Shown here: piece after piece, positions 1 through 11,845 of the stretch
Layout: every line of letters starts with the position of its first letter
Position numbering within the stretch: the stretch's first letter is position 1
DNA from: a virus
Taxonomy: Duplodnaviria; Heunggongvirae; Uroviricota; Caudoviricetes
Length of the DNA stretch: 11,845 bases
Reading direction: 5' to 3' (one strand)
Virus record (IMG/VR): IMGVR_UViG_2541047885_000017
Coordinates: 1 to 11,845 of that record
Translations under genes and position numbers: made by a program
The notes under the pieces: generated by a model
What the model was told of the DNA's origin: nothing
The model's input: only the letters and a program-made list of their open reading frames with translations
The model's database searches: none

Positions 1-162
1 AGTTTGCTCCTGCCATAACGTGAAGAAGCAATGACCTGGTGGTCCGTGACTTCCCTACGCTGGCATTATCCAGATCAGGTGATACGGGTATTTCTTACTA
101 ATTTTTGTTATCAGTTGATAATTAATAAGTTTTTCAGCATACAAGAATTAAAAACCTCAAAA

Positions 163-187
163 CTGACCACACAACTGACCACACATT
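163..187. repeat. Tandem direct repeat, two copies of a 12-13 bp unit (AACTGACCACACA)
   Basis: Read directly: aactgaccacaca at 163-175 is followed immediately by actgaccacaca at 176-187. Function unknown; it lies in the non-coding end beyond the large terminase gene. Confidence 0.5.
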
Positions 188-451
188 TTGTTGAAGCTCT
201 ACGAACAACGACGAACAATAACAAACAAAAGGGAAATTTGCTGGCAGTTTTGCTTAACCGTTATCATTTTTCGGCTATCCGTTATCAAGCTGGTGGATGA
301 TTACGGATAACCCGTTATGGAGATCCCCATATCGGCATCATGCCCACCAGCATGAAGTATTTTTCGCGGGTGTAAAAATTTGACGGGGCGGACAGTTCCA
401 TAAGTAATGGGTTGCAGGAATTTCGATCCCCATCCTGAATGCAATTTTTCG

Positions 452-632
452 TATATATATATATACAAAACAGCGCGGGTTATGCGGGTTAGCGGGTTAT
501 CTTCGCGTGCTAAGCATTTTTTACTCTTTAATATCAATACGTTAAAAAACAACGTATTTAAATATCAGCCAGAGTGTAACCCGCAAGACATTCAAAATAA
601 CCCGCAAACACCCCTCAAAAAACCCGCAAAAA
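452..632. repeat. Structured non-coding array: (TA)7 tract, three tandem GCGGGTTA, AT-rich spacer, three inverted TAACCCGCAA at about 21 bp phasing
   Basis: Read directly: (TA)7 at 452-465; GCGGGTTA at 475-482, 484-491 and 492-499; AT-rich 501-576; the reverse-complement motif TAACCCGCAA at 577-586 and 598-607, and AACCCGCAA at 621-629. The two triplets face each other across the AT-rich centre. Role (integrase arm sites, terminase binding or origin) is inferred only. Confidence 0.55.
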
Positions 633-708
633 CATCCCTGAAAGTGGGTGCCGGTAATACTGAAAATTTATTCCATTAAATGAGCATTGTCCTCTCTCAT
701 CCATTCCG

Positions 709-2370
709 TTACACACCATCAAACGCCGCAAGCCGCTCTTTGTGGCTGTCGCTCATATCAAATGCAAATTCCTCATGCTCTGCCTGGAATGTGCCAAACG
801 CCATCAGCGCCGCAACGCTCGGGTCTATCTTGTTGGATGATTTTTTCTTGTTCGGCTTGATATTGGCGTTCGCGTCACTCTGCATCACAACATTACTCAT
901 TGACCAGGCCAGCACCGGATCACCACGATGCACAATCACCTTCCGGTTAACAAAAACTTCGAACGATTTCGCCGCCGGACTGAAACGAAGGTATGTTTGC
1001 GGGAACGGCTCCACCTCAAATCCTGCCCCCTGTAGCTGCGTCCTCAGGTGCGTGGCGTTCCATGTATCGAAGCCCACCAGCCTGATATTGAAATTCTCTG
1101 CATCCGCCATGATGTCATCACGGATACGGTCATAATCAATGCAGTCACCCGGTGTTGTGCGTATCCAGCCCGCCTTTACCCACTGGCGATAGATGGCGCG
1201 GTTTTTATTGGCGGGGTTCTGTAGCTGAAATTCCGGCAGATAGTGACGGGAAACCAGCATAATCTTTTTACCGACCGGAAAGGCATAGCACACGCTGGAA
1301 ATATCGCTGGTTGATGATAAGTCCAGCCCCGCGTAGCACTCCTGCCCGTATAAATCCGCCTCCGCGAACGTTCCGGCGCACTCCGCCCATGCACCGTTAC
1401 CCATCCACGGCGTAGCCCCCTGACACCAGATATTGAATCGCTTGGTGAGCATTTCCACCCACTGCGACGGAATACCCCGCGCTTTCTGGATGGTTGAGGC
1501 CAGTTTTTCACGATCGACGGAAACATCGATATTTGGATTCGCCTTTATCCACATCGCCGGATCGTCAACCTCGCTTTCATCATCCAGCTCGTAAATCAGA
1601 ACGAACATGGATTCGTTCATCTCTTCACCATCCAGTATCTGACAGCAATAGTCATAGTGTTGTTTACAGGCTGAAACAACGTTGCTCCCCGATGTGGTGA
1701 TGGCAAATAACAGCCCCTCCGGACGCGCCCCCATCCCCATATCAAGTGCGGAATAAACCCCGTTGTCTGGGTGCAGGTGATATTCATCCACAATGGCAAG
1801 ACTCGGGTTTGTCCCCTCAATGGTTGCCGCTTTTGCTGCCAGTGGCTTTAACAGGCTGTTGGTTTTCGGGTGTATCACCTTATGCGCCTGAATATTCACC
1901 CGCCTGCGTAACGGTCGGGATAAAAGGCACATCTGACGCGCATCATCAAAGACGATCCGCGCCTGGTCACGGCTCACCGCTGCGGTGTAGATATCCTGCT
2001 GACCGTTCTCCATAATCAAAAACCAGTTAGCCAGAATCGCGGCGGTCGTGGATTTCGCATTTTTGCGCGGCACTTCGATAAAGGCGCTCGTGTATTTGCG
2101 CCGTCCGGTGGCCTTAACCTTAAAGCCGAGGATGCACGCAAAGGCGAACTGCTGCCACGGCTCCAGCTCAATGGGTCTGCCACGCATCGGCCCTTTTACG
2201 TGCGGGCACACCCTGGAAAAGGCAATAAACCGCTCCACAACCTCACGATCGAACGTGTAAAGGGGGCTTTCAAGGTCCGAAAAGTACCGTTTAACGGCCT
2301 GTTTCAGCCGTTTACAGGCCGGAATTTTGCCCGTTTTTACGTCTTCTGCGTACTTATTCCAGGCGGTCAA
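709..2370 (-). CDS. terL: Phage terminase large subunit (ATPase/nuclease)
   Basis: 553-aa ORF. N-terminus MTAWNKYAEDVKTGKIPACKRLKQAVKRYF is typical of large terminases; P-loop-like PRKNAKSTTAAILANW; length and position after the small terminase fit. Starts at a TTG codon preceded by AAGAGGA with a 5-nt spacer, and overlaps the small terminase 3' end by 17 nt. Confidence 0.9.
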   Translation of the reverse strand: MTAWNKYAEDVKTGKIPACKRLKQAVKRYFSDLESPLYTFDREVVERFIAFSRVCPHVKGPMRGRPIELEPWQQFAFACILGFKVKATGRRKYTSAFIEVPRKNAKSTTAAILANWFLIMENGQQDIYTAAVSRDQARIVFDDARQMCLLSRPLRRRVNIQAHKVIHPKTNSLLKPLAAKAATIEGTNPSLAIVDEYHLHPDNGVYSALDMGMGARPEGLLFAITTSGSNVVSACKQHYDYCCQILDGEEMNESMFVLIYELDDESEVDDPAMWIKANPNIDVSVDREKLASTIQKARGIPSQWVEMLTKRFNIWCQGATPWMGNGAWAECAGTFAEADLYGQECYAGLDLSSTSDISSVCYAFPVGKKIMLVSRHYLPEFQLQNPANKNRAIYRQWVKAGWIRTTPGDCIDYDRIRDDIMADAENFNIRLVGFDTWNATHLRTQLQGAGFEVEPFPQTYLRFSPAAKSFEVFVNRKVIVHRGDPVLAWSMSNVVMQSDANANIKPNKKKSSNKIDPSVAALMAFGTFQAEHEEFAFDMSDSHKERLAAFDGV

Positions 2371-2710
2371 GCTCGTCCTCTTCTTCTGTTTCCGGTGGAT
2401 TTTTACGGCGGCTTATCGGGTCAAAACCGAGCAAGGAGGCCATTTTTATCATCACTCTTTCAGCGTCGGATTTTGCGCTTAATGCGGGGTTTCTGCTCTC
2501 GCCGCCCTGACTGTTAACAATGCTGAACCCGCGCGCCGCAAGGTCTGCGACGGCTTTCCGGTAAATGGAGTAGTTGACACAATACAGTTCCAGATTGCTC
2601 CAGTCGGCGGGGGTCAGGTCTCCCCGTTCCGCAAGCTGCCGCGATTTTTCCCGCCACTGCTTCACGGCGATATCATCCAGGTAGGCGGGGGCTTTCGGTG
2701 GTCTTGCCAT
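2354..2710 (-). CDS. terS: Phage terminase small subunit, P27 family
   Basis: 118-aa ORF MARPPKAPAYLDD...LELYCVNYSIYRKAVADLAARG...MASLLGFDPISRRK with acidic C-terminus, matching the P27-type small terminase pattern; sits immediately upstream of terL. The sequence just upstream of the ATG is a weak Shine-Dalgarno. Confidence 0.85.
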   Translation of the reverse strand: MARPPKAPAYLDDIAVKQWREKSRQLAERGDLTPADWSNLELYCVNYSIYRKAVADLAARGFSIVNSQGGESRNPALSAKSDAERVMIKMASLLGFDPISRRKNPPETEEEDELDRLE

Positions 2711-2998
2711 GCTTATTTTTCGTCAGATTATTTTTCAAAAAATTCCCGTGCATAAAAATTTGAGGAGGTGGTCGGTGTCCGGCAGGGACGGTTTCGTCCT
2801 GAAAACCTCCCCCACCCCCTCTGACGACTTCACCAGCGATTGCGAAAACATTCCATGACCTCGCGGTCACGGTCGGTTAATCGCTTCGCTGTGGTGCGTT
2901 CTATGCGTCCTGTCCTGTTGGCTTTGTGCCCTGTCTCCTGTGTCTTCCATAAGTCACGCTGCCTTATCAGTCCACGTATCAGCCTGTTTTGCTCCTGT
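2711..2998. other. Non-coding gap between HNH and terS; candidate cos/packaging-initiation region
   Basis: 288 bp without a convincing gene in an otherwise overlapping operon. Contains an imperfect hairpin cagggacggtttcgtcctg (2783-2801), a C-rich tract cctcccccaccccctc (2807-2822) and GAGGAGG (2763-2769). Position matches where HK97-like phages carry cos (between HNH and terS in the circular map). Assignment is by analogy only. Confidence 0.3.
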
Positions 2999-3439
2999 TC
3001 AGTCATCATCGCCATACATCCAGTCGTTACGATGTGCCGCCCGTTCTTCCTGCTCGCGATACATGCCCGCCTTACGGTTCGCTTTCGTGGCTGGATCTTC
3101 CCGTGTCGTCTTACGGTTGTGGCACGTCTGGCACAATGCCTGATGGTTCCACTCAGGCCAGAAGAGAACATCACCACCGCCATTGATGGGGATAATGTGA
3201 TCCACCACAAAGGCTGGCGTATAAATACCCTCAGCCAGACAACGCACACATAACGGATTTTTTTTCAGGTACAGGGCGCGATATTTGTCCCACTGTCGGG
3301 AATACCCGCGCGCGCGGCGGTGTCCTCGTCTGGCATCCTCTGCACGCCATGCCGCCCGCCTGTGCTCCTCACACTTGCCGGACTTCACGCGCCTGTTACA
3401 GCCTGGTTCTGTGCATCGTCTTAATGGTTGCCACGGCAT
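2999..3439 (-). CDS. HNH endonuclease (terminase-associated)
   Basis: 146-aa ORF with N-terminal Cys-rich MPWQPLRRCTEPGCNRRVKSGKCEEHRR and an HNH core LCVRCLAEG...VVDHIIPINGGGDVLFWPEWNHQALCQTCHNRKT. Start overlaps the stop of the upstream connector gene by 1 nt (TGATG). Confidence 0.85.
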   Translation of the reverse strand: MPWQPLRRCTEPGCNRRVKSGKCEEHRRAAWRAEDARRGHRRARGYSRQWDKYRALYLKKNPLCVRCLAEGIYTPAFVVDHIIPINGGGDVLFWPEWNHQALCQTCHNRKTTREDPATKANRKAGMYREQEERAAHRNDWMYGDDD

Positions 3440-3735
3440 CAGTACACCCCCACATCACGATAAACCGACCAGAGCGCGGAAATCGTCAGGGGAATTTCTT
3501 TTGTATCTGTATCGCCAAGCGTTGTCCGGTACTCGTACAGTTGCGAGATGTACATCAGGCAGCCAATTTTTATTGCAGGGGTAAATTCCAGGCCATCATC
3601 AAAACGCCTACCAATATGTTTCTGACATACCTCCAGCGCCGCGCTTATGTATGCCTGAATCAGTGTGTCTTCTGTGTTACCGTCTATGCGGCAGTGAAGT
3701 TTGGCTTCTTCCAGGGTTATTTTTTCTGCTGTCAT
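3439..3735 (-). CDS. Head-tail connector protein (gp6-like, DNA-packaging/head completion)
   Basis: 98-aa ORF MTAEKITLEEAKLHCRIDGNTEDTLIQAYISAALEVCQKHIGRRF, the characteristic N-terminal pattern of gp6-like head-tail connectors. 4-nt ATGA-type overlap with the upstream gene. Confidence 0.7.
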   Translation of the reverse strand: MTAEKITLEEAKLHCRIDGNTEDTLIQAYISAALEVCQKHIGRRFDDGLEFTPAIKIGCLMYISQLYEYRTTLGDTDTKEIPLTISALWSVYRDVGVY

Positions 3736-4070
3736 TTTTCTGTACCCACCTTTGCCAGAATTTCCAGCCGGGTTCTTTTCGCATCAGGTAAGGGGATCCC
3801 GATGATATTAAGCATGCTCCCGGCAAAAGCACCGGTAAGCACTTTCAGTCGACTGGCGGCGGATATGTCGCCACGATAGCGAACCCATACCCGAATCGTT
3901 GCAGGTGCGGTTTCTGCGCCTGCGGTCAGTAATTCCCGTCCGCTGATCCCCTTGACCTCTGCCCAGATGGTTTCCCCTTCCGTCCATATCTGCCGGATCG
4001 CTCCTGACGGCAGGCGCTGCGTGATAAATGTCATAATCGTCACCCGGTCCCGCATATTTCCGGCTATCAT
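3732..4070 (-). CDS. Head-tail adaptor / head closure protein
   Basis: 112-aa ORF in the position and size range of phage head-tail joining proteins, directly after the portal. Start ATG overlaps the portal stop (ATGA). Assigned by size, context and general resemblance, not a diagnostic motif. Confidence 0.6.
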   Translation of the reverse strand: MIAGNMRDRVTIMTFITQRLPSGAIRQIWTEGETIWAEVKGISGRELLTAGAETAPATIRVWVRYRGDISAASRLKVLTGAFAGSMLNIIGIPLPDAKRTRLEILAKVGTEK

Positions 4071-5290
4071 TCGTCACCGCCCTGACTGTTCTTGCTGATT
4101 GTCACTTCCTGCTTCCATGCCTGGCTGAACTCGTCGCCACCTTCACGCGGCGGCATTCCCTCACGCTCACGGGCTTCGTTCGGATTCATGATCCCGTTCT
4201 TAATCCCTTTCTCATACGTGGCGTAACGTTCGGTAGGGGTGGCGCGTAATAAATCAGCTGAATCAAACTCAACCAAATAACGGGTACCGGGTACGGGAGA
4301 AGCCACCAGCAAAGCGGCCTTGATTTGCTGTTCGAAGTTCGCCAGCCACGGGCGCATTGTCATGGTCAGAAACGCGCGGCTTGCCTCGCTGAAATTGCTG
4401 TAGGTGCTGTTGCTGTATTCCTGCAGAAAAATAGGCGATACGTTGAACATCCGGGCGATGTCTTCAATGGAGAAGCGACGGGAGGCCAGCCATTCCGCAT
4501 CCTGGTTACTCATTCCCAGTTGCTTGTAATCCATGCCCCCTTCAAGGATTGGCGTTTTTCCGGCATTTTTCGCCCCCTTGTAGCGTTCCAGAGCATCCAA
4601 TGCCTGTTTACCTTTCACGCCGTCCAGCCATTCGCCTGACGTGATAATCCCTGCCGCCATCATGCCATCTTTCATAATGCTGGCTCCGTGGCGCTGTTGA
4701 GCAAGGCCAAGCCCAAGTGCCTCACGGCAAATCGTGACAGGGGAGCGCCCCAGAAAGCCATCATCCGAGGCATAGCGGAGATGCAGAACTTCTTCCTGTA
4801 AATACGTGCGCACCGTTCCTGTATAGGGTTCGGTGATGGTATAGCGGTATTTGTGTGCGCCTGTGCGTTCCGGTACAACACAACCCGGTGCATAAGGATG
4901 AAGTGATTTTGGCTGACCGTCCCGCCCCCACTCAATAACCGCATAGGCGTTACCGTTCAGCAGGCAGTGACGCATCATTGTGCGTTTAAACTGGTAAGGT
5001 GTCTGGCACGAATTAGGCTGCTCATTCAGCAGAATATCTACCGGATGACTGTCCAGCCATTCCCGCGCCTCCCTGCCCTTGTCATTACGTACCAGATACA
5101 GATAACAAGGCATCGTGGCCACCGCCTCAGCGATGACAGAAACCGCGTTCATCACTGCAGGCAATGATTCAGCCGTCCCGGCAGAAACATATTCTCCGGA
5201 TCCGGTATTCGGTACGCCGGCCAGCGCCAGAAAATCATCAATGGACAGGTTACGTTGCTCACTTTTTTTACGACTAAAAGGCCACCACAT
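4067..5290 (-). CDS. Phage portal protein, HK97 family
   Basis: The track ORF (4067-5380) carries a Cys-rich 30-aa N-terminal extension that overlaps the protease gene. The Met at 5290 (MWWPFSRKKSEQ...) lies 1 nt after the protease stop and gives about 407 aa, typical portal length. The assignment rests on that length and on the conserved position between prohead protease and head-tail connector genes; no diagnostic motif was identified. Confidence 0.85.
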   Translation of the reverse strand: MWWPFSRKKSEQRNLSIDDFLALAGVPNTGSGEYVSAGTAESLPAVMNAVSVIAEAVATMPCYLYLVRNDKGREAREWLDSHPVDILLNEQPNSCQTPYQFKRTMMRHCLLNGNAYAVIEWGRDGQPKSLHPYAPGCVVPERTGAHKYRYTITEPYTGTVRTYLQEEVLHLRYASDDGFLGRSPVTICREALGLGLAQQRHGASIMKDGMMAAGIITSGEWLDGVKGKQALDALERYKGAKNAGKTPILEGGMDYKQLGMSNQDAEWLASRRFSIEDIARMFNVSPIFLQEYSNSTYSNFSEASRAFLTMTMRPWLANFEQQIKAALLVASPVPGTRYLVEFDSADLLRATPTERYATYEKGIKNGIMNPNEAREREGMPPREGGDEFSQAWKQEVTISKNSQGGDE

Positions 5291-5291
5291 A

Positions 5292-5852
5292 TCACAACCC
5301 CGCCAGCTCTGCCCAGCGATGACGATTATTTCCTGCCGGGCGTAATTCAGGGTGCAGTGCAAACAACGAACGGTGGGCAATCTCCACGCCAGATTCTGGA
5401 TAAGCAGGCATCGACGTTATCGTGATTTCACGGAGTTCTGCGGCGGTAACAGTGCGCAGATACGGTTTTTGCGCGATATTCCACTCCTCGCATAATGCGC
5501 GAAAGCCAAAGCTCATTCCTGTAATGTCGCCCCGCTCCACCAGCGTAAGCACATCTTTCCCAAGCTGGGTATCCGGCGGTGTCAGTTCAAAACGTAACCC
5601 GGTGTTATCCTCAGTCAGTACCAGAGTGCCGGATTTGGTACGCCCCAGCAGTCGGGTACAGTCATGCTCATACAGGCAGCGCACATCATTACCCGCAGCC
5701 AGATAGTCAGCAAAAGCCCCCGGCGTGAACTGTTCGCGGAACTCATCCCAGATAATTTCTGAAAGGCTGTTCCAGCGAACGGCATACCCCACCAGCTTTT
5801 TATTGCTGGCGGTCAGTTCAGATGTGCGGATTTCAAAATCGGTGTTTTTCAT
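5292..5852 (-). CDS. Prohead maturation protease, HK97 family (S78-like)
   Basis: 186-aa ORF MKNTDFEIRTSELTASNKKLVGYAVRWNS...CLYEHD...GDITGMSFGF: typical length, His-containing and GxSxG-like serine motifs, and position between capsid and portal. Confidence 0.9.
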   Translation of the reverse strand: MKNTDFEIRTSELTASNKKLVGYAVRWNSLSEIIWDEFREQFTPGAFADYLAAGNDVRCLYEHDCTRLLGRTKSGTLVLTEDNTGLRFELTPPDTQLGKDVLTLVERGDITGMSFGFRALCEEWNIAQKPYLRTVTAAELREITITSMPAYPESGVEIAHRSLFALHPELRPAGNNRHRWAELAGL

Positions 5853-5906
5853 CGGTGTACTCCATAAAGCTGAAAAAGGAGGCCGCAGCCTCCTCCTTAC
5901 TCATGA

Positions 5907-7076
5907 CTAGCCAGCTTTCATTTCCAGAATTTTGATGGCGTTTGAATCCACCACACCACCGCCCAGATATTTATCCGTGTGGACCTTGTAGAATCCGGGT
6001 TCAGTAATGTTGTCCGGTCGGGTGCGAATACCCGTTACATGATCAACGATGAAATAACCACGACTGAAATCACCAACCGCGAGCGGTGCTTTTCCTGCGC
6101 CGATGTCCGGCATGGACTCCAGGCAGTAAACAGGACGACCAAGCAACATATCCGGCGCACCTTCTTTAAGGCTGTCGCGCCAGATATAATCTCCATTCTC
6201 ATTTTTCAGCTTCTGTAGTGTCCCTGCCGTGCCCGAGTTCATCACCCAGACGGCATTTTTGCGGTATTTCGCTTTCAGCTTGTAGAGAATGTCGATCAGT
6301 TCGTCCGCTGTAATGGAGGTTCCACTTGCCGCTACCATTTTTTCAATGGTGCCAAAAGCGCGGGTTTTGTCACTGGTCGCTGCACGGGTGTAAGCCATGA
6401 AGCCTTTCGGCTTGCCGTTACCGTCGCCATTAACAAAATCATCCTCTTCGGTGCTGGCGAACGTGTCGGCAATTTCGGAGGATAACCAGCCCAGAATATC
6501 CACCTCTGAAAAATCCAGGATTTCCTGCGTGGTTTTCGGGTAGGCGTAGATCGGATTCAGCTTGATGGTTACGCGTTCAATTTTCGGGGTGTTGGTTTCG
6601 CTGCGCGCGCTGCCTTCTGTGCCTCGTCCTACAGTTGCGCCGCCAGTGGAAACCAGTTTCTGAAACTCATTTGATTTTGCGGTCTTCACGGTCGCGATCA
6701 CGCGCATAACACTGTCATCCTGTAGCTGGCGCATGACTTCGCGATCAAGCTCAGGAATTACGGTATATCCGCCATCCCTGCCGCTGTCAGTGCTGGTGGA
6801 CAGTGATCGCACATCTCCGGTTACGATGTAGTTACGCAATTCATCAGATGATAATTTCTGGATGCCCGTTCCTGGCTTGCTGCGTTCTTCATCAGCCACA
6901 GACTCGAGGCGGGAAATTTCTGTGTCGAGGGAATCGGCTTTTGCACGCAGTTCATCAAACTGTTTGCCCTCGTCATCGTTCAGGCTGCGGTTTTCACTGT
7001 CGGCTTTTTCCAGCAGGGATCGCATCTGGTTTTTCAGGGCGGTTTTTTGCTGGCGGAGTTCGATTAATTTCTTCAT
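5907..7076 (-). CDS. Major capsid protein, HK97 fold, with N-terminal delta/scaffold domain
   Basis: 389-aa ORF. The first 100 or so residues are a coiled-coil-like charged region (MKKLIELRQQKTALKNQMRSLLEKADSENRSL...), as in HK97-type capsid delta domains, followed by a capsid-sized body; adjacent to the prohead protease. Confidence 0.9.
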   Translation of the reverse strand: MKKLIELRQQKTALKNQMRSLLEKADSENRSLNDDEGKQFDELRAKADSLDTEISRLESVADEERSKPGTGIQKLSSDELRNYIVTGDVRSLSTSTDSGRDGGYTVIPELDREVMRQLQDDSVMRVIATVKTAKSNEFQKLVSTGGATVGRGTEGSARSETNTPKIERVTIKLNPIYAYPKTTQEILDFSEVDILGWLSSEIADTFASTEEDDFVNGDGNGKPKGFMAYTRAATSDKTRAFGTIEKMVAASGTSITADELIDILYKLKAKYRKNAVWVMNSGTAGTLQKLKNENGDYIWRDSLKEGAPDMLLGRPVYCLESMPDIGAGKAPLAVGDFSRGYFIVDHVTGIRTRPDNITEPGFYKVHTDKYLGGGVVDSNAIKILEMKAG

Positions 7077-7270
7077 GAAGGTTTTCTCGTATTGGTTAAG
7101 ATTCAGGACGTGAAACCAACACGGAGGGAGCGCCGCCCGACACTCTCAGCATCTCGCAGATCAACCCGGCATCGCGCAGGGGGTCAGGCGGCATTGTGGC
7201 GGCTCACGTCTGAGTGCCACACGCCAACATATACATAAAAATCAGTATGTAAACATCAGCCAGAATCACC

Positions 7271-7296
7271 GAACAATCTGGAACAACCGCGAACAA
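7271..7296. promoter_or_regulatory. Three GAACAA direct repeats at exactly 10-bp phasing upstream of the capsid operon
   Basis: Read directly: GAACAA at 7271-7276, 7281-7286 and 7291-7296 (TTGTTC on the coding minus strand). They lie between the terminator and the capsid start in a 273-bp non-coding leader. A regulatory role is inferred. Confidence 0.3.
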
Positions 7297-7313
7297 ATAA
7301 TTTACAAAACCTG

Positions 7314-7340
7314 AAAAAAGACCCGGGAAAAATCCGGGCC
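7314..7340 (-). terminator. Rho-independent terminator
   Basis: Minus-strand RNA reads GGCCCGG-AUUUUUC-CCGGGUC followed by UUUUUU: a GC-rich stem of 5-7 bp, 7-nt loop and T-tract. It starts 10 nt after the stop of the 82-aa ORF and is followed by a long leader before the capsid gene. Confidence 0.6.
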
Positions 7341-7349
7341 TTTATCGCT

Positions 7350-7598
7350 TTACTGTTTCACGGGATCGCGCATTCTGCGCCTTATTTTCCACAAATATTC
7401 GATCATCGCTTCCACCTGCTCACGGTTGGTTGCGAAAATTTCCCCGGTCAGTGAGCTGCGCAGAAAATCATGATGATCCACAACAAACAACGCATCGGAA
7501 GAAAGCAGACGGCGATATTTTTTTGCTGTCGTGGTTTCCAGATCATCAAAACCATGAAACTTTTTATGTTGCTGAACTTCTTCAAATGTCACAGGCAT
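7350..7598 (-). CDS. Hypothetical protein (82 aa)
   Basis: Track ORF 7350-7637; preferred start is the internal Met at 7598 (MPVTFEEVQQHKKF...), preceded by AGGAGGA with a 5-nt spacer. No recognisable motif. Last gene before the terminator. Confidence 0.5.
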   Translation of the reverse strand: MPVTFEEVQQHKKFHGFDDLETTTAKKYRRLLSSDALFVVDHHDFLRSSLTGEIFATNREQVEAMIEYLWKIRRRMRDPVKQ

Positions 7599-7643
7599 GT
7601 TTCCTCCTGCTACCACGATACCAGAAACAGTTAACAACCGTTA

Positions 7644-7925
7644 TCAATTATCCCTTTTTTTCGGGTAGTTCCTGAACATCTCACCGCCAGGTTTCTGTAA
7701 GCCCATCCCGGTATGTGTGCGGTTTATGGCCTCTTTCAGTATTCCGAAATTATCCGGTATGACTGGTTGGCGCGCTGCCTTACGGATACATTCCGCGCGA
7801 CGCTTTGCCACCTGTTCGCGCTCCTTGTCAGTGCTCACCAGCCACATAACATCAGCCCAACGTGCCGCTGCTCTCCGGTACAGCCCTTTAGCCTCCAGTT
7901 CTTCCGCTTTGCTGTCTTTAATCAT
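7644..7925 (-). CDS. Small regulatory protein, possibly PerC-family transcriptional activator-like
   Basis: Preferred start is the ATG at 7925 (MIKDSKAEELEAKGLYRRAAARWADVMWLVSTDKEREQVAKRRAECIRKAARQP), preceded by GAGG with a 6-nt spacer. The KAEELEAKGLYRRAAARW...RR..CI pattern resembles PerC/Pch-type activators as I recall them; this is not verified by search. Confidence 0.45.
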   Translation of the reverse strand: MIKDSKAEELEAKGLYRRAAARWADVMWLVSTDKEREQVAKRRAECIRKAARQPVIPDNFGILKEAINRTHTGMGLQKPGGEMFRNYPKKRDN

Positions 7926-7940
7926 GCTGTACCTCACTGC

Positions 7941-8366
7941 TTAAAACGGTATCCCGTCCCCGTACGGGTCATCGTGCTGGCTTGTCTGTTGTTTTGCCCT
8001 GTTCAGTGCGTCAGTGTCCTGGCCCTGTTGACCTTTTTTGCCGCCCGGTCGCGCCGTTCGCGCACTGATTACGCTGTCTGCAATAACCTGCCAGCCCTGC
8101 CGCGTTTCCCCGTTCTGGCCTGTCCACTGGCTCACCTGCATTGTGCCGGATACGCTGGCAACATCGCCTTTGTGGTGTTTAGCCAGGAAGTCAGCCTGTT
8201 TGCCAAATGCGATGACCGACAACCACAACGTCGCCTGTCCGTCCTGTGCCTGACTGCATGGCAGTGATACCGCCATACGCGCCAGCGTCATCGGTGTGCC
8301 CTTGCTGGTCTGTTTTACCTGCGGGTCGTCCACCAGCCGCCCGTAAGCGGCTATCTGTGCTGTCAT
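7941..8366 (-). CDS. ssb: Single-stranded DNA-binding protein
   Basis: 141-aa ORF. The OB-fold region aligns by eye with E. coli SSB (GRLVDDPQV vs GNLGQDPEV; WLSVIAFGKQADFLAKHHKGDVASVSGTMQVSQWTGQNGE vs [41 protein letters not shown]). Gly/Gln-rich linker and acidic tail ending DGIPF (cf. DDDIPF). Strong RBS GGAGAGG. Confidence 0.85.
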   Translation of the reverse strand: MTAQIAAYGRLVDDPQVKQTSKGTPMTLARMAVSLPCSQAQDGQATLWLSVIAFGKQADFLAKHHKGDVASVSGTMQVSQWTGQNGETRQGWQVIADSVISARTARPGGKKGQQGQDTDALNRAKQQTSQHDDPYGDGIPF

Positions 8367-8620
8367 GATTCCACCTCTCCGGTTTTAACGTTGATGGTTG
8401 TTACCTGTTCTGCTTCTGCGATCTCCCGTTCTGTCAGCGTGGCAAAGTTTGCCGCTGCTGTGGTCATGAATGCGCTTATCAGGTCGGGATGTGCTTTCGC
8501 GTATCCTTCCCCCGTGTTGCGGTCGATGATTTTTATCGCCACTCTCAGCCAGTGCTCTGTAAGGTCAATGGCGCGGTTATGCTGCTTCTTCTGATTATTA
8601 AGTTTTCCTGATGTGCGCAT
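8363..8620 (-). CDS. Hypothetical protein (85 aa)
   Basis: ORF between the iteron block and ssb. Its stop overlaps the ssb start (ATGA). No recognisable motif. Confidence 0.45.
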   Translation of the reverse strand: MRTSGKLNNQKKQHNRAIDLTEHWLRVAIKIIDRNTGEGYAKAHPDLISAFMTTAAANFATLTEREIAEAEQVTTINVKTGEVES

Positions 8621-8663
8621 TTTTATTTTTACCCCCTCGTTTAAAAAGTTTTGAGTTGTGCCT

Positions 8664-8900
8664 CCCCCCCTCTACCCATCTACCCGAATGCTCATCATGT
8701 CAGTAATGGCGCGGCTTTCAGCGGGTAGATAGCTTTTTTGGCTCCTCTACCTGCCGTCTACCCTGCTACCTGAAACTGATAAAATCAGGTAGAAGAGGTA
8801 GAGAGCTTTTATTAGCCTTCTACCTGGCCCTCTACCTACTTATCATGTTGAATAATATGCGTTTATTTCATTCAGGTAGATGGGGTAGAGGGCTTTTACA
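8664..8900. repeat. Iteron array; putative origin of replication
   Basis: Read directly: about 12 copies of the hexamer TCTACC or its complement GGTAGA in about 220 bp, mostly in closely spaced pairs (8671/8679, 8723 rc, 8746/8757/8766, 8788/8797 rc, 8819/8831, 8875/8884 rc), interspersed with AT-rich stretches (8771-8786, 8837-8873). A 28-bp unit CAGGTAGAnGnGGTAGAGnGCTTTTA recurs at 8786 and 8873. Located immediately 3' of the primase-helicase gene. Confidence 0.7.
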
Positions 8901-8905
8901 AAAAA

Positions 8906-10660
8906 TTATAAAAACGCGTCGCAATCGTCTGTTGTAATTGCGTTGGTCTGCGTTACTCCCTTAACTTTTCGCGTAATATATTCATGTCCGTAAACTTTCG
9001 CCGCTGGCTTCATGGCCTTGCTGAACTCAGCCACGTTTAGCGGTTTGCTCCTGCCTGCGTATGCCATAAACGCCAGATAGACGCGGTAAAGGCTGTTTCT
9101 GGTCGTGTACCTGGAAGAGTCACCGCCGCCGCCCATCATCAGGCCGCGTGCTTCTTCCAGAAAGTTAAGGAACTGGCAAAACTCAATAACCGGATCCGTC
9201 TGTTGCTTTATTGCCAGTGCTTCATCACCGTCACGCTGTTCCAGTAGTAAAGCCCGTGCCTTCTCAGGGTCGGTAAAGTTCGCCAGCAATCGGCGGATAA
9301 TGACAGGGATTTCAGCCGCGATCTTTTCCGGTAGCTCCCTGTCTTTTTCGGCCTCACTGACGATATTGTCGAAACGGAAAATCACGCGACGACGTGCCAC
9401 ACCTCCGGCCCGTTCGGTGAATATCATCGGGTTATTATTGGTTGCCAGCACAACCGCCCTGATTACCGCTGTGAAACGCTTTTCATATTTCGGGTTGATT
9501 TCCACGGGGTCGCCGCCCGTGATTTTCTTGATGCCCGTGCCTTCGCCTGTATATTTCGGCTGGTCTGCCAGGACGATAAGACGACTCCCGACAACCTGCG
9601 CACGTCCACCAGCATCATCAAGCGATGTCATTTCAGCGCTTACCGTGTTTTGTTTCCCTGCCAGAAGGCTGGCTATGTGTGTGAATGTACTTTTACCGCT
9701 CCCGCCGTCTCCGGTGGCCTCAATAAACATCTGCCAGTCGTACCGGTTCGCCATAATCATGTACAGCGCGGCACATATACGCATCATCTTGCGCGGGTCT
9801 TTTCCGGCTGCGTGCTCAAGCCATTTATGAAAGTTTGGCGCGTTGTCGCGGATGTTCTCCCCTGGTGCTGCTGGCGTGTACTCAATGCCGTTGTGCGTGG
9901 TGATCCAGTTCTCCGGCGTGTGCGGGGAAAATTCCCCCGTTTTCAGGTCAAGCGCACCATTGGCGAACGGCAGCAAATCGCCGGACGGCTCGCCCATTGG
10001 TTCGGCAATAACTTTTAACGCTTCCACGGCGTTATTGATTACGCGCTTGCTGAAAGTGGCCCTGTGCTCTGAATAGATCGCCACCATTTCGCGGCTAAGT
10101 TCCATTGTGCTGACCGGACACCATACCCCGCCGCGCCATACGTGAACGATTTCACTTTCAGGATGTACGCAAACGCCATCAAAGCGATCGGCAAGCAGCT
10201 GCGCGCGCTCACTGTCCGCCATCTGCGAAAGTTGCGCCTTTTGCTTTACCGGAAGCTCAATAACCAGACCATCAGAAAGATTCTGGCGTTCACGGGCCAG
10301 ATATTCGCGCCAGTTCTGCACCTCCTGGCCGTGCATACCCTCAGGATAAAAATTTGCATCCTGTACGCCTGCCGCCGCCAGCTTCTGACCAATCGCCTTT
10401 ATCATTACAGGCGCAAGATATCCGGCCCTGTATATGCGTGCTGATTTTCGGCCTTCCGGCACAATTTGCAGATTATCCAGTTCGGATAGCTGCTGCTCCC
10501 CAAGCCACACAGGAGGCTCATTATCTCCGGCCATACGCGCATCATGTTCCTGCCATTGTTTCGCGTGTGACCAGGCATCACTACCCGCAAAAATAATGAC
10601 TTCTGTTTCTTTGTGTTTTATGCCGCGTGACTGCTGTTTTACGTTCGGTGCCAGTTTCAT
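8906..10660 (-). CDS. Replication initiator: P4/D5-family DNA primase-helicase (SF3-type P-loop NTPase)
   Basis: 584-aa ORF. Walker A ATGDGGSGKST; hydrophobic strand RLIVLADQ, Walker B-like; D5_N-like segment LPFANGALDLKTGEF. Start has AGGGG with a 5-nt spacer and overlaps the upstream ORF stop (ATGA). Confidence 0.85.
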   Translation of the reverse strand: MKLAPNVKQQSRGIKHKETEVIIFAGSDAWSHAKQWQEHDARMAGDNEPPVWLGEQQLSELDNLQIVPEGRKSARIYRAGYLAPVMIKAIGQKLAAAGVQDANFYPEGMHGQEVQNWREYLARERQNLSDGLVIELPVKQKAQLSQMADSERAQLLADRFDGVCVHPESEIVHVWRGGVWCPVSTMELSREMVAIYSEHRATFSKRVINNAVEALKVIAEPMGEPSGDLLPFANGALDLKTGEFSPHTPENWITTHNGIEYTPAAPGENIRDNAPNFHKWLEHAAGKDPRKMMRICAALYMIMANRYDWQMFIEATGDGGSGKSTFTHIASLLAGKQNTVSAEMTSLDDAGGRAQVVGSRLIVLADQPKYTGEGTGIKKITGGDPVEINPKYEKRFTAVIRAVVLATNNNPMIFTERAGGVARRRVIFRFDNIVSEAEKDRELPEKIAAEIPVIIRRLLANFTDPEKARALLLEQRDGDEALAIKQQTDPVIEFCQFLNFLEEARGLMMGGGGDSSRYTTRNSLYRVYLAFMAYAGRSKPLNVAEFSKAMKPAAKVYGHEYITRKVKGVTQTNAITTDDCDAFL

Positions 10661-10956
10661 TTTTTACCCCTGAATCCGTTAATCATGGTTTTCAGCTTCT
10701 GGATGTTTGCCCGTGCCCTGGCGTTGCTGGTGGGCACGTTATGCGGCGCGGTCTGTACCAGAGAAAAATCACGCCGGAACTGATAAACAGGCATCACGCA
10801 ATCATATTCGTAGCCTTCACGACGGTAGGTTACGCGCCGTTCCTCCACGCCCTTAATCATTACCGTGCCGCCGTACTGGTCGCGGTAAATATCACCGCGC
10901 ATGAATTTAGTGCGAGTTTTGCCACTGGCAGTTAAGCCAGAATATTTAAGTTTCAT
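10657..10956 (-). CDS. Hypothetical protein (99 aa, basic)
   Basis: ORF translationally coupled to the primase-helicase (ATGA overlap). No recognisable motif. Confidence 0.45.
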   Translation of the reverse strand: MKLKYSGLTASGKTRTKFMRGDIYRDQYGGTVMIKGVEERRVTYRREGYEYDCVMPVYQFRRDFSLVQTAPHNVPTSNARARANIQKLKTMINGFRGKK

Positions 10957-10961
10957 TATTT

Positions 10962-11195
10962 TTATTCTCCGGTGTGGGGCGCTTTATACTGGTCGTGTAA
11001 TGTCTCTATTTCCTGCAACTCATTTATTACAGGCTCAAGAAGCGTTATTAATGCCGTGGCAATTCTTGATTTTTGTTTGTCGCGTTCATTGTCGCCAAGT
11101 GTTTCAAGCCATATGCGCAATATTTCCAGCATGTTTTCACTGTGAGAAAGTGCAAGAAATGCGCGGTCTATTGTTTCGTGGTAAATATCACGCAT
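10962..11195 (-). CDS. Hypothetical protein (77 aa)
   Basis: ORF in the same orientation and tight spacing as its neighbours. No recognisable motif. Confidence 0.4.
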   Translation of the reverse strand: MRDIYHETIDRAFLALSHSENMLEILRIWLETLGDNERDKQKSRIATALITLLEPVINELQEIETLHDQYKAPHTGE

Positions 11196-11196
11196 A

Positions 11197-11649
11197 TTAA
11201 TCCCCGTCCGTCGTTTTTCTTAAAATAACCTCTGTCACGAAATCAGCATAATCGGCGGCGATATTCAGTACATCAAGCCCCGTTGATTTATATTCTCTCG
11301 TGGAAAGTAAGAAAAAAGCCGCTCTAATAAGTTCTGGCATTGACGAAAGCGCATCAGCCGCATCATCAGGAACGCCGGGAAATTCCTGTTTCAGGGCATT
11401 AAAACGATCATCACGCATAACCCCCCCATTTTCACAATCAGCAATCAGGATGGCTTTAGCCTCATTCAGTGCCATATCAGCACTAAGTTGCATAACAGCC
11501 AGTGAGTGAGGAACGAAAGCCCCGGCATATTCTGTTTCACTGGTGGCGTGCTTATGCGCCCTGTCCGCGATAACAGAAATATCAATCAGCGCATCAATCA
11601 GTGTTTTGATTGCTTCGGCGGCTGCGTCCGGACGGGTGTTATTGCACAT
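11197..11649 (-). CDS. Hypothetical protein (150 aa, acidic)
   Basis: ORF with a good RBS (AGGGGG, 5-nt spacer). Asp/Glu/Ala-rich. No recognisable motif. Confidence 0.5.
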   Translation of the reverse strand: MCNNTRPDAAAEAIKTLIDALIDISVIADRAHKHATSETEYAGAFVPHSLAVMQLSADMALNEAKAILIADCENGGVMRDDRFNALKQEFPGVPDDAADALSSMPELIRAAFFLLSTREYKSTGLDVLNIAADYADFVTEVILRKTTDGD

Positions 11650-11845
11650 GGCGCACCCCCTGACGAATACGGGCAGTAAATACCATCACGCAGCCAGCCG
11701 GGGATTGCTGGCGTGCTTCCTGTTCGCTGGTGGCCTCAATGTGAATCACGCGCGGTTGTGCGGTGCTCAGGGCAATAAAACGCCAGATGTATTTATTCAG
11801 GTTGTGTGAGTCCCGCCCTTGCGGGTGTGTGGTATGATTTCTCAT
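11639..11845 (-). CDS. Hypothetical protein, possibly truncated by the window edge
   Basis: ORF whose ATG coincides with the last three bases of the window, so the true start may lie outside. Overlaps the downstream ORF by 11 nt. No recognisable motif. Confidence 0.3.
   Translation of the reverse strand: MRNHTTHPQGRDSHNLNKYIWRFIALSTAQPRVIHIEATSEQEARQQSPAGCVMVFTARIRQGVRHVQ

Follow-up and report, generated by a model that had tools for sequence, protein, structure and literature searches.

The SaPI origin described by Ubeda and colleagues is said to consist of iteron sets that flank an AT-rich region, with Rep-specific iterons. Satellite phage P4 requires two distant iteron clusters, ori and crr, for its replication. 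In Escherichia coli PICIs, two iteron sets flanking an AT-rich region are found 3' of rep, and the rep-ori segment of EcCICFT073 replicates a plasmid on its own (PMC6092414). The repeat array described here shares with PICI and SaPI origins in general (PMC6092414) two sets of short iterons around an AT-rich, presumably melting region and an iteron sequence that is specific to the Rep allele. Unlike those origins, however, it is not located 3' of an initiator gene, and the resident initiator has another specificity. As far as its sequence indicates, the array is functionally an origin unit; contextually, it is displaced and mismatched. The explanation that we consider probable is that of a displaced PICI origin unit that lies beside cos, is heterologous in its present island, and can be used only by a Rep protein provided in trans, being otherwise baggage.

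The window (the whole stretch of 11,845 bp that was analyzed) represents a capsid-forming PICI (cf-PICI) of E. coli, with its insertion site upstream of thiM. Positions 1 to 95 are the host part, the leader of the thiM riboswitch, which is found in 5425 of the 5426 complete E. coli genomes; this alignment with genomes, proposed in the initial annotation as a check, places the island junction at position ~95. The same segment of the thiM TPP-riboswitch leader is 100% identical in most E. coli genomes. Rfam, used at the gathering threshold, does not call the riboswitch in positions 1 to 95, and we assume that the window perhaps starts within the riboswitch or just after it. All minus-strand genes of the window are satellite-like, and the gene order (Table 1) is that of Proteobacterial capsid-forming PICIs (bioRxiv 10.1101/2022.09.08.507074). 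A DUF4222 gene is found directly upstream of the replicase gene for every replicase type seen (DUF927, two D5-type primases, and RepA helicase), which suggests a replicon-independent accessory role. The exact combination of modules seen in the window is present in no complete E. coli genome.

Table 1. Coordinates of the array, its neighbors, and the genes of the window
Feature	Position	Strand	Remarks
phiP27-like cos block	362-442		phiP27/ST64B similarity; neighbor of the array, not part of it
Outer edge of the origin unit, CAATTTTTCG-(TA)7-CAAAACAG	443-474		easily melted; 19% G+C
(TA)7 tract	452-465		
Tandem iterons, GCGGGTTA x3	475-482, 484-491, 492-499	+	start spacing 9 and 8
Non-iteron spacer TCTTCGCGTGCTAAGCATTTTTTAC...	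500-531		conserved; most columns invariant among relocated copies
AT-rich center	501-576		32% G+C versus 51% in the whole window; presumed unwinding region
IHF-consensus site TATCAATACGTTA	532-544	+	perfect match to WATCAANNNNTTR
Spaced iterons (GCGGGTTA on the minus strand, within TAACCCGCAA)	577-586, 598-607	-	exact
Third spaced copy, AAACCCGCAA (GCGGGTTT)	620-629	-	9/10 match, imperfect
terL	709-2370	-	
terS, P27 family	2354-2710	-	
HNH	2999-3439	-	
Head-tail connector, head completion protein, portal, prohead protease		-	between HNH and major capsid in the gene list
Major capsid	5907-7076	-	
PerC, SSB		-	listed between major capsid and primase
Resident origin, 12 CTACC iterons, double-unit layout	8672-8890		just 3' of the primase gene
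Resident replicase, D5_N / DUF5906 / Pox_D5 domains	8906-10660	-	97.6% identical to EcCICFT073 Pri-Rep
DUF4222 gene	10657-10956		immediately upstream of the replicase gene

The array proper is a 181-bp stretch (positions 452 to 632) with five exact copies of GCGGGTTA and one near copy. Three tandem iterons face three opposed ones, the latter 21 to 22 bp apart, across the AT-rich center. The exact 8-mer GCGGGTTA occurs five times in the 11,845-bp window, always within the array, whereas no 8-mer is repeated more than 3 times in 2000 shuffles of the 181 bp. The coordinates and the shuffles thus bear out the opposed GCGGGTTA-type triplets, the AT-rich core, and the upstream (TA)7 tract of the initial annotation, and the start spacing of its right-hand copies (577, 598, and 620) is indeed 21 and then 22 bp. 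Its count of three plus three copies holds for the five exact ones; it missed that the third right-hand copy is imperfect. It also placed the array correctly in the last non-coding stretch of the element (96 to 708), downstream of terL, which ends 77 bp to the right of the array. No tRNA had been seen nearby, and scans with Rfam and tRNA models detect neither an Rfam family nor a tRNA. A scan of positions 90 to 760 for promoters and terminators yields no promoter, and the one hairpin found, at 338-355, is weak. The array region has a strong single-strand fold (z = -3.9), because its iterons are inverted.

The IHF consensus WATCAANNNNTTR has two perfect matches in the window, one of which falls inside the array center. 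In the homologues, the ATCAA and TT parts of this site are constant, except for one copy that has CTT instead; the site varies mainly at the N positions (TACG, TGCG, TATA, and TGAG) and at the R position (A/G). The ORF at 407-679 on the plus strand and the "hypothetical proteins" that RefSeq places over the array (e.g., at L003 16232-16567) are probably spurious, since homologues are separated by indels, not in multiples of three, in (TA)n and in runs of A and C, which makes ORFs across the array not credible.

Comparison with EcCIEDL933 identifies a homologue of the array with 80% identity over 157 bp, (TA)n tract included. Rather than occupying the distal end of the island, this homologue directly follows the 3' end of the DUF927 rep gene and is ~6 kb from terL. 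It is contiguous with a second GCGGGTTA cluster; we refer to the array homologue as unit A and to the second cluster as unit B. Unit B consists of four copies (three at 21-bp spacing and a fourth 11 bp on), an AT-rich stretch, and two tandem inverted copies, and unit A, when read on the other strand, has the same layout. The window unit and the EcCIEDL933 origin have in common the iteron (T)GCGGGTTA, the (TA)n edge, the spacer blocks, and the order of tandem set, AT-rich center, and phased set. Whereas the EcCIEDL933 unit adjoins unit B and directly follows rep on its 3' side, the window unit lies ~8 kb from the replicase (primase) gene, beside cos, with neither unit B nor a DUF927 Rep.

Related islands display two layouts. 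Units A and B are adjacent in L037, L038, L041-49, and L051; in EcCIEDL933 and across L037-L051, the homologous unit is located immediately 3' of the initiator gene. In the split layout, found in M15, GPT24-02, SM107, and Ec-RL2-1X, unit B remains at rep and unit A is ~8 to 10 kb off, at the integrase-distal end. In L003, L013 (GPT24-02), L014, L016, and many IMG/VR loci, ~8 kb separate unit B at rep from unit A beside cos, and the same iteron is found in two separated clusters in the split-type relatives L003, L013, L014, and L016-L022. Relocated and rep-adjacent layouts taken together, the array is present in 300 of the 5426 complete E. coli genomes.

The relationship between iteron and Rep was assessed by scanning IMG/VR with the DUF927 Rep and reading the iteron 3' of rep at each of the 80 loci found. 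The iteron is GCGGGTTA where Rep identity to the query is at least 83%, GGGACAA at 72 to 78%, and TGGGTTA at 67 to 68%; at lower identity, it is mostly TGAACCA and sometimes GGGATAA. Over the 80 loci, there are thus five iteron types that follow the Rep identity class, as in PICI/SaPI-type origins, and the iterons of the homologous unit A switch alongside. Other Rep classes also have a double-unit origin beside rep, with its distal half laid out like the array (spaced repeats, an AT-rich stretch, and tandem inverted repeats); depending on the Rep class, the counterpart of the tandem set at 475-499 is TGGGTTA, TGAACCA, or GGGACAA. In the examples read, the non-iteron flanks GTTTTG(TA)nCGAAAAAT and AAAAATRCTTAGCA.GAAGA are kept across classes and the iterons alone are exchanged. 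Specifically, unit A ends in the edge element GTTTTG(TA)nCGAAAAAT in each of the four iteron classes of DUF927-Rep origins; 39 distinct unit A copies retain this element, with the length of (TA)n as its sole variable. The spacer at 500-531 is shared by GCGGGTTA-class and TGGGTTA-class origins despite their different iterons.

Within the GCGGGTTA class, the iterons are the conserved part. Among 29 distinct relocated copies, 4 of the 48 iteron columns are variable, as against 61 of 133 elsewhere (Fisher p = 1e-6); the tandem iterons are near-invariant, and the T-to-A change in the third spaced copy is shared only with L144. Covariation of iteron and Rep is the strongest evidence, albeit from sequence comparison, that Rep reads the repeats. 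With three plus three opposed iterons around a center of low G+C content, the array has the architecture of a PICI origin, and positions 443 to 632 are very likely an origin unit by descent and architecture. The protein-binding architecture proposed in the initial annotation was, therefore, rightly recognized, in that homology and architecture connect the array with the Rep-iteron origin of DUF927-Rep PICIs. Of the candidates listed there, it is the "second origin-like element" that this homology supports, the resident origin being the one at 8672-8890.

The resident replicon is of a different type. The segment at 8672-8890 corresponds by homology to the EcCICFT073 ori, and the resident primase resembles the GCGGGTTA-class DUF927 Rep in the N-terminal region only, with 28% identity over ~370 amino acids. 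Neither unit B nor any further copy of GCGGGTTA is found in the 11,845-bp window, and no cognate DUF927 Rep is encoded in its 11.8 kb. In related islands, the remainder beyond the part equivalent to the window consists of regulators and int only. The array is heterologous in the window island because the resident replicase is a Pri-Rep with a CTACC origin of its own and because unit B and other GCGGGTTA copies are missing.

The array might alternatively serve as a second cis-acting site of the resident replicon, i.e., as a partner of the 8672-8890 origin similar to P4 crr and used by Pri-Rep. P4, in which both clusters are needed, provides a precedent, and the split-type islands do carry the same iteron at two distant places; like P4, these relatives have one initiator specificity and two clusters kilobases apart. 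The window differs in that it has one of the two clusters, a single GCGGGTTA cluster, and an initiator that does not match. Its two repeat clusters use unrelated iterons, CTACC and GCGGGTTA, with no GCGGGTTA near the primase gene and no CTACC cluster in the array. Furthermore, EcCICFT073, with its nearly identical Pri-Rep, has no GCGGGTTA cluster, and its rep-ori segment is reported to be self-replicating (PMC6092414). A role as a crr-like partner is, accordingly, very improbable.

Heterologous combinations of this kind are not confined to the window. An intact unit A is found with the CFT073-type Pri-Rep and CTACC iterons in the window, with a P4-like primase and GGTGAACAG iterons in CEA106S, L129, and L133, and with a RepA-family helicase and CTCCCCAC iterons in PEC148. 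The latter (L153) is a cf-PICI with the CTCCCCAC iterons at 12980-13200; its GCGGGTTA unit A, located beside cos at 3660-3825, is still intact. The presence of an intact unit A with three non-cognate replicon types, with one iteron substitution in all among the scored copies, hints at either very recent module shuffling or a constraint that is independent of Rep. The primases of CEA106S and SCU-123 are 48 to 49% identical to that of the window, and the iteron used there (L015 8760-9070 and L004 20690-21085, respectively) is GGTGAACAG / CTGTTCACC, the type I iteron of satellite phage P4. The iteron of P4 itself, TGTTCACC, is found in CEA106S and SCU-123 and not in the window.

The initial annotation overlooked a cos-like block immediately to the left of the array (Table 1). 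Over 62 bp, positions 362 to 423 match the annotated cos-site region of phiP27, located between HNH and terS, with 84% identity, and the block also matches the end of the ST64B genome; the annotated 10-nt P27 cos-site corresponds approximately to positions 385 to 394. The left cos flank, TTTCGCGGGTGTAAAAATTTGAC, is identical in phiP27 and ST64B. Every relocated copy of unit A adjoins a cos-like block, with a junction that is constant from about position 418, and in related islands at least three sequence variants of the block are joined to the same right-hand junction. With the orientation taken from phiP27, the terS side is the conserved left flank of the window block (~356 to 384), and the array lies on the HNH-side flank.

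Several side observations concern the surroundings of relocated units. Between the cos/unit A region and a 285-bp ORF downstream of terL, some islands contain 4 to 6 GTCAC repeats (L002 3790-3860, L003 16480-16560, and L154 3060-3110); the window, CEA106S, and GPT24-02 have neither these repeats nor the 285-bp ORF. GPT24-02 (L013 16012-16755 and 31798-32826) is a cf-PICI inserted inside terL of an HK97/P27-like prophage, i.e., a helper-embedded satellite, and its variant of the cos block is common to several IMG/VR loci.

The constant proximity to cos raises the possibility that the relocated unit has been co-opted as a packaging signal, a cosB- or cosQ-like array beside cosN that is bound by the P27-family TerS (or by HNH/TerL), bent by IHF, and helps cos recognition, or termination, by the satellite's own terminase. 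The opposed repeats around an IHF consensus recall the R3-I1-R2 arrangement of lambda cosB, and the iterons have stayed intact in islands with the three non-cognate replicon types listed above. TAACCCG, the core of the iteron, also forms the core of CTAACCCGATTTTTT, the 15-bp site (positions 15 to 29) that is bound by HK97 TerS (PMC11331095). The island TerS belongs to the same Pfam family as HK97 TerS (Terminase_4) and retains the Arg residue aligned with HK97 R7; its C-terminal SR motif, to be compared with S127-R128 of HK97, falls a few columns after R128 in the MAFFT alignment.

Such a packaging role is nevertheless unlikely. In EcCIEDL933, the experimentally studied prototype, the unit is found at rep, some 6 kb from terL, whereas L014 and L117 carry cos and unit A but no terminase or capsid genes. 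SaT040-type cf-PICIs (17 genomes), which are the closest match to positions 702 to 11845 of the window, have the same TerS allele (WP_000113645, 100% identical) and the cos block, but no array. In cf-PICIs of other Rep classes, terL is followed by extra genes and no array, and a TerL search of genome contigs, which returned 5 loci, finds no comparable array after terL. Neither the presence nor the sequence of the array follows the terS gene, and the iterons of homologous units follow the Rep class, not the TerS class. A cosB-like TerS array was an early favorite, as the array seemed to travel with terS/terL (in L003) and the IHF site varied mainly at its N positions. It was dropped, and with it went the support for the "small-terminase recognition sites" of the initial annotation, because the unit is at rep in EcCIEDL933, is found in terminase-less PICIs, and is missing from islands with the same TerS.

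The comparison with HK97 is likewise limited to the TAACCCG core and the TerS family. HK97 TerS binds a single 15-bp site with an A-tract, 15 to 29 bp from the cut on the terS side (PMC11331095), which by phiP27 homology would correspond to the left flank (~356 to 384) and not to the array side. The window array, in contrast, has six copies at a distance of 80 to 240 bp, and these are on the opposite flank of the cos block when it is oriented as in phiP27. With lambda cosB (R3-I1-R2-R1), the array shares opposed repeats around an IHF site at ~60 to 240 bp from a cosN-like sequence. However, the number, spacing, and sequence of the repeats are different, the window has no Nu1-type TerS, and the array is origin-derived and does not follow TerS in its presence; the likeness to lambda cosB is superficial.

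An HK97-like TerS site, CGCTAACCCGC, that was noted downstream of terL in EDL933-type islands as a match to the array has been downgraded, because it is one member of a variable GAAAATATCARCNNGTTA family that resembles the IHF consensus and is also found in EcCICFT073, which has no TerS. The integrase-distal ends of the EDL933 (L012 8370-8790) and CFT073 (L151 11650-11900) islands contain 3 to 6 repeats of GAAAATATCA(A/G)CNNGTTA, several of which match the IHF consensus, reading TAACCCGTTGAT on the other strand. These repeats may be part of the cos regions of the EDL933 and CFT073 islands.

A dual-use site, in which the DUF927 Rep and the HK97/P27-family TerS would both read the GCGGGTTA/TAACCCGC repeats, is a still more doubtful proposal. 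If true, it would make an origin unit placed against cosN a private, high-avidity packaging signal or a means of coupling replication to packaging, and it would explain why the unit is intact in islands that have switched to three other replicon types.

The location of the array near an island end, together with repeats in two orientations and helical phasing, which are typical of arm sites, would also fit a set of attP arm-type sites for the integrase or the excisionase; the initial annotation suggested integrase arm-type sites beside an att core. Natural recombinants contradict this reading. M15, inserted at the yifB site with an integrase 69% identical to those of the thiM-site islands, has an array that is 90% identical, and GPT24-02, with an in-terL site and an integrase of 41% identity, has one that is 96% identical. 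Conversely, SCU-123, another PICI at the same thiM site, encodes an integrase with 96.5% identity and shares positions 1 to 396 of the window but has no array. The array thus does not covary with either the integrase or the att site. In addition, positions 475 to 629 are 380 to 535 bp from the junction, beyond the roughly 150 to 250 bp expected for arm sites, and two copies of CTGACCACAC at 163-184, which change with the integrase type, are better candidates. Arm-type sites can be considered refuted for this array, with hardly any probability left to them.

The two CTGACCACAC copies are direct repeats in an 11-bp register, ~70 to 90 bp inside the junction; in islands with the 69% identical integrase, their position reads GACTACACC / AACTACACC. 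Farther inside, at 258-318, there are three CCGTTAT(C/G) copies (TAACCGTTATCA, CTATCCGTTATCA, and TAACCCGTTATGG) that are common to the thiM-site islands, with a related motif in SaT040. These copies may be accessory sites for Xis or Int.

Under the preferred explanation, that of a displaced origin unit, positions 443 to 632 would be the complete unit A half of a double iteron origin that is normally found directly 3' of a DUF927-family rep gene. In one lineage, unit A would have moved by ~8 kb to adjoin the cos block at the integrase-distal end, and the relocated unit would now travel with that end of the packaging module. By analogy with SaPI/PICI origins, a GCGGGTTA-specific Rep (an initiator-helicase) would bind the three tandem and three phased iterons, IHF would bend the AT-rich center, and either the center or the (TA)n edge would melt, with loading of the helicase. 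In the window island, where the cognate Rep is absent and the resident replicase is an EcCICFT073-type Pri-Rep with a CTACC origin, the unit would accordingly be expected to fire only with a GCGGGTTA-class Rep acting in trans from a co-resident PICI. Otherwise, it would be silent baggage, imported with the cos-terL end by modular recombination, and its origin activity in this island may be nil.

In a limited literature search, no paper was found to describe the double-unit origin, a move of it to cos, or its occurrence with other replicons, and a full-text search for the iteron sequence returned unrelated primers only. Neither cos nor the array is mapped in the cf-PICI papers covered by the search. 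The organization seen here departs from the picture of a rep-adjacent, rep-matched PICI origin in three respects: the satellite origin associated with the DUF927 Rep is a double unit, half of it has been moved next to cos in a large group of E. coli satellites, and the moved half is now passed on, together with the packaging end, to islands whose replicons are unrelated. Activity of the unit in trans would allow co-resident satellites to switch on one another's replication. Should terminase bind it, the unit would provide a new route to satellite-specific packaging, the question that capsid-forming PICIs pose. As baggage, it would still serve as a useful marker of module exchange and as a caution against calling repeat arrays at island ends att or cos.

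Follow-up and report, generated by a model that had tools for sequence, protein, structure and literature searches.

A probable capsid-forming PICI of the EcCIEDL933 lineage with its attachment site in the thiM riboswitch of Escherichia coli

Capsid-forming PICIs (cf-PICIs), a family of phage satellites described in 2022-23, build their own small heads and take tails alone from a helper phage. A 2023 survey counted 969 such elements, present in 13% of Enterobacteriaceae genomes, and the published gene order in proteobacteria is capsid-protease-portal-connectors-hnh-terS-terL. Helper induction, satellite-made small capsids and helper-tail-only transfer have been shown just for EcCIEDL933, EcCIGN02175 and KpCIDSM30104. 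The prototype, EcCIEDL933 (15.4-15.5 kb), is the prophage-like element Sp7 of E. coli O157:H7 Sakai; its heads are T=4, it behaves as a satellite in experiments, and its portal, adaptor, connector, terL and capsid are each needed for transfer. The capsids released by EcCIGN02175 and KpCIDSM30104 have no tails, and these satellites make use of tails from several species, with the adaptor and connector acting as variable cassettes that set tail compatibility.

The window analyzed here, a stretch of 11,845 nucleotides (IMG/VR record IMGVR_UViG_2541047885_000017), very probably covers the int-distal 11.75 kb of a cf-PICI that belongs to the EcCIEDL933 lineage, measures 14,960 bp and is located in the thiM/rcnR interval of the E. 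coli chromosome. The evidence supports viewing this island as a further case of an already known, common satellite family, and its identification alone changes little because that family is already known to be abundant.

Boundaries and gene content of the island

Comparison with the empty site of E. coli K-12 delimited the island of 14,960 bp; a direct repeat of 14 bp, identical in both copies, marks its two ends. The int-distal copy of this att core, ATACGGGTATTTCT, is at 82..95 of the window (no strand assigned); the same 14 bp is present at the rcnR-side junction in contig L007 and as a single copy in the K-12 empty site. Contigs L003, L004, L006 and L007 are 99.4-99.97% identical to the window, and L008, with the same layout, is 98.4% identical. 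The layout runs from yehB-yehA-rcnB-rcnA-rcnR to int, a 239-aa ORF and alpA, then in turn to the primase, capsid and terL genes, and ends with thiM-thiD. About 3.2 kb of the island remains past the window end, up to alpA and int. These two genes, known only from contigs 98.4-99.97% identical to the window, encode a 406-aa integrase of the tyrosine type (PF00589 + PF13356), which adjoins rcnR beyond 11845, and a 74-aa AlpA product (PF05930), which matches excisionase/regulator PHROGs. Host genes directly abut the 15-kb element on both sides, by which a complete temperate HK97-like phage is ruled out, and Pfam and PHROG scans of the near-identical contigs found no tail, baseplate, lysis or holin genes between rcnR and thiM; annotated relatives agree with the contigs in their flanks, the int/alpA pair and the lack of tail and holin genes. 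The first-pass annotation of the window had predicted an int/alpA pair beyond 11845 and an att-bounded island of 10-15 kb, both of which were found, and had named contiguous tail, baseplate and lysis genes as the sign of a complete prophage, where the flanks show host genes. The extent it had given, 709-11845, lies inside the island but falls short of its end, the island beginning at 96 and positions 1-95 being the chromosomal thiM leader.

All supported genes of the window are on the minus strand. The head genes encode an HK97-fold major capsid protein (5907..7076; PF05065, 2.6e-71; PDB 9GYI, E=3e-155), an S78 prohead serine protease (5292..5852; PF04586, 1.8e-45), a 407-aa portal (4067..5290; PF04860, 6.5e-93; also a gene call in the contigs), a head-tail adaptor for head completion/closure (3732..4070; PF05521, 2.5e-17; TIGR01563; PDB 2kz4; 54% identity to Sp7) and a gp6-like head-tail connector (3439..3735; PF05135, 8e-12; TIGR01560; 68% to Sp7). 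They are followed by an HNH endonuclease as the terminase accessory (2999..3439; PF01844, 2.5e-9), a small terminase of the P27 family, terS (2354..2710; Terminase_4, 1e-23; 100% amino acid identity to Sp7 terS), and the large terminase, terL (709..2370; TerL_nuclease, 1.7e-52; TerL_ATPase, 7e-26; phrog_9, 2e-179; 95% amino acid identity to Sp7). Over its full length, the capsid protein shows 64% identity to PDB 9GYI, the T=4 capsid of EcCIEDL933, with the 'connector loop' region present, and the Sakai Sp7 capsid equals the 9GYI chain over its 380 residues shown in the alignment. Values of dN/dS against Sp7 were 0.10-0.27, indicating purifying selection on the head and packaging genes. The order read in the first pass, from the replication genes to terL, was borne out, every named gene being at its place by Pfam/NCBIfam; a conserved 61-aa small protein gene between HNH and terS (2830..3015; phrog_3173, 4.9e-29; annotated in L001 and L134) had been missed.

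Membership of the family was assessed with the cf-PICI model of SatelliteFinder (de Sousa et al. 2023; Alqurainy et al. 2022/23), by which 11 of the 11 core components were found and both forbidden components were absent. As expected of a cf-PICI, the capsid, protease, portal, adaptor and connector gave strong Pfam/NCBIfam scores, the island has its own HNH, terS and terL, and both the proteobacterial order, with hnh-terS-terL after the head genes, and the size of about 15 kb agree with those published. Together with the capsid identity to 9GYI, this upholds the capsid-forming PICI architecture originally proposed for the locus.

The head and packaging proteins belong to ordinary HK97-type families, and the homologous Sakai element is annotated 'prophage Sp7; untypable'; the element could thus be a decayed HK97-like prophage with its tail and lysis modules deleted, a remnant and not a mobile satellite. 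However, the att repeats show no mismatch, the host genes on either side are intact, there are no pseudogenes and no tail or lysis fragments, and every head and packaging gene is under purifying selection. Furthermore, the replication and regulation half is of the PICI type (int, alpA and P4-family pri-rep), not lambdoid, the same compact 15-kb layout is repeated across many genomes and viral contigs, and the prototype is experimentally a satellite. Decay of a prophage is, therefore, very unlikely.

Still less probable is a classical, non-capsid-forming PICI with captured late genes that are dispensable for transfer. A capsid homologue is unneeded for transfer in many Gram-negative PICIs (PMC10111431), and the int-alpA-pri half is common to PICIs and cf-PICIs, but the complete set present here, including portal, adaptor, connector and terL, comprises the SatelliteFinder markers separating cf-PICI from PICI, each such gene is needed for transfer in the prototype, and terS and terL are identical or nearly so (100% and 95%) to those of the prototype. 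The primase passing the 'P4 family' NCBIfam model and the presence of an AlpA regulator and a P4-type integrase arm-binding domain would be in line with a P4-like satellite, in which Sid/Psu-type factors redirect helper capsid proteins and the helper terminase is used. The genes for capsid, protease, portal, connectors and terminase are, however, all on the island itself, published marker-gene combinations separate P4-like from cfPICI clusters well, and Pfam and PHROG scans of the island gave no matches to Sid, Psu or Delta. We consider this reading the least credible of the three, with a probability close to negligible.

Control regions, iterons and the proposed life cycle

In the cf-PICI of the EcCIEDL933 lineage, as we read the window, the replication and regulation genes, all on the minus strand, begin at the window end with a 68-aa protein whose PHROG family carries the annotation transcriptional repressor (11639..11845; phrog_6196, 5e-45), followed by a 150-aa protein (11197..11649; phrog_2512), a 77-aa protein (10962..11195; phrog_2196), a DUF4222 protein (10657..10956; PF13973, 2.5e-24) and the P4-family primase-helicase, pri-rep (8906..10660; D5_N, DUF5906 and Pox_D5; TIGR01613; phrog_864). 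The last of these scored 109.9 bits against a cut-off of 108.7 in the NCBIfam model 'phage/plasmid primase, P4 family'. Downstream are an 85-aa protein (8363..8620; phrog_1231, 2.5e-48), an SSB (7941..8366; PF00436, TIGR00621), a PerC-family regulator homologous to PchE of Sp7 (7644..7937; PF06069, 3e-35; pchE in the Sakai annotation; 60% identity) and an 82-aa protein (7350..7598; phrog_1957, 1.6e-36). PADLOC found no defence system. The segment 8621..8905 (no strand) contains nine GGTAGANG / CNTCTACC iterons in both orientations, and the same array adjoins the same primase in L005 and L007. On the grounds of position, conservation and repeat structure, it is presumed to be the replication origin, and PICI origins are located at the equivalent primase-adjacent position (PMC10111431).

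The late-operon control region (7077..7349, minus strand) consists of an intrinsic terminator (GGCCCGG-AUUUUUC-CCGGGUC then U6, at about 7343-7311, minus strand), a promoter-like element, TTTACA-16-TATGTT, at 7253-7226, and a structured 150-nt leader (z = -3.4); 49 bp of it (7271-7319) are common to the window and Sp7. The spacer between hnh and terS (2711..2829, minus strand) includes the 21-mer GGTGGGGGAGGTTTTCAGGAC at 2796-2816, which is present in exact form in at least 119 IMG/VR contigs, many of them 15-16 kb, and in related loci too. The linear record LR881103, a 16.5-kb relative recovered as an 'induced prophage' genome, terminates exactly at this 21-mer. The hnh-terS spacer is also the cos position in circularised HK97-type genomes. 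Position and conservation thus make it likely that the cos site is in this spacer, at the conserved 21-mer.

Beyond terL, the island ends with two non-coding elements (no strand). The attP arm (96..361), common only to islands at the thiM site, carries (AACTGACCACAC)x2 at 161-184 and CCGTTATC-type repeats at 248-312, and its part 155-228 recurs as a 70-76-bp direct repeat across the core, beside int. The conserved iteron element (416..650) contains (TA)n, three copies of GCGGGTTA at 475-500, an AT-rich centre with an IHF-like TATCAATACGTTA, and three copies of TAACCCGCAA, 21-22 bp apart, at 577-629. It was found in 161 genomes, and all six of its iterons are invariant in 7 islands with different flanks. 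The element shares 80% identity with the iteron-bearing stretch that follows the primase gene in Sp7 (the EcCIEDL933 origin region), and its iterons differ from the primase-adjacent iterons of the island itself; it also occurs at the int-distal end of islands with no capsid module in the adjoining 3.5 kb. Such an iteron array, conserved but orphan, could tie the replication of one satellite to that of another. The first-pass annotation was, accordingly, right about a terminator between the regulator and the capsid gene and about a non-coding, repeat-rich end, which proved to be the integrase arm and the iteron array; its view of the cargo genes as all unannotated has to be given up, as the PerC, SSB, DUF4222 and repressor-type products can be identified and the others fall into conserved PHROG families with no assigned function.

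Modelled on experimentally studied relatives, the life cycle probably begins with a helper phage that triggers alpA, upon which Int and AlpA would excise the island at the 14-bp core, and the primase-helicase, together with the island SSB, would replicate it from the adjacent iteron origin at 8621-8905. The late operon (7226 down to 709) would then supply the capsid, protease, portal, adaptor and connector for small heads, and HNH, TerS and TerL would cut unit-length island DNA and package it at a cos site between hnh and terS. Such filled heads, lacking tails, would be infective only once joined to helper-made tails, with tail compatibility possibly set by the adaptor and connector proteins. 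We infer from the relatives that the island, too, is helper-inducible, forms small capsids and depends on the helper for tails and transfer.

The thiM riboswitch as the attachment site

Positions 1..95 (minus strand) are the chromosomal thiM leader outside the island, which takes in the Shine-Dalgarno region and the 3' portion of the TPP riboswitch aptamer; its 100% identical counterparts in thousands of E. coli genomes bear a riboswitch annotation. With RF00059, the K-12 empty site scored 71.2 bits and the occupied site 36.5 bits, under the gathering score of 54.3. The att site is, hence, inside the thiM TPP riboswitch aptamer, and integration destroys the aptamer without restoring it. A count over 5,426 complete E. 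coli genomes gave 76 with the same island-chromosome junction; carriage of the satellite may, therefore, alter the control of thiamine salvage and biosynthesis. A copy of the island in another species was not found in one genome scan.

By this integration, the 5' half of the aptamer and the thiM promoter would be moved 15 kb away, in front of int, and the 3' half, the Shine-Dalgarno sequence and thiMD would come to lie directly downstream of the satellite late operon, co-oriented with it. We tentatively raise the possibility, on which we are close to undecided, that lysogeny rewires a host vitamin pathway, with thiMD no longer responding to TPP and relying on transcription from the satellite or by read-through, and that the riboswitch serves as an integration target much like tRNA genes.

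The thiM leader is also the target of a second, unrelated element, whose insertion duplicates the riboswitch; this suggests that the leader is a hotspot with two different outcomes.

Comparison with known satellites and phages

The island has the same int-to-terL order as Sp7 and is slightly shorter (14.96 kb compared with 15.4-15.5 kb). Its proteins are 54-100% identical to those of Sp7 (terS 100%, terL 95%, SSB 91%, HNH 84% and portal 82%), and Sp7 likewise has a PerC/PchE homologue at the same position and a similar hnh-terS spacer. The two differ in the att site, which is phoQ/roxA for Sp7 in Sakai and the thiM riboswitch for the window island, and in the primase, which is of the DUF927 type with GCGGGTT iterons in Sp7 and of the D5_N/P4-family type with GGTAGANG iterons in the island; unlike Sp7, the island has no gene after terL. 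Divergence from Sp7 in the capsid (64% identity), the protease (61%), the connector (68%) and the adaptor (54%) suggests a different tail partner for the island and, with an adaptor and a connector so distant, the tail specificity of the prototype is not transferable to it. The terminase near that of the prototype, the diverged capsid, adaptor and connector and the swapped primase/origin cassette represent a satellite mosaicism that bears on usable tails and replication partners. EcCIGN02175 and KpCIDSM30104, likened to the island by their published descriptions, share its family and proposed mechanism.

Classical Gram-negative PICIs (EcCICFT073 type) resemble the island in the int-alpA-pri-ori left half, whereas they are without portal, connectors and terL, which the island has, and redirect helper packaging. 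HE-PICIs (Tommasini, Mageeney and Williams 2023) share with it a doubled 12-bp motif, in two co-oriented copies around the att core, at about 84 and 147 bp from the core in the island and 81 and 132 bp in HE-PICIs; the motif is AACTGACCACAC in the former and TGTATTGC in the latter, and the island is in a chromosomal riboswitch whereas HE-PICIs are in a prophage late gene. The sibling island L005, with the same primase, sits inside a prophage terL gene.

HK97 has in common with the island the HK97-fold capsid, the S78 protease, the portal and an HNH-dependent terminase, and its circular form has the hnh-cos-terS-terL arrangement proposed for the island. In contrast to HK97, the island has no tail, lysis or lysogeny-control modules and carries its head genes ahead of hnh-terS-terL, and the cf-PICI prototype has a T=4 capsid versus T=7 in HK97. 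P4, itself devoid of capsid and terminase genes, resembles the island in the P4-family C-terminal domain of the primase, the AlpA-type regulator and the P4-type integrase. Siblings with the DUF927 primase, moreover, have the same iteron at two distant sites, as P4 does at ori and crr.

Extent and gene content of the island

The flanks were extended with contigs found by an exact-protein look-up of the primase, five of which cover the whole window and are 98.4-99.97% identical to it. All five have the same layout, in which yehB-yehA-rcnB-rcnA-rcnR is followed by an integrase, a 239-aa ORF, AlpA, small ORFs, the window genes to terL and finally thiM-thiD, and the flanks of RefSeq relatives in complete E. 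coli genomes are identical in layout. The integrase adjoining rcnR (406 aa; PF00589 and PF13356) and AlpA (PF05930), both outside the window in the five contigs, are the int/alpA pair that the first-pass annotation had predicted beyond 11845. No tail, baseplate, holin or endolysin genes were found in the extended contigs, in agreement with the earlier view that the element is not a complete prophage. Furthermore, comparison with the empty site of K-12 indicated that positions 1-95 of the window are chromosomal, and a 14-bp sequence, ATACGGGTATTTCT, occurs once in K-12 and once at each island junction, so that direct att repeats bound an island of 14,960 bp, as had been anticipated. The module proposed to begin at 709 is therefore real, but the element itself starts at 96.

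ORF mapping indicated that minus-strand genes follow one another without a break from 709 to the window end, and these genes were identified, with very strong scores, by profile searches with Pfam, NCBIfam and PHROGs; the order read from the sequence alone was borne out. In window coordinates, the series consists of terL (709-2370; TerL_nuclease, 1.7e-52; phrog_9, 2e-179), terS (2354-2710; P27/Terminase_4 family), a small phrog_3173 gene between HNH and terS (2830-3015), which the earlier gene list had missed, an HNH endonuclease (2999-3439; PF01844), a gp6-like head-tail connector (3439-3735; PF05135, TIGR01560), a head completion/closure protein or adaptor (3732-4070; PF05521, TIGR01563), the portal (4067-5290; 6.5e-93), an S78 prohead protease (5292-5852; PF04586), an HK97-type major capsid protein (5907-7076; 2.6e-71), a PerC regulator (7644-7937; PF06069), SSB (7941-8366; PF00436, TIGR00621), a D5_N/DUF5906 primase-helicase (8906-10660; TIGR01613, "phage/plasmid primase, P4 family", 109.9 bits, above the 108.7-bit cut-off) and a DUF4222 protein (10657-10956; PF13973). 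In the PHROG search, five more small ORFs belonged to conserved families without known function, and a sixth, at the window end, matched a "transcriptional repressor" family. The description of the small genes as all unannotated thus holds for the five families and fails for PerC, SSB, DUF4222 and the repressor. PADLOC found no defence systems among all the small proteins. The terminator proposed between the regulator and capsid genes was located as a G+C-rich hairpin followed by U6 (~7343-7311, minus strand), after which come a promoter-like TTTACA-16-TATGTT at 7253-7226 and a structured 150-nt leader. Two plus-strand ORFs that some annotations list as genes were judged spurious: 31-300 had no PADLOC or PHROG match and 407-679 no Pfam, PADLOC or PHROG match, and the regions they run into are those of the riboswitch remnant, att arm and iteron element.

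The founding paper on capsid-forming PICIs (cf-PICIs) reports for the prototype EcCIEDL933 a size of 15.4 kb and a gene content of int, alpA, rep, capsid, protease, portal, head-tail connectors, HNH, terS and terL, without tail genes, and gives the proteobacterial order as capsid-protease-portal-connectors, then hnh-terS-terL, which is also the gene order of the island. The cf-PICI model of SatelliteFinder (de Sousa et al. 2023) is built on 11 core components and does not allow tails or holins. The window supplies nine of the 11 and the sequence immediately beyond it the other two, and neither tails nor holins are present. Along its whole length, the capsid protein matched PDB 9GYI, the T=4 capsid of EcCIEDL933, with 64% identity (E=3e-155). 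The capsid protein of "prophage Sp7; untypable" of E. coli O157:H7 Sakai is identical to the 9GYI chain over the 380 residues shown in the alignment, indicating that Sp7 represents the prototype in Sakai. Compared with Sp7, protein identity was 100% for terS, 95% for terL, 91% for SSB, 84% for HNH, 82% for the portal, 68% for the connector, 64% for the capsid, 61% for the protease, 60% for PerC/PchE and 54% for the adaptor. The dN/dS values against Sp7 were 0.10-0.27 where calculable, with the adaptor left out owing to saturated dS, and the genes are, as judged from these comparisons, functional and not decaying remnants. A 16.5-kb relative, LR881103, is on record as a phage whose genome came from an induced lysate. 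Taken together, every sequence-level feature that defines cf-PICIs was found, and the island does not qualify as a complete phage or as a P4-like satellite. With an att-bounded island and no contiguous tail or lysis genes, the capsid-forming reading of the first-pass annotation was supported, and the island is very probably a cf-PICI by genomic criteria.

The PerC-family regulator at 7644-7937 is a homologue of the Sp7 protein PchE. As PerC/Pch proteins regulate the LEE virulence island, virulence regulation in the host may be influenced by some cf-PICIs.

Attachment site in the thiM TPP riboswitch

The thiM TPP riboswitch of K-12 scored 71.2 bits against RF00059 (gathering score 54.3) at intergenic positions 35-131, and the att core, at 82-95 in the same numbering, overlaps the conserved CUGAGA at its AGA. 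In the window (1-169, minus strand), the aptamer is reduced to its 3' part (36.5 bits for RF00059), and island DNA stands in place of the P1 5' strand, P2 and P3. The aptamer is thus physically disrupted by the island. The 5' part now precedes int and is 15 kb away from thiM, and the thiM promoter, being upstream of that part, would also have been moved in front of int. Rfam gave no matches in the whole window at gathering thresholds, and at a relaxed threshold it gave the broken TPP aptamer and a weak "drum RNA" match at 253-365, nothing else; the latter (22 bits, E=0.13; gathering score 43), which falls in the att arm, was taken as chance. PGAP annotated no riboswitch at the junction in two related lysogens. 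Because no tRNA genes were found in the window, the att site is not a tRNA, and our literature search on thiM with PICI or integrase, or on a riboswitch as attB, found nothing relevant and no description of the site.

The thiMD genes lie directly downstream of terL, co-oriented with the island. A scan of the minus (thiM-coding) strand found no terminator-like site between terL and thiM, and a consensus scan, which does not exclude a weak promoter, found no outward sigma-70 promoter on the minus strand of 1-708. RNA folding predicted similar accessibility of the Shine-Dalgarno sequence in the thiM leader with and without the island (0.44 vs 0.35). The island-thiM junction was present in 76 of 5,426 complete E. 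coli genomes.

The att arm (96-361) contains a 70-76-bp segment with (AACTGACCACAC)x2, a second copy of which lies in the same orientation across the core beside int, placing the doubled motifs at distances of ~84 and 147 bp from the centre of the core. The geometry is similar to that of the HE-PICIs, for which a doubled motif has been reported at 81 and 132 bp, although the sequence differs. The segment is common only to islands at the thiM att site, and one scan of genome contigs for cross-species copies of the 25-bp arm motif gave a sole match, unrelated, in a Massilia MAG.

Strain 503440 (NZ_CP025881.1; locus positions 12199-20079) carries a different 7.7-kb integrative element in the thiM leader, with a 435-aa integrase, HNH and a recombinase. 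This element brings a second riboswitch copy, so that the thiM-proximal riboswitch is complete and two TPP riboswitches are annotated. Since two different elements occupy it, the thiM leader looks like an integration hotspot that is used in two ways, with the riboswitch either restored or destroyed. Separately, an unrelated ~2-kb insert in O157 strains (strain AR-0427, locus positions 18135-20404), with an HTH-like fragment and an outer-membrane protein gene, lies between an intact thiM riboswitch and rcnR, and explains many of the ~700 genomes in which the thiM-rcnR spacer is non-contiguous.

Iteron arrays and candidate cos site

The element at 416-650 is composed of (TA)n, three copies of GCGGGTTA, an AT-rich centre with an IHF-like site and three copies of TAACCCGCAA at 21-22-bp spacing. 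It was found at a coverage of at least 80% in 161 complete E. coli genomes, and in each of three further genomes inspected for context it stands at an island end, adjoining chromosomal genes. Over part of its length it shares 80% identity with an Sp7 intergenic region directly downstream of the DUF927-type primase; this region contains at least 11 GCGGGTT iterons and lies at the position of PICI origins. In a DUF927-primase sibling at thiM, GCGGGTT arrays lie beside the primase and again at the distal end, an arrangement that recalls P4 ori plus crr. The present island and its sibling in GCA_965180965.1 have another primase in common, with GGTAGANG iterons beside it, and retain the distal GCGGGTT array. 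The simplest reading of these sequences is that the primase/origin cassette was exchanged and the distal array left as an orphan; the strict conservation of the array argues for a retained function. Islands with the terminal iteron element at other chromosomal sites (L131 and L132, positions 4415-7232) encode ~918-aa and 104-aa proteins, possible cargo, for which no Pfam match was found.

The 119-bp hnh-terS spacer (2711-2829) is the likely cos site. It sits at what we take to be the hnh-cos-terS position of HK97-type genomes and contains a 21-mer, GGTGGGGGAGGTTTTCAGGAC, at 2796-2816, which recurs without mismatch in most related loci and in no fewer than 119 IMG/VR contigs, many of them 15-16 kb long, and at which the linear record LR881103 terminates exactly. 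When the two spacers were compared by eye, both arms of the inverted repeat flanking the 21-mer were changed in Sp7 (GAGGT...ACCTC to GGCGT...ACGCC). The 416-650 element was also considered as the cos site and was judged less likely, as it is ~2 kb from terS, the homologous array in Sp7 is at the origin position and the linear relative ends in the hnh-terS spacer. Elsewhere in the window, GGGCGGCGCTCC at 7138-7127 presumably resembles lambda cosN.

Proposed life cycle and relation to known satellites

From experimentally studied cf-PICI relatives, we infer a life cycle in which alpA would be switched on by a helper phage, the island would be excised by Int and AlpA, and replication by the primase-helicase and SSB would start from the iteron origin adjoining the primase gene, where nine GGTAGANG/CNTCTACC repeats are present (8621-8905). 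Small heads would then be made from the late operon, unit-length DNA would be packaged from the cos site by HNH, TerS and TerL, and the DNA-filled tail-less heads would be coupled to helper tails. In published swap experiments, the tail fit was decided by the adaptor and connector. As these proteins are 54% and 68% identical, respectively, to those of the prototype, the tail partner of the island is probably not that of EcCIEDL933.

The cf-PICI family is already well described and common, with 969 elements in 13% of Enterobacteriaceae genomes in a 2023 survey, and the island adds one member. Only for the riboswitch att site and the orphan iteron array did we find no earlier description, and these two are of modest interest.

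Among the related satellites, the sibling cf-PICI in GCA_965180965.1 (locus positions 4177-21330), with the same primase and origin, lies inside the terL of an HK97-type prophage, in the order TerL (397 aa), int to terL of the island, TerL_nuclease (241 aa) and portal. This helper-embedded arrangement is like that of the published HE-PICIs, and the sibling represents a capsid-forming island in a PF03354-type terL. The 16.5-kb "phage" vB_KppS-Ant (LR881103.1) also has the cf-PICI layout, namely int, regulator, primase and capsid through to HNH, terS and terL, and its terL is followed immediately by a gene (765 aa; 2036-4333) that bears the annotation "tail length tape measure protein". The accessory slot after terL is thus occupied in vB_KppS-Ant, whereas it is empty in the present island.

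Follow-up and report, generated by a model that had tools for sequence, protein, structure and literature searches.

The window, by which we mean the whole 11,845-nt stretch of DNA analysed here, carries a series of genes on its minus strand that could be assigned by Pfam searches. A D5-type primase/helicase (8906–10660) and an SSB (7941–8366) are followed by the major capsid protein (5907–7076), a prohead protease (5292–5852), the portal (4067–5380), head-completion/connector proteins (3732–4070 and 3439–3735), and an HNH endonuclease of 146 residues (2999–3439; Pfam HNH PF01844, E = 2.5e-9; PHROG 144). The last two genes encode a P27-family small terminase of 118 residues, terS (2354–2710; Pfam Terminase_4, E = 1.3e-23; PHROG 83), and a large terminase of 553 residues, terL (709–2370; PF03354 TerL_ATPase, E = 7e-26; PF20441 TerL_nuclease, E = 1.7e-52). 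We take the latter two domains to be of the type found in HK97 gp2.

The order capsid, protease, portal, head connectors, hnh, terS, terL, in which all eight genes are identified by Pfam and lie on the minus strand, is that of the capsid-forming PICI satellites (cf-PICIs) found in Proteobacteria (bioRxiv 10.1101/2022.09.08.507074). Based on this match in gene content and order, the element in the window is a cf-PICI and not a phage. Two such satellites, EcCIEDL933 and KpCIDSM30104, have been shown to be induced by a helper phage and to be packaged in small capsids of their own (bioRxiv 10.1101/2022.09.08.507074; bioRxiv 10.1101/2025.02.11.637232). Islands of this kind measure 10–18 kb and carry a replication module and an integrase but no genes for tails or lysis. 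Tail or lysis genes were found nowhere among the window ORFs examined. The integrase end of the island lies beyond the window edge; in close relatives of the island, in E. coli genomes, the integrase gene is located approximately 12 kb upstream. The HNH–terS region is present in 514 of 5426 complete E. coli genomes at 80–98% identity, always in the chromosome and in up to 5 copies per genome. This distribution and the cf-PICI gene order show that the packaging operon of the original prediction belongs to the satellite and not to an HK97-family phage. No close phage relatives with mapped ends were found, the best TerL match to a true phage in the phage collection being 37% identical. A blastn search of the same collection with the DNA of the interval between the HNH and terS genes matched only three records, namely vB_KppS-Ant (see below), a short lysate contig, and, in part, a Klebsiella phage record of 106 kb.

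The left end of the window (approximately 1–100) is a thiM leader, in which only the 3′ half of the TPP aptamer is present (35–169, minus strand). The TPP riboswitch scores 36.5 bits against an Rfam threshold of 54.3 bits, island DNA having replaced the 5′ half of the aptamer. This end of the island also borders thiM–thiD in E. coli CEA106S, so that the island in the window seems to have inserted within the thiM riboswitch. A closely related island in E. coli strain 10 (NZ_CP048330.1, 8858–11771) directly adjoins a 5′-truncated prophage terL, after which HK97-type portal, protease, capsid, and tail genes follow. This arrangement suggests that the strain 10 variant, unlike the island in the window with its thiM-leader site, sits inside a prophage large-terminase gene.

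The HNH stop codon at 2999 and the terS start at 2710 are separated by 288 nt (2711–2998), as had been predicted, and the remaining junctions of the operon are indeed overlaps or short spacers. The proposal that this gap is non-coding did not hold, as about 60% of it is occupied by a conserved gene for a small, basic protein of 58 residues (2830–3006, minus strand), identified by a match to PHROG 3173 (E = 5e-29), by an NCBI PGAP call, and by its pattern of substitution. In three lineages, the dN/dS ratio is 0.23–0.28 in frame, compared with 1.0–2.3 in the other two frames. PGAP annotates the gene in E. coli genomes in a 61-residue form starting at 3015, and a very diverged Klebsiella version also matches PHROG 3173. 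The gene overlaps the HNH stop by 8 nt (ATGACTGA), which is the style of coupling seen elsewhere in the operon. It is open in nearly all of about 90 loci, and its length variants are all in frame. The protein has no Pfam match, and its homologues are all annotated as hypothetical. The AlphaFold2 model (pLDDT 77) consists of two helices, comprising residues 3–29 and 45–55, with a disordered basic linker between them.

In a minority of islands (loci L005, L052, L063, and L082), the small gene carries a frameshift or an identical CGA-to-TGA nonsense codon, and the Pasteurella relatives Pmp7 and Pmp8 do not have it. In light of these alleles and of its absence from Pasteurella, the gene is dispensable in some settings; otherwise, the minority mutant copies are decaying. 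Since 2830–3006 is coding, the true intergenic DNA comprises only the 119 nt from 2711 to 2829.

To describe this DNA, we aligned loci found by TerS and HNH protein homology and then collected 112 unique haplotypes by motif. Identity at terS third-codon positions served as a neutral yardstick and amounted to 0.51 for K. pneumoniae ATCC 13883 and 0.27–0.35 for Pmp7 and Pmp8. Read on the minus strand, the region contains two nearly invariant blocks. Block 1 (2796–2819), GGGGGTGGGGGAGGTTTTCAGGAC, consists of a G-run and GTTTTCAGGAC. It occurs once in the window, is identical to the K. pneumoniae ATCC 13883 sequence at 23 of its 24 positions, and was found in every lineage retrieved through protein homology. 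Block 2 (2728–2778), ACACCGACCACCTCCTCAAATTTTTATGCACGGGAATTTTTTGAAAAATAA, is built as CCTCCTCAAATTTTT-N2-GCACGG-N2-T-tract and is identical to the Klebsiella sequence at 40 and to the Pasteurella sequence at 39 of its 51 positions (76–78%); its core likewise occurs once in the window. The GCACGG-N2-T-tract portion is nearly invariant in 110 haplotypes and is kept in Pasteurella. Between block 2 and the terS ATG lies a variable run.

The blocks are separated by a 17-nt spacer (2779–2795, minus strand), which has the lowest information content of the region and matches Klebsiella at 9 and Pasteurella at 4 of its 17 positions, which is approximately the neutral level. The distance between the blocks, however, is exactly equal in 110 of the 112 unique haplotypes, so that the constraint on the spacer acts on its length and not on its sequence. 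With respect to the Pasteurella elements, whose TerS and TerL are 61% and 69% identical to those of the window, the register is ungapped throughout the region, and both these elements and HK97 carry a G-run in the same register as block 1. Judged by sequence comparison, both blocks are conserved far above neutral expectation across Escherichia, Klebsiella, and Pasteurella elements.

The two Pasteurella elements, retrieved by protein similarity, are deposited as phages Pmp8 (OR544139.1, 1130–1300) and Pmp7 (OR544138.1, 666–870) with lengths of 10.7 and 15.3 kb. They share the portal/connector/HNH/terS/terL layout, the G-run, and a CAAATTTTTACGCAAGG-T-tract signal, and both display a perfect palindrome, CCCCAATTTTGGGG, after the HNH stop.

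Two further features of the intergenic DNA were considered. The imperfect hairpin of the original prediction does exist, with arms CAGGAC and GTCCCTG at 2783–2801, but it is not conserved; other lineages lack its 3′ arm, which falls within the hypervariable spacer. The intergenic region of the window is also bracketed by a perfect 8-nt inverted repeat, TCGTCAGA/TCTGACGA (2720–2727 and 2820–2827), which is likewise not conserved in other lineages and is probably due to chance or a by-product of mosaicism.

The window is itself a recombinant of two E. coli lineages, as seen over 2354–3439, with the junction at 2754–2770. One lineage type accounts for the HNH gene, which is 97–99% identical to loci such as L084, and for the small gene, block 1, and the spacer. 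The other accounts for all DNA from position 2753 up to and including terS, with a TerS 100% identical to that of loci such as L004–L016. Recombination mapping showed four-gamete incompatibilities everywhere, and mutual information revealed a weak split in linkage around block 2.

The ends of a relative obtained from particles provide information that does not depend on conservation. LR881103, deposited as Escherichia phage vB_KppS-Ant, is a linear record of 16.5 kb. It was recovered from a K. pneumoniae DSM 30104 lysate and shares over 99% identity with the chromosome of that strain; its terS is 83–84% identical to terS of the window. The record is an unrotated raw SPAdes contig assembled from Nextera XT reads of particle DNA, and both its ends lie inside the HNH–terS interval. 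It starts with ACGAAAAGGAAAACAGTAAGTT-ATG, 22 nt before terS, to which the ATG belongs, and finishes with ...GGGGTGGGGGAGGTTTTCAGGAC, at ...GTTTTCAGGAC. In the integrated copy of K. pneumoniae ATCC 13883, which we take to be the same strain as DSM 30104, 69 extra nucleotides, GAACACGAGGGCGCCAGGCACCACCCGCCCCCTCAAATTTTTTCGCACGGTGATTTTTTTGAAAATAAA, are present between these two ends. Block 2 falls within this segment, whose centre is CCCTC-A-AATTT, equivalent to window position 2761.

Tagmentation misses the tips of linear molecules, and a circular or permuted molecule would be assembled across the point in question. DNA with defined ends at a given site would accordingly be expected to yield a linear contig with a short stretch missing there. 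This reading assumes a loss of about 30–35 nt per end, which is plausible for tagmentation. Coming from the assembly of a relative, the ends of LR881103 indicate, indirectly and independently of the conservation argument, that the termini of its packaged DNA lie in the interval. The KpCIDSM30104 island, that is, the locus of LR881103 and ATCC 13883, carries the same two blocks, as does a lysate contig of E. coli ATCC 43895, presumably strain EDL933. Packaged KpCIDSM30104 DNA has been reported to form concatemers via cohesive cos ends (bioRxiv 10.1101/2025.02.11.637232).

The gene content of LR881103 is that of a cf-PICI and includes capsid, portal, protease, HNH, terminases, integrase, and primase. 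In its own paper, it was described as a filamentous ssDNA prophage. The deposited filamentous ssDNA phage vB_KppS-Ant is a packaged cf-PICI and matches the KpCIDSM30104 island of ATCC 13883 (NZ_KN046818.1, locus 3540–3900).

Contig ends were also used as a proxy for termini in protein-based and motif scans of IMG/VR and in a motif scan of metagenome contigs. Among about 27 genuine metagenomic copies, all were intact and none ended inside the interval. The IMG/VR contigs are mostly prophage calls from isolate genomes, and the few that end in the interval stop at the edge of a conserved block. As such stops are expected from repeat-induced assembly breaks, IMG/VR contig ends were rejected as physical ends.

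To place a possible cut within the interval, we compared it with the cos site of HK97. There, the DNA is cut between the genes for gp74 (HNH) and gp1 (TerS), leaving a 10-nt 3′ overhang, and the TerS site extends from +15 to +29, within which the G:C pair at +21 is critical and positions +24 to +29 form an A-tract (PMC11331095, PMC9410871). Cleavage of cos is stimulated by gp74 (PMC9410871). The ends of the HK97 record agree with the mapped cut (...CAGGGCAGGGGGGGGG-42 nt-...GACCGCCGCCAAA / GTTTGAATTTAACGCTAACCCGATTTTTTT) and reveal that a G-run precedes the cut by 42 nt and that a G/C cluster with a T-tract begins 23 nt beyond it. The distance from G-run to T-tract is 63–66 nt in the window and 65 nt in both HK97 and Pmp8. 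Projecting the HK97 cut from either landmark leads to window positions 2763–2766, in CCTCCTCAAATTTTT and at most 5 nt from the centre of the 69-nt segment.

The similarity in sequence between the two sites is marginal, since about 3% of dinucleotide shuffles score as well, and for one lineage the alignment is not significant. Homology in sequence to the HK97 cos was therefore rejected and the comparison was kept as a geometric analogy only. With a marginal alignment and small terminases that are unrelated in sequence, we use HK97 as a working model for how the site may function, not as proof that the sites share common descent.

From the centre of the 69-nt segment, the HK97 geometry, and the recombination junction of the window, which falls in the invariant core at the same place, we infer a staggered cut of both strands within 2755–2770, the best estimate being 2761–2766 in CCTCCTCAAATTTTT. 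By analogy with the +15 to +29 region of HK97, GCACGG-N2-TTTTTT(T) (2736–2751, minus strand) is a candidate TerS-binding site. The G-rich run to which the original prediction had drawn attention, GAGGGGGTGGGGGAGG on the coding strand at 2806–2821, is conserved, but it does not fit the role of cleavage site. As judged from the HK97 analogy and the centre of the 69-nt segment, the G-run and block 1 are likely to flank the cleavage site, which would lie about 45 nt further downstream, rather than to contain it.

A cos site in this region could also be nicked in the 17-nt spacer (2779–2795), in which case the two blocks would be flanking protein sites and the sequence of the overhang would be free. 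Such a position would explain why the spacer is free in sequence and fixed in length, and the LR881103 contig stops exactly at the boundary between block 1 and the spacer. However, since tagmentation misses the tips, the duplex must have continued beyond block 1 for the contig to extend to the final base of this block. A cut in the spacer would, moreover, require a loss of more than 50 nt from the left end and almost none from the right end, and the HK97 geometry puts the cut about 20–30 nt further downstream. We consider nicking in the spacer improbable and retain the predicted cut near 2761–2766.

The intergenic DNA lies directly upstream of terS, and it could therefore be imagined to control terS and terL, either as an internal promoter or operator or as an attenuator in which the G-run pairs with CCTCCTC and is followed by a U-run. 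The G-rich and C-rich runs could pair in principle and are followed by AAATTTTT, and the single-strand fold has a z-score of −2.45. Yet neither a coding-strand sigma-70-like promoter nor a terminator was called within 2711–2829, the interval matches no Rfam family, and RNAalifold gives a covariation term of −0.28 and finds a single compensatory pair among 18. On these grounds, an RNA element, a promoter, and a terminator were ruled out, and the sequence data place the constraint on the DNA itself, that is, on double-stranded sequence and spacing as in protein-binding sites. A loop, furthermore, needs no exact length, whereas the spacing of the blocks is fixed in 110 of 112 haplotypes, and control of terS and terL would leave the break in the particle-derived assembly at this very point unexplained. 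A control element is thus very unlikely.

Another non-coding feature of the island is a repeat array at 445–640, downstream of terL, which corresponds to the region (452–632) that the original prediction had named as an alternative location of the termini. Three GCGGGTTAT-type repeats (471–503) face three TAACCCGCAA repeats (577–629), and an AT-rich palindrome, TTTTTCGTATATATATATACAAAA (445–470), is located just upstream of the GCGGGTTAT-type set. Owing to its iteron-like form beside an AT-rich region, the array is a candidate replication origin or operator. Headful packaging from a pac site, or a cos elsewhere such as in this array, is extremely unlikely, since, striking as the array is among the non-coding features of the element, its inverted iterons around an AT-rich palindrome resemble an origin or operator rather than a cos, the combination of HNH and HK97-type TerL is a signature of cos packaging (PMC12967558), cohesive ends have been reported for a related cf-PICI (bioRxiv 10.1101/2025.02.11.637232), and LR881103 is linear with its ends in the HNH–terS interval.

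For a terminase of this type, a cos between HNH and terS is the expected arrangement. PMC12967558 traces the link between HNH, HK97-type TerL, and cos packaging to Kala et al. 2014 and Quiles-Puchalt et al. 2014. Cohesive-end cos sites are an established property of cf-PICIs but were left unmapped in two studies that describe these satellites (bioRxiv 10.1101/2022.09.08.507074; bioRxiv 10.1101/2025.02.11.637232). The linear ends of the relative, the cohesive ends, the two conserved blocks, and the HK97-like layout all support the proposed location of a cos between the HNH and terS genes. We consider it probable that the window contains the packaging end of a cf-PICI, in which the HNH–terS interval comprises the small gene (2830–3006) followed by the island's own cos with a core at 2728–2819, operating by a mechanism such as the following.

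The P27-family TerS would bind the GCACGG-N2-T-tract of block 2 (2736–2751), just inside the end that is packaged first. TerL and HNH would then make staggered nicks a few turns upstream of the TerS site, in or near CCTCCTCAAATTTTT (approximately 2761–2766, within 2755–2770), with a division of labour as in Kala et al. 2014 and Quiles-Puchalt et al. 2014 (via PMC12967558). Packaging would run from terS through terL and round the island, and the next cos would be cut once it is reached. Block 1, located some 45 nt ahead of the cut at the end packaged last, may be a recognition or termination flank analogous to lambda cosQ or, alternatively, a site at which HNH or the small protein would dock. 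The 17-nt spacer would only set the distance between the blocks.

A more far-reaching idea, which we offer as speculation that is rather unlikely to hold as a whole, is that the cf-PICI cos is a private bipartite signal whose blocks, kept at constant spacing by a neutral spacer, are each recognised by a different protein, block 2 by TerS and block 1 by HNH or the PHROG 3173 protein. This arrangement, conserved from Pasteurellaceae to Enterobacteriaceae, would make packaging of the satellite exclusive of the helper, the small gene would encode a satellite-specific factor for packaging specificity, and the joining of cos ends between co-resident islands would give rise to mosaics with junctions at the cut.

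cf-PICIs spread between species by packaging only their own DNA, for which they use capsids of their own, and the DNA side of this specificity is provided by the cos site. The present analysis offers a concrete candidate of about 90 bp, with coordinates for the predicted cut, the putative TerS site, and the G-run at its flank, which could be used to construct minimal transducible plasmids, to test cross-compatibility between islands and helpers, to spot packaged ends in virome data, and to annotate islands correctly. It also corrects the gene map, in that a conserved small gene is present in the supposed gap.

Comparison with known systems shows where the module resembles them and where it differs. 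Like the cos of HK97, the candidate site lies between the HNH and terS genes, and the HNH protein of the window is homologous to gp74 (36% identity, BLASTP E = 3e-17). The landmarks are collinear, a G-run being followed after about 65 nt by a G/C cluster and T-tract, and a C-rich ...CC..CAAA motif is found at the HK97 cut position as well. In contrast, TerS of the window is of the P27 family (Terminase_4), whereas HK97 gp1 has no Pfam match, and BLASTP between the two gives an E-value of 2.4. A small gene between HNH and cos is present in the island only, and the carrier is a satellite whose TerL is no more than 37% identical to that of any phage in the collection. The module would work like that of HK97 but is not a straightforward member of this type at the level of TerS.

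The cosQ–cosN–cosB plan of phage lambda is the general one proposed here for the island. In this plan, the nicking site has an element upstream of it, towards the end packaged last, and a region for the small terminase downstream, towards the end packaged first, and block 1 may by this analogy be cosQ-like. There is, however, no relationship in sequence or protein family between lambda and the island, and the lambda cos requires no HNH protein and is cut to give 5′ overhangs (PMC9410871). In the Staphylococcus phages phi12 and phiSLT and the satellite SaPIbov5, as proposed for the island, HNH, TerS, and TerL are required for cos cleavage and a satellite is packaged via cos (bioRxiv 10.1101/2022.09.08.507074, PMC12967558). 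SaPIbov5 differs in that it makes use of the cos and the terminase of its helper, whereas the island in the window encodes its own HNH, TerS, and TerL. Apart from the partial match to the 106-kb Klebsiella record, only satellite-like records of the phage collection matched its cos sequence.

The cf-PICIs EcCIEDL933 and KpCIDSM30104 have the same gene order and content as the island in the window, which is a different mosaic allele and is integrated in the thiM leader. The bipartite anatomy with fixed spacing, conserved from Pasteurellaceae to Enterobacteriaceae, is a useful refinement.

Follow-up and report, generated by a model that had tools for sequence, protein, structure and literature searches.

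A probable control region upstream of the packaging operon in a capsid-forming PICI of Escherichia coli: a phased repeat array shared with att and a conserved structured leader

The stretch of DNA analyzed here (hereafter the window, 11,845 nucleotides) is an E. coli capsid-forming PICI (cf-PICI), a phage satellite, with its genes on the minus strand. Capsid-forming PICIs build their own capsids, take only tails from a phage and can cross genera. Comparison of the gene sets shows that EcCIEDL933/Sp7 has a gene organization matching that of the window island. The junction with the chromosome lies near window position 95, adjoining the thiM riboswitch. The capsid gene (7076-5907, minus strand; PF05065, E = 2.6e-71), with its start codon read from the sequence at 7076, is the first gene of a packaging operon that extends through terminase. 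A 99-aa ORF at 10956-10657 was assigned to RgdR (DUF4222) on the basis of its RGD motif and the published description (PMC3378721). We consider it fairly probable that the packaging operon is controlled from the interval 7349-7077 (minus strand), and we propose that this control region acts through four layers.

The last gene before this region (7350-7598, minus strand) encodes an 82-aa protein of unassigned function belonging to phrog_1957 (E = 1.6e-36), with an AGGAGG Shine-Dalgarno sequence. No Pfam family matched this protein, and its AlphaFold model, based on a shallow alignment, has a mean pLDDT of 51.7. Of 143 related loci, 92 have a homolog, which in every case lies upstream in the same orientation, and in an unbiased capsid-based set the gene is present in 12 of the 19 loci having the leader described below versus 1 of the 50 lacking it. 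Its counterpart in EcCIEDL933/Sp7 is ECs1589. The replication/accessory module is closed by an intrinsic terminator (7314-7343, minus strand; -18.4 kcal/mol, z = -3.2) composed of a 10-bp stem, a 7-nt loop and a T6 tract (AAAGGCCCGG-ATTTTTC-CCGGGTCTTT, then TTT). A simple terminator scanner missed it because A/T pairs absorb the T-run. Sister islands (L108, L146, L187) preserve the stem by compensatory changes (CCCGG/CCGGG to CCTGG/CCAGG), and EcCIEDL933 has an analogous terminator in the equivalent position. This hairpin and its T-tract correspond well to the strong minus-strand terminator that an earlier note on this DNA had placed at 7314-7340. The proposal, also made there, that the terminator insulates the packaging operon from the replication/accessory genes is supported at the sequence level, with a separate promoter and phased repeats located downstream. 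Halting of transcription arriving from the replication/accessory genes would constitute the first layer of control.

A predicted sigma-70-type core promoter (7226-7253, minus strand) is formed by TTTACA (7253-7248), a 16-bp spacer and TATGTT (7231-7226). With a 9/12 match, it is the sole sigma-70-like minus-strand match in the 11.8 kb of the window. Among 143 related loci, about half keep its position, and the hexamer positions are kept in the type-A loci. The previous appreciation that only weak sigma-70-like hexamers are present was thus too pessimistic, and a 9/12 match should be good enough for some activator-independent transcription. The transcription start is predicted at 7220 (+/- 2) from the -10 element and from the 5' edge of a hairpin, P1, that begins 6 nt after it. 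What had been described as a single 273-bp leader would then comprise about 130 bp of terminator and promoter/operator DNA, followed by about 144 nt (7220-7077) that are predicted to be transcribed. A TACAT-N10-ATGTA dyad does exist here as claimed, but at 7232-7251 rather than 7239-7258. It was found only in 24 loci of the window's subtype and in one apparently unrelated locus; it is not a family feature because it simply results from the -35 (TTTACAT) overlapping a conserved ATGTA before the -10. A sigma-54 reading of the TGGCAC present in P1 was also considered and rejected: the GG-N10-GC spacing is absent, and GTGAC variants, as seen by eye, break the GG.

Upstream of the core promoter lies a candidate operator array of four units with 10-bp phasing (7271-7308, minus strand), at about -88 to -51 relative to the predicted start. 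It consists of unit R0 (TTTGTAAAT, 7308-7300) and units R1, R2 and R3 (7296-7291, 7286-7281 and 7276-7271), each an exact TTGTTC. The three hexamers at exact 10-bp phasing (7271-7296) had been reported correctly in the earlier note, and only 0.01 matches to this pattern are expected by chance in the window. The array is kept from Enterobacterales to Pasteurellaceae, and in 138 of the 141 measured instances TGTAAAT and P1 lie 88-89 nt apart. The location of the array upstream of a reasonable -35 suggests activation, and we infer that the bound protein activates rather than represses the promoter. The former idea of an activator-dependent late promoter can be retained insofar as the phased repeats are conserved, keep a constant spacing to the core promoter and resemble the operator of an activator, but not as regards a PerC-like or helper-phage activator, as discussed below.

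A second array of TTGTTY type (193-228, minus strand; TTGTTT, TTGTTC, TTGTTC and a weak fourth unit) differs from the three-unit pattern by one mismatch, with 0.01 matches expected. It sits about 100-130 bp inside the int-distal island end (attR arm), and every sister island sharing the right arm of the window has an array of this type. Adjoining it, a 12-mer read from the sequence is doubled (TGTGTGGTCAGT x2; 162-185, minus strand) and is likely an integrase arm-type site. In the islands L326, EcCICFT073 and EcCIEDL933, a doubled GGTGTAGTTAAT adjoins TTGTTC arrays on both att arms. The int-alpA gaps of EcCIEDL933 and EcCICFT073 also carry TTGTTC-type arrays; in EcCIEDL933, TTGTTCGTGGTTGTTCCACATTGTTG is found in this gap versus TTGTTCGTGGTTGTTCCACGTTGTTC at the capsid promoter. 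No clean TTGTTC array was seen upstream of alpA in the closest island that includes this gene (L001). The arrays show two features of operators for recombination directionality factors (RDFs): at least three direct repeats follow each other at intervals of one helical turn, and these repeats recur at the att arms beside integrase arm sites. Direct repeats with this spacing are typical of RDF sites, and Apl of phage 186 also regulates promoters (PMC7498355).

The most likely binder of the array, from the sequence comparisons, is the island's excisionase-like AlpA. We favor AlpA over the PerC-like protein because arrays recur at att and in int-alpA gaps, because their flanks covary with the AlpA class and because PerC is found in only 6 of 106 loci. 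Short-type AlpA goes with TTGTTCG/A flanks (11/11) and long-type AlpA with GTnCTCATGTTT (15/18), an association (Fisher p = 1e-5) that is confounded by shared ancestry. The window stops before alpA, and AlpA (PF05930) is encoded by the sister islands L001 and L326. In this the islands analyzed resemble EcCICFT073, EcCIMP1 and PICMI, in which AlpA is the master inducer. PICIs depend on AlpA for induction or excision, and the protein also activates the promoter of its own gene (PMC6092414, PMC11773190). It resembles TorI and Xis, and it falls in the same protein class as the dual-purpose RDF regulators (PMC10803314). Over-expression of alpA is described as promoting island reproduction, in a protocol in which mitomycin C was still added to induce a phage (bioRxiv 10.1101/2025.02.11.637232). 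For PICMI, alpA expression left satellite gene expression unchanged. The AlpA literature that we examined describes neither an AlpA operator nor direct control of the packaging operon by AlpA. Likewise, activation of the packaging operon is not described in the cf-PICI literature examined, and the word "promoter" is absent from both cf-PICI preprints examined.

Could the arrays be recognized instead by a conserved host protein or by the arm-binding domain of the integrase, so that the copy preceding the capsid gene would be a recombination relic or a host-controlled site? The arrays do lie directly beside doubled arm-type motifs at att, and a study that described a doubled motif on either side of PICI attP left open whether integrase or AlpA binds it (PMC10111431). 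Moreover, one AlpA cluster (about 75% or more similar) occurs with promoters of type A as well as type B, two types with different repeats. Against this, the array stays TTGTTC while the doubled 12-mer switches with the integration system from GGTGTAGTTAAT to TGTGTGGTCAGT, the distance between array and core promoter is fixed in the 138 of 141 instances mentioned above, which is unlike a relic, and the flank of the array covaries with the AlpA class. We therefore regard recognition by integrase or a host protein as rather unlikely, while giving it some weight. To our knowledge, the spacings or cores of the sites of CpxR, PhoP, OmpR and IHF do not fit these repeats.

The earlier note had instead proposed the PerC-like protein or a helper phage as the source of the activator. 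A weak late promoter dependent on the adjacent PerC-like protein or on a helper late activator, followed by a plain long leader, would be in line with the presence of a PerC-family gene two genes upstream (7937-7644; PF06069, E = 3e-35), with the PerC-like genes that EcCIEDL933 and EcCICFT073 also have near this position, and with the labeling of PerC-related PHROG families as transcriptional activators. However, PerC homologs were found in just 6 of the 106 related loci for which 3 kb or more of upstream sequence is available, all 46 type-B loci lack them, and identical TTGTTC promoters occur without PerC in islands where SSB directly precedes the 82-aa gene. As for the helper, tail-less capsids with packaged island DNA have been reported from a non-lysogenic strain carrying only the island (bioRxiv 10.1101/2025.02.11.637232). 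The leader, moreover, is a conserved folded RNA and not a plain one. Dependence on PerC or on a helper activator is consequently a very unlikely explanation. None of the candidates PerC, RgdR (DUF4222) and the 82-aa protein is universal among the related loci, and they were rejected as universal regulators. We retain AlpA as the most likely binder.

The predicted leader (7220-7077), overlooked in the earlier note, is a conserved structured RNA with three hairpins, which RNAalifold predicts without guidance. P1 (7196-7220, minus strand; GUGGC-A-CUCA-GACG-UGAG-CC-GCCAC) lies at the predicted 5' end of the mRNA. All of its alignment cells (100%) are paired, three pairs show compensatory changes, and the motif is near-invariant across genera whose capsids share only 66-76% identity. 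P2 (7132-7192, minus strand), separated from P1 by 1-4 nt, has a long closing helix (GCCGCCUGAC / GUCGGGCGGC) and a variable top. Changes on both sides were found in 11 of the 12 closing pairs, each of about 90 distinct variants forms a long stem, and P2 exceeds all 500 shuffles. The last hairpin, P3 (7089-7122, minus strand), is predicted by folding as GUGUUGGUU / AACCAAUAC in the window and carries UCACGUC (7113-7107) in its loop; it shows no double compensatory change but only G-U wobbles. The P3 of most relatives (GGUUUC/GAAACC) masks the ribosome-binding site, while that of the window leaves the weak ribosome-binding region (GAGAAAACC; 7077-7088, minus strand, read from the sequence) free and has no U-tract. 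Over the whole leader, 89.6% of the cells are paired versus 36-45% in slid controls, with 21 pairs showing double changes, and none of 500 shuffles reaches the observed values. The G-U pairs fit only the minus-strand transcript.

In addition, the P1 apex GACGUGA (7210-7204) is complementary to the UCACGUC of P3. This long-range pairing is found in 97% of cells, with one compensatory pair and G-U wobbles, although for both P1 and the long-range pairing the variation stems from few independent lineages. Three lineages preserve the complementarity between the P1 apex and the last hairpin using different sequences. In EcCIEDL933 the counterparts of the P1 apex and of 7113-7107 are CCAGGACGC and GCGUCCUGG, respectively. 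There the last hairpin forms an intrinsic terminator, complete with a U8 tract, and the ribosome-binding site lies within it; the P1 apex and the 5' arm of this terminator form a 9-nt perfect complement (chance 0.005) in a leader with z = -5.4. The EcCIEDL933-type lineage is too uniform for further covariation, and the diverged L374 retains the same pairing sequences. The predicted helices exclude each other in two steps, as the inner stem of P1 competes with the pairing of the apex with the last hairpin, and this pairing in turn competes with the last hairpin itself; in EcCIEDL933 the competing states are of similar energy. Pairing by P1 would act as an anti-sequestor or antiterminator switch, because the last hairpin hides the ribosome-binding site or is a terminator in sister lineages. 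The leader RNA probably gates capsid expression. That it might be a cis-regulatory RNA switch of a new class, restricted to phage satellites and with its outcome decided by a trans factor, is a more tentative proposal, to which we give distinctly less than even chances. The 82-aa phrog_1957 protein, an AlpA-modified RNA polymerase and a helper-phage product are candidates for such a factor.

No Rfam match covering P1-P3 was obtained (cmscan of 6800-7800, E <= 10). Those matches that reach into the interval (rimP leader, PsiU2-55 and others) center on the terminator or the upstream gene and are far below gathering scores. The leader has no RefSeq annotation, and an exact-sequence literature search for P1 or the downstream box returned no paper. 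Among the 50,697 records of a phage database, the P1 motif is present in only 3 satellite-like records, and is therefore not inherited from a sequenced helper phage. A degenerate scan of viral contigs (GGTTTCBCGTC...GAAAC) was unspecific, with 1 relevant match among the matches listed, which has the predicted GACGGG partner. The EcCIEDL933-type leader is found in at least 358, and the P1 motif of the window's family in at least 172, of 5,426 complete E. coli genomes.

Since P1 is an imperfect palindrome, and P1 and the downstream box contain one 8-mer in opposite orientations, the two could also be DNA operators, i.e. inverted AGACGTGA copies with a CTCA-N4-TGAG core, for a looping or roadblocking repressor. 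Symmetric changes such as CTCC..GGAG and GTGAC..GTCAC would fit a dimer operator as well. Yet P2, located between the boxes, is hypervariable and always paired, which only single-strand structure explains; a number of the changes seen on one side alone give G-U wobbles, which are tolerable only in the minus-strand transcript; and the sequence that the P1 apex pairs with in EcCIEDL933 coincides exactly with the 5' arm of an intrinsic terminator, which is an element of RNA. DNA operators are in our opinion very unlikely to account for the two boxes. A packaging function of the DNA was also envisaged, as the GC-rich conserved segment heads the packaging module and is extremely conserved. This could mean that it is the cos site of the island. 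However, in LR881103, the record of a packaged cf-PICI from an induced lysate, both ends map to the gap between the HNH gene and terS and stop inside a conserved block whose equivalent in the window is at about 2829-2711. HK97 has a comparable G-run about 50 nt from its cos end, adjoining terS. A terminase site, moreover, is not expected to show base-pair covariation. A cos site at 7077-7220 was rejected on the basis of the LR881103 termini and the comparison with the HK97 ends, and we attach next to no probability to this reading.

A conserved RNA at the very start of a long operon is also reminiscent of processive antitermination, and the structured leader has to be compared with the put element of HK022. 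putL, from this close relative of HK97, is about 70 nt long with two stem-loops just past the promoter of a long operon (PMC9378689), and P1 and P2, 1-4 nt apart, begin in the same way at the predicted +1. The two elements therefore share a pair of stem-loops with which a long phage-type operon begins, and P1 and P2 could act as an antitermination RNA across the 7-kb operon, with P3 secondary. The comparison covered the gross layout, beyond which no similarity to put was seen. The second hairpin is hypervariable at its top, whereas put has conserved contacts, and strong terminators are not evident within the operon. An additional conserved long-range pairing, the complementarity of P1 with P3, is present here and would be left unexplained. 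For these reasons a put-like function is given very little credence.

Other leaders with mutually exclusive helices are well known as attenuators and anti-sequestor leaders, and the EcCIEDL933 leader has both a terminator and a ribosome-binding site as its expression platform. Unlike in attenuators, the competing partners are about 100 nt apart across a large variable hairpin, and the window variant is without a terminator and leaves its ribosome-binding site unmasked, while the common form masks it. The C4/CI antisense RNAs of P1, P7 and P4 have an early hairpin loop that pairs with a downstream leader site near the start of the first gene. The P1 apex similarly pairs downstream in the same leader. 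In contrast to C4/CI, this pairing is predicted to open the downstream hairpin, no Rfam C4 match was obtained, and there is no sign of processing into a separate small RNA. For the DNA part, the closest parallel is given by 186 Apl, P2 Cox and P4 Vis, which have repeat arrays at att and at promoters, as TTGTTC is found here at the att arms, in the int-alpA gaps and at the capsid promoter. P2 Cox activates P_LL, the late promoter of satellite P4, and P4 Vis is likewise a dual-purpose RDF. A difference is that Apl and Cox chiefly repress early promoters, the target here being the satellite's own capsid and terminase operon.

Taken as a working scheme, the layers following the terminator (7343-7314) would operate as follows. 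In the second layer, the array formed by TTTGTAAAT and the three TTGTTC units would serve as operator, most likely for AlpA as an excisionase-like winged-helix regulator. AlpA would also bind the matching arrays beside the integrase arm sites at att, and excision would thereby be coupled to capsid expression. In the third layer, the bound protein would assist RNA polymerase at TTTACA-16-TATGTT, with a start near 7220. In the fourth, the first 144 nt of the mRNA would fold as P1, P2 and the last hairpin, the P1 apex being able to pair with the 5' side of the last hairpin.

This analysis yields a concrete and testable wiring scheme for the packaging operon of cf-PICIs. With the same array present at both att and the capsid promoter, a single excisionase-like protein could link excision to capsid synthesis, and the conserved leader RNA, unannotated and outside Rfam, would supply a second gate. 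If such an RNA switch exists, it would act after initiation as a further checkpoint, setting the timing of capsid production against that of excision and replication. Both the array and the leader are present in the prototype EcCIEDL933, which is experimentally tractable and for which mutants and reporters exist. They also offer control handles for PICI-based delivery vehicles.

By its gene set, as this class is defined in bioRxiv 10.1101/2022.09.08.507074, the window is a capsid-forming phage-inducible chromosomal island (cf-PICI). On the minus strand, the genes for a D5-type primase (10660-8906), SSB (8366-7941), a PerC-family protein (7937-7644) and an 82-aa protein of unassigned function (phrog_1957; 7598-7350) precede a 273-bp control gap (7349-7077). 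This gap is followed by the genes for an HK97-type major capsid protein (7076-5907), the prohead protease and the portal, and then, with names taken from the annotation of the sister island L001, by those for head-closure and head-tail connector proteins, an HNH protein, TerS and TerL. L001, the closest complete relative, extends further to the left, where it encodes an integrase and an AlpA-family regulator, and has its right end at thiM; positions 1-95 of the window are ordinary E. coli chromosome of the thiM riboswitch region. The prototype cf-PICI EcCIEDL933/Sp7 has the same gene order, including the PerC-like pchE and a homologue of the 82-aa protein just 5' of the capsid gene.

Three sets of loci were compared: 80 found via the capsid protein, with one genome per species; 120 viral contigs found via the most conserved 22-mer; and the prototype islands EcCICFT073 and EcCIEDL933 together with one SaT040 island. 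A fixed architecture lies 5' of the capsid gene in 143 loci: TTTGTAAAT, three more repeats at 10-bp steps, a core-promoter segment and a conserved hairpin (P1). The spacing of TGTAAAT and P1 was measured in 141 instances and is 88 or 89 nt in 138 of them. TTTGTAAAT supplies the first of the four units of an array, TTGTAA, TTGTTC, TTGTTC, TTGTTC, situated at about -88 to -51 from the predicted start, and the box and repeats were traced as far as Pasteurellaceae. In the window, the three TTGTTC hexamers that the earlier note had placed at 7296-7271 are indeed there (0.01 expected by chance). The terminator that it had proposed upstream of them is also borne out, with a 10-bp stem and a T-tract at 7343-7314 (-18.4 kcal/mol, z = -3.2), and this stem is kept in sister islands via compensatory changes. 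The TACAT-N10-ATGTA dyad exists as well, but at 7232-7251, seven bases away from where it had been reported. It is restricted to 24 loci of the window's subtype and one apparently unrelated locus, and in terms of the predicted promoter it is the -35 hexamer TTTACAT plus a conserved ATGTA ahead of the -10. This promoter, TTTACA-16-TATGTT (7253-7226), matches at 9 of 12 positions, and the minus strand of the window has no other sigma-70-like match. Two promoter types are found in roughly equal number. Type A, to which the window belongs, has TTTAC(A/T) as -35; in type B, a GC-rich hairpin and T-tract take its place, and the repeats are GTAC / GTTTAC / GATTAC. The type-B hairpin, found in half of the family (L004, L007, L084 and L202 are examples, with sequences such as CCCCTGTCTCTGACGGGGGTTTTCTTT), has a variable stem sequence in which pairing is kept, and resembles an intrinsic terminator, with the repeat array on one side and the -10 on the other. 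An IMG/VR contig (L367) has, 5' of its capsid gene, an upstream flank and array of the window's type joined to a -35 and leader of the EcCIEDL933 type; operator and leader modules have evidently been shuffled independently by recombination.

The observation in the earlier note is confirmed in part, and its interpretation is likewise supported in part: it holds for the terminator and a regulated promoter, but not for the PerC-like or helper-phage activator or for a plain long leader. Just 6 of 106 related loci have a PerC gene, none of them with a type-B promoter, and identical promoters are also found in islands that lack the gene, so that PerC is no family-wide candidate for the activator. 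A helper-phage activator is unlikely to be required, since tail-less capsids with packaged island DNA have been reported in a non-lysogenic strain holding the island only (bioRxiv 10.1101/2025.02.11.637232). According to the same preprint, over-expression of alpA promotes EcCIEDL933 reproduction, in a protocol that also added mitomycin C to induce phage.

The array is also present at the island ends. The decisive pointer to its binder is a second copy at 228-193 (TTGTTT, TTGTTC, TTGTTC), which lies some 100-130 bp in from the int-distal end of the island and has a doubled 12-mer (TGTGTGGTCAGT twice) just after it. The SaT040 island has three or four TTGTTC units on both att arms, adjoining a doubled GGTGTAGTTAAT. 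EcCICFT073 and EcCIEDL933 have the same arrangement on both arms, and a further array in the int-alpA gap, which in EcCIEDL933 (TTGTTCGTGGTTGTTCCACATTGTTG) is nearly identical to that of the capsid promoter (TTGTTCGTGGTTGTTCCACGTTGTTC). Because the doubled 12-mers differ by integration system and the TTGTTC array is constant, the former are probably integrase arm sites, in line with a proposal for PICIs (PMC10111431), and the arrays are probably bound by a different protein. The sites bound by recombination directionality factors (RDFs) are direct repeats at a spacing of one helical turn, and some of these factors, e.g. 186 Apl, also regulate promoters (PMC7498355). AlpA is an RDF-type protein similar to TorI and Xis; PICI excision or induction depends on it, and it is an activator of its own promoter (PMC10803314, PMC11773190, PMC6092414). 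AlpA identity is 93% between L001 and the SaT040 island and 58% between CFT073 and L001. The short type of AlpA goes with a TTGTTCG/A flank in all 11 loci and the long type with GTnCTCATGTTT in 15 of 18 (Fisher p = 1e-5, not corrected for ancestry); in the same table, type-B promoters with an unambiguous AlpA class all go with the long type. However, a single AlpA cluster occurs with both promoter types, A and B, and for this reason we give AlpA, the likely array binder, about even odds; the integrase arm domain or a host factor could bind the array instead. In L001 (1369-1459), a terminator-like hairpin (CGTCCTCG...CGAGGACG with T7) containing CGTTCG repeats immediately precedes the alpA start codon. 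Further upstream, the palindrome GTGATATCAC is present twice, 22 bp apart start to start, and looks like a separate operator for another regulator.

The leader appears to be a conserved folded RNA rather than plain sequence. RNAalifold, on a MAFFT alignment of 32 diverse leaders, predicts three helices from GTGGCACTCAGACGTGAGCCGCCAC to the start codon: P1 (7220-7196), a hairpin with 5 + 4 bp and the loop GACG; P2, a long hairpin of widely variable sequence and length; and P3, just 5' of the start codon. GTGGCACTCAGACGTGAGCCGCCAC (7220-7196) starts 6 nt after the -10 and is near-invariant across genera whose capsid proteins are only 66-76% identical. On a structure that we specified, 89.6% of cells are paired versus 36-45% with slid partners; both sides change in 21 pairs, and none of 500 shuffles reaches the observed values. 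P2 has double changes in 11 of its 12 closing pairs and a long stem in every one of about 90 variants folded, P1 has three compensatory pairs, and P3 shows wobble variation only. Several one-sided changes are G-U wobbles compatible with the minus-strand transcript only. No family matched the control region in an Rfam scan, RefSeq annotations place no feature on it, its sequence was not found in a sequence search of the literature, and the word "promoter" is absent from both cf-PICI preprints that were searched. Among sequenced phages, the P1 motif was found only in three satellite-like records. The gene for the 82-aa phrog_1957 protein accompanies the leader in 12 of 19 loci of an unbiased set, against 1 of 50 loci that lack the leader, a co-occurrence that is a lead and is confounded by phylogeny. 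Two Photorhabdus / Xenorhabdus loci (L061 and L064) have a third, unrelated-looking leader 5' of the capsid gene, with its own hairpins and a terminator-like element (AGCGGTGG...CTACCGTTTTTTT); leaders of the attenuator type may have evolved more than once ahead of the capsid operon.

The P1 apex AGACGUGA (GACGUGA in the window, 7210-7204) is complementary to UCACGUC(U) on the 5' side of P3 (7113-7107), a pairing that holds in 97% of cells. In a Serratia/Leclercia clade, P1 has a U-to-G change together with compensating ones, an A-to-C downstream and another within P1 itself, the pattern expected of two helices that exclude each other. The strongest support for pairing between the P1 apex and the last hairpin comes from EcCIEDL933, where P1 has a different inner stem (CCAG-GACG-CUGG), P2 is long and an intrinsic terminator (GUCCUGG...CCAGGAC + U8) with an AGGA ribosome-binding site in its 3' arm lies directly before the AUG. 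Nucleotides 7-15 of this P1 (CCAGGACGC) are perfectly complementary to the terminator 5' arm GCGUCCUGG (chance 0.005). The whole leader folds with z = -5.4, and the competing states are of similar energy (duplex, -21.7 kcal/mol; P1 inner stem plus terminator, -5.8 and -14.1). The topology of the pairing is thus common to three lineages, each with a sequence of its own, and the simplest reading is that the leader is a switch. As for the operator, the mechanistic steps beyond sequence, conservation and covariation are inferred: with P1 closed, the last hairpin would form, causing termination or masking the ribosome-binding site; pairing of the P1 apex further downstream would prevent that hairpin from forming. 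The commonest P3 (GGUUUC/GAAACC) covers a GGAA ribosome-binding site; that of the window (GUGUUGGUU/AACCAAUAC) has the complementary heptamer in its loop and leaves the ribosome-binding region free. The EcCIEDL933 leader (L327, 8530-8690) also contains a four-codon mini-ORF, AUG AAA AAC GGU UGA, ending 8 nt before the terminator 5' arm, which may be a chance occurrence or a ribosome-dependent input to the attenuator. The leader of the window offers only AUG CCG CCU UGA, inside P2 and unconserved.

A role of the control region as cos is ruled out by the packaged cf-PICI record LR881103, both ends of which map between the HNH gene and terS. They fall within a conserved block (GGGGTGGGGGAGGTTTTCAGGAC ... 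CCTCCTCAAATTTTTATGCACGG ... TTTTTTGAAAAATAA), of which the record is without about 85 nt. This block is common to dozens of islands and is carried by the window at about 2829-2711 (minus strand), between a small ORF after the HNH gene and terS. It probably is the cos region; in HK97, a comparable G-run is situated close to the right cos end, at about 50 nt. Elsewhere in the window, many direct and inverted CTCTACC / GGTAGAG-type iterons surround an AT-rich stretch 3' of the primase gene (8660-8905, minus strand), as expected of a PICI replication origin. In 471-630 (minus strand), 3' of terL, an AT-rich segment lies between TTGCGGGTT, directly repeated three times (about 630-577), and AACCCGC, present as three inverted repeats (about 498-474), and a (TA)n run follows at about 455-469; these repeats may serve as a further set of iterons or, in the variable cargo region, as a regulator site. 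The 99-aa DUF4222 protein (10657-10956, minus strand), with RGD at residues 20-22, is RgdR, described for O-island 51 / EcCIEDL933 as an activator of LEE1 with non-specific DNA binding (PMC3378721). Its gene is found in 33 of the 106 related loci with at least 3 kb upstream, i.e. under half. An ORF at 31-300 (plus strand), whose sister-island match RefSeq calls a hypothetical protein, is probably not a real gene, since it runs across the boundary of island and chromosome (near position 95) and overlaps with the repeats of the att arm.

The operator part resembles the targets of dual-purpose RDFs such as 186 Apl, and would be a new member of this group that acts on the satellite's own capsid operon; phage P2 Cox, acting on the P4 late promoter, and P4 Vis are also dual-purpose RDFs. 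The leader can be likened to an attenuator or anti-sequestor leader, and belongs to no described family; its resemblance to C4/CI antisense RNAs and to HK022 put is architectural only. The control region is richer than what the earlier note had found: it combines a conserved putative operator, which recurs at the att sites, with a structured leader RNA not described before, and this leader RNA is also present in the prototype cf-PICI, EcCIEDL933.

Follow-up and report, generated by a model that had tools for sequence, protein, structure and literature searches.

What does a PerC-type regulator do in a satellite that encodes its own capsid? The question is raised by a reading frame at positions 7644–7925 of the window, by which we mean the whole stretch of viral DNA that was analysed (11,845 nucleotides). 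A preliminary description had read this frame as a possible PerC/Pch-type activator of the kind that controls virulence loci in pathogenic Escherichia coli, and had supposed that it might act on the packaging promoter of the satellite or on genes of the host.

Reading frame, family and predicted fold

The frame runs on the minus strand from an ATG at 7925 to a TGA stop at 7644–7646, and its product of 93 aa starts MIKDSKAEELEAKGLYRRAAARW. In the program's list of open reading frames it appears as a 97-aa version that begins at an upstream GTG (7937). A Shine-Dalgarno element, GAGG (7932–7935, minus strand), can be read from the sequence 6 nt 5' of the ATG, and the RefSeq annotation pipeline (PGAP) calls an identical 282-nt CDS in the nearest public island. 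Thus the ATG start and the coordinates proposed previously are right, and the N-terminal motif quoted at that time corresponds to residues 6–23. The identical protein is public on 690 contigs, where it is named "PerC family transcriptional regulator".

The family had been assigned from the motif, with a search against the PerC profile suggested as a check, and this search gave a clear answer. The protein matches Pfam PerC (PF06069) with E=2.6e-35 and 121 bits against a gathering cutoff of 22.6 bits, residues 1–89 aligning with model positions 1–89 of 90, that is, over the full length. Among the PHROGs the match is to phrog_994 (E=2.3e-42), together with several "transcriptional activator" families that cover the N-terminal 50 residues only. 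By these two matches, Pfam PerC and phrog_994, the frame is evidently a genuine gene and not a chance ORF. PerC of EPEC E2348/69 (plasmid pMAR2; L027:18487-18756) is 45% identical over 87 aa (E=8e-27), Sakai PchA 51% over 87 aa and Sakai PchE 60% over 88 aa, which makes PchE the closest of the three reference proteins. A plasmid match (H45) was set aside as a PerC reference, not being on an EAF plasmid, and the authentic pMAR2 protein was used. The protein also has the size typical of the family (about 90 aa) and its N-terminal motif, [KA]xxLExKG[LF]YRRAAxRW, which does not vary among 29 homologues and also occurs in EPEC PerC and in PchA. Judged by sequence, therefore, it belongs to the PerC/Pch family. 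This family is narrow, since a profile search among 1.84 billion cluster representatives finds just 352 relatives at E<=1e-3.

Conservation within the family is very uneven. In a set of 29 homologues spanning Escherichia, Erwinia, Pantoea and Lonsdalea, no variation is seen at D4, K6, A7, E8, L10, E11, G14 to A20, R22, W23 or C46; between Escherichia and Erwinia the first 23 positions are nearly unchanged, while the C-terminal half has drifted. Such a pattern fits a conserved host partner better than operators specific to each element. An AlphaFold2 model of the protein consists of four helices, the N-terminal 50 residues (pLDDT 81–90) including a TPR-like unit of three helices. Neither a helix-turn-helix nor a winged-helix fold is detectable in this model, and so a classical DNA-binding transcription factor, for which such a fold would be expected, was rejected as a description of the protein. 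A sequence search of the PDB with the 93-aa protein returned no relative.

An optional cassette in a capsid-forming island

The satellite context proposed in the preliminary description is borne out by the reading frames, their Pfam matches and a homologous public island, which identify the window by its gene content as a capsid-forming PICI (cf-PICI). All of its genes lie on the minus strand, and int and alpA lie outside the window. In the order of transcription there are a DUF4222 protein, a D5_N/DUF5906 primase, a phrog_1231 protein, SSB, PerC and an 82-aa phrog_1957 protein, followed after a gap of 273 nt by the major capsid protein, prohead protease, portal, head closure, connector, HNH, TerS and TerL. 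Among public islands the closest match is that of E. coli CEA106S, situated between thiM and rcnR; it has the same modules and also, at its far end, genes for an integrase and an HTH regulator, and it carries no tail or lysis genes. This architecture, to which the CEA106S-type island corresponds, is the one described for cf-PICIs (10.1101/2022.09.08.507074).

Directly 5' of perC and in the same operon lies ssb (7941–8366, minus strand; Pfam SSB, E=1.8e-16), and 3' of it the 82-aa gene (7350–7598, minus strand; phrog_1957, E=1.6e-36), whose product has no Pfam match. The major capsid gene (5907–7076, minus strand), recognised as a reading frame and from the PGAP annotation of the homologous island, is the first of the packaging operon. 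Most of the 80 cf-PICIs compared below, PerC-less ones included, have the 82-aa gene 5' of their capsid gene, at identities down to 30%; it is far more consistently present at this position than PerC and may be a genuine core gene. Further upstream, between the phrog_1231 gene and the stop codon of the primase, positions 8660–8900 are densely filled with short direct and inverted repeats (GGTAGAnnG / CCCTCTACC) at a GC content of 38–46%, an array that looks like the iteron-type replication origin of the satellite. Searches of the window against Rfam gave no RNA family at gathering scores.

The gap between the ssb stop codon (7941–7943) and the perC ATG is just 15 nt, which leaves no room for a promoter, and a consensus scan of the minus strand over 7925–8400 found no sigma-70-like promoter able to drive PerC alone. 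Thus perC, though equipped with a ribosome-binding site, apparently lacks a separate promoter and is co-transcribed with the replication-module operon. The unit of ssb, perC and the 82-aa gene ends, before the capsid operon, at a predicted intrinsic terminator (7314–7343, minus strand; GGCCCGG-ATTTTTC-CCGGGTC followed by T6), which the promoter scan missed but which was recognised by eye in the sequence and then borne out by its folding energy (-18.4 kcal/mol, z=-3.2 relative to shuffled sequences). Beyond it, some 150 nt from the capsid ATG, the consensus scan places a promoter-like TTTACA-16-TATGTT (7226–7253, minus strand) 5' of the capsid operon. It falls within a leader core (about 7196–7255) that is the most conserved stretch of the capsid leader, being 86–90% identical in many distant cf-PICIs whose capsid proteins are just 76% identical. 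Some part of the leader is matched in 78 of the 80 loci, and the exact promoter-like string occurs in 24, most of them without PerC. By this conservation the leader core is evidently a strongly conserved regulatory element, and the succession of terminator and promoter-like element suggests that the packaging operon needs an input of its own.

Is PerC that input? To judge by its distribution in 80 cf-PICI loci, with capsids 76–100% identical to that of the window, it is probably not. An HMM built from the 29 diverse homologues and applied at a threshold of E<=1 matches eight of these loci and leaves 72 with no PerC homologue even at this threshold, about six of the 80 having less than 2 kb of sequence 5' of the capsid gene. 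In the alignment, perC is a clean presence/absence polymorphism: a single indel of about 325 nt (7617–7940, minus strand; boundary ambiguous by 1 nt) comprises its ribosome-binding site, the reading frame and a tail of 27 nt, and in the islands without it nothing separates the ssb stop codon from the ribosome-binding site that serves the 82-aa gene. Those islands keep capsid leaders 97–99% identical to that of the window (99.3% in L039, 98.5% in L034). The proposed control of the packaging promoter therefore finds no support, nor does a place for perC among the core genes of cf-PICIs. Since the gene is missing from most of the sister satellites whose capsid operons and leaders are nearly identical, it is most likely optional accessory cargo and not part of the core satellite machinery.

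Among the closest relatives (capsid 98–100% identical) the slot behind ssb exists in three states. It is empty (about 20 nt) in 10 loci; it holds PerC (a gap of about 346 nt) in seven loci, to which L058 adds a divergent PerC; and in seven further loci it is occupied by a gene of 176–180 aa of the ProQ/FinO family (PF04352, E=9e-25), an RNA-chaperone family represented by positions 5945–6487 of L041 and by six other cf-PICI loci. Variability in the regions flanking the cf-PICI packaging module has been described by He et al., perC and proQ are counted as accessory satellite genes in a survey from 2026, and PerC variants were reported in 2018 to be carried by some E. coli PICIs only (PMC6092414).

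Relatives of known function and a probable role

The closest parallel is provided by EHEC Sakai, where PchE (ECs_1588), a group 3 PerC homologue of 90 aa, is assigned to "prophage Sp7". The gene order there (primase, other genes, ssb, pchE, ECs_1589, major head protein, protease, portal, other genes, TerS, TerL) is that of the window. Because the succession of ssb, pchE, small gene and major head gene is the same, the window gene is, by gene order, the positional counterpart of pchE. Thus it has the location that marks group 3, with ssb on one side and, on the other, the small gene next to the major head gene of a cf-PICI. Group 1 (PchA/B/C) was rejected as its class, given its 93 aa compared with about 104 aa, its location in a cf-PICI and not in a lambdoid prophage, and its 51% identity to PchA. 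Sp7 is an integrase/primase element of 15 kb; the small genes of the two elements (the 82-aa gene and ECs_1589) encode proteins 43% identical, and the capsid proteins are 63% identical. The two regulators are different alleles, with 40% of residues differing, and the chromosomal sites also differ, Sp7 lying between roxA and phoQ and the closest island to the window at thiM/rcnR. We also note that the Sakai "prophage Sp7; untypable" (15.4 kb; L112 19711-35171 = NC_002695.2 1594711-1610171) is itself a complete cf-PICI, most likely equivalent to EcCIEDL933, and that its legacy annotation names the gene at the HNH endonuclease position "holin protein" and the connector "phage DNA packaging protein".

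What is known of these relatives provides clues on function. When overexpressed, PchE acts as a repressor of csgD and curli and increases the expression of flagella, and deletion of pchE slightly raises curli, a phenotype seen without induction; effects on LEE are small, with none reported on LEE1, and most of the PchE phenotypes come from overexpression from plasmids (PMC6265319, PMC7369912). Basal expression of pchE has been reported, which falls upon SOS induction. The group 1 genes, in contrast, are induced by SOS, and LEE expression requires them. Their products are H-NS counter-silencers encoded by lambdoid prophages, pchA (104 aa) lying near the lysis region of the lambda-like Sp4. [quoted passage not shown] By ChIP, Fukui et al. 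found Pch associated with many chromosomal loci; binding of purified Pch to DNA was not demonstrated, and co-precipitation with H-NS was unsuccessful.

The founding member of PF06069, EPEC PerC (BfpW), is homologous to the window protein over its full length, and the two have in common the N-terminal motif (KAKYLEEKGFYRRAADRW versus KAEELEAKGLYRRAAARW) and the C-terminal MGL...FRNY residues. Their settings differ: perC of EPEC is plasmid-borne, in the perABC operon beside the AraC-type perA, and its product activates LEE1, while the window gene lies beside ssb in a satellite, and none of its nearest tested relatives is an activator of LEE1. The only PerC-like gene characterised in a satellite study, EcCIMP1_025, is PICI-borne as in the window, on the classical PICI EcCIMP1. 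Its product is about 40% identical to the PerC-like proteins of EcCIEDL933 and EcCICFT073 and silences LEE1 in Citrobacter rodentium, a role similar to that of ANR proteins having been proposed (PMC11773190). The EcCIEDL933 and EcCICFT073 proteins are reported to leave LEE1 unaffected, a result of Porter et al. (2005) cited here at second hand (PMC11773190, PMC6092414). The family thus acts in opposed directions, PerC and PchABC activating LEE1 and EcCIMP1_025 repressing it (PMC11773190). Of the supposition that the window gene regulates host genes, this leaves the regulation plausible, while the label of an activator of virulence loci is unsafe, given the absence of a LEE1 effect for PchE and other PICI-borne PerC-like proteins, the repression of LEE1 by EcCIMP1_025 and that of csgD and curli by PchE (PMC11773190, PMC6265319, PMC7369912).

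In this context, we put forward as the probable explanation that the window encodes a small, all-helical PerC/Pch regulator, carried as optional cf-PICI cargo, which remodels H-NS-silenced DNA and alters the expression of surface and virulence genes of the host. The mechanism and the targets we infer from its relatives. The 325-nt cassette behind the ssb stop codon would be transcribed with the replication-module operon; its product, by analogy with Pch, would associate with AT-rich DNA under silencing by H-NS, StpA and Hha, remodelling the nucleoprotein complex; and the host genes affected would mostly be horizontally acquired or encode surface structures. The targets on record for PchE are curli and csgD (lowered) and flagella (raised), LEE1 being unaffected. 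Some points qualify this proposal. With 60% identity to PchE, the window allele may have different targets; the reported basal expression of pchE is not explained by a cassette devoid of a promoter; and the conserved order of primase, SSB and PerC in genera where no LEE is expected hints at a role for the element itself.

The last point is seen in 22 loci of other genera, in which PerC follows primase, in some cases with SSB and ProQ between them, in satellites without the capsid module of the window (gene orders are approximate here, having been obtained with a strand-prioritised ORF caller). They come from Escherichia, Enterobacter, Kluyvera, Shimwellia, Buttiauxella, Klebsiella, Leclercia, Citrobacter, Pantoea, Erwinia, Lonsdalea and others, and the order SSB-PerC or SSB-ProQ-PerC recurs in satellites of many genera. 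In an alternative scenario, PerC would serve the mobile element as an establishment or counter-silencing factor co-expressed with SSB (and ProQ/FinO in relatives), freeing satellite or helper DNA from H-NS or tuning the interplay of satellite and helper, its effects on virulence genes of the host being secondary. The order of primase, (SSB), (ProQ) and PerC is conserved in the satellites of more than 15 genera, plant-associated and environmental ones included (Erwinia, Pantoea, Lonsdalea, Buttiauxella, Shimwellia), in which one would expect no LEE island; lambdoid phages have PerC-domain genes close to their replication genes, and such genes also occur in Klebsiella phages with a size of about 70 kb; PerC and ProQ/FinO genes are neighbours on conjugative plasmids (IncK2/Z); and positions 7200–7700, at 41–46% GC, are the most AT-rich part of this stretch. 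The occurrence in plant-associated and environmental genera makes this the most interesting alternative, but we consider it rather unlikely: the AT-richness is modest, the gene is dispensable in most cf-PICIs and carried as variants by some E. coli PICIs only, no PerC protein is known to affect the yield of a phage or satellite, and the EcCIMP1 work characterised its PerC-like gene solely for its effect on LEE. We regard as similarly unlikely the broader notion that PerC proteins are primarily satellite and plasmid cargo, interchangeable with ProQ/FinO behind ssb, that their ancestral role was to reprogramme or counter-silence nucleoid-bound DNA to the advantage of an element being induced or just arrived, and that EPEC PerC and EHEC Pch were later co-opted from a satellite gene.

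The two remaining scenarios appear less probable still. The protein might act as an ANR-like (AraC-negative-regulator) repressor or anti-activator, sequestering AraC-family activators or H-NS by protein-protein contact. Aar and its relatives are likewise small helical regulators from mobile DNA, with a weak similarity to the window protein over the N-terminal three helices; a close homologue (P0092) was deposited as "ANR family"; EcCIMP1_025, for which such a role was proposed by its authors, represses LEE1; no DNA-binding fold is detectable in the model; and plasmid PerC genes adjoin genes for HTH regulators, as with perA in EPEC. Nevertheless, the match to the ANR profile (NCBIfam NF033650, ANR_neg_reg; residues 6–52, E=0.094) reaches 12.6 bits, far under the 32-bit cutoff and to be compared with 121 bits for PerC, so that by profile the protein is not a member; the many loci occupied by Pch in ChIP and the failure to co-precipitate H-NS also speak against this mode of action, which seems to us improbable. 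Least likely of all, and very doubtful indeed, is a late activator made from the replication operon that switches on the capsid and packaging promoter. The layout invites this idea, as perC lies one small gene 5' of the capsid operon and the terminator and the conserved promoter-like element separate the two units. As a core function it is ruled out by the presence of PerC in eight of 80 loci. Moreover, the islands without PerC keep the leader and the promoter-like string at up to 99.3% identity, their post-ssb slot being empty or holding ProQ/FinO, and PerC occurs in the 22 loci whose satellites lack this capsid module. Finally, alpA is required for the induction and transfer of EcCIEDL933 (10.1101/2022.09.08.507074), and its overexpression alone suffices for reproduction of that island (He et al.). 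The AlpA protein of Pseudomonas aeruginosa acts as a processive antiterminator, by which intrinsic terminators are bypassed (PMC7969949, PMC9371919), and antitermination by AlpA might offer PICIs a route past the terminator at 7314–7343 that is independent of PerC.

Much of this was already known, namely the RefSeq annotation as PerC, the PerC variants of PICIs noted in 2018 and the study of pchE at the same position, and our result changes little in this respect. What is useful about it is negative: the gene is not to be regarded as a regulator of the capsid operon, nor automatically as one that activates virulence. To this we add, as a minor point, that the post-ssb slot is an exchange point for small global regulators (empty, PerC or ProQ/FinO), whose variants constitute natural near-isogenic islands for testing the function of the cargo.

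Further observations on PerC-bearing elements and a second slot

The comparison of loci yielded several observations in their own right. The interval from the 82-aa gene to the capsid gene is a second variable slot, with a length of about 278 nt or about 832 nt (L047, L048, L050, L052, L054, L033, L037, L043, L055, L057). In L047 the long form contains, on the opposite strand, a 168-aa reading frame (4395–4901) without a Pfam match, which may be an uncharacterised defence or accessory gene; PADLOC returned no defence-system match for it, nor for PerC, the 82-aa gene or the ProQ-like gene.

The classical PICIs L028-L030 have SSB, ProQ and PerC in tandem and carry two genes of the PerC family, a truncated 54-aa copy named "PchE" after SSB-ProQ and a 98-aa copy near the far end. 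The truncated form is present on 47 contigs, and so the N-terminal three-helix unit seems to persist alone. A circular E. coli "plasmid" of 12,152 bp (L003; NZ_CP148430.1) encodes an integrase, AntA, a DUF4222 protein, an Icd-like protein, a TOPRIM/DUF927 primase and PerC, and has the appearance of a PICI-type satellite that was excised and then assembled as a plasmid. Lastly, satellites of Enterobacter, Lonsdalea, Pantoea, Erwinia and Buttiauxella (L008, L014, L015, L019, L020, L023) encode, about 1–5 kb 3' of PerC, a protein of about 600–1050 aa that resembles tape-measure proteins weakly and below threshold (TMP_2, E=0.003), an unusual cargo for a satellite. In L014, L015, L019 and L020 it is followed by a DUF5681 protein; in certain loci a PRiA4_ORF3 protein follows as well.

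Follow-up and report, generated by a model that had tools for sequence, protein, structure and literature searches.

SaPI origins carry 6-12 short iterons directly downstream of rep around an AT-rich centre, which has two or more of them to its left and to its right, in opposed directions (PMC9371898). The winged-helix domain of SaPI Rep binds these iterons independently of ATP; the central AT-rich region is melted and hexamers self-load on either side (PMC9371898). For E. coli PICIs the origin has been described as an AT-rich region between two iteron sets, 3' of pri-rep (Fillol-Salom 2018, ISME J, PMC6092414). In that study, maintenance of an EcCICFT073 pri-rep-ori plasmid at the restrictive temperature required rep, and deletion of the ori significantly lowered the colony numbers (it is not reported to have brought them to zero).

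Here we analyse an array of short repeats on a stretch of viral DNA of 11,845 bp, referred to as the window. Judged from its gene content, the window is a capsid-forming PICI (cf-PICI) of the EcCIEDL933 type. All genes lie on the minus strand, in the order DUF4222, Pri-Rep, iterons, 85-aa protein, SSB, PerC, head and packaging genes (Table 1), and correspond in content and order to what has been published for cf-PICIs of Proteobacteria (bioRxiv 10.1101/2022.09.08.507074); tail genes are absent from the window. The int/alpA end of the island lies beyond the window edge, and both int and alpA are present in close relatives, where the integration site adjoins thiM. Among complete E. coli genomes none contains the window as a whole, coverage reaching 82% in the best matches. 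The ori region is found in 556-564 of the 5,426 complete E. coli genomes, chromosomal in every case, and about 87 of these carry the window's own allele at an identity of at least 95%. No annotated feature underlies the region in any of 564 E. coli genomes.

Table 1. Coordinates of the origin region, its neighbours and the head and packaging genes in the window
Feature	Position	Strand	Basis
Pri-Rep initiator/helicase, 584 aa	8906-10660	-	Pfam, NCBIfam TIGR01613, PDB matches
Intergenic region, 285 bp, read as PICI ori	8621-8905	.	between Pri-Rep stop codon and 85-aa gene start
Iteron GGTAGA, proximal pair copy 1 (in Pri-Rep direction)	8884-8889	+	invariant in 9 alleles
Iteron GGTAGA, proximal pair copy 2	8875-8880	+	invariant in 9 alleles
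Spacer, 38 bp, 76% AT, opposed iteron pairs on either side; putative melting site (DNA-unwinding element)	8837-8874	.	composition; PMC9371898
Iteron (TCTACC on + strand)	8831-8836	-	motif count
Iteron (TCTACC on + strand)	8819-8824	-	motif count
Iteron GGTAGA	8797-8802	+	motif count
Iteron GGTAGA	8788-8793	+	motif count
Second AT-rich spacer, 17 bp, 76% AT, amid inverted iteron sets	8771-8787	.	composition
Degenerate iteron GGTAGC (GCTACC on + strand)	8765-8770	-	one mismatch
Iteron (TCTACC on + strand)	8757-8762	-	invariant in 9 alleles
Iteron (TCTACC on + strand)	8746-8751	-	invariant in 9 alleles
Single iteron GGTAGA, adjoins conserved block	8724-8729	+	motif count
Conserved non-iteron block, 21 bp, CTGAAAGCCGCGCCATTACTG on Pri-Rep strand	8701-8721	-	near-invariant in 9 E. 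coli alleles
Iteron (TCTACC on + strand), distal pair	8679-8684	-	invariant in 9 alleles
Iteron (TCTACC on + strand), distal pair	8671-8676	-	invariant in 8/9 alleles
Leader plus ribosome-binding site AAAACTTTTTAAACGAGGGGGTAAAAATAAA of 85-aa gene, conserved	8621-8653	-	invariant alignment blocks
85-aa conserved protein, phrog_1231	8363-8620	-	PHROG match
Island-encoded SSB, replication-module accessory	7941-8366	-	Pfam SSB, E = 1.8e-16
HK97-type major capsid	5907-7076	-	Pfam/PHROG
Prohead protease	5292-5852	-	Pfam/PHROG
Portal	4067-5380	-	Pfam/PHROG
Head closure/connector	3439-4070	-	Pfam/PHROG
HNH	2999-3439	-	Pfam/PHROG
TerS	2354-2710	-	Pfam/PHROG
TerL	709-2370	-	Pfam/PHROG

In Pri-Rep, Pfam recognises a D5_N domain (aa 153-282), the DUF5906 core of an SF3 helicase (aa 316-417) and, at the sequence level, a C-terminal winged-helix DNA-binding domain of the Pox_D5/P4-alpha type (aa ~488-576). 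The N-terminal ~140 aa matched no Pfam or NCBIfam family. In PDB, SaPI5 PriRep (7OLA, E = 3e-15) was hit by the helicase core, and the winged-helix domain with which P4 alpha binds its origin (1KA8, E = 1e-5) by the C-terminus; over aa 141-573 Pri-Rep has an identity of 40% to P4 alpha. No primase domain is recognisable in Pri-Rep: the alignment begins around alpha residue 324, and the EGYATA region of alpha is opposite a gap.

The hexamer GGTAGA/TCTACC is found in 12 exact copies in the window (both strands), 11 of which lie inside 8671-8889; the single stray copy is located at 5037. In 200 dinucleotide shuffles of the window the mean count was 2.56 (with a maximum of 10), and base composition predicts 0.11 copies per 219 bp, giving a Poisson probability of 7e-19 for at least 11. 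Together, these figures exclude chance as the explanation of the cluster. The twelfth member of the array is the one-mismatch variant GGTAGC. Following the + strand from 8671 to 8889, the iterons are oriented - - + - - - + + - - + +, with start-to-start distances of 8, 45, 22, 11, 8, 23, 9, 22, 12, 44 and 9 bp; therefore, the majority form pairs or a triplet with members 8-12 bp apart. The extended consensus measures ~10 bp (R-GGTAGA-N-R-R-S). Longer units recur as well: one of 27 nt (8785-8811 against 8872-8898, 89% identity) and one of 30 nt (8724-8753 against 8797-8826, 77% identity). The 38-bp spacer has the pairs 8819/8831 (-) and 8875/8884 (+) on its two sides, and the 17-bp spacer is bracketed by the iterons at 8746/8757/8765 (-) and 8788/8797 (+). 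The leader and ribosome-binding site of the 85-aa gene are outside the array.

Neither a DnaA-box nor an IHF consensus is present in the array, and a scan of 8300-9200 gave neither a sigma-70-like promoter nor a terminator. One terminator-like hit fell outside the array and at chance rate, and the terminator reading was dropped. An Rfam search of the array gave no significant match and none near threshold, a TPP riboswitch is absent from the thiM-proximal end of the window, and the ori nucleotide query returned zero matches in the phage collection.

An earlier note on this DNA, made from the letters alone, had described about 12 cores in both orientations within some 220 bp, mostly as pairs 8-12 bp apart and organised in longer units of about 28 bp, all of which agrees with the counts, distances and units given above. 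It had also placed AT-rich stretches between the repeats; this is correct for 8837-8874 and 8771-8787, but not for the 39-bp spacer at 8685-8723, which has an AT content of only 46% and holds the conserved non-iteron block. The array was further said to lie directly 3' of a primase-helicase. The position stands (the first iteron is 16 bp beyond the Pri-Rep stop codon) and so does the helicase, whereas the primase part does not.

The closest described counterpart is EcCICFT073, an island that we located in the CFT073 genome (its ori region corresponds to L004:38997-39284). Its Pri-Rep is identical to that of the window in 570 of 584 residues (98%), and the intergenic region 3' of its pri-rep contains 11 GGTAGA/TCTACC cores, arranged almost as in the window. 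As in the window, an AT-rich spacer separates inverted iteron pairs, the conserved non-iteron block is present, and the array is followed by the 85-aa gene, ssb and perC; positions 7776-11469 of the window are 92% identical to EcCICFT073. The differences concern the ori itself, for which nucleotide identity is only ~74%, and the order of the iterons, which in pri-rep direction reads <<>><<>>><>> in the window against <<><<<>><>> in EcCICFT073 (the third and fourth positions are rearranged). The sites differ too: the window cassette resides in a cf-PICI adjoining thiM, whereas EcCICFT073 is of the classical PICI kind and occupies the phoQ/roxA site.

Given the near-identical Pri-Rep, the GGTAGA array of EcCICFT073 and the published replication test, we regard the array as one allele of an origin that has already been described and tested. 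It is very probably a PICI replication origin, namely an EcCICFT073-type rep-ori cassette that is here situated within a capsid-forming PICI. The origin type is already known, a near-identical EcCICFT073 module having been tested in 2018, so that the array of the window is an ordinary one. The interpretation as a SaPI- or P4-like satellite origin, put forward in the earlier note, is supported by the island type, the initiator homology, the EcCICFT073 module and the covariation treated below; the comparison of initiators and iterons across related islands that it had suggested turned out positive, with few exceptions. Its remark that the core motif matches no recognised origin needs correction: GGTAGA belongs to the described EcCICFT073-type origin. 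A literature search over the running text of papers found no relevant passage that pairs GGTAGA/TCTACC with 'iteron'.

SaPIbov1, SaPI1 and SaPI5 share with the window an SF3 helicase initiator with a C-terminal winged helix, and iterons 3' of it in opposed sets around AT-rich DNA. They differ in iteron sequence and in host (Gram-negative for the window), and the initiators are only distantly related, with the similarity restricted to the helicase core. The layout is also not the same: in the window the iterons form three or four groups and there are two AT-rich spacers, whereas SaPIs have a single central one. Plasmid iterons are direct tandem repeats of 17-22 bp, bound by winged-helix Rep monomers and accompanied by DnaA boxes and loading of the host DnaB. 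The iteron plasmids pSC101, R6K, RK2, F and P1 resemble the window in having repeated initiator sites beside AT-rich DNA, but the window combines inverted cores of 6-10 bp with the lack of a DnaA or IHF consensus and with an initiator that is itself a helicase.

A second iteron module is present in the window at 475-627. It consists of three copies of GCGGGTTA, an AT-rich spacer of 77 bp and then two copies of TAACCCGC and one of AAACCCGC, and it aligns with the origin found beside DUF927-type initiators, as in cf-PICIs of the EcCIEDL933 type. A tandem of two such modules is found 3' of the DUF927 gene in an EcCIEDL933-type cf-PICI of O157:H7. In the window the module is positioned at the far end of the island, and the initiator is non-cognate. 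The same distal, non-cognate placement is observed in P4-type, RepA-type and GGTAGA-type islands at thiM, yifB or clpS, and in two DUF927 islands the module is distal as well; the EcCICFT073 and 2011C-4251 islands are without it. Compared between the window and a RepA-type island, the iteron cores of the module are identical at 47 of 48 positions (remaining columns: 135 of 161). The module could be a relic; alternatively, it could act in cis from a distance, as in P4, or serve as an origin for an initiator supplied in trans. That the GGTAGA array would be only one of two origins on the island, with the other at 475-627, we consider rather unlikely.

P4 leads to another alternative, in which the GGTAGA array would be crr-like, that is, needed in cis and bound by the initiator while replication starts elsewhere. 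In the P4 record crr occupies 4291-4590, right after the alpha stop at 4636, and ori is found at 9086-9809; the position of crr is equivalent to that of the array, with the true ori 4.5 kb off. Both crr and the array have iterons in both orientations directly 3' of the initiator gene, the 120-bp units of crr are each arranged as '> <<< AT-rich >>', similar to the window, and alpha is homologous to Pri-Rep in its helicase and C-terminal origin-binding domain. The sister PICI alleles CEA106S and vB_KppS-Ant even combine the P4 type-1 repeat with the same overall layout. Nonetheless, the type-1 repeats bound by alpha are TGTTCACC, which the array of the window, with its core GGTAGA, lacks, the DNA-binding domain of alpha is only 31% identical to that of the window, and its primase domain is missing from Pri-Rep. 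P4 is moreover bipartite (ori plus crr), whereas the window and the complete GGTAGA-type islands possess a single GGTAGA cluster: a second one is absent from the window (which has the one stray copy and excludes the int/alpA end) and also from the complete EcCICFT073 and 2011C-4251 islands. In addition, rep together with the region 3' of it was tested as a sufficient replicon in the published work (PMC6092414). A crr-like role is therefore very improbable.

We aligned nine E. coli alleles, the spacers of which have diverged to ~72% identity. In this alignment 72% of the columns inside iteron cores show no variation, compared with 23% outside them (Fisher p = 1e-12). The Pri-Rep proteins of the nine alleles are 88-98% identical and almost invariant in their C-terminal 240 residues; two array layouts, the window type and the CFT073 type, occur among the E. 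coli alleles.

Islands with packaging modules 94-97% identical to that of the window have other initiators and other iterons, at the same position and in the same architecture. CEA106S encodes a Pri-Rep of 49% identity and has the iteron GGTGAACA, which the P4 record confirms as the type-1 repeat of that phage; CREC-2 has a DUF927 protein as initiator and the iteron ATAACCCGC; PEC148 has an initiator of the RepA helicase family and the iteron GTGGGGA. Four initiator types thus correspond to four iteron motifs at one position in syntenic islands. Over 8574-10286 of the window, comprising helicase, DNA-binding domain and ori, nucleotide homology to CEA106S is absent; this segment is the exchanged cassette, which moves as a unit. 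Relative to GTGAACA-type initiators, Pri-Rep has diverged most in its C-terminal DNA-binding domain: that of the window (aa 488-576) is 31-33% identical to three of these initiators, P4 alpha included, while their C-terminal domains are 48-83% identical among themselves.

Similar tendencies are seen on a wider scale in a survey of 77 usable loci from Enterobacterales and Aeromonas, with one genome scanned per species, in which a locus was called GGTAGA-type if the 400 bp 3' of the initiator held at least six GGTAGA. This applied to 16 of the 77 loci, most with the same arrow pattern, in Shigella, Rosenbergiella, Xenorhabdus, Symbiopectobacterium, E. ruysiae, Yersinia, Kluyvera, Raoultella and Pantoea. 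Identity to the DNA-binding domain of the window has a median of 52% for GGTAGA-type loci and 35% for those with other motifs (p = 2e-6), whereas identity of the helicase core barely separates the two groups (p = 0.05); as the loci are phylogenetically related, these p-values overstate independence. Exceptions exist in both directions: in E. ruysiae L032 and Kluyvera L072 the iterons are GGTAGAC although the DNA-binding domains reach an identity of just 31-35%, and some Aeromonas loci have domains that are ~50% identical yet other motifs. Overall, as far as can be judged from these 77 loci, iteron type tracks the C-terminal winged-helix domain of the initiator with few exceptions. The 85-aa and DUF4222 proteins were also considered as specificity determinants and rejected, given that they are 71-90% identical across islands with differing iterons (for the 85-aa protein, 71-80% in islands with GTGAACA or GTGGGGA iterons).

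It might be argued that the repeats function mainly as an operator or in copy control, through autoregulation, handcuffing or a roadblock between the transcription of pri-rep and that of ssb, perC and the capsid genes. Plasmid iterons do double as origin and copy-control sites, and the array is situated inside a unidirectional operon, between pri-rep and the genes downstream. Against this, neither a sigma-70-like promoter nor a terminator was detected in 8300-9200, inverted sets around AT-rich DNA are the layout of a helicase-loading origin, and specificity follows the DNA-binding domain of the helicase. Origin function has moreover been shown for the near-identical EcCICFT073 module (PMC6092414). 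A mainly regulatory function is thus very improbable, though a regulatory side role of the iterons is compatible with a role as origin. It is hardly credible that the array serves recognition in packaging (cos/pac), is a structured RNA or arose by chance as a low-complexity cluster: the island does have its own HNH-TerS-TerL, and terminase small subunits bind repeated sites, but the array is also present in EcCICFT073 and other classical PICIs without this packaging module and swaps with the initiator rather than with terS, and the latter two options are countered by the Rfam result and the exclusion of chance.

Besides the iterons, the block CTGAAAGCCGCGCCATTACTG is characteristic of this type of origin: it is present only in GGTAGA-type origins, across genera. 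It can be made out in Shigella, Symbiopectobacterium and Raoultella and takes the form CTCAAAGCC in Xenorhabdus and Rosenbergiella. The block might provide a second site of recognition, such as one for a host factor or one for priming that offsets the missing primase domain. Two structural candidates for the block-bearing spacer (37-40 bp; 8685-8723 in the window) were rejected. As to a conserved hairpin, the only pairing that RNAalifold predicted for 16 alleles was between the inverted iterons on the flanks, and covariation was absent; as to a single-strand initiation signal, z-scores of ssDNA folding ranged from -2.6 to +1.5, that of the window itself being +1.5.

For the array as origin we propose the following course of events. 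Upon helper-phage induction and excision Pri-Rep would be made and act as a hexameric SF3 helicase, whose C-terminal winged-helix domain may bind the ~10-bp iterons (core GGTAGA), as in SaPI Rep and P4 alpha. By the same analogy, Pri-Rep on both flanks would melt 8837-8874, the most likely melting site, and perhaps 8771-8787, and would load itself on the single-stranded DNA without a separate loader. Unwinding would then proceed bidirectionally, with the strands coated by the island's own SSB. Primers would probably be supplied by the host primase, since Pri-Rep has no recognisable primase domain.

Summarizing, the presence of an EcCICFT073-type cassette inside a cf-PICI documents that helicase, DNA-binding domain and ori are exchanged as one unit. 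The natural series of motifs on one layout (GGTAGA, GGTGAACA, ATAACCCGC, GTGGGGA and others) could serve studies of winged-helix specificity. Beside this otherwise known rep-ori cassette, the orphan DUF927-type module at 475-627 poses a small question. If it works, a satellite present in the same cell might, through its initiator, replicate the island in trans, or the module might act as a P4-like distant cis element; replication in trans, if true, would amount to cross-satellite exploitation of replication.

Judged by sequence identity, the island is a mosaic of a packaging half and a replication half. We compared the entire window (1-11845) with four other islands (L004, L011, L012 and L013): the packaging half (702-8570) shares 96-97% identity with cf-PICIs integrated at thiM and yifB, which carry three other initiator types, and the classical PICI EcCICFT073 (L004) matches the replication half (7776-11469) at 92% identity. 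Coverage of the window above 82% was found in no complete E. coli genome.

Features of the island considered here (window coordinates)
Feature	Position	Strand	Remarks
Second iteron array	475-627 (context 388-650)		motif unlike GGTAGA
GCGGGTTA x3	475-499		left part of second module
AT-rich spacer, 77 bp			between left and right iteron sets
TAACCCGC x2 + AAACCCGC x1	577-627		right part of second module
PerC-family transcriptional activator	7644-7937	minus	Pfam E = 3e-35
Non-iteron block CTGAAAGCCGCGCCATTACTG	8701-8721	minus	inside the GGTAGA-type origin
Pri-Rep aa 1-140	10240-10660

The second iteron module matches the origins that adjoin DUF927-type initiators (L011:10385-10521) and is present as a tandem pair in the cf-PICI of O157:H7 (L096:14023-14330). 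In the window it lies downstream of terL, at the island's far end, and the initiator encoded on the island is non-cognate. A module of this type is also carried by islands that are integrated elsewhere and encode P4-type, RepA-type or GGTAGA-type initiators; EcCICFT073 is without one. Between the window and the RepA-type island the cores are better conserved (47/48 positions) than the spacers (135/161).

Directly before this module a conserved stretch (388-470) holds a perfect small hairpin (region of GGAATTTCGATCCCC) and a (TA)n run. Stretch and module stay together in islands whose integration sites differ (L097, L098). ARAGORN called no tRNA in this stretch, and its role is possibly att- or packaging-related. 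L097 itself is a DUF927-type PICI-like island adjoining dinD in E. coli ExPEC XM (L097:13315-21373), where the usual place of the capsid genes is taken by a ProQ/FinO protein and three hypothetical proteins of very large size (~690-920 aa); these may be defence or accessory cargo.

Within the replication half, the so-called primase Pri-Rep contains no recognisable primase domain: the primase region present in P4 alpha is missing. Its N-terminal ~140 residues match no Pfam or NCBIfam family and find only phrog_2850, a PHROG with no assigned function. Since the N-terminus is 72% identical to the CEA106S allele and the helicase only 45%, sequence comparison suggests that recombination took place within pri-rep, with a breakpoint near window 10286.

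The non-iteron block of the GGTAGA-type origin is near-invariant across nine E. coli alleles and still discernible in GGTAGA-type origins of other genera; it is absent from origins with other iterons, and no conserved hairpin was found in it. In two E. coli genomes (L009:2590-4715 and L010:2590-4699) pri-rep is broken by an IS1 or IS110-family element, and the iteron array 3' of the disrupted gene is kept (11 and 7 exact cores, respectively). Immediately downstream of the replication module the window carries the PerC-family gene; in some strains, PerC homologues encoded by PICIs are reported to switch on the LEE pathogenicity island (PMC6092414).

The P4 type-1 repeat (GGTGAACA/TGTTCACC) is used by the PICI of E. 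coli CEA106S (L013:10162-10448) and also occurs in the PICI of 'phage' vB_KppS-Ant (L015:2953-3230), and in both the arrow layout is the one seen in GGTAGA origins. P4 alpha and these two PICI origins might therefore engage in cross-talk.
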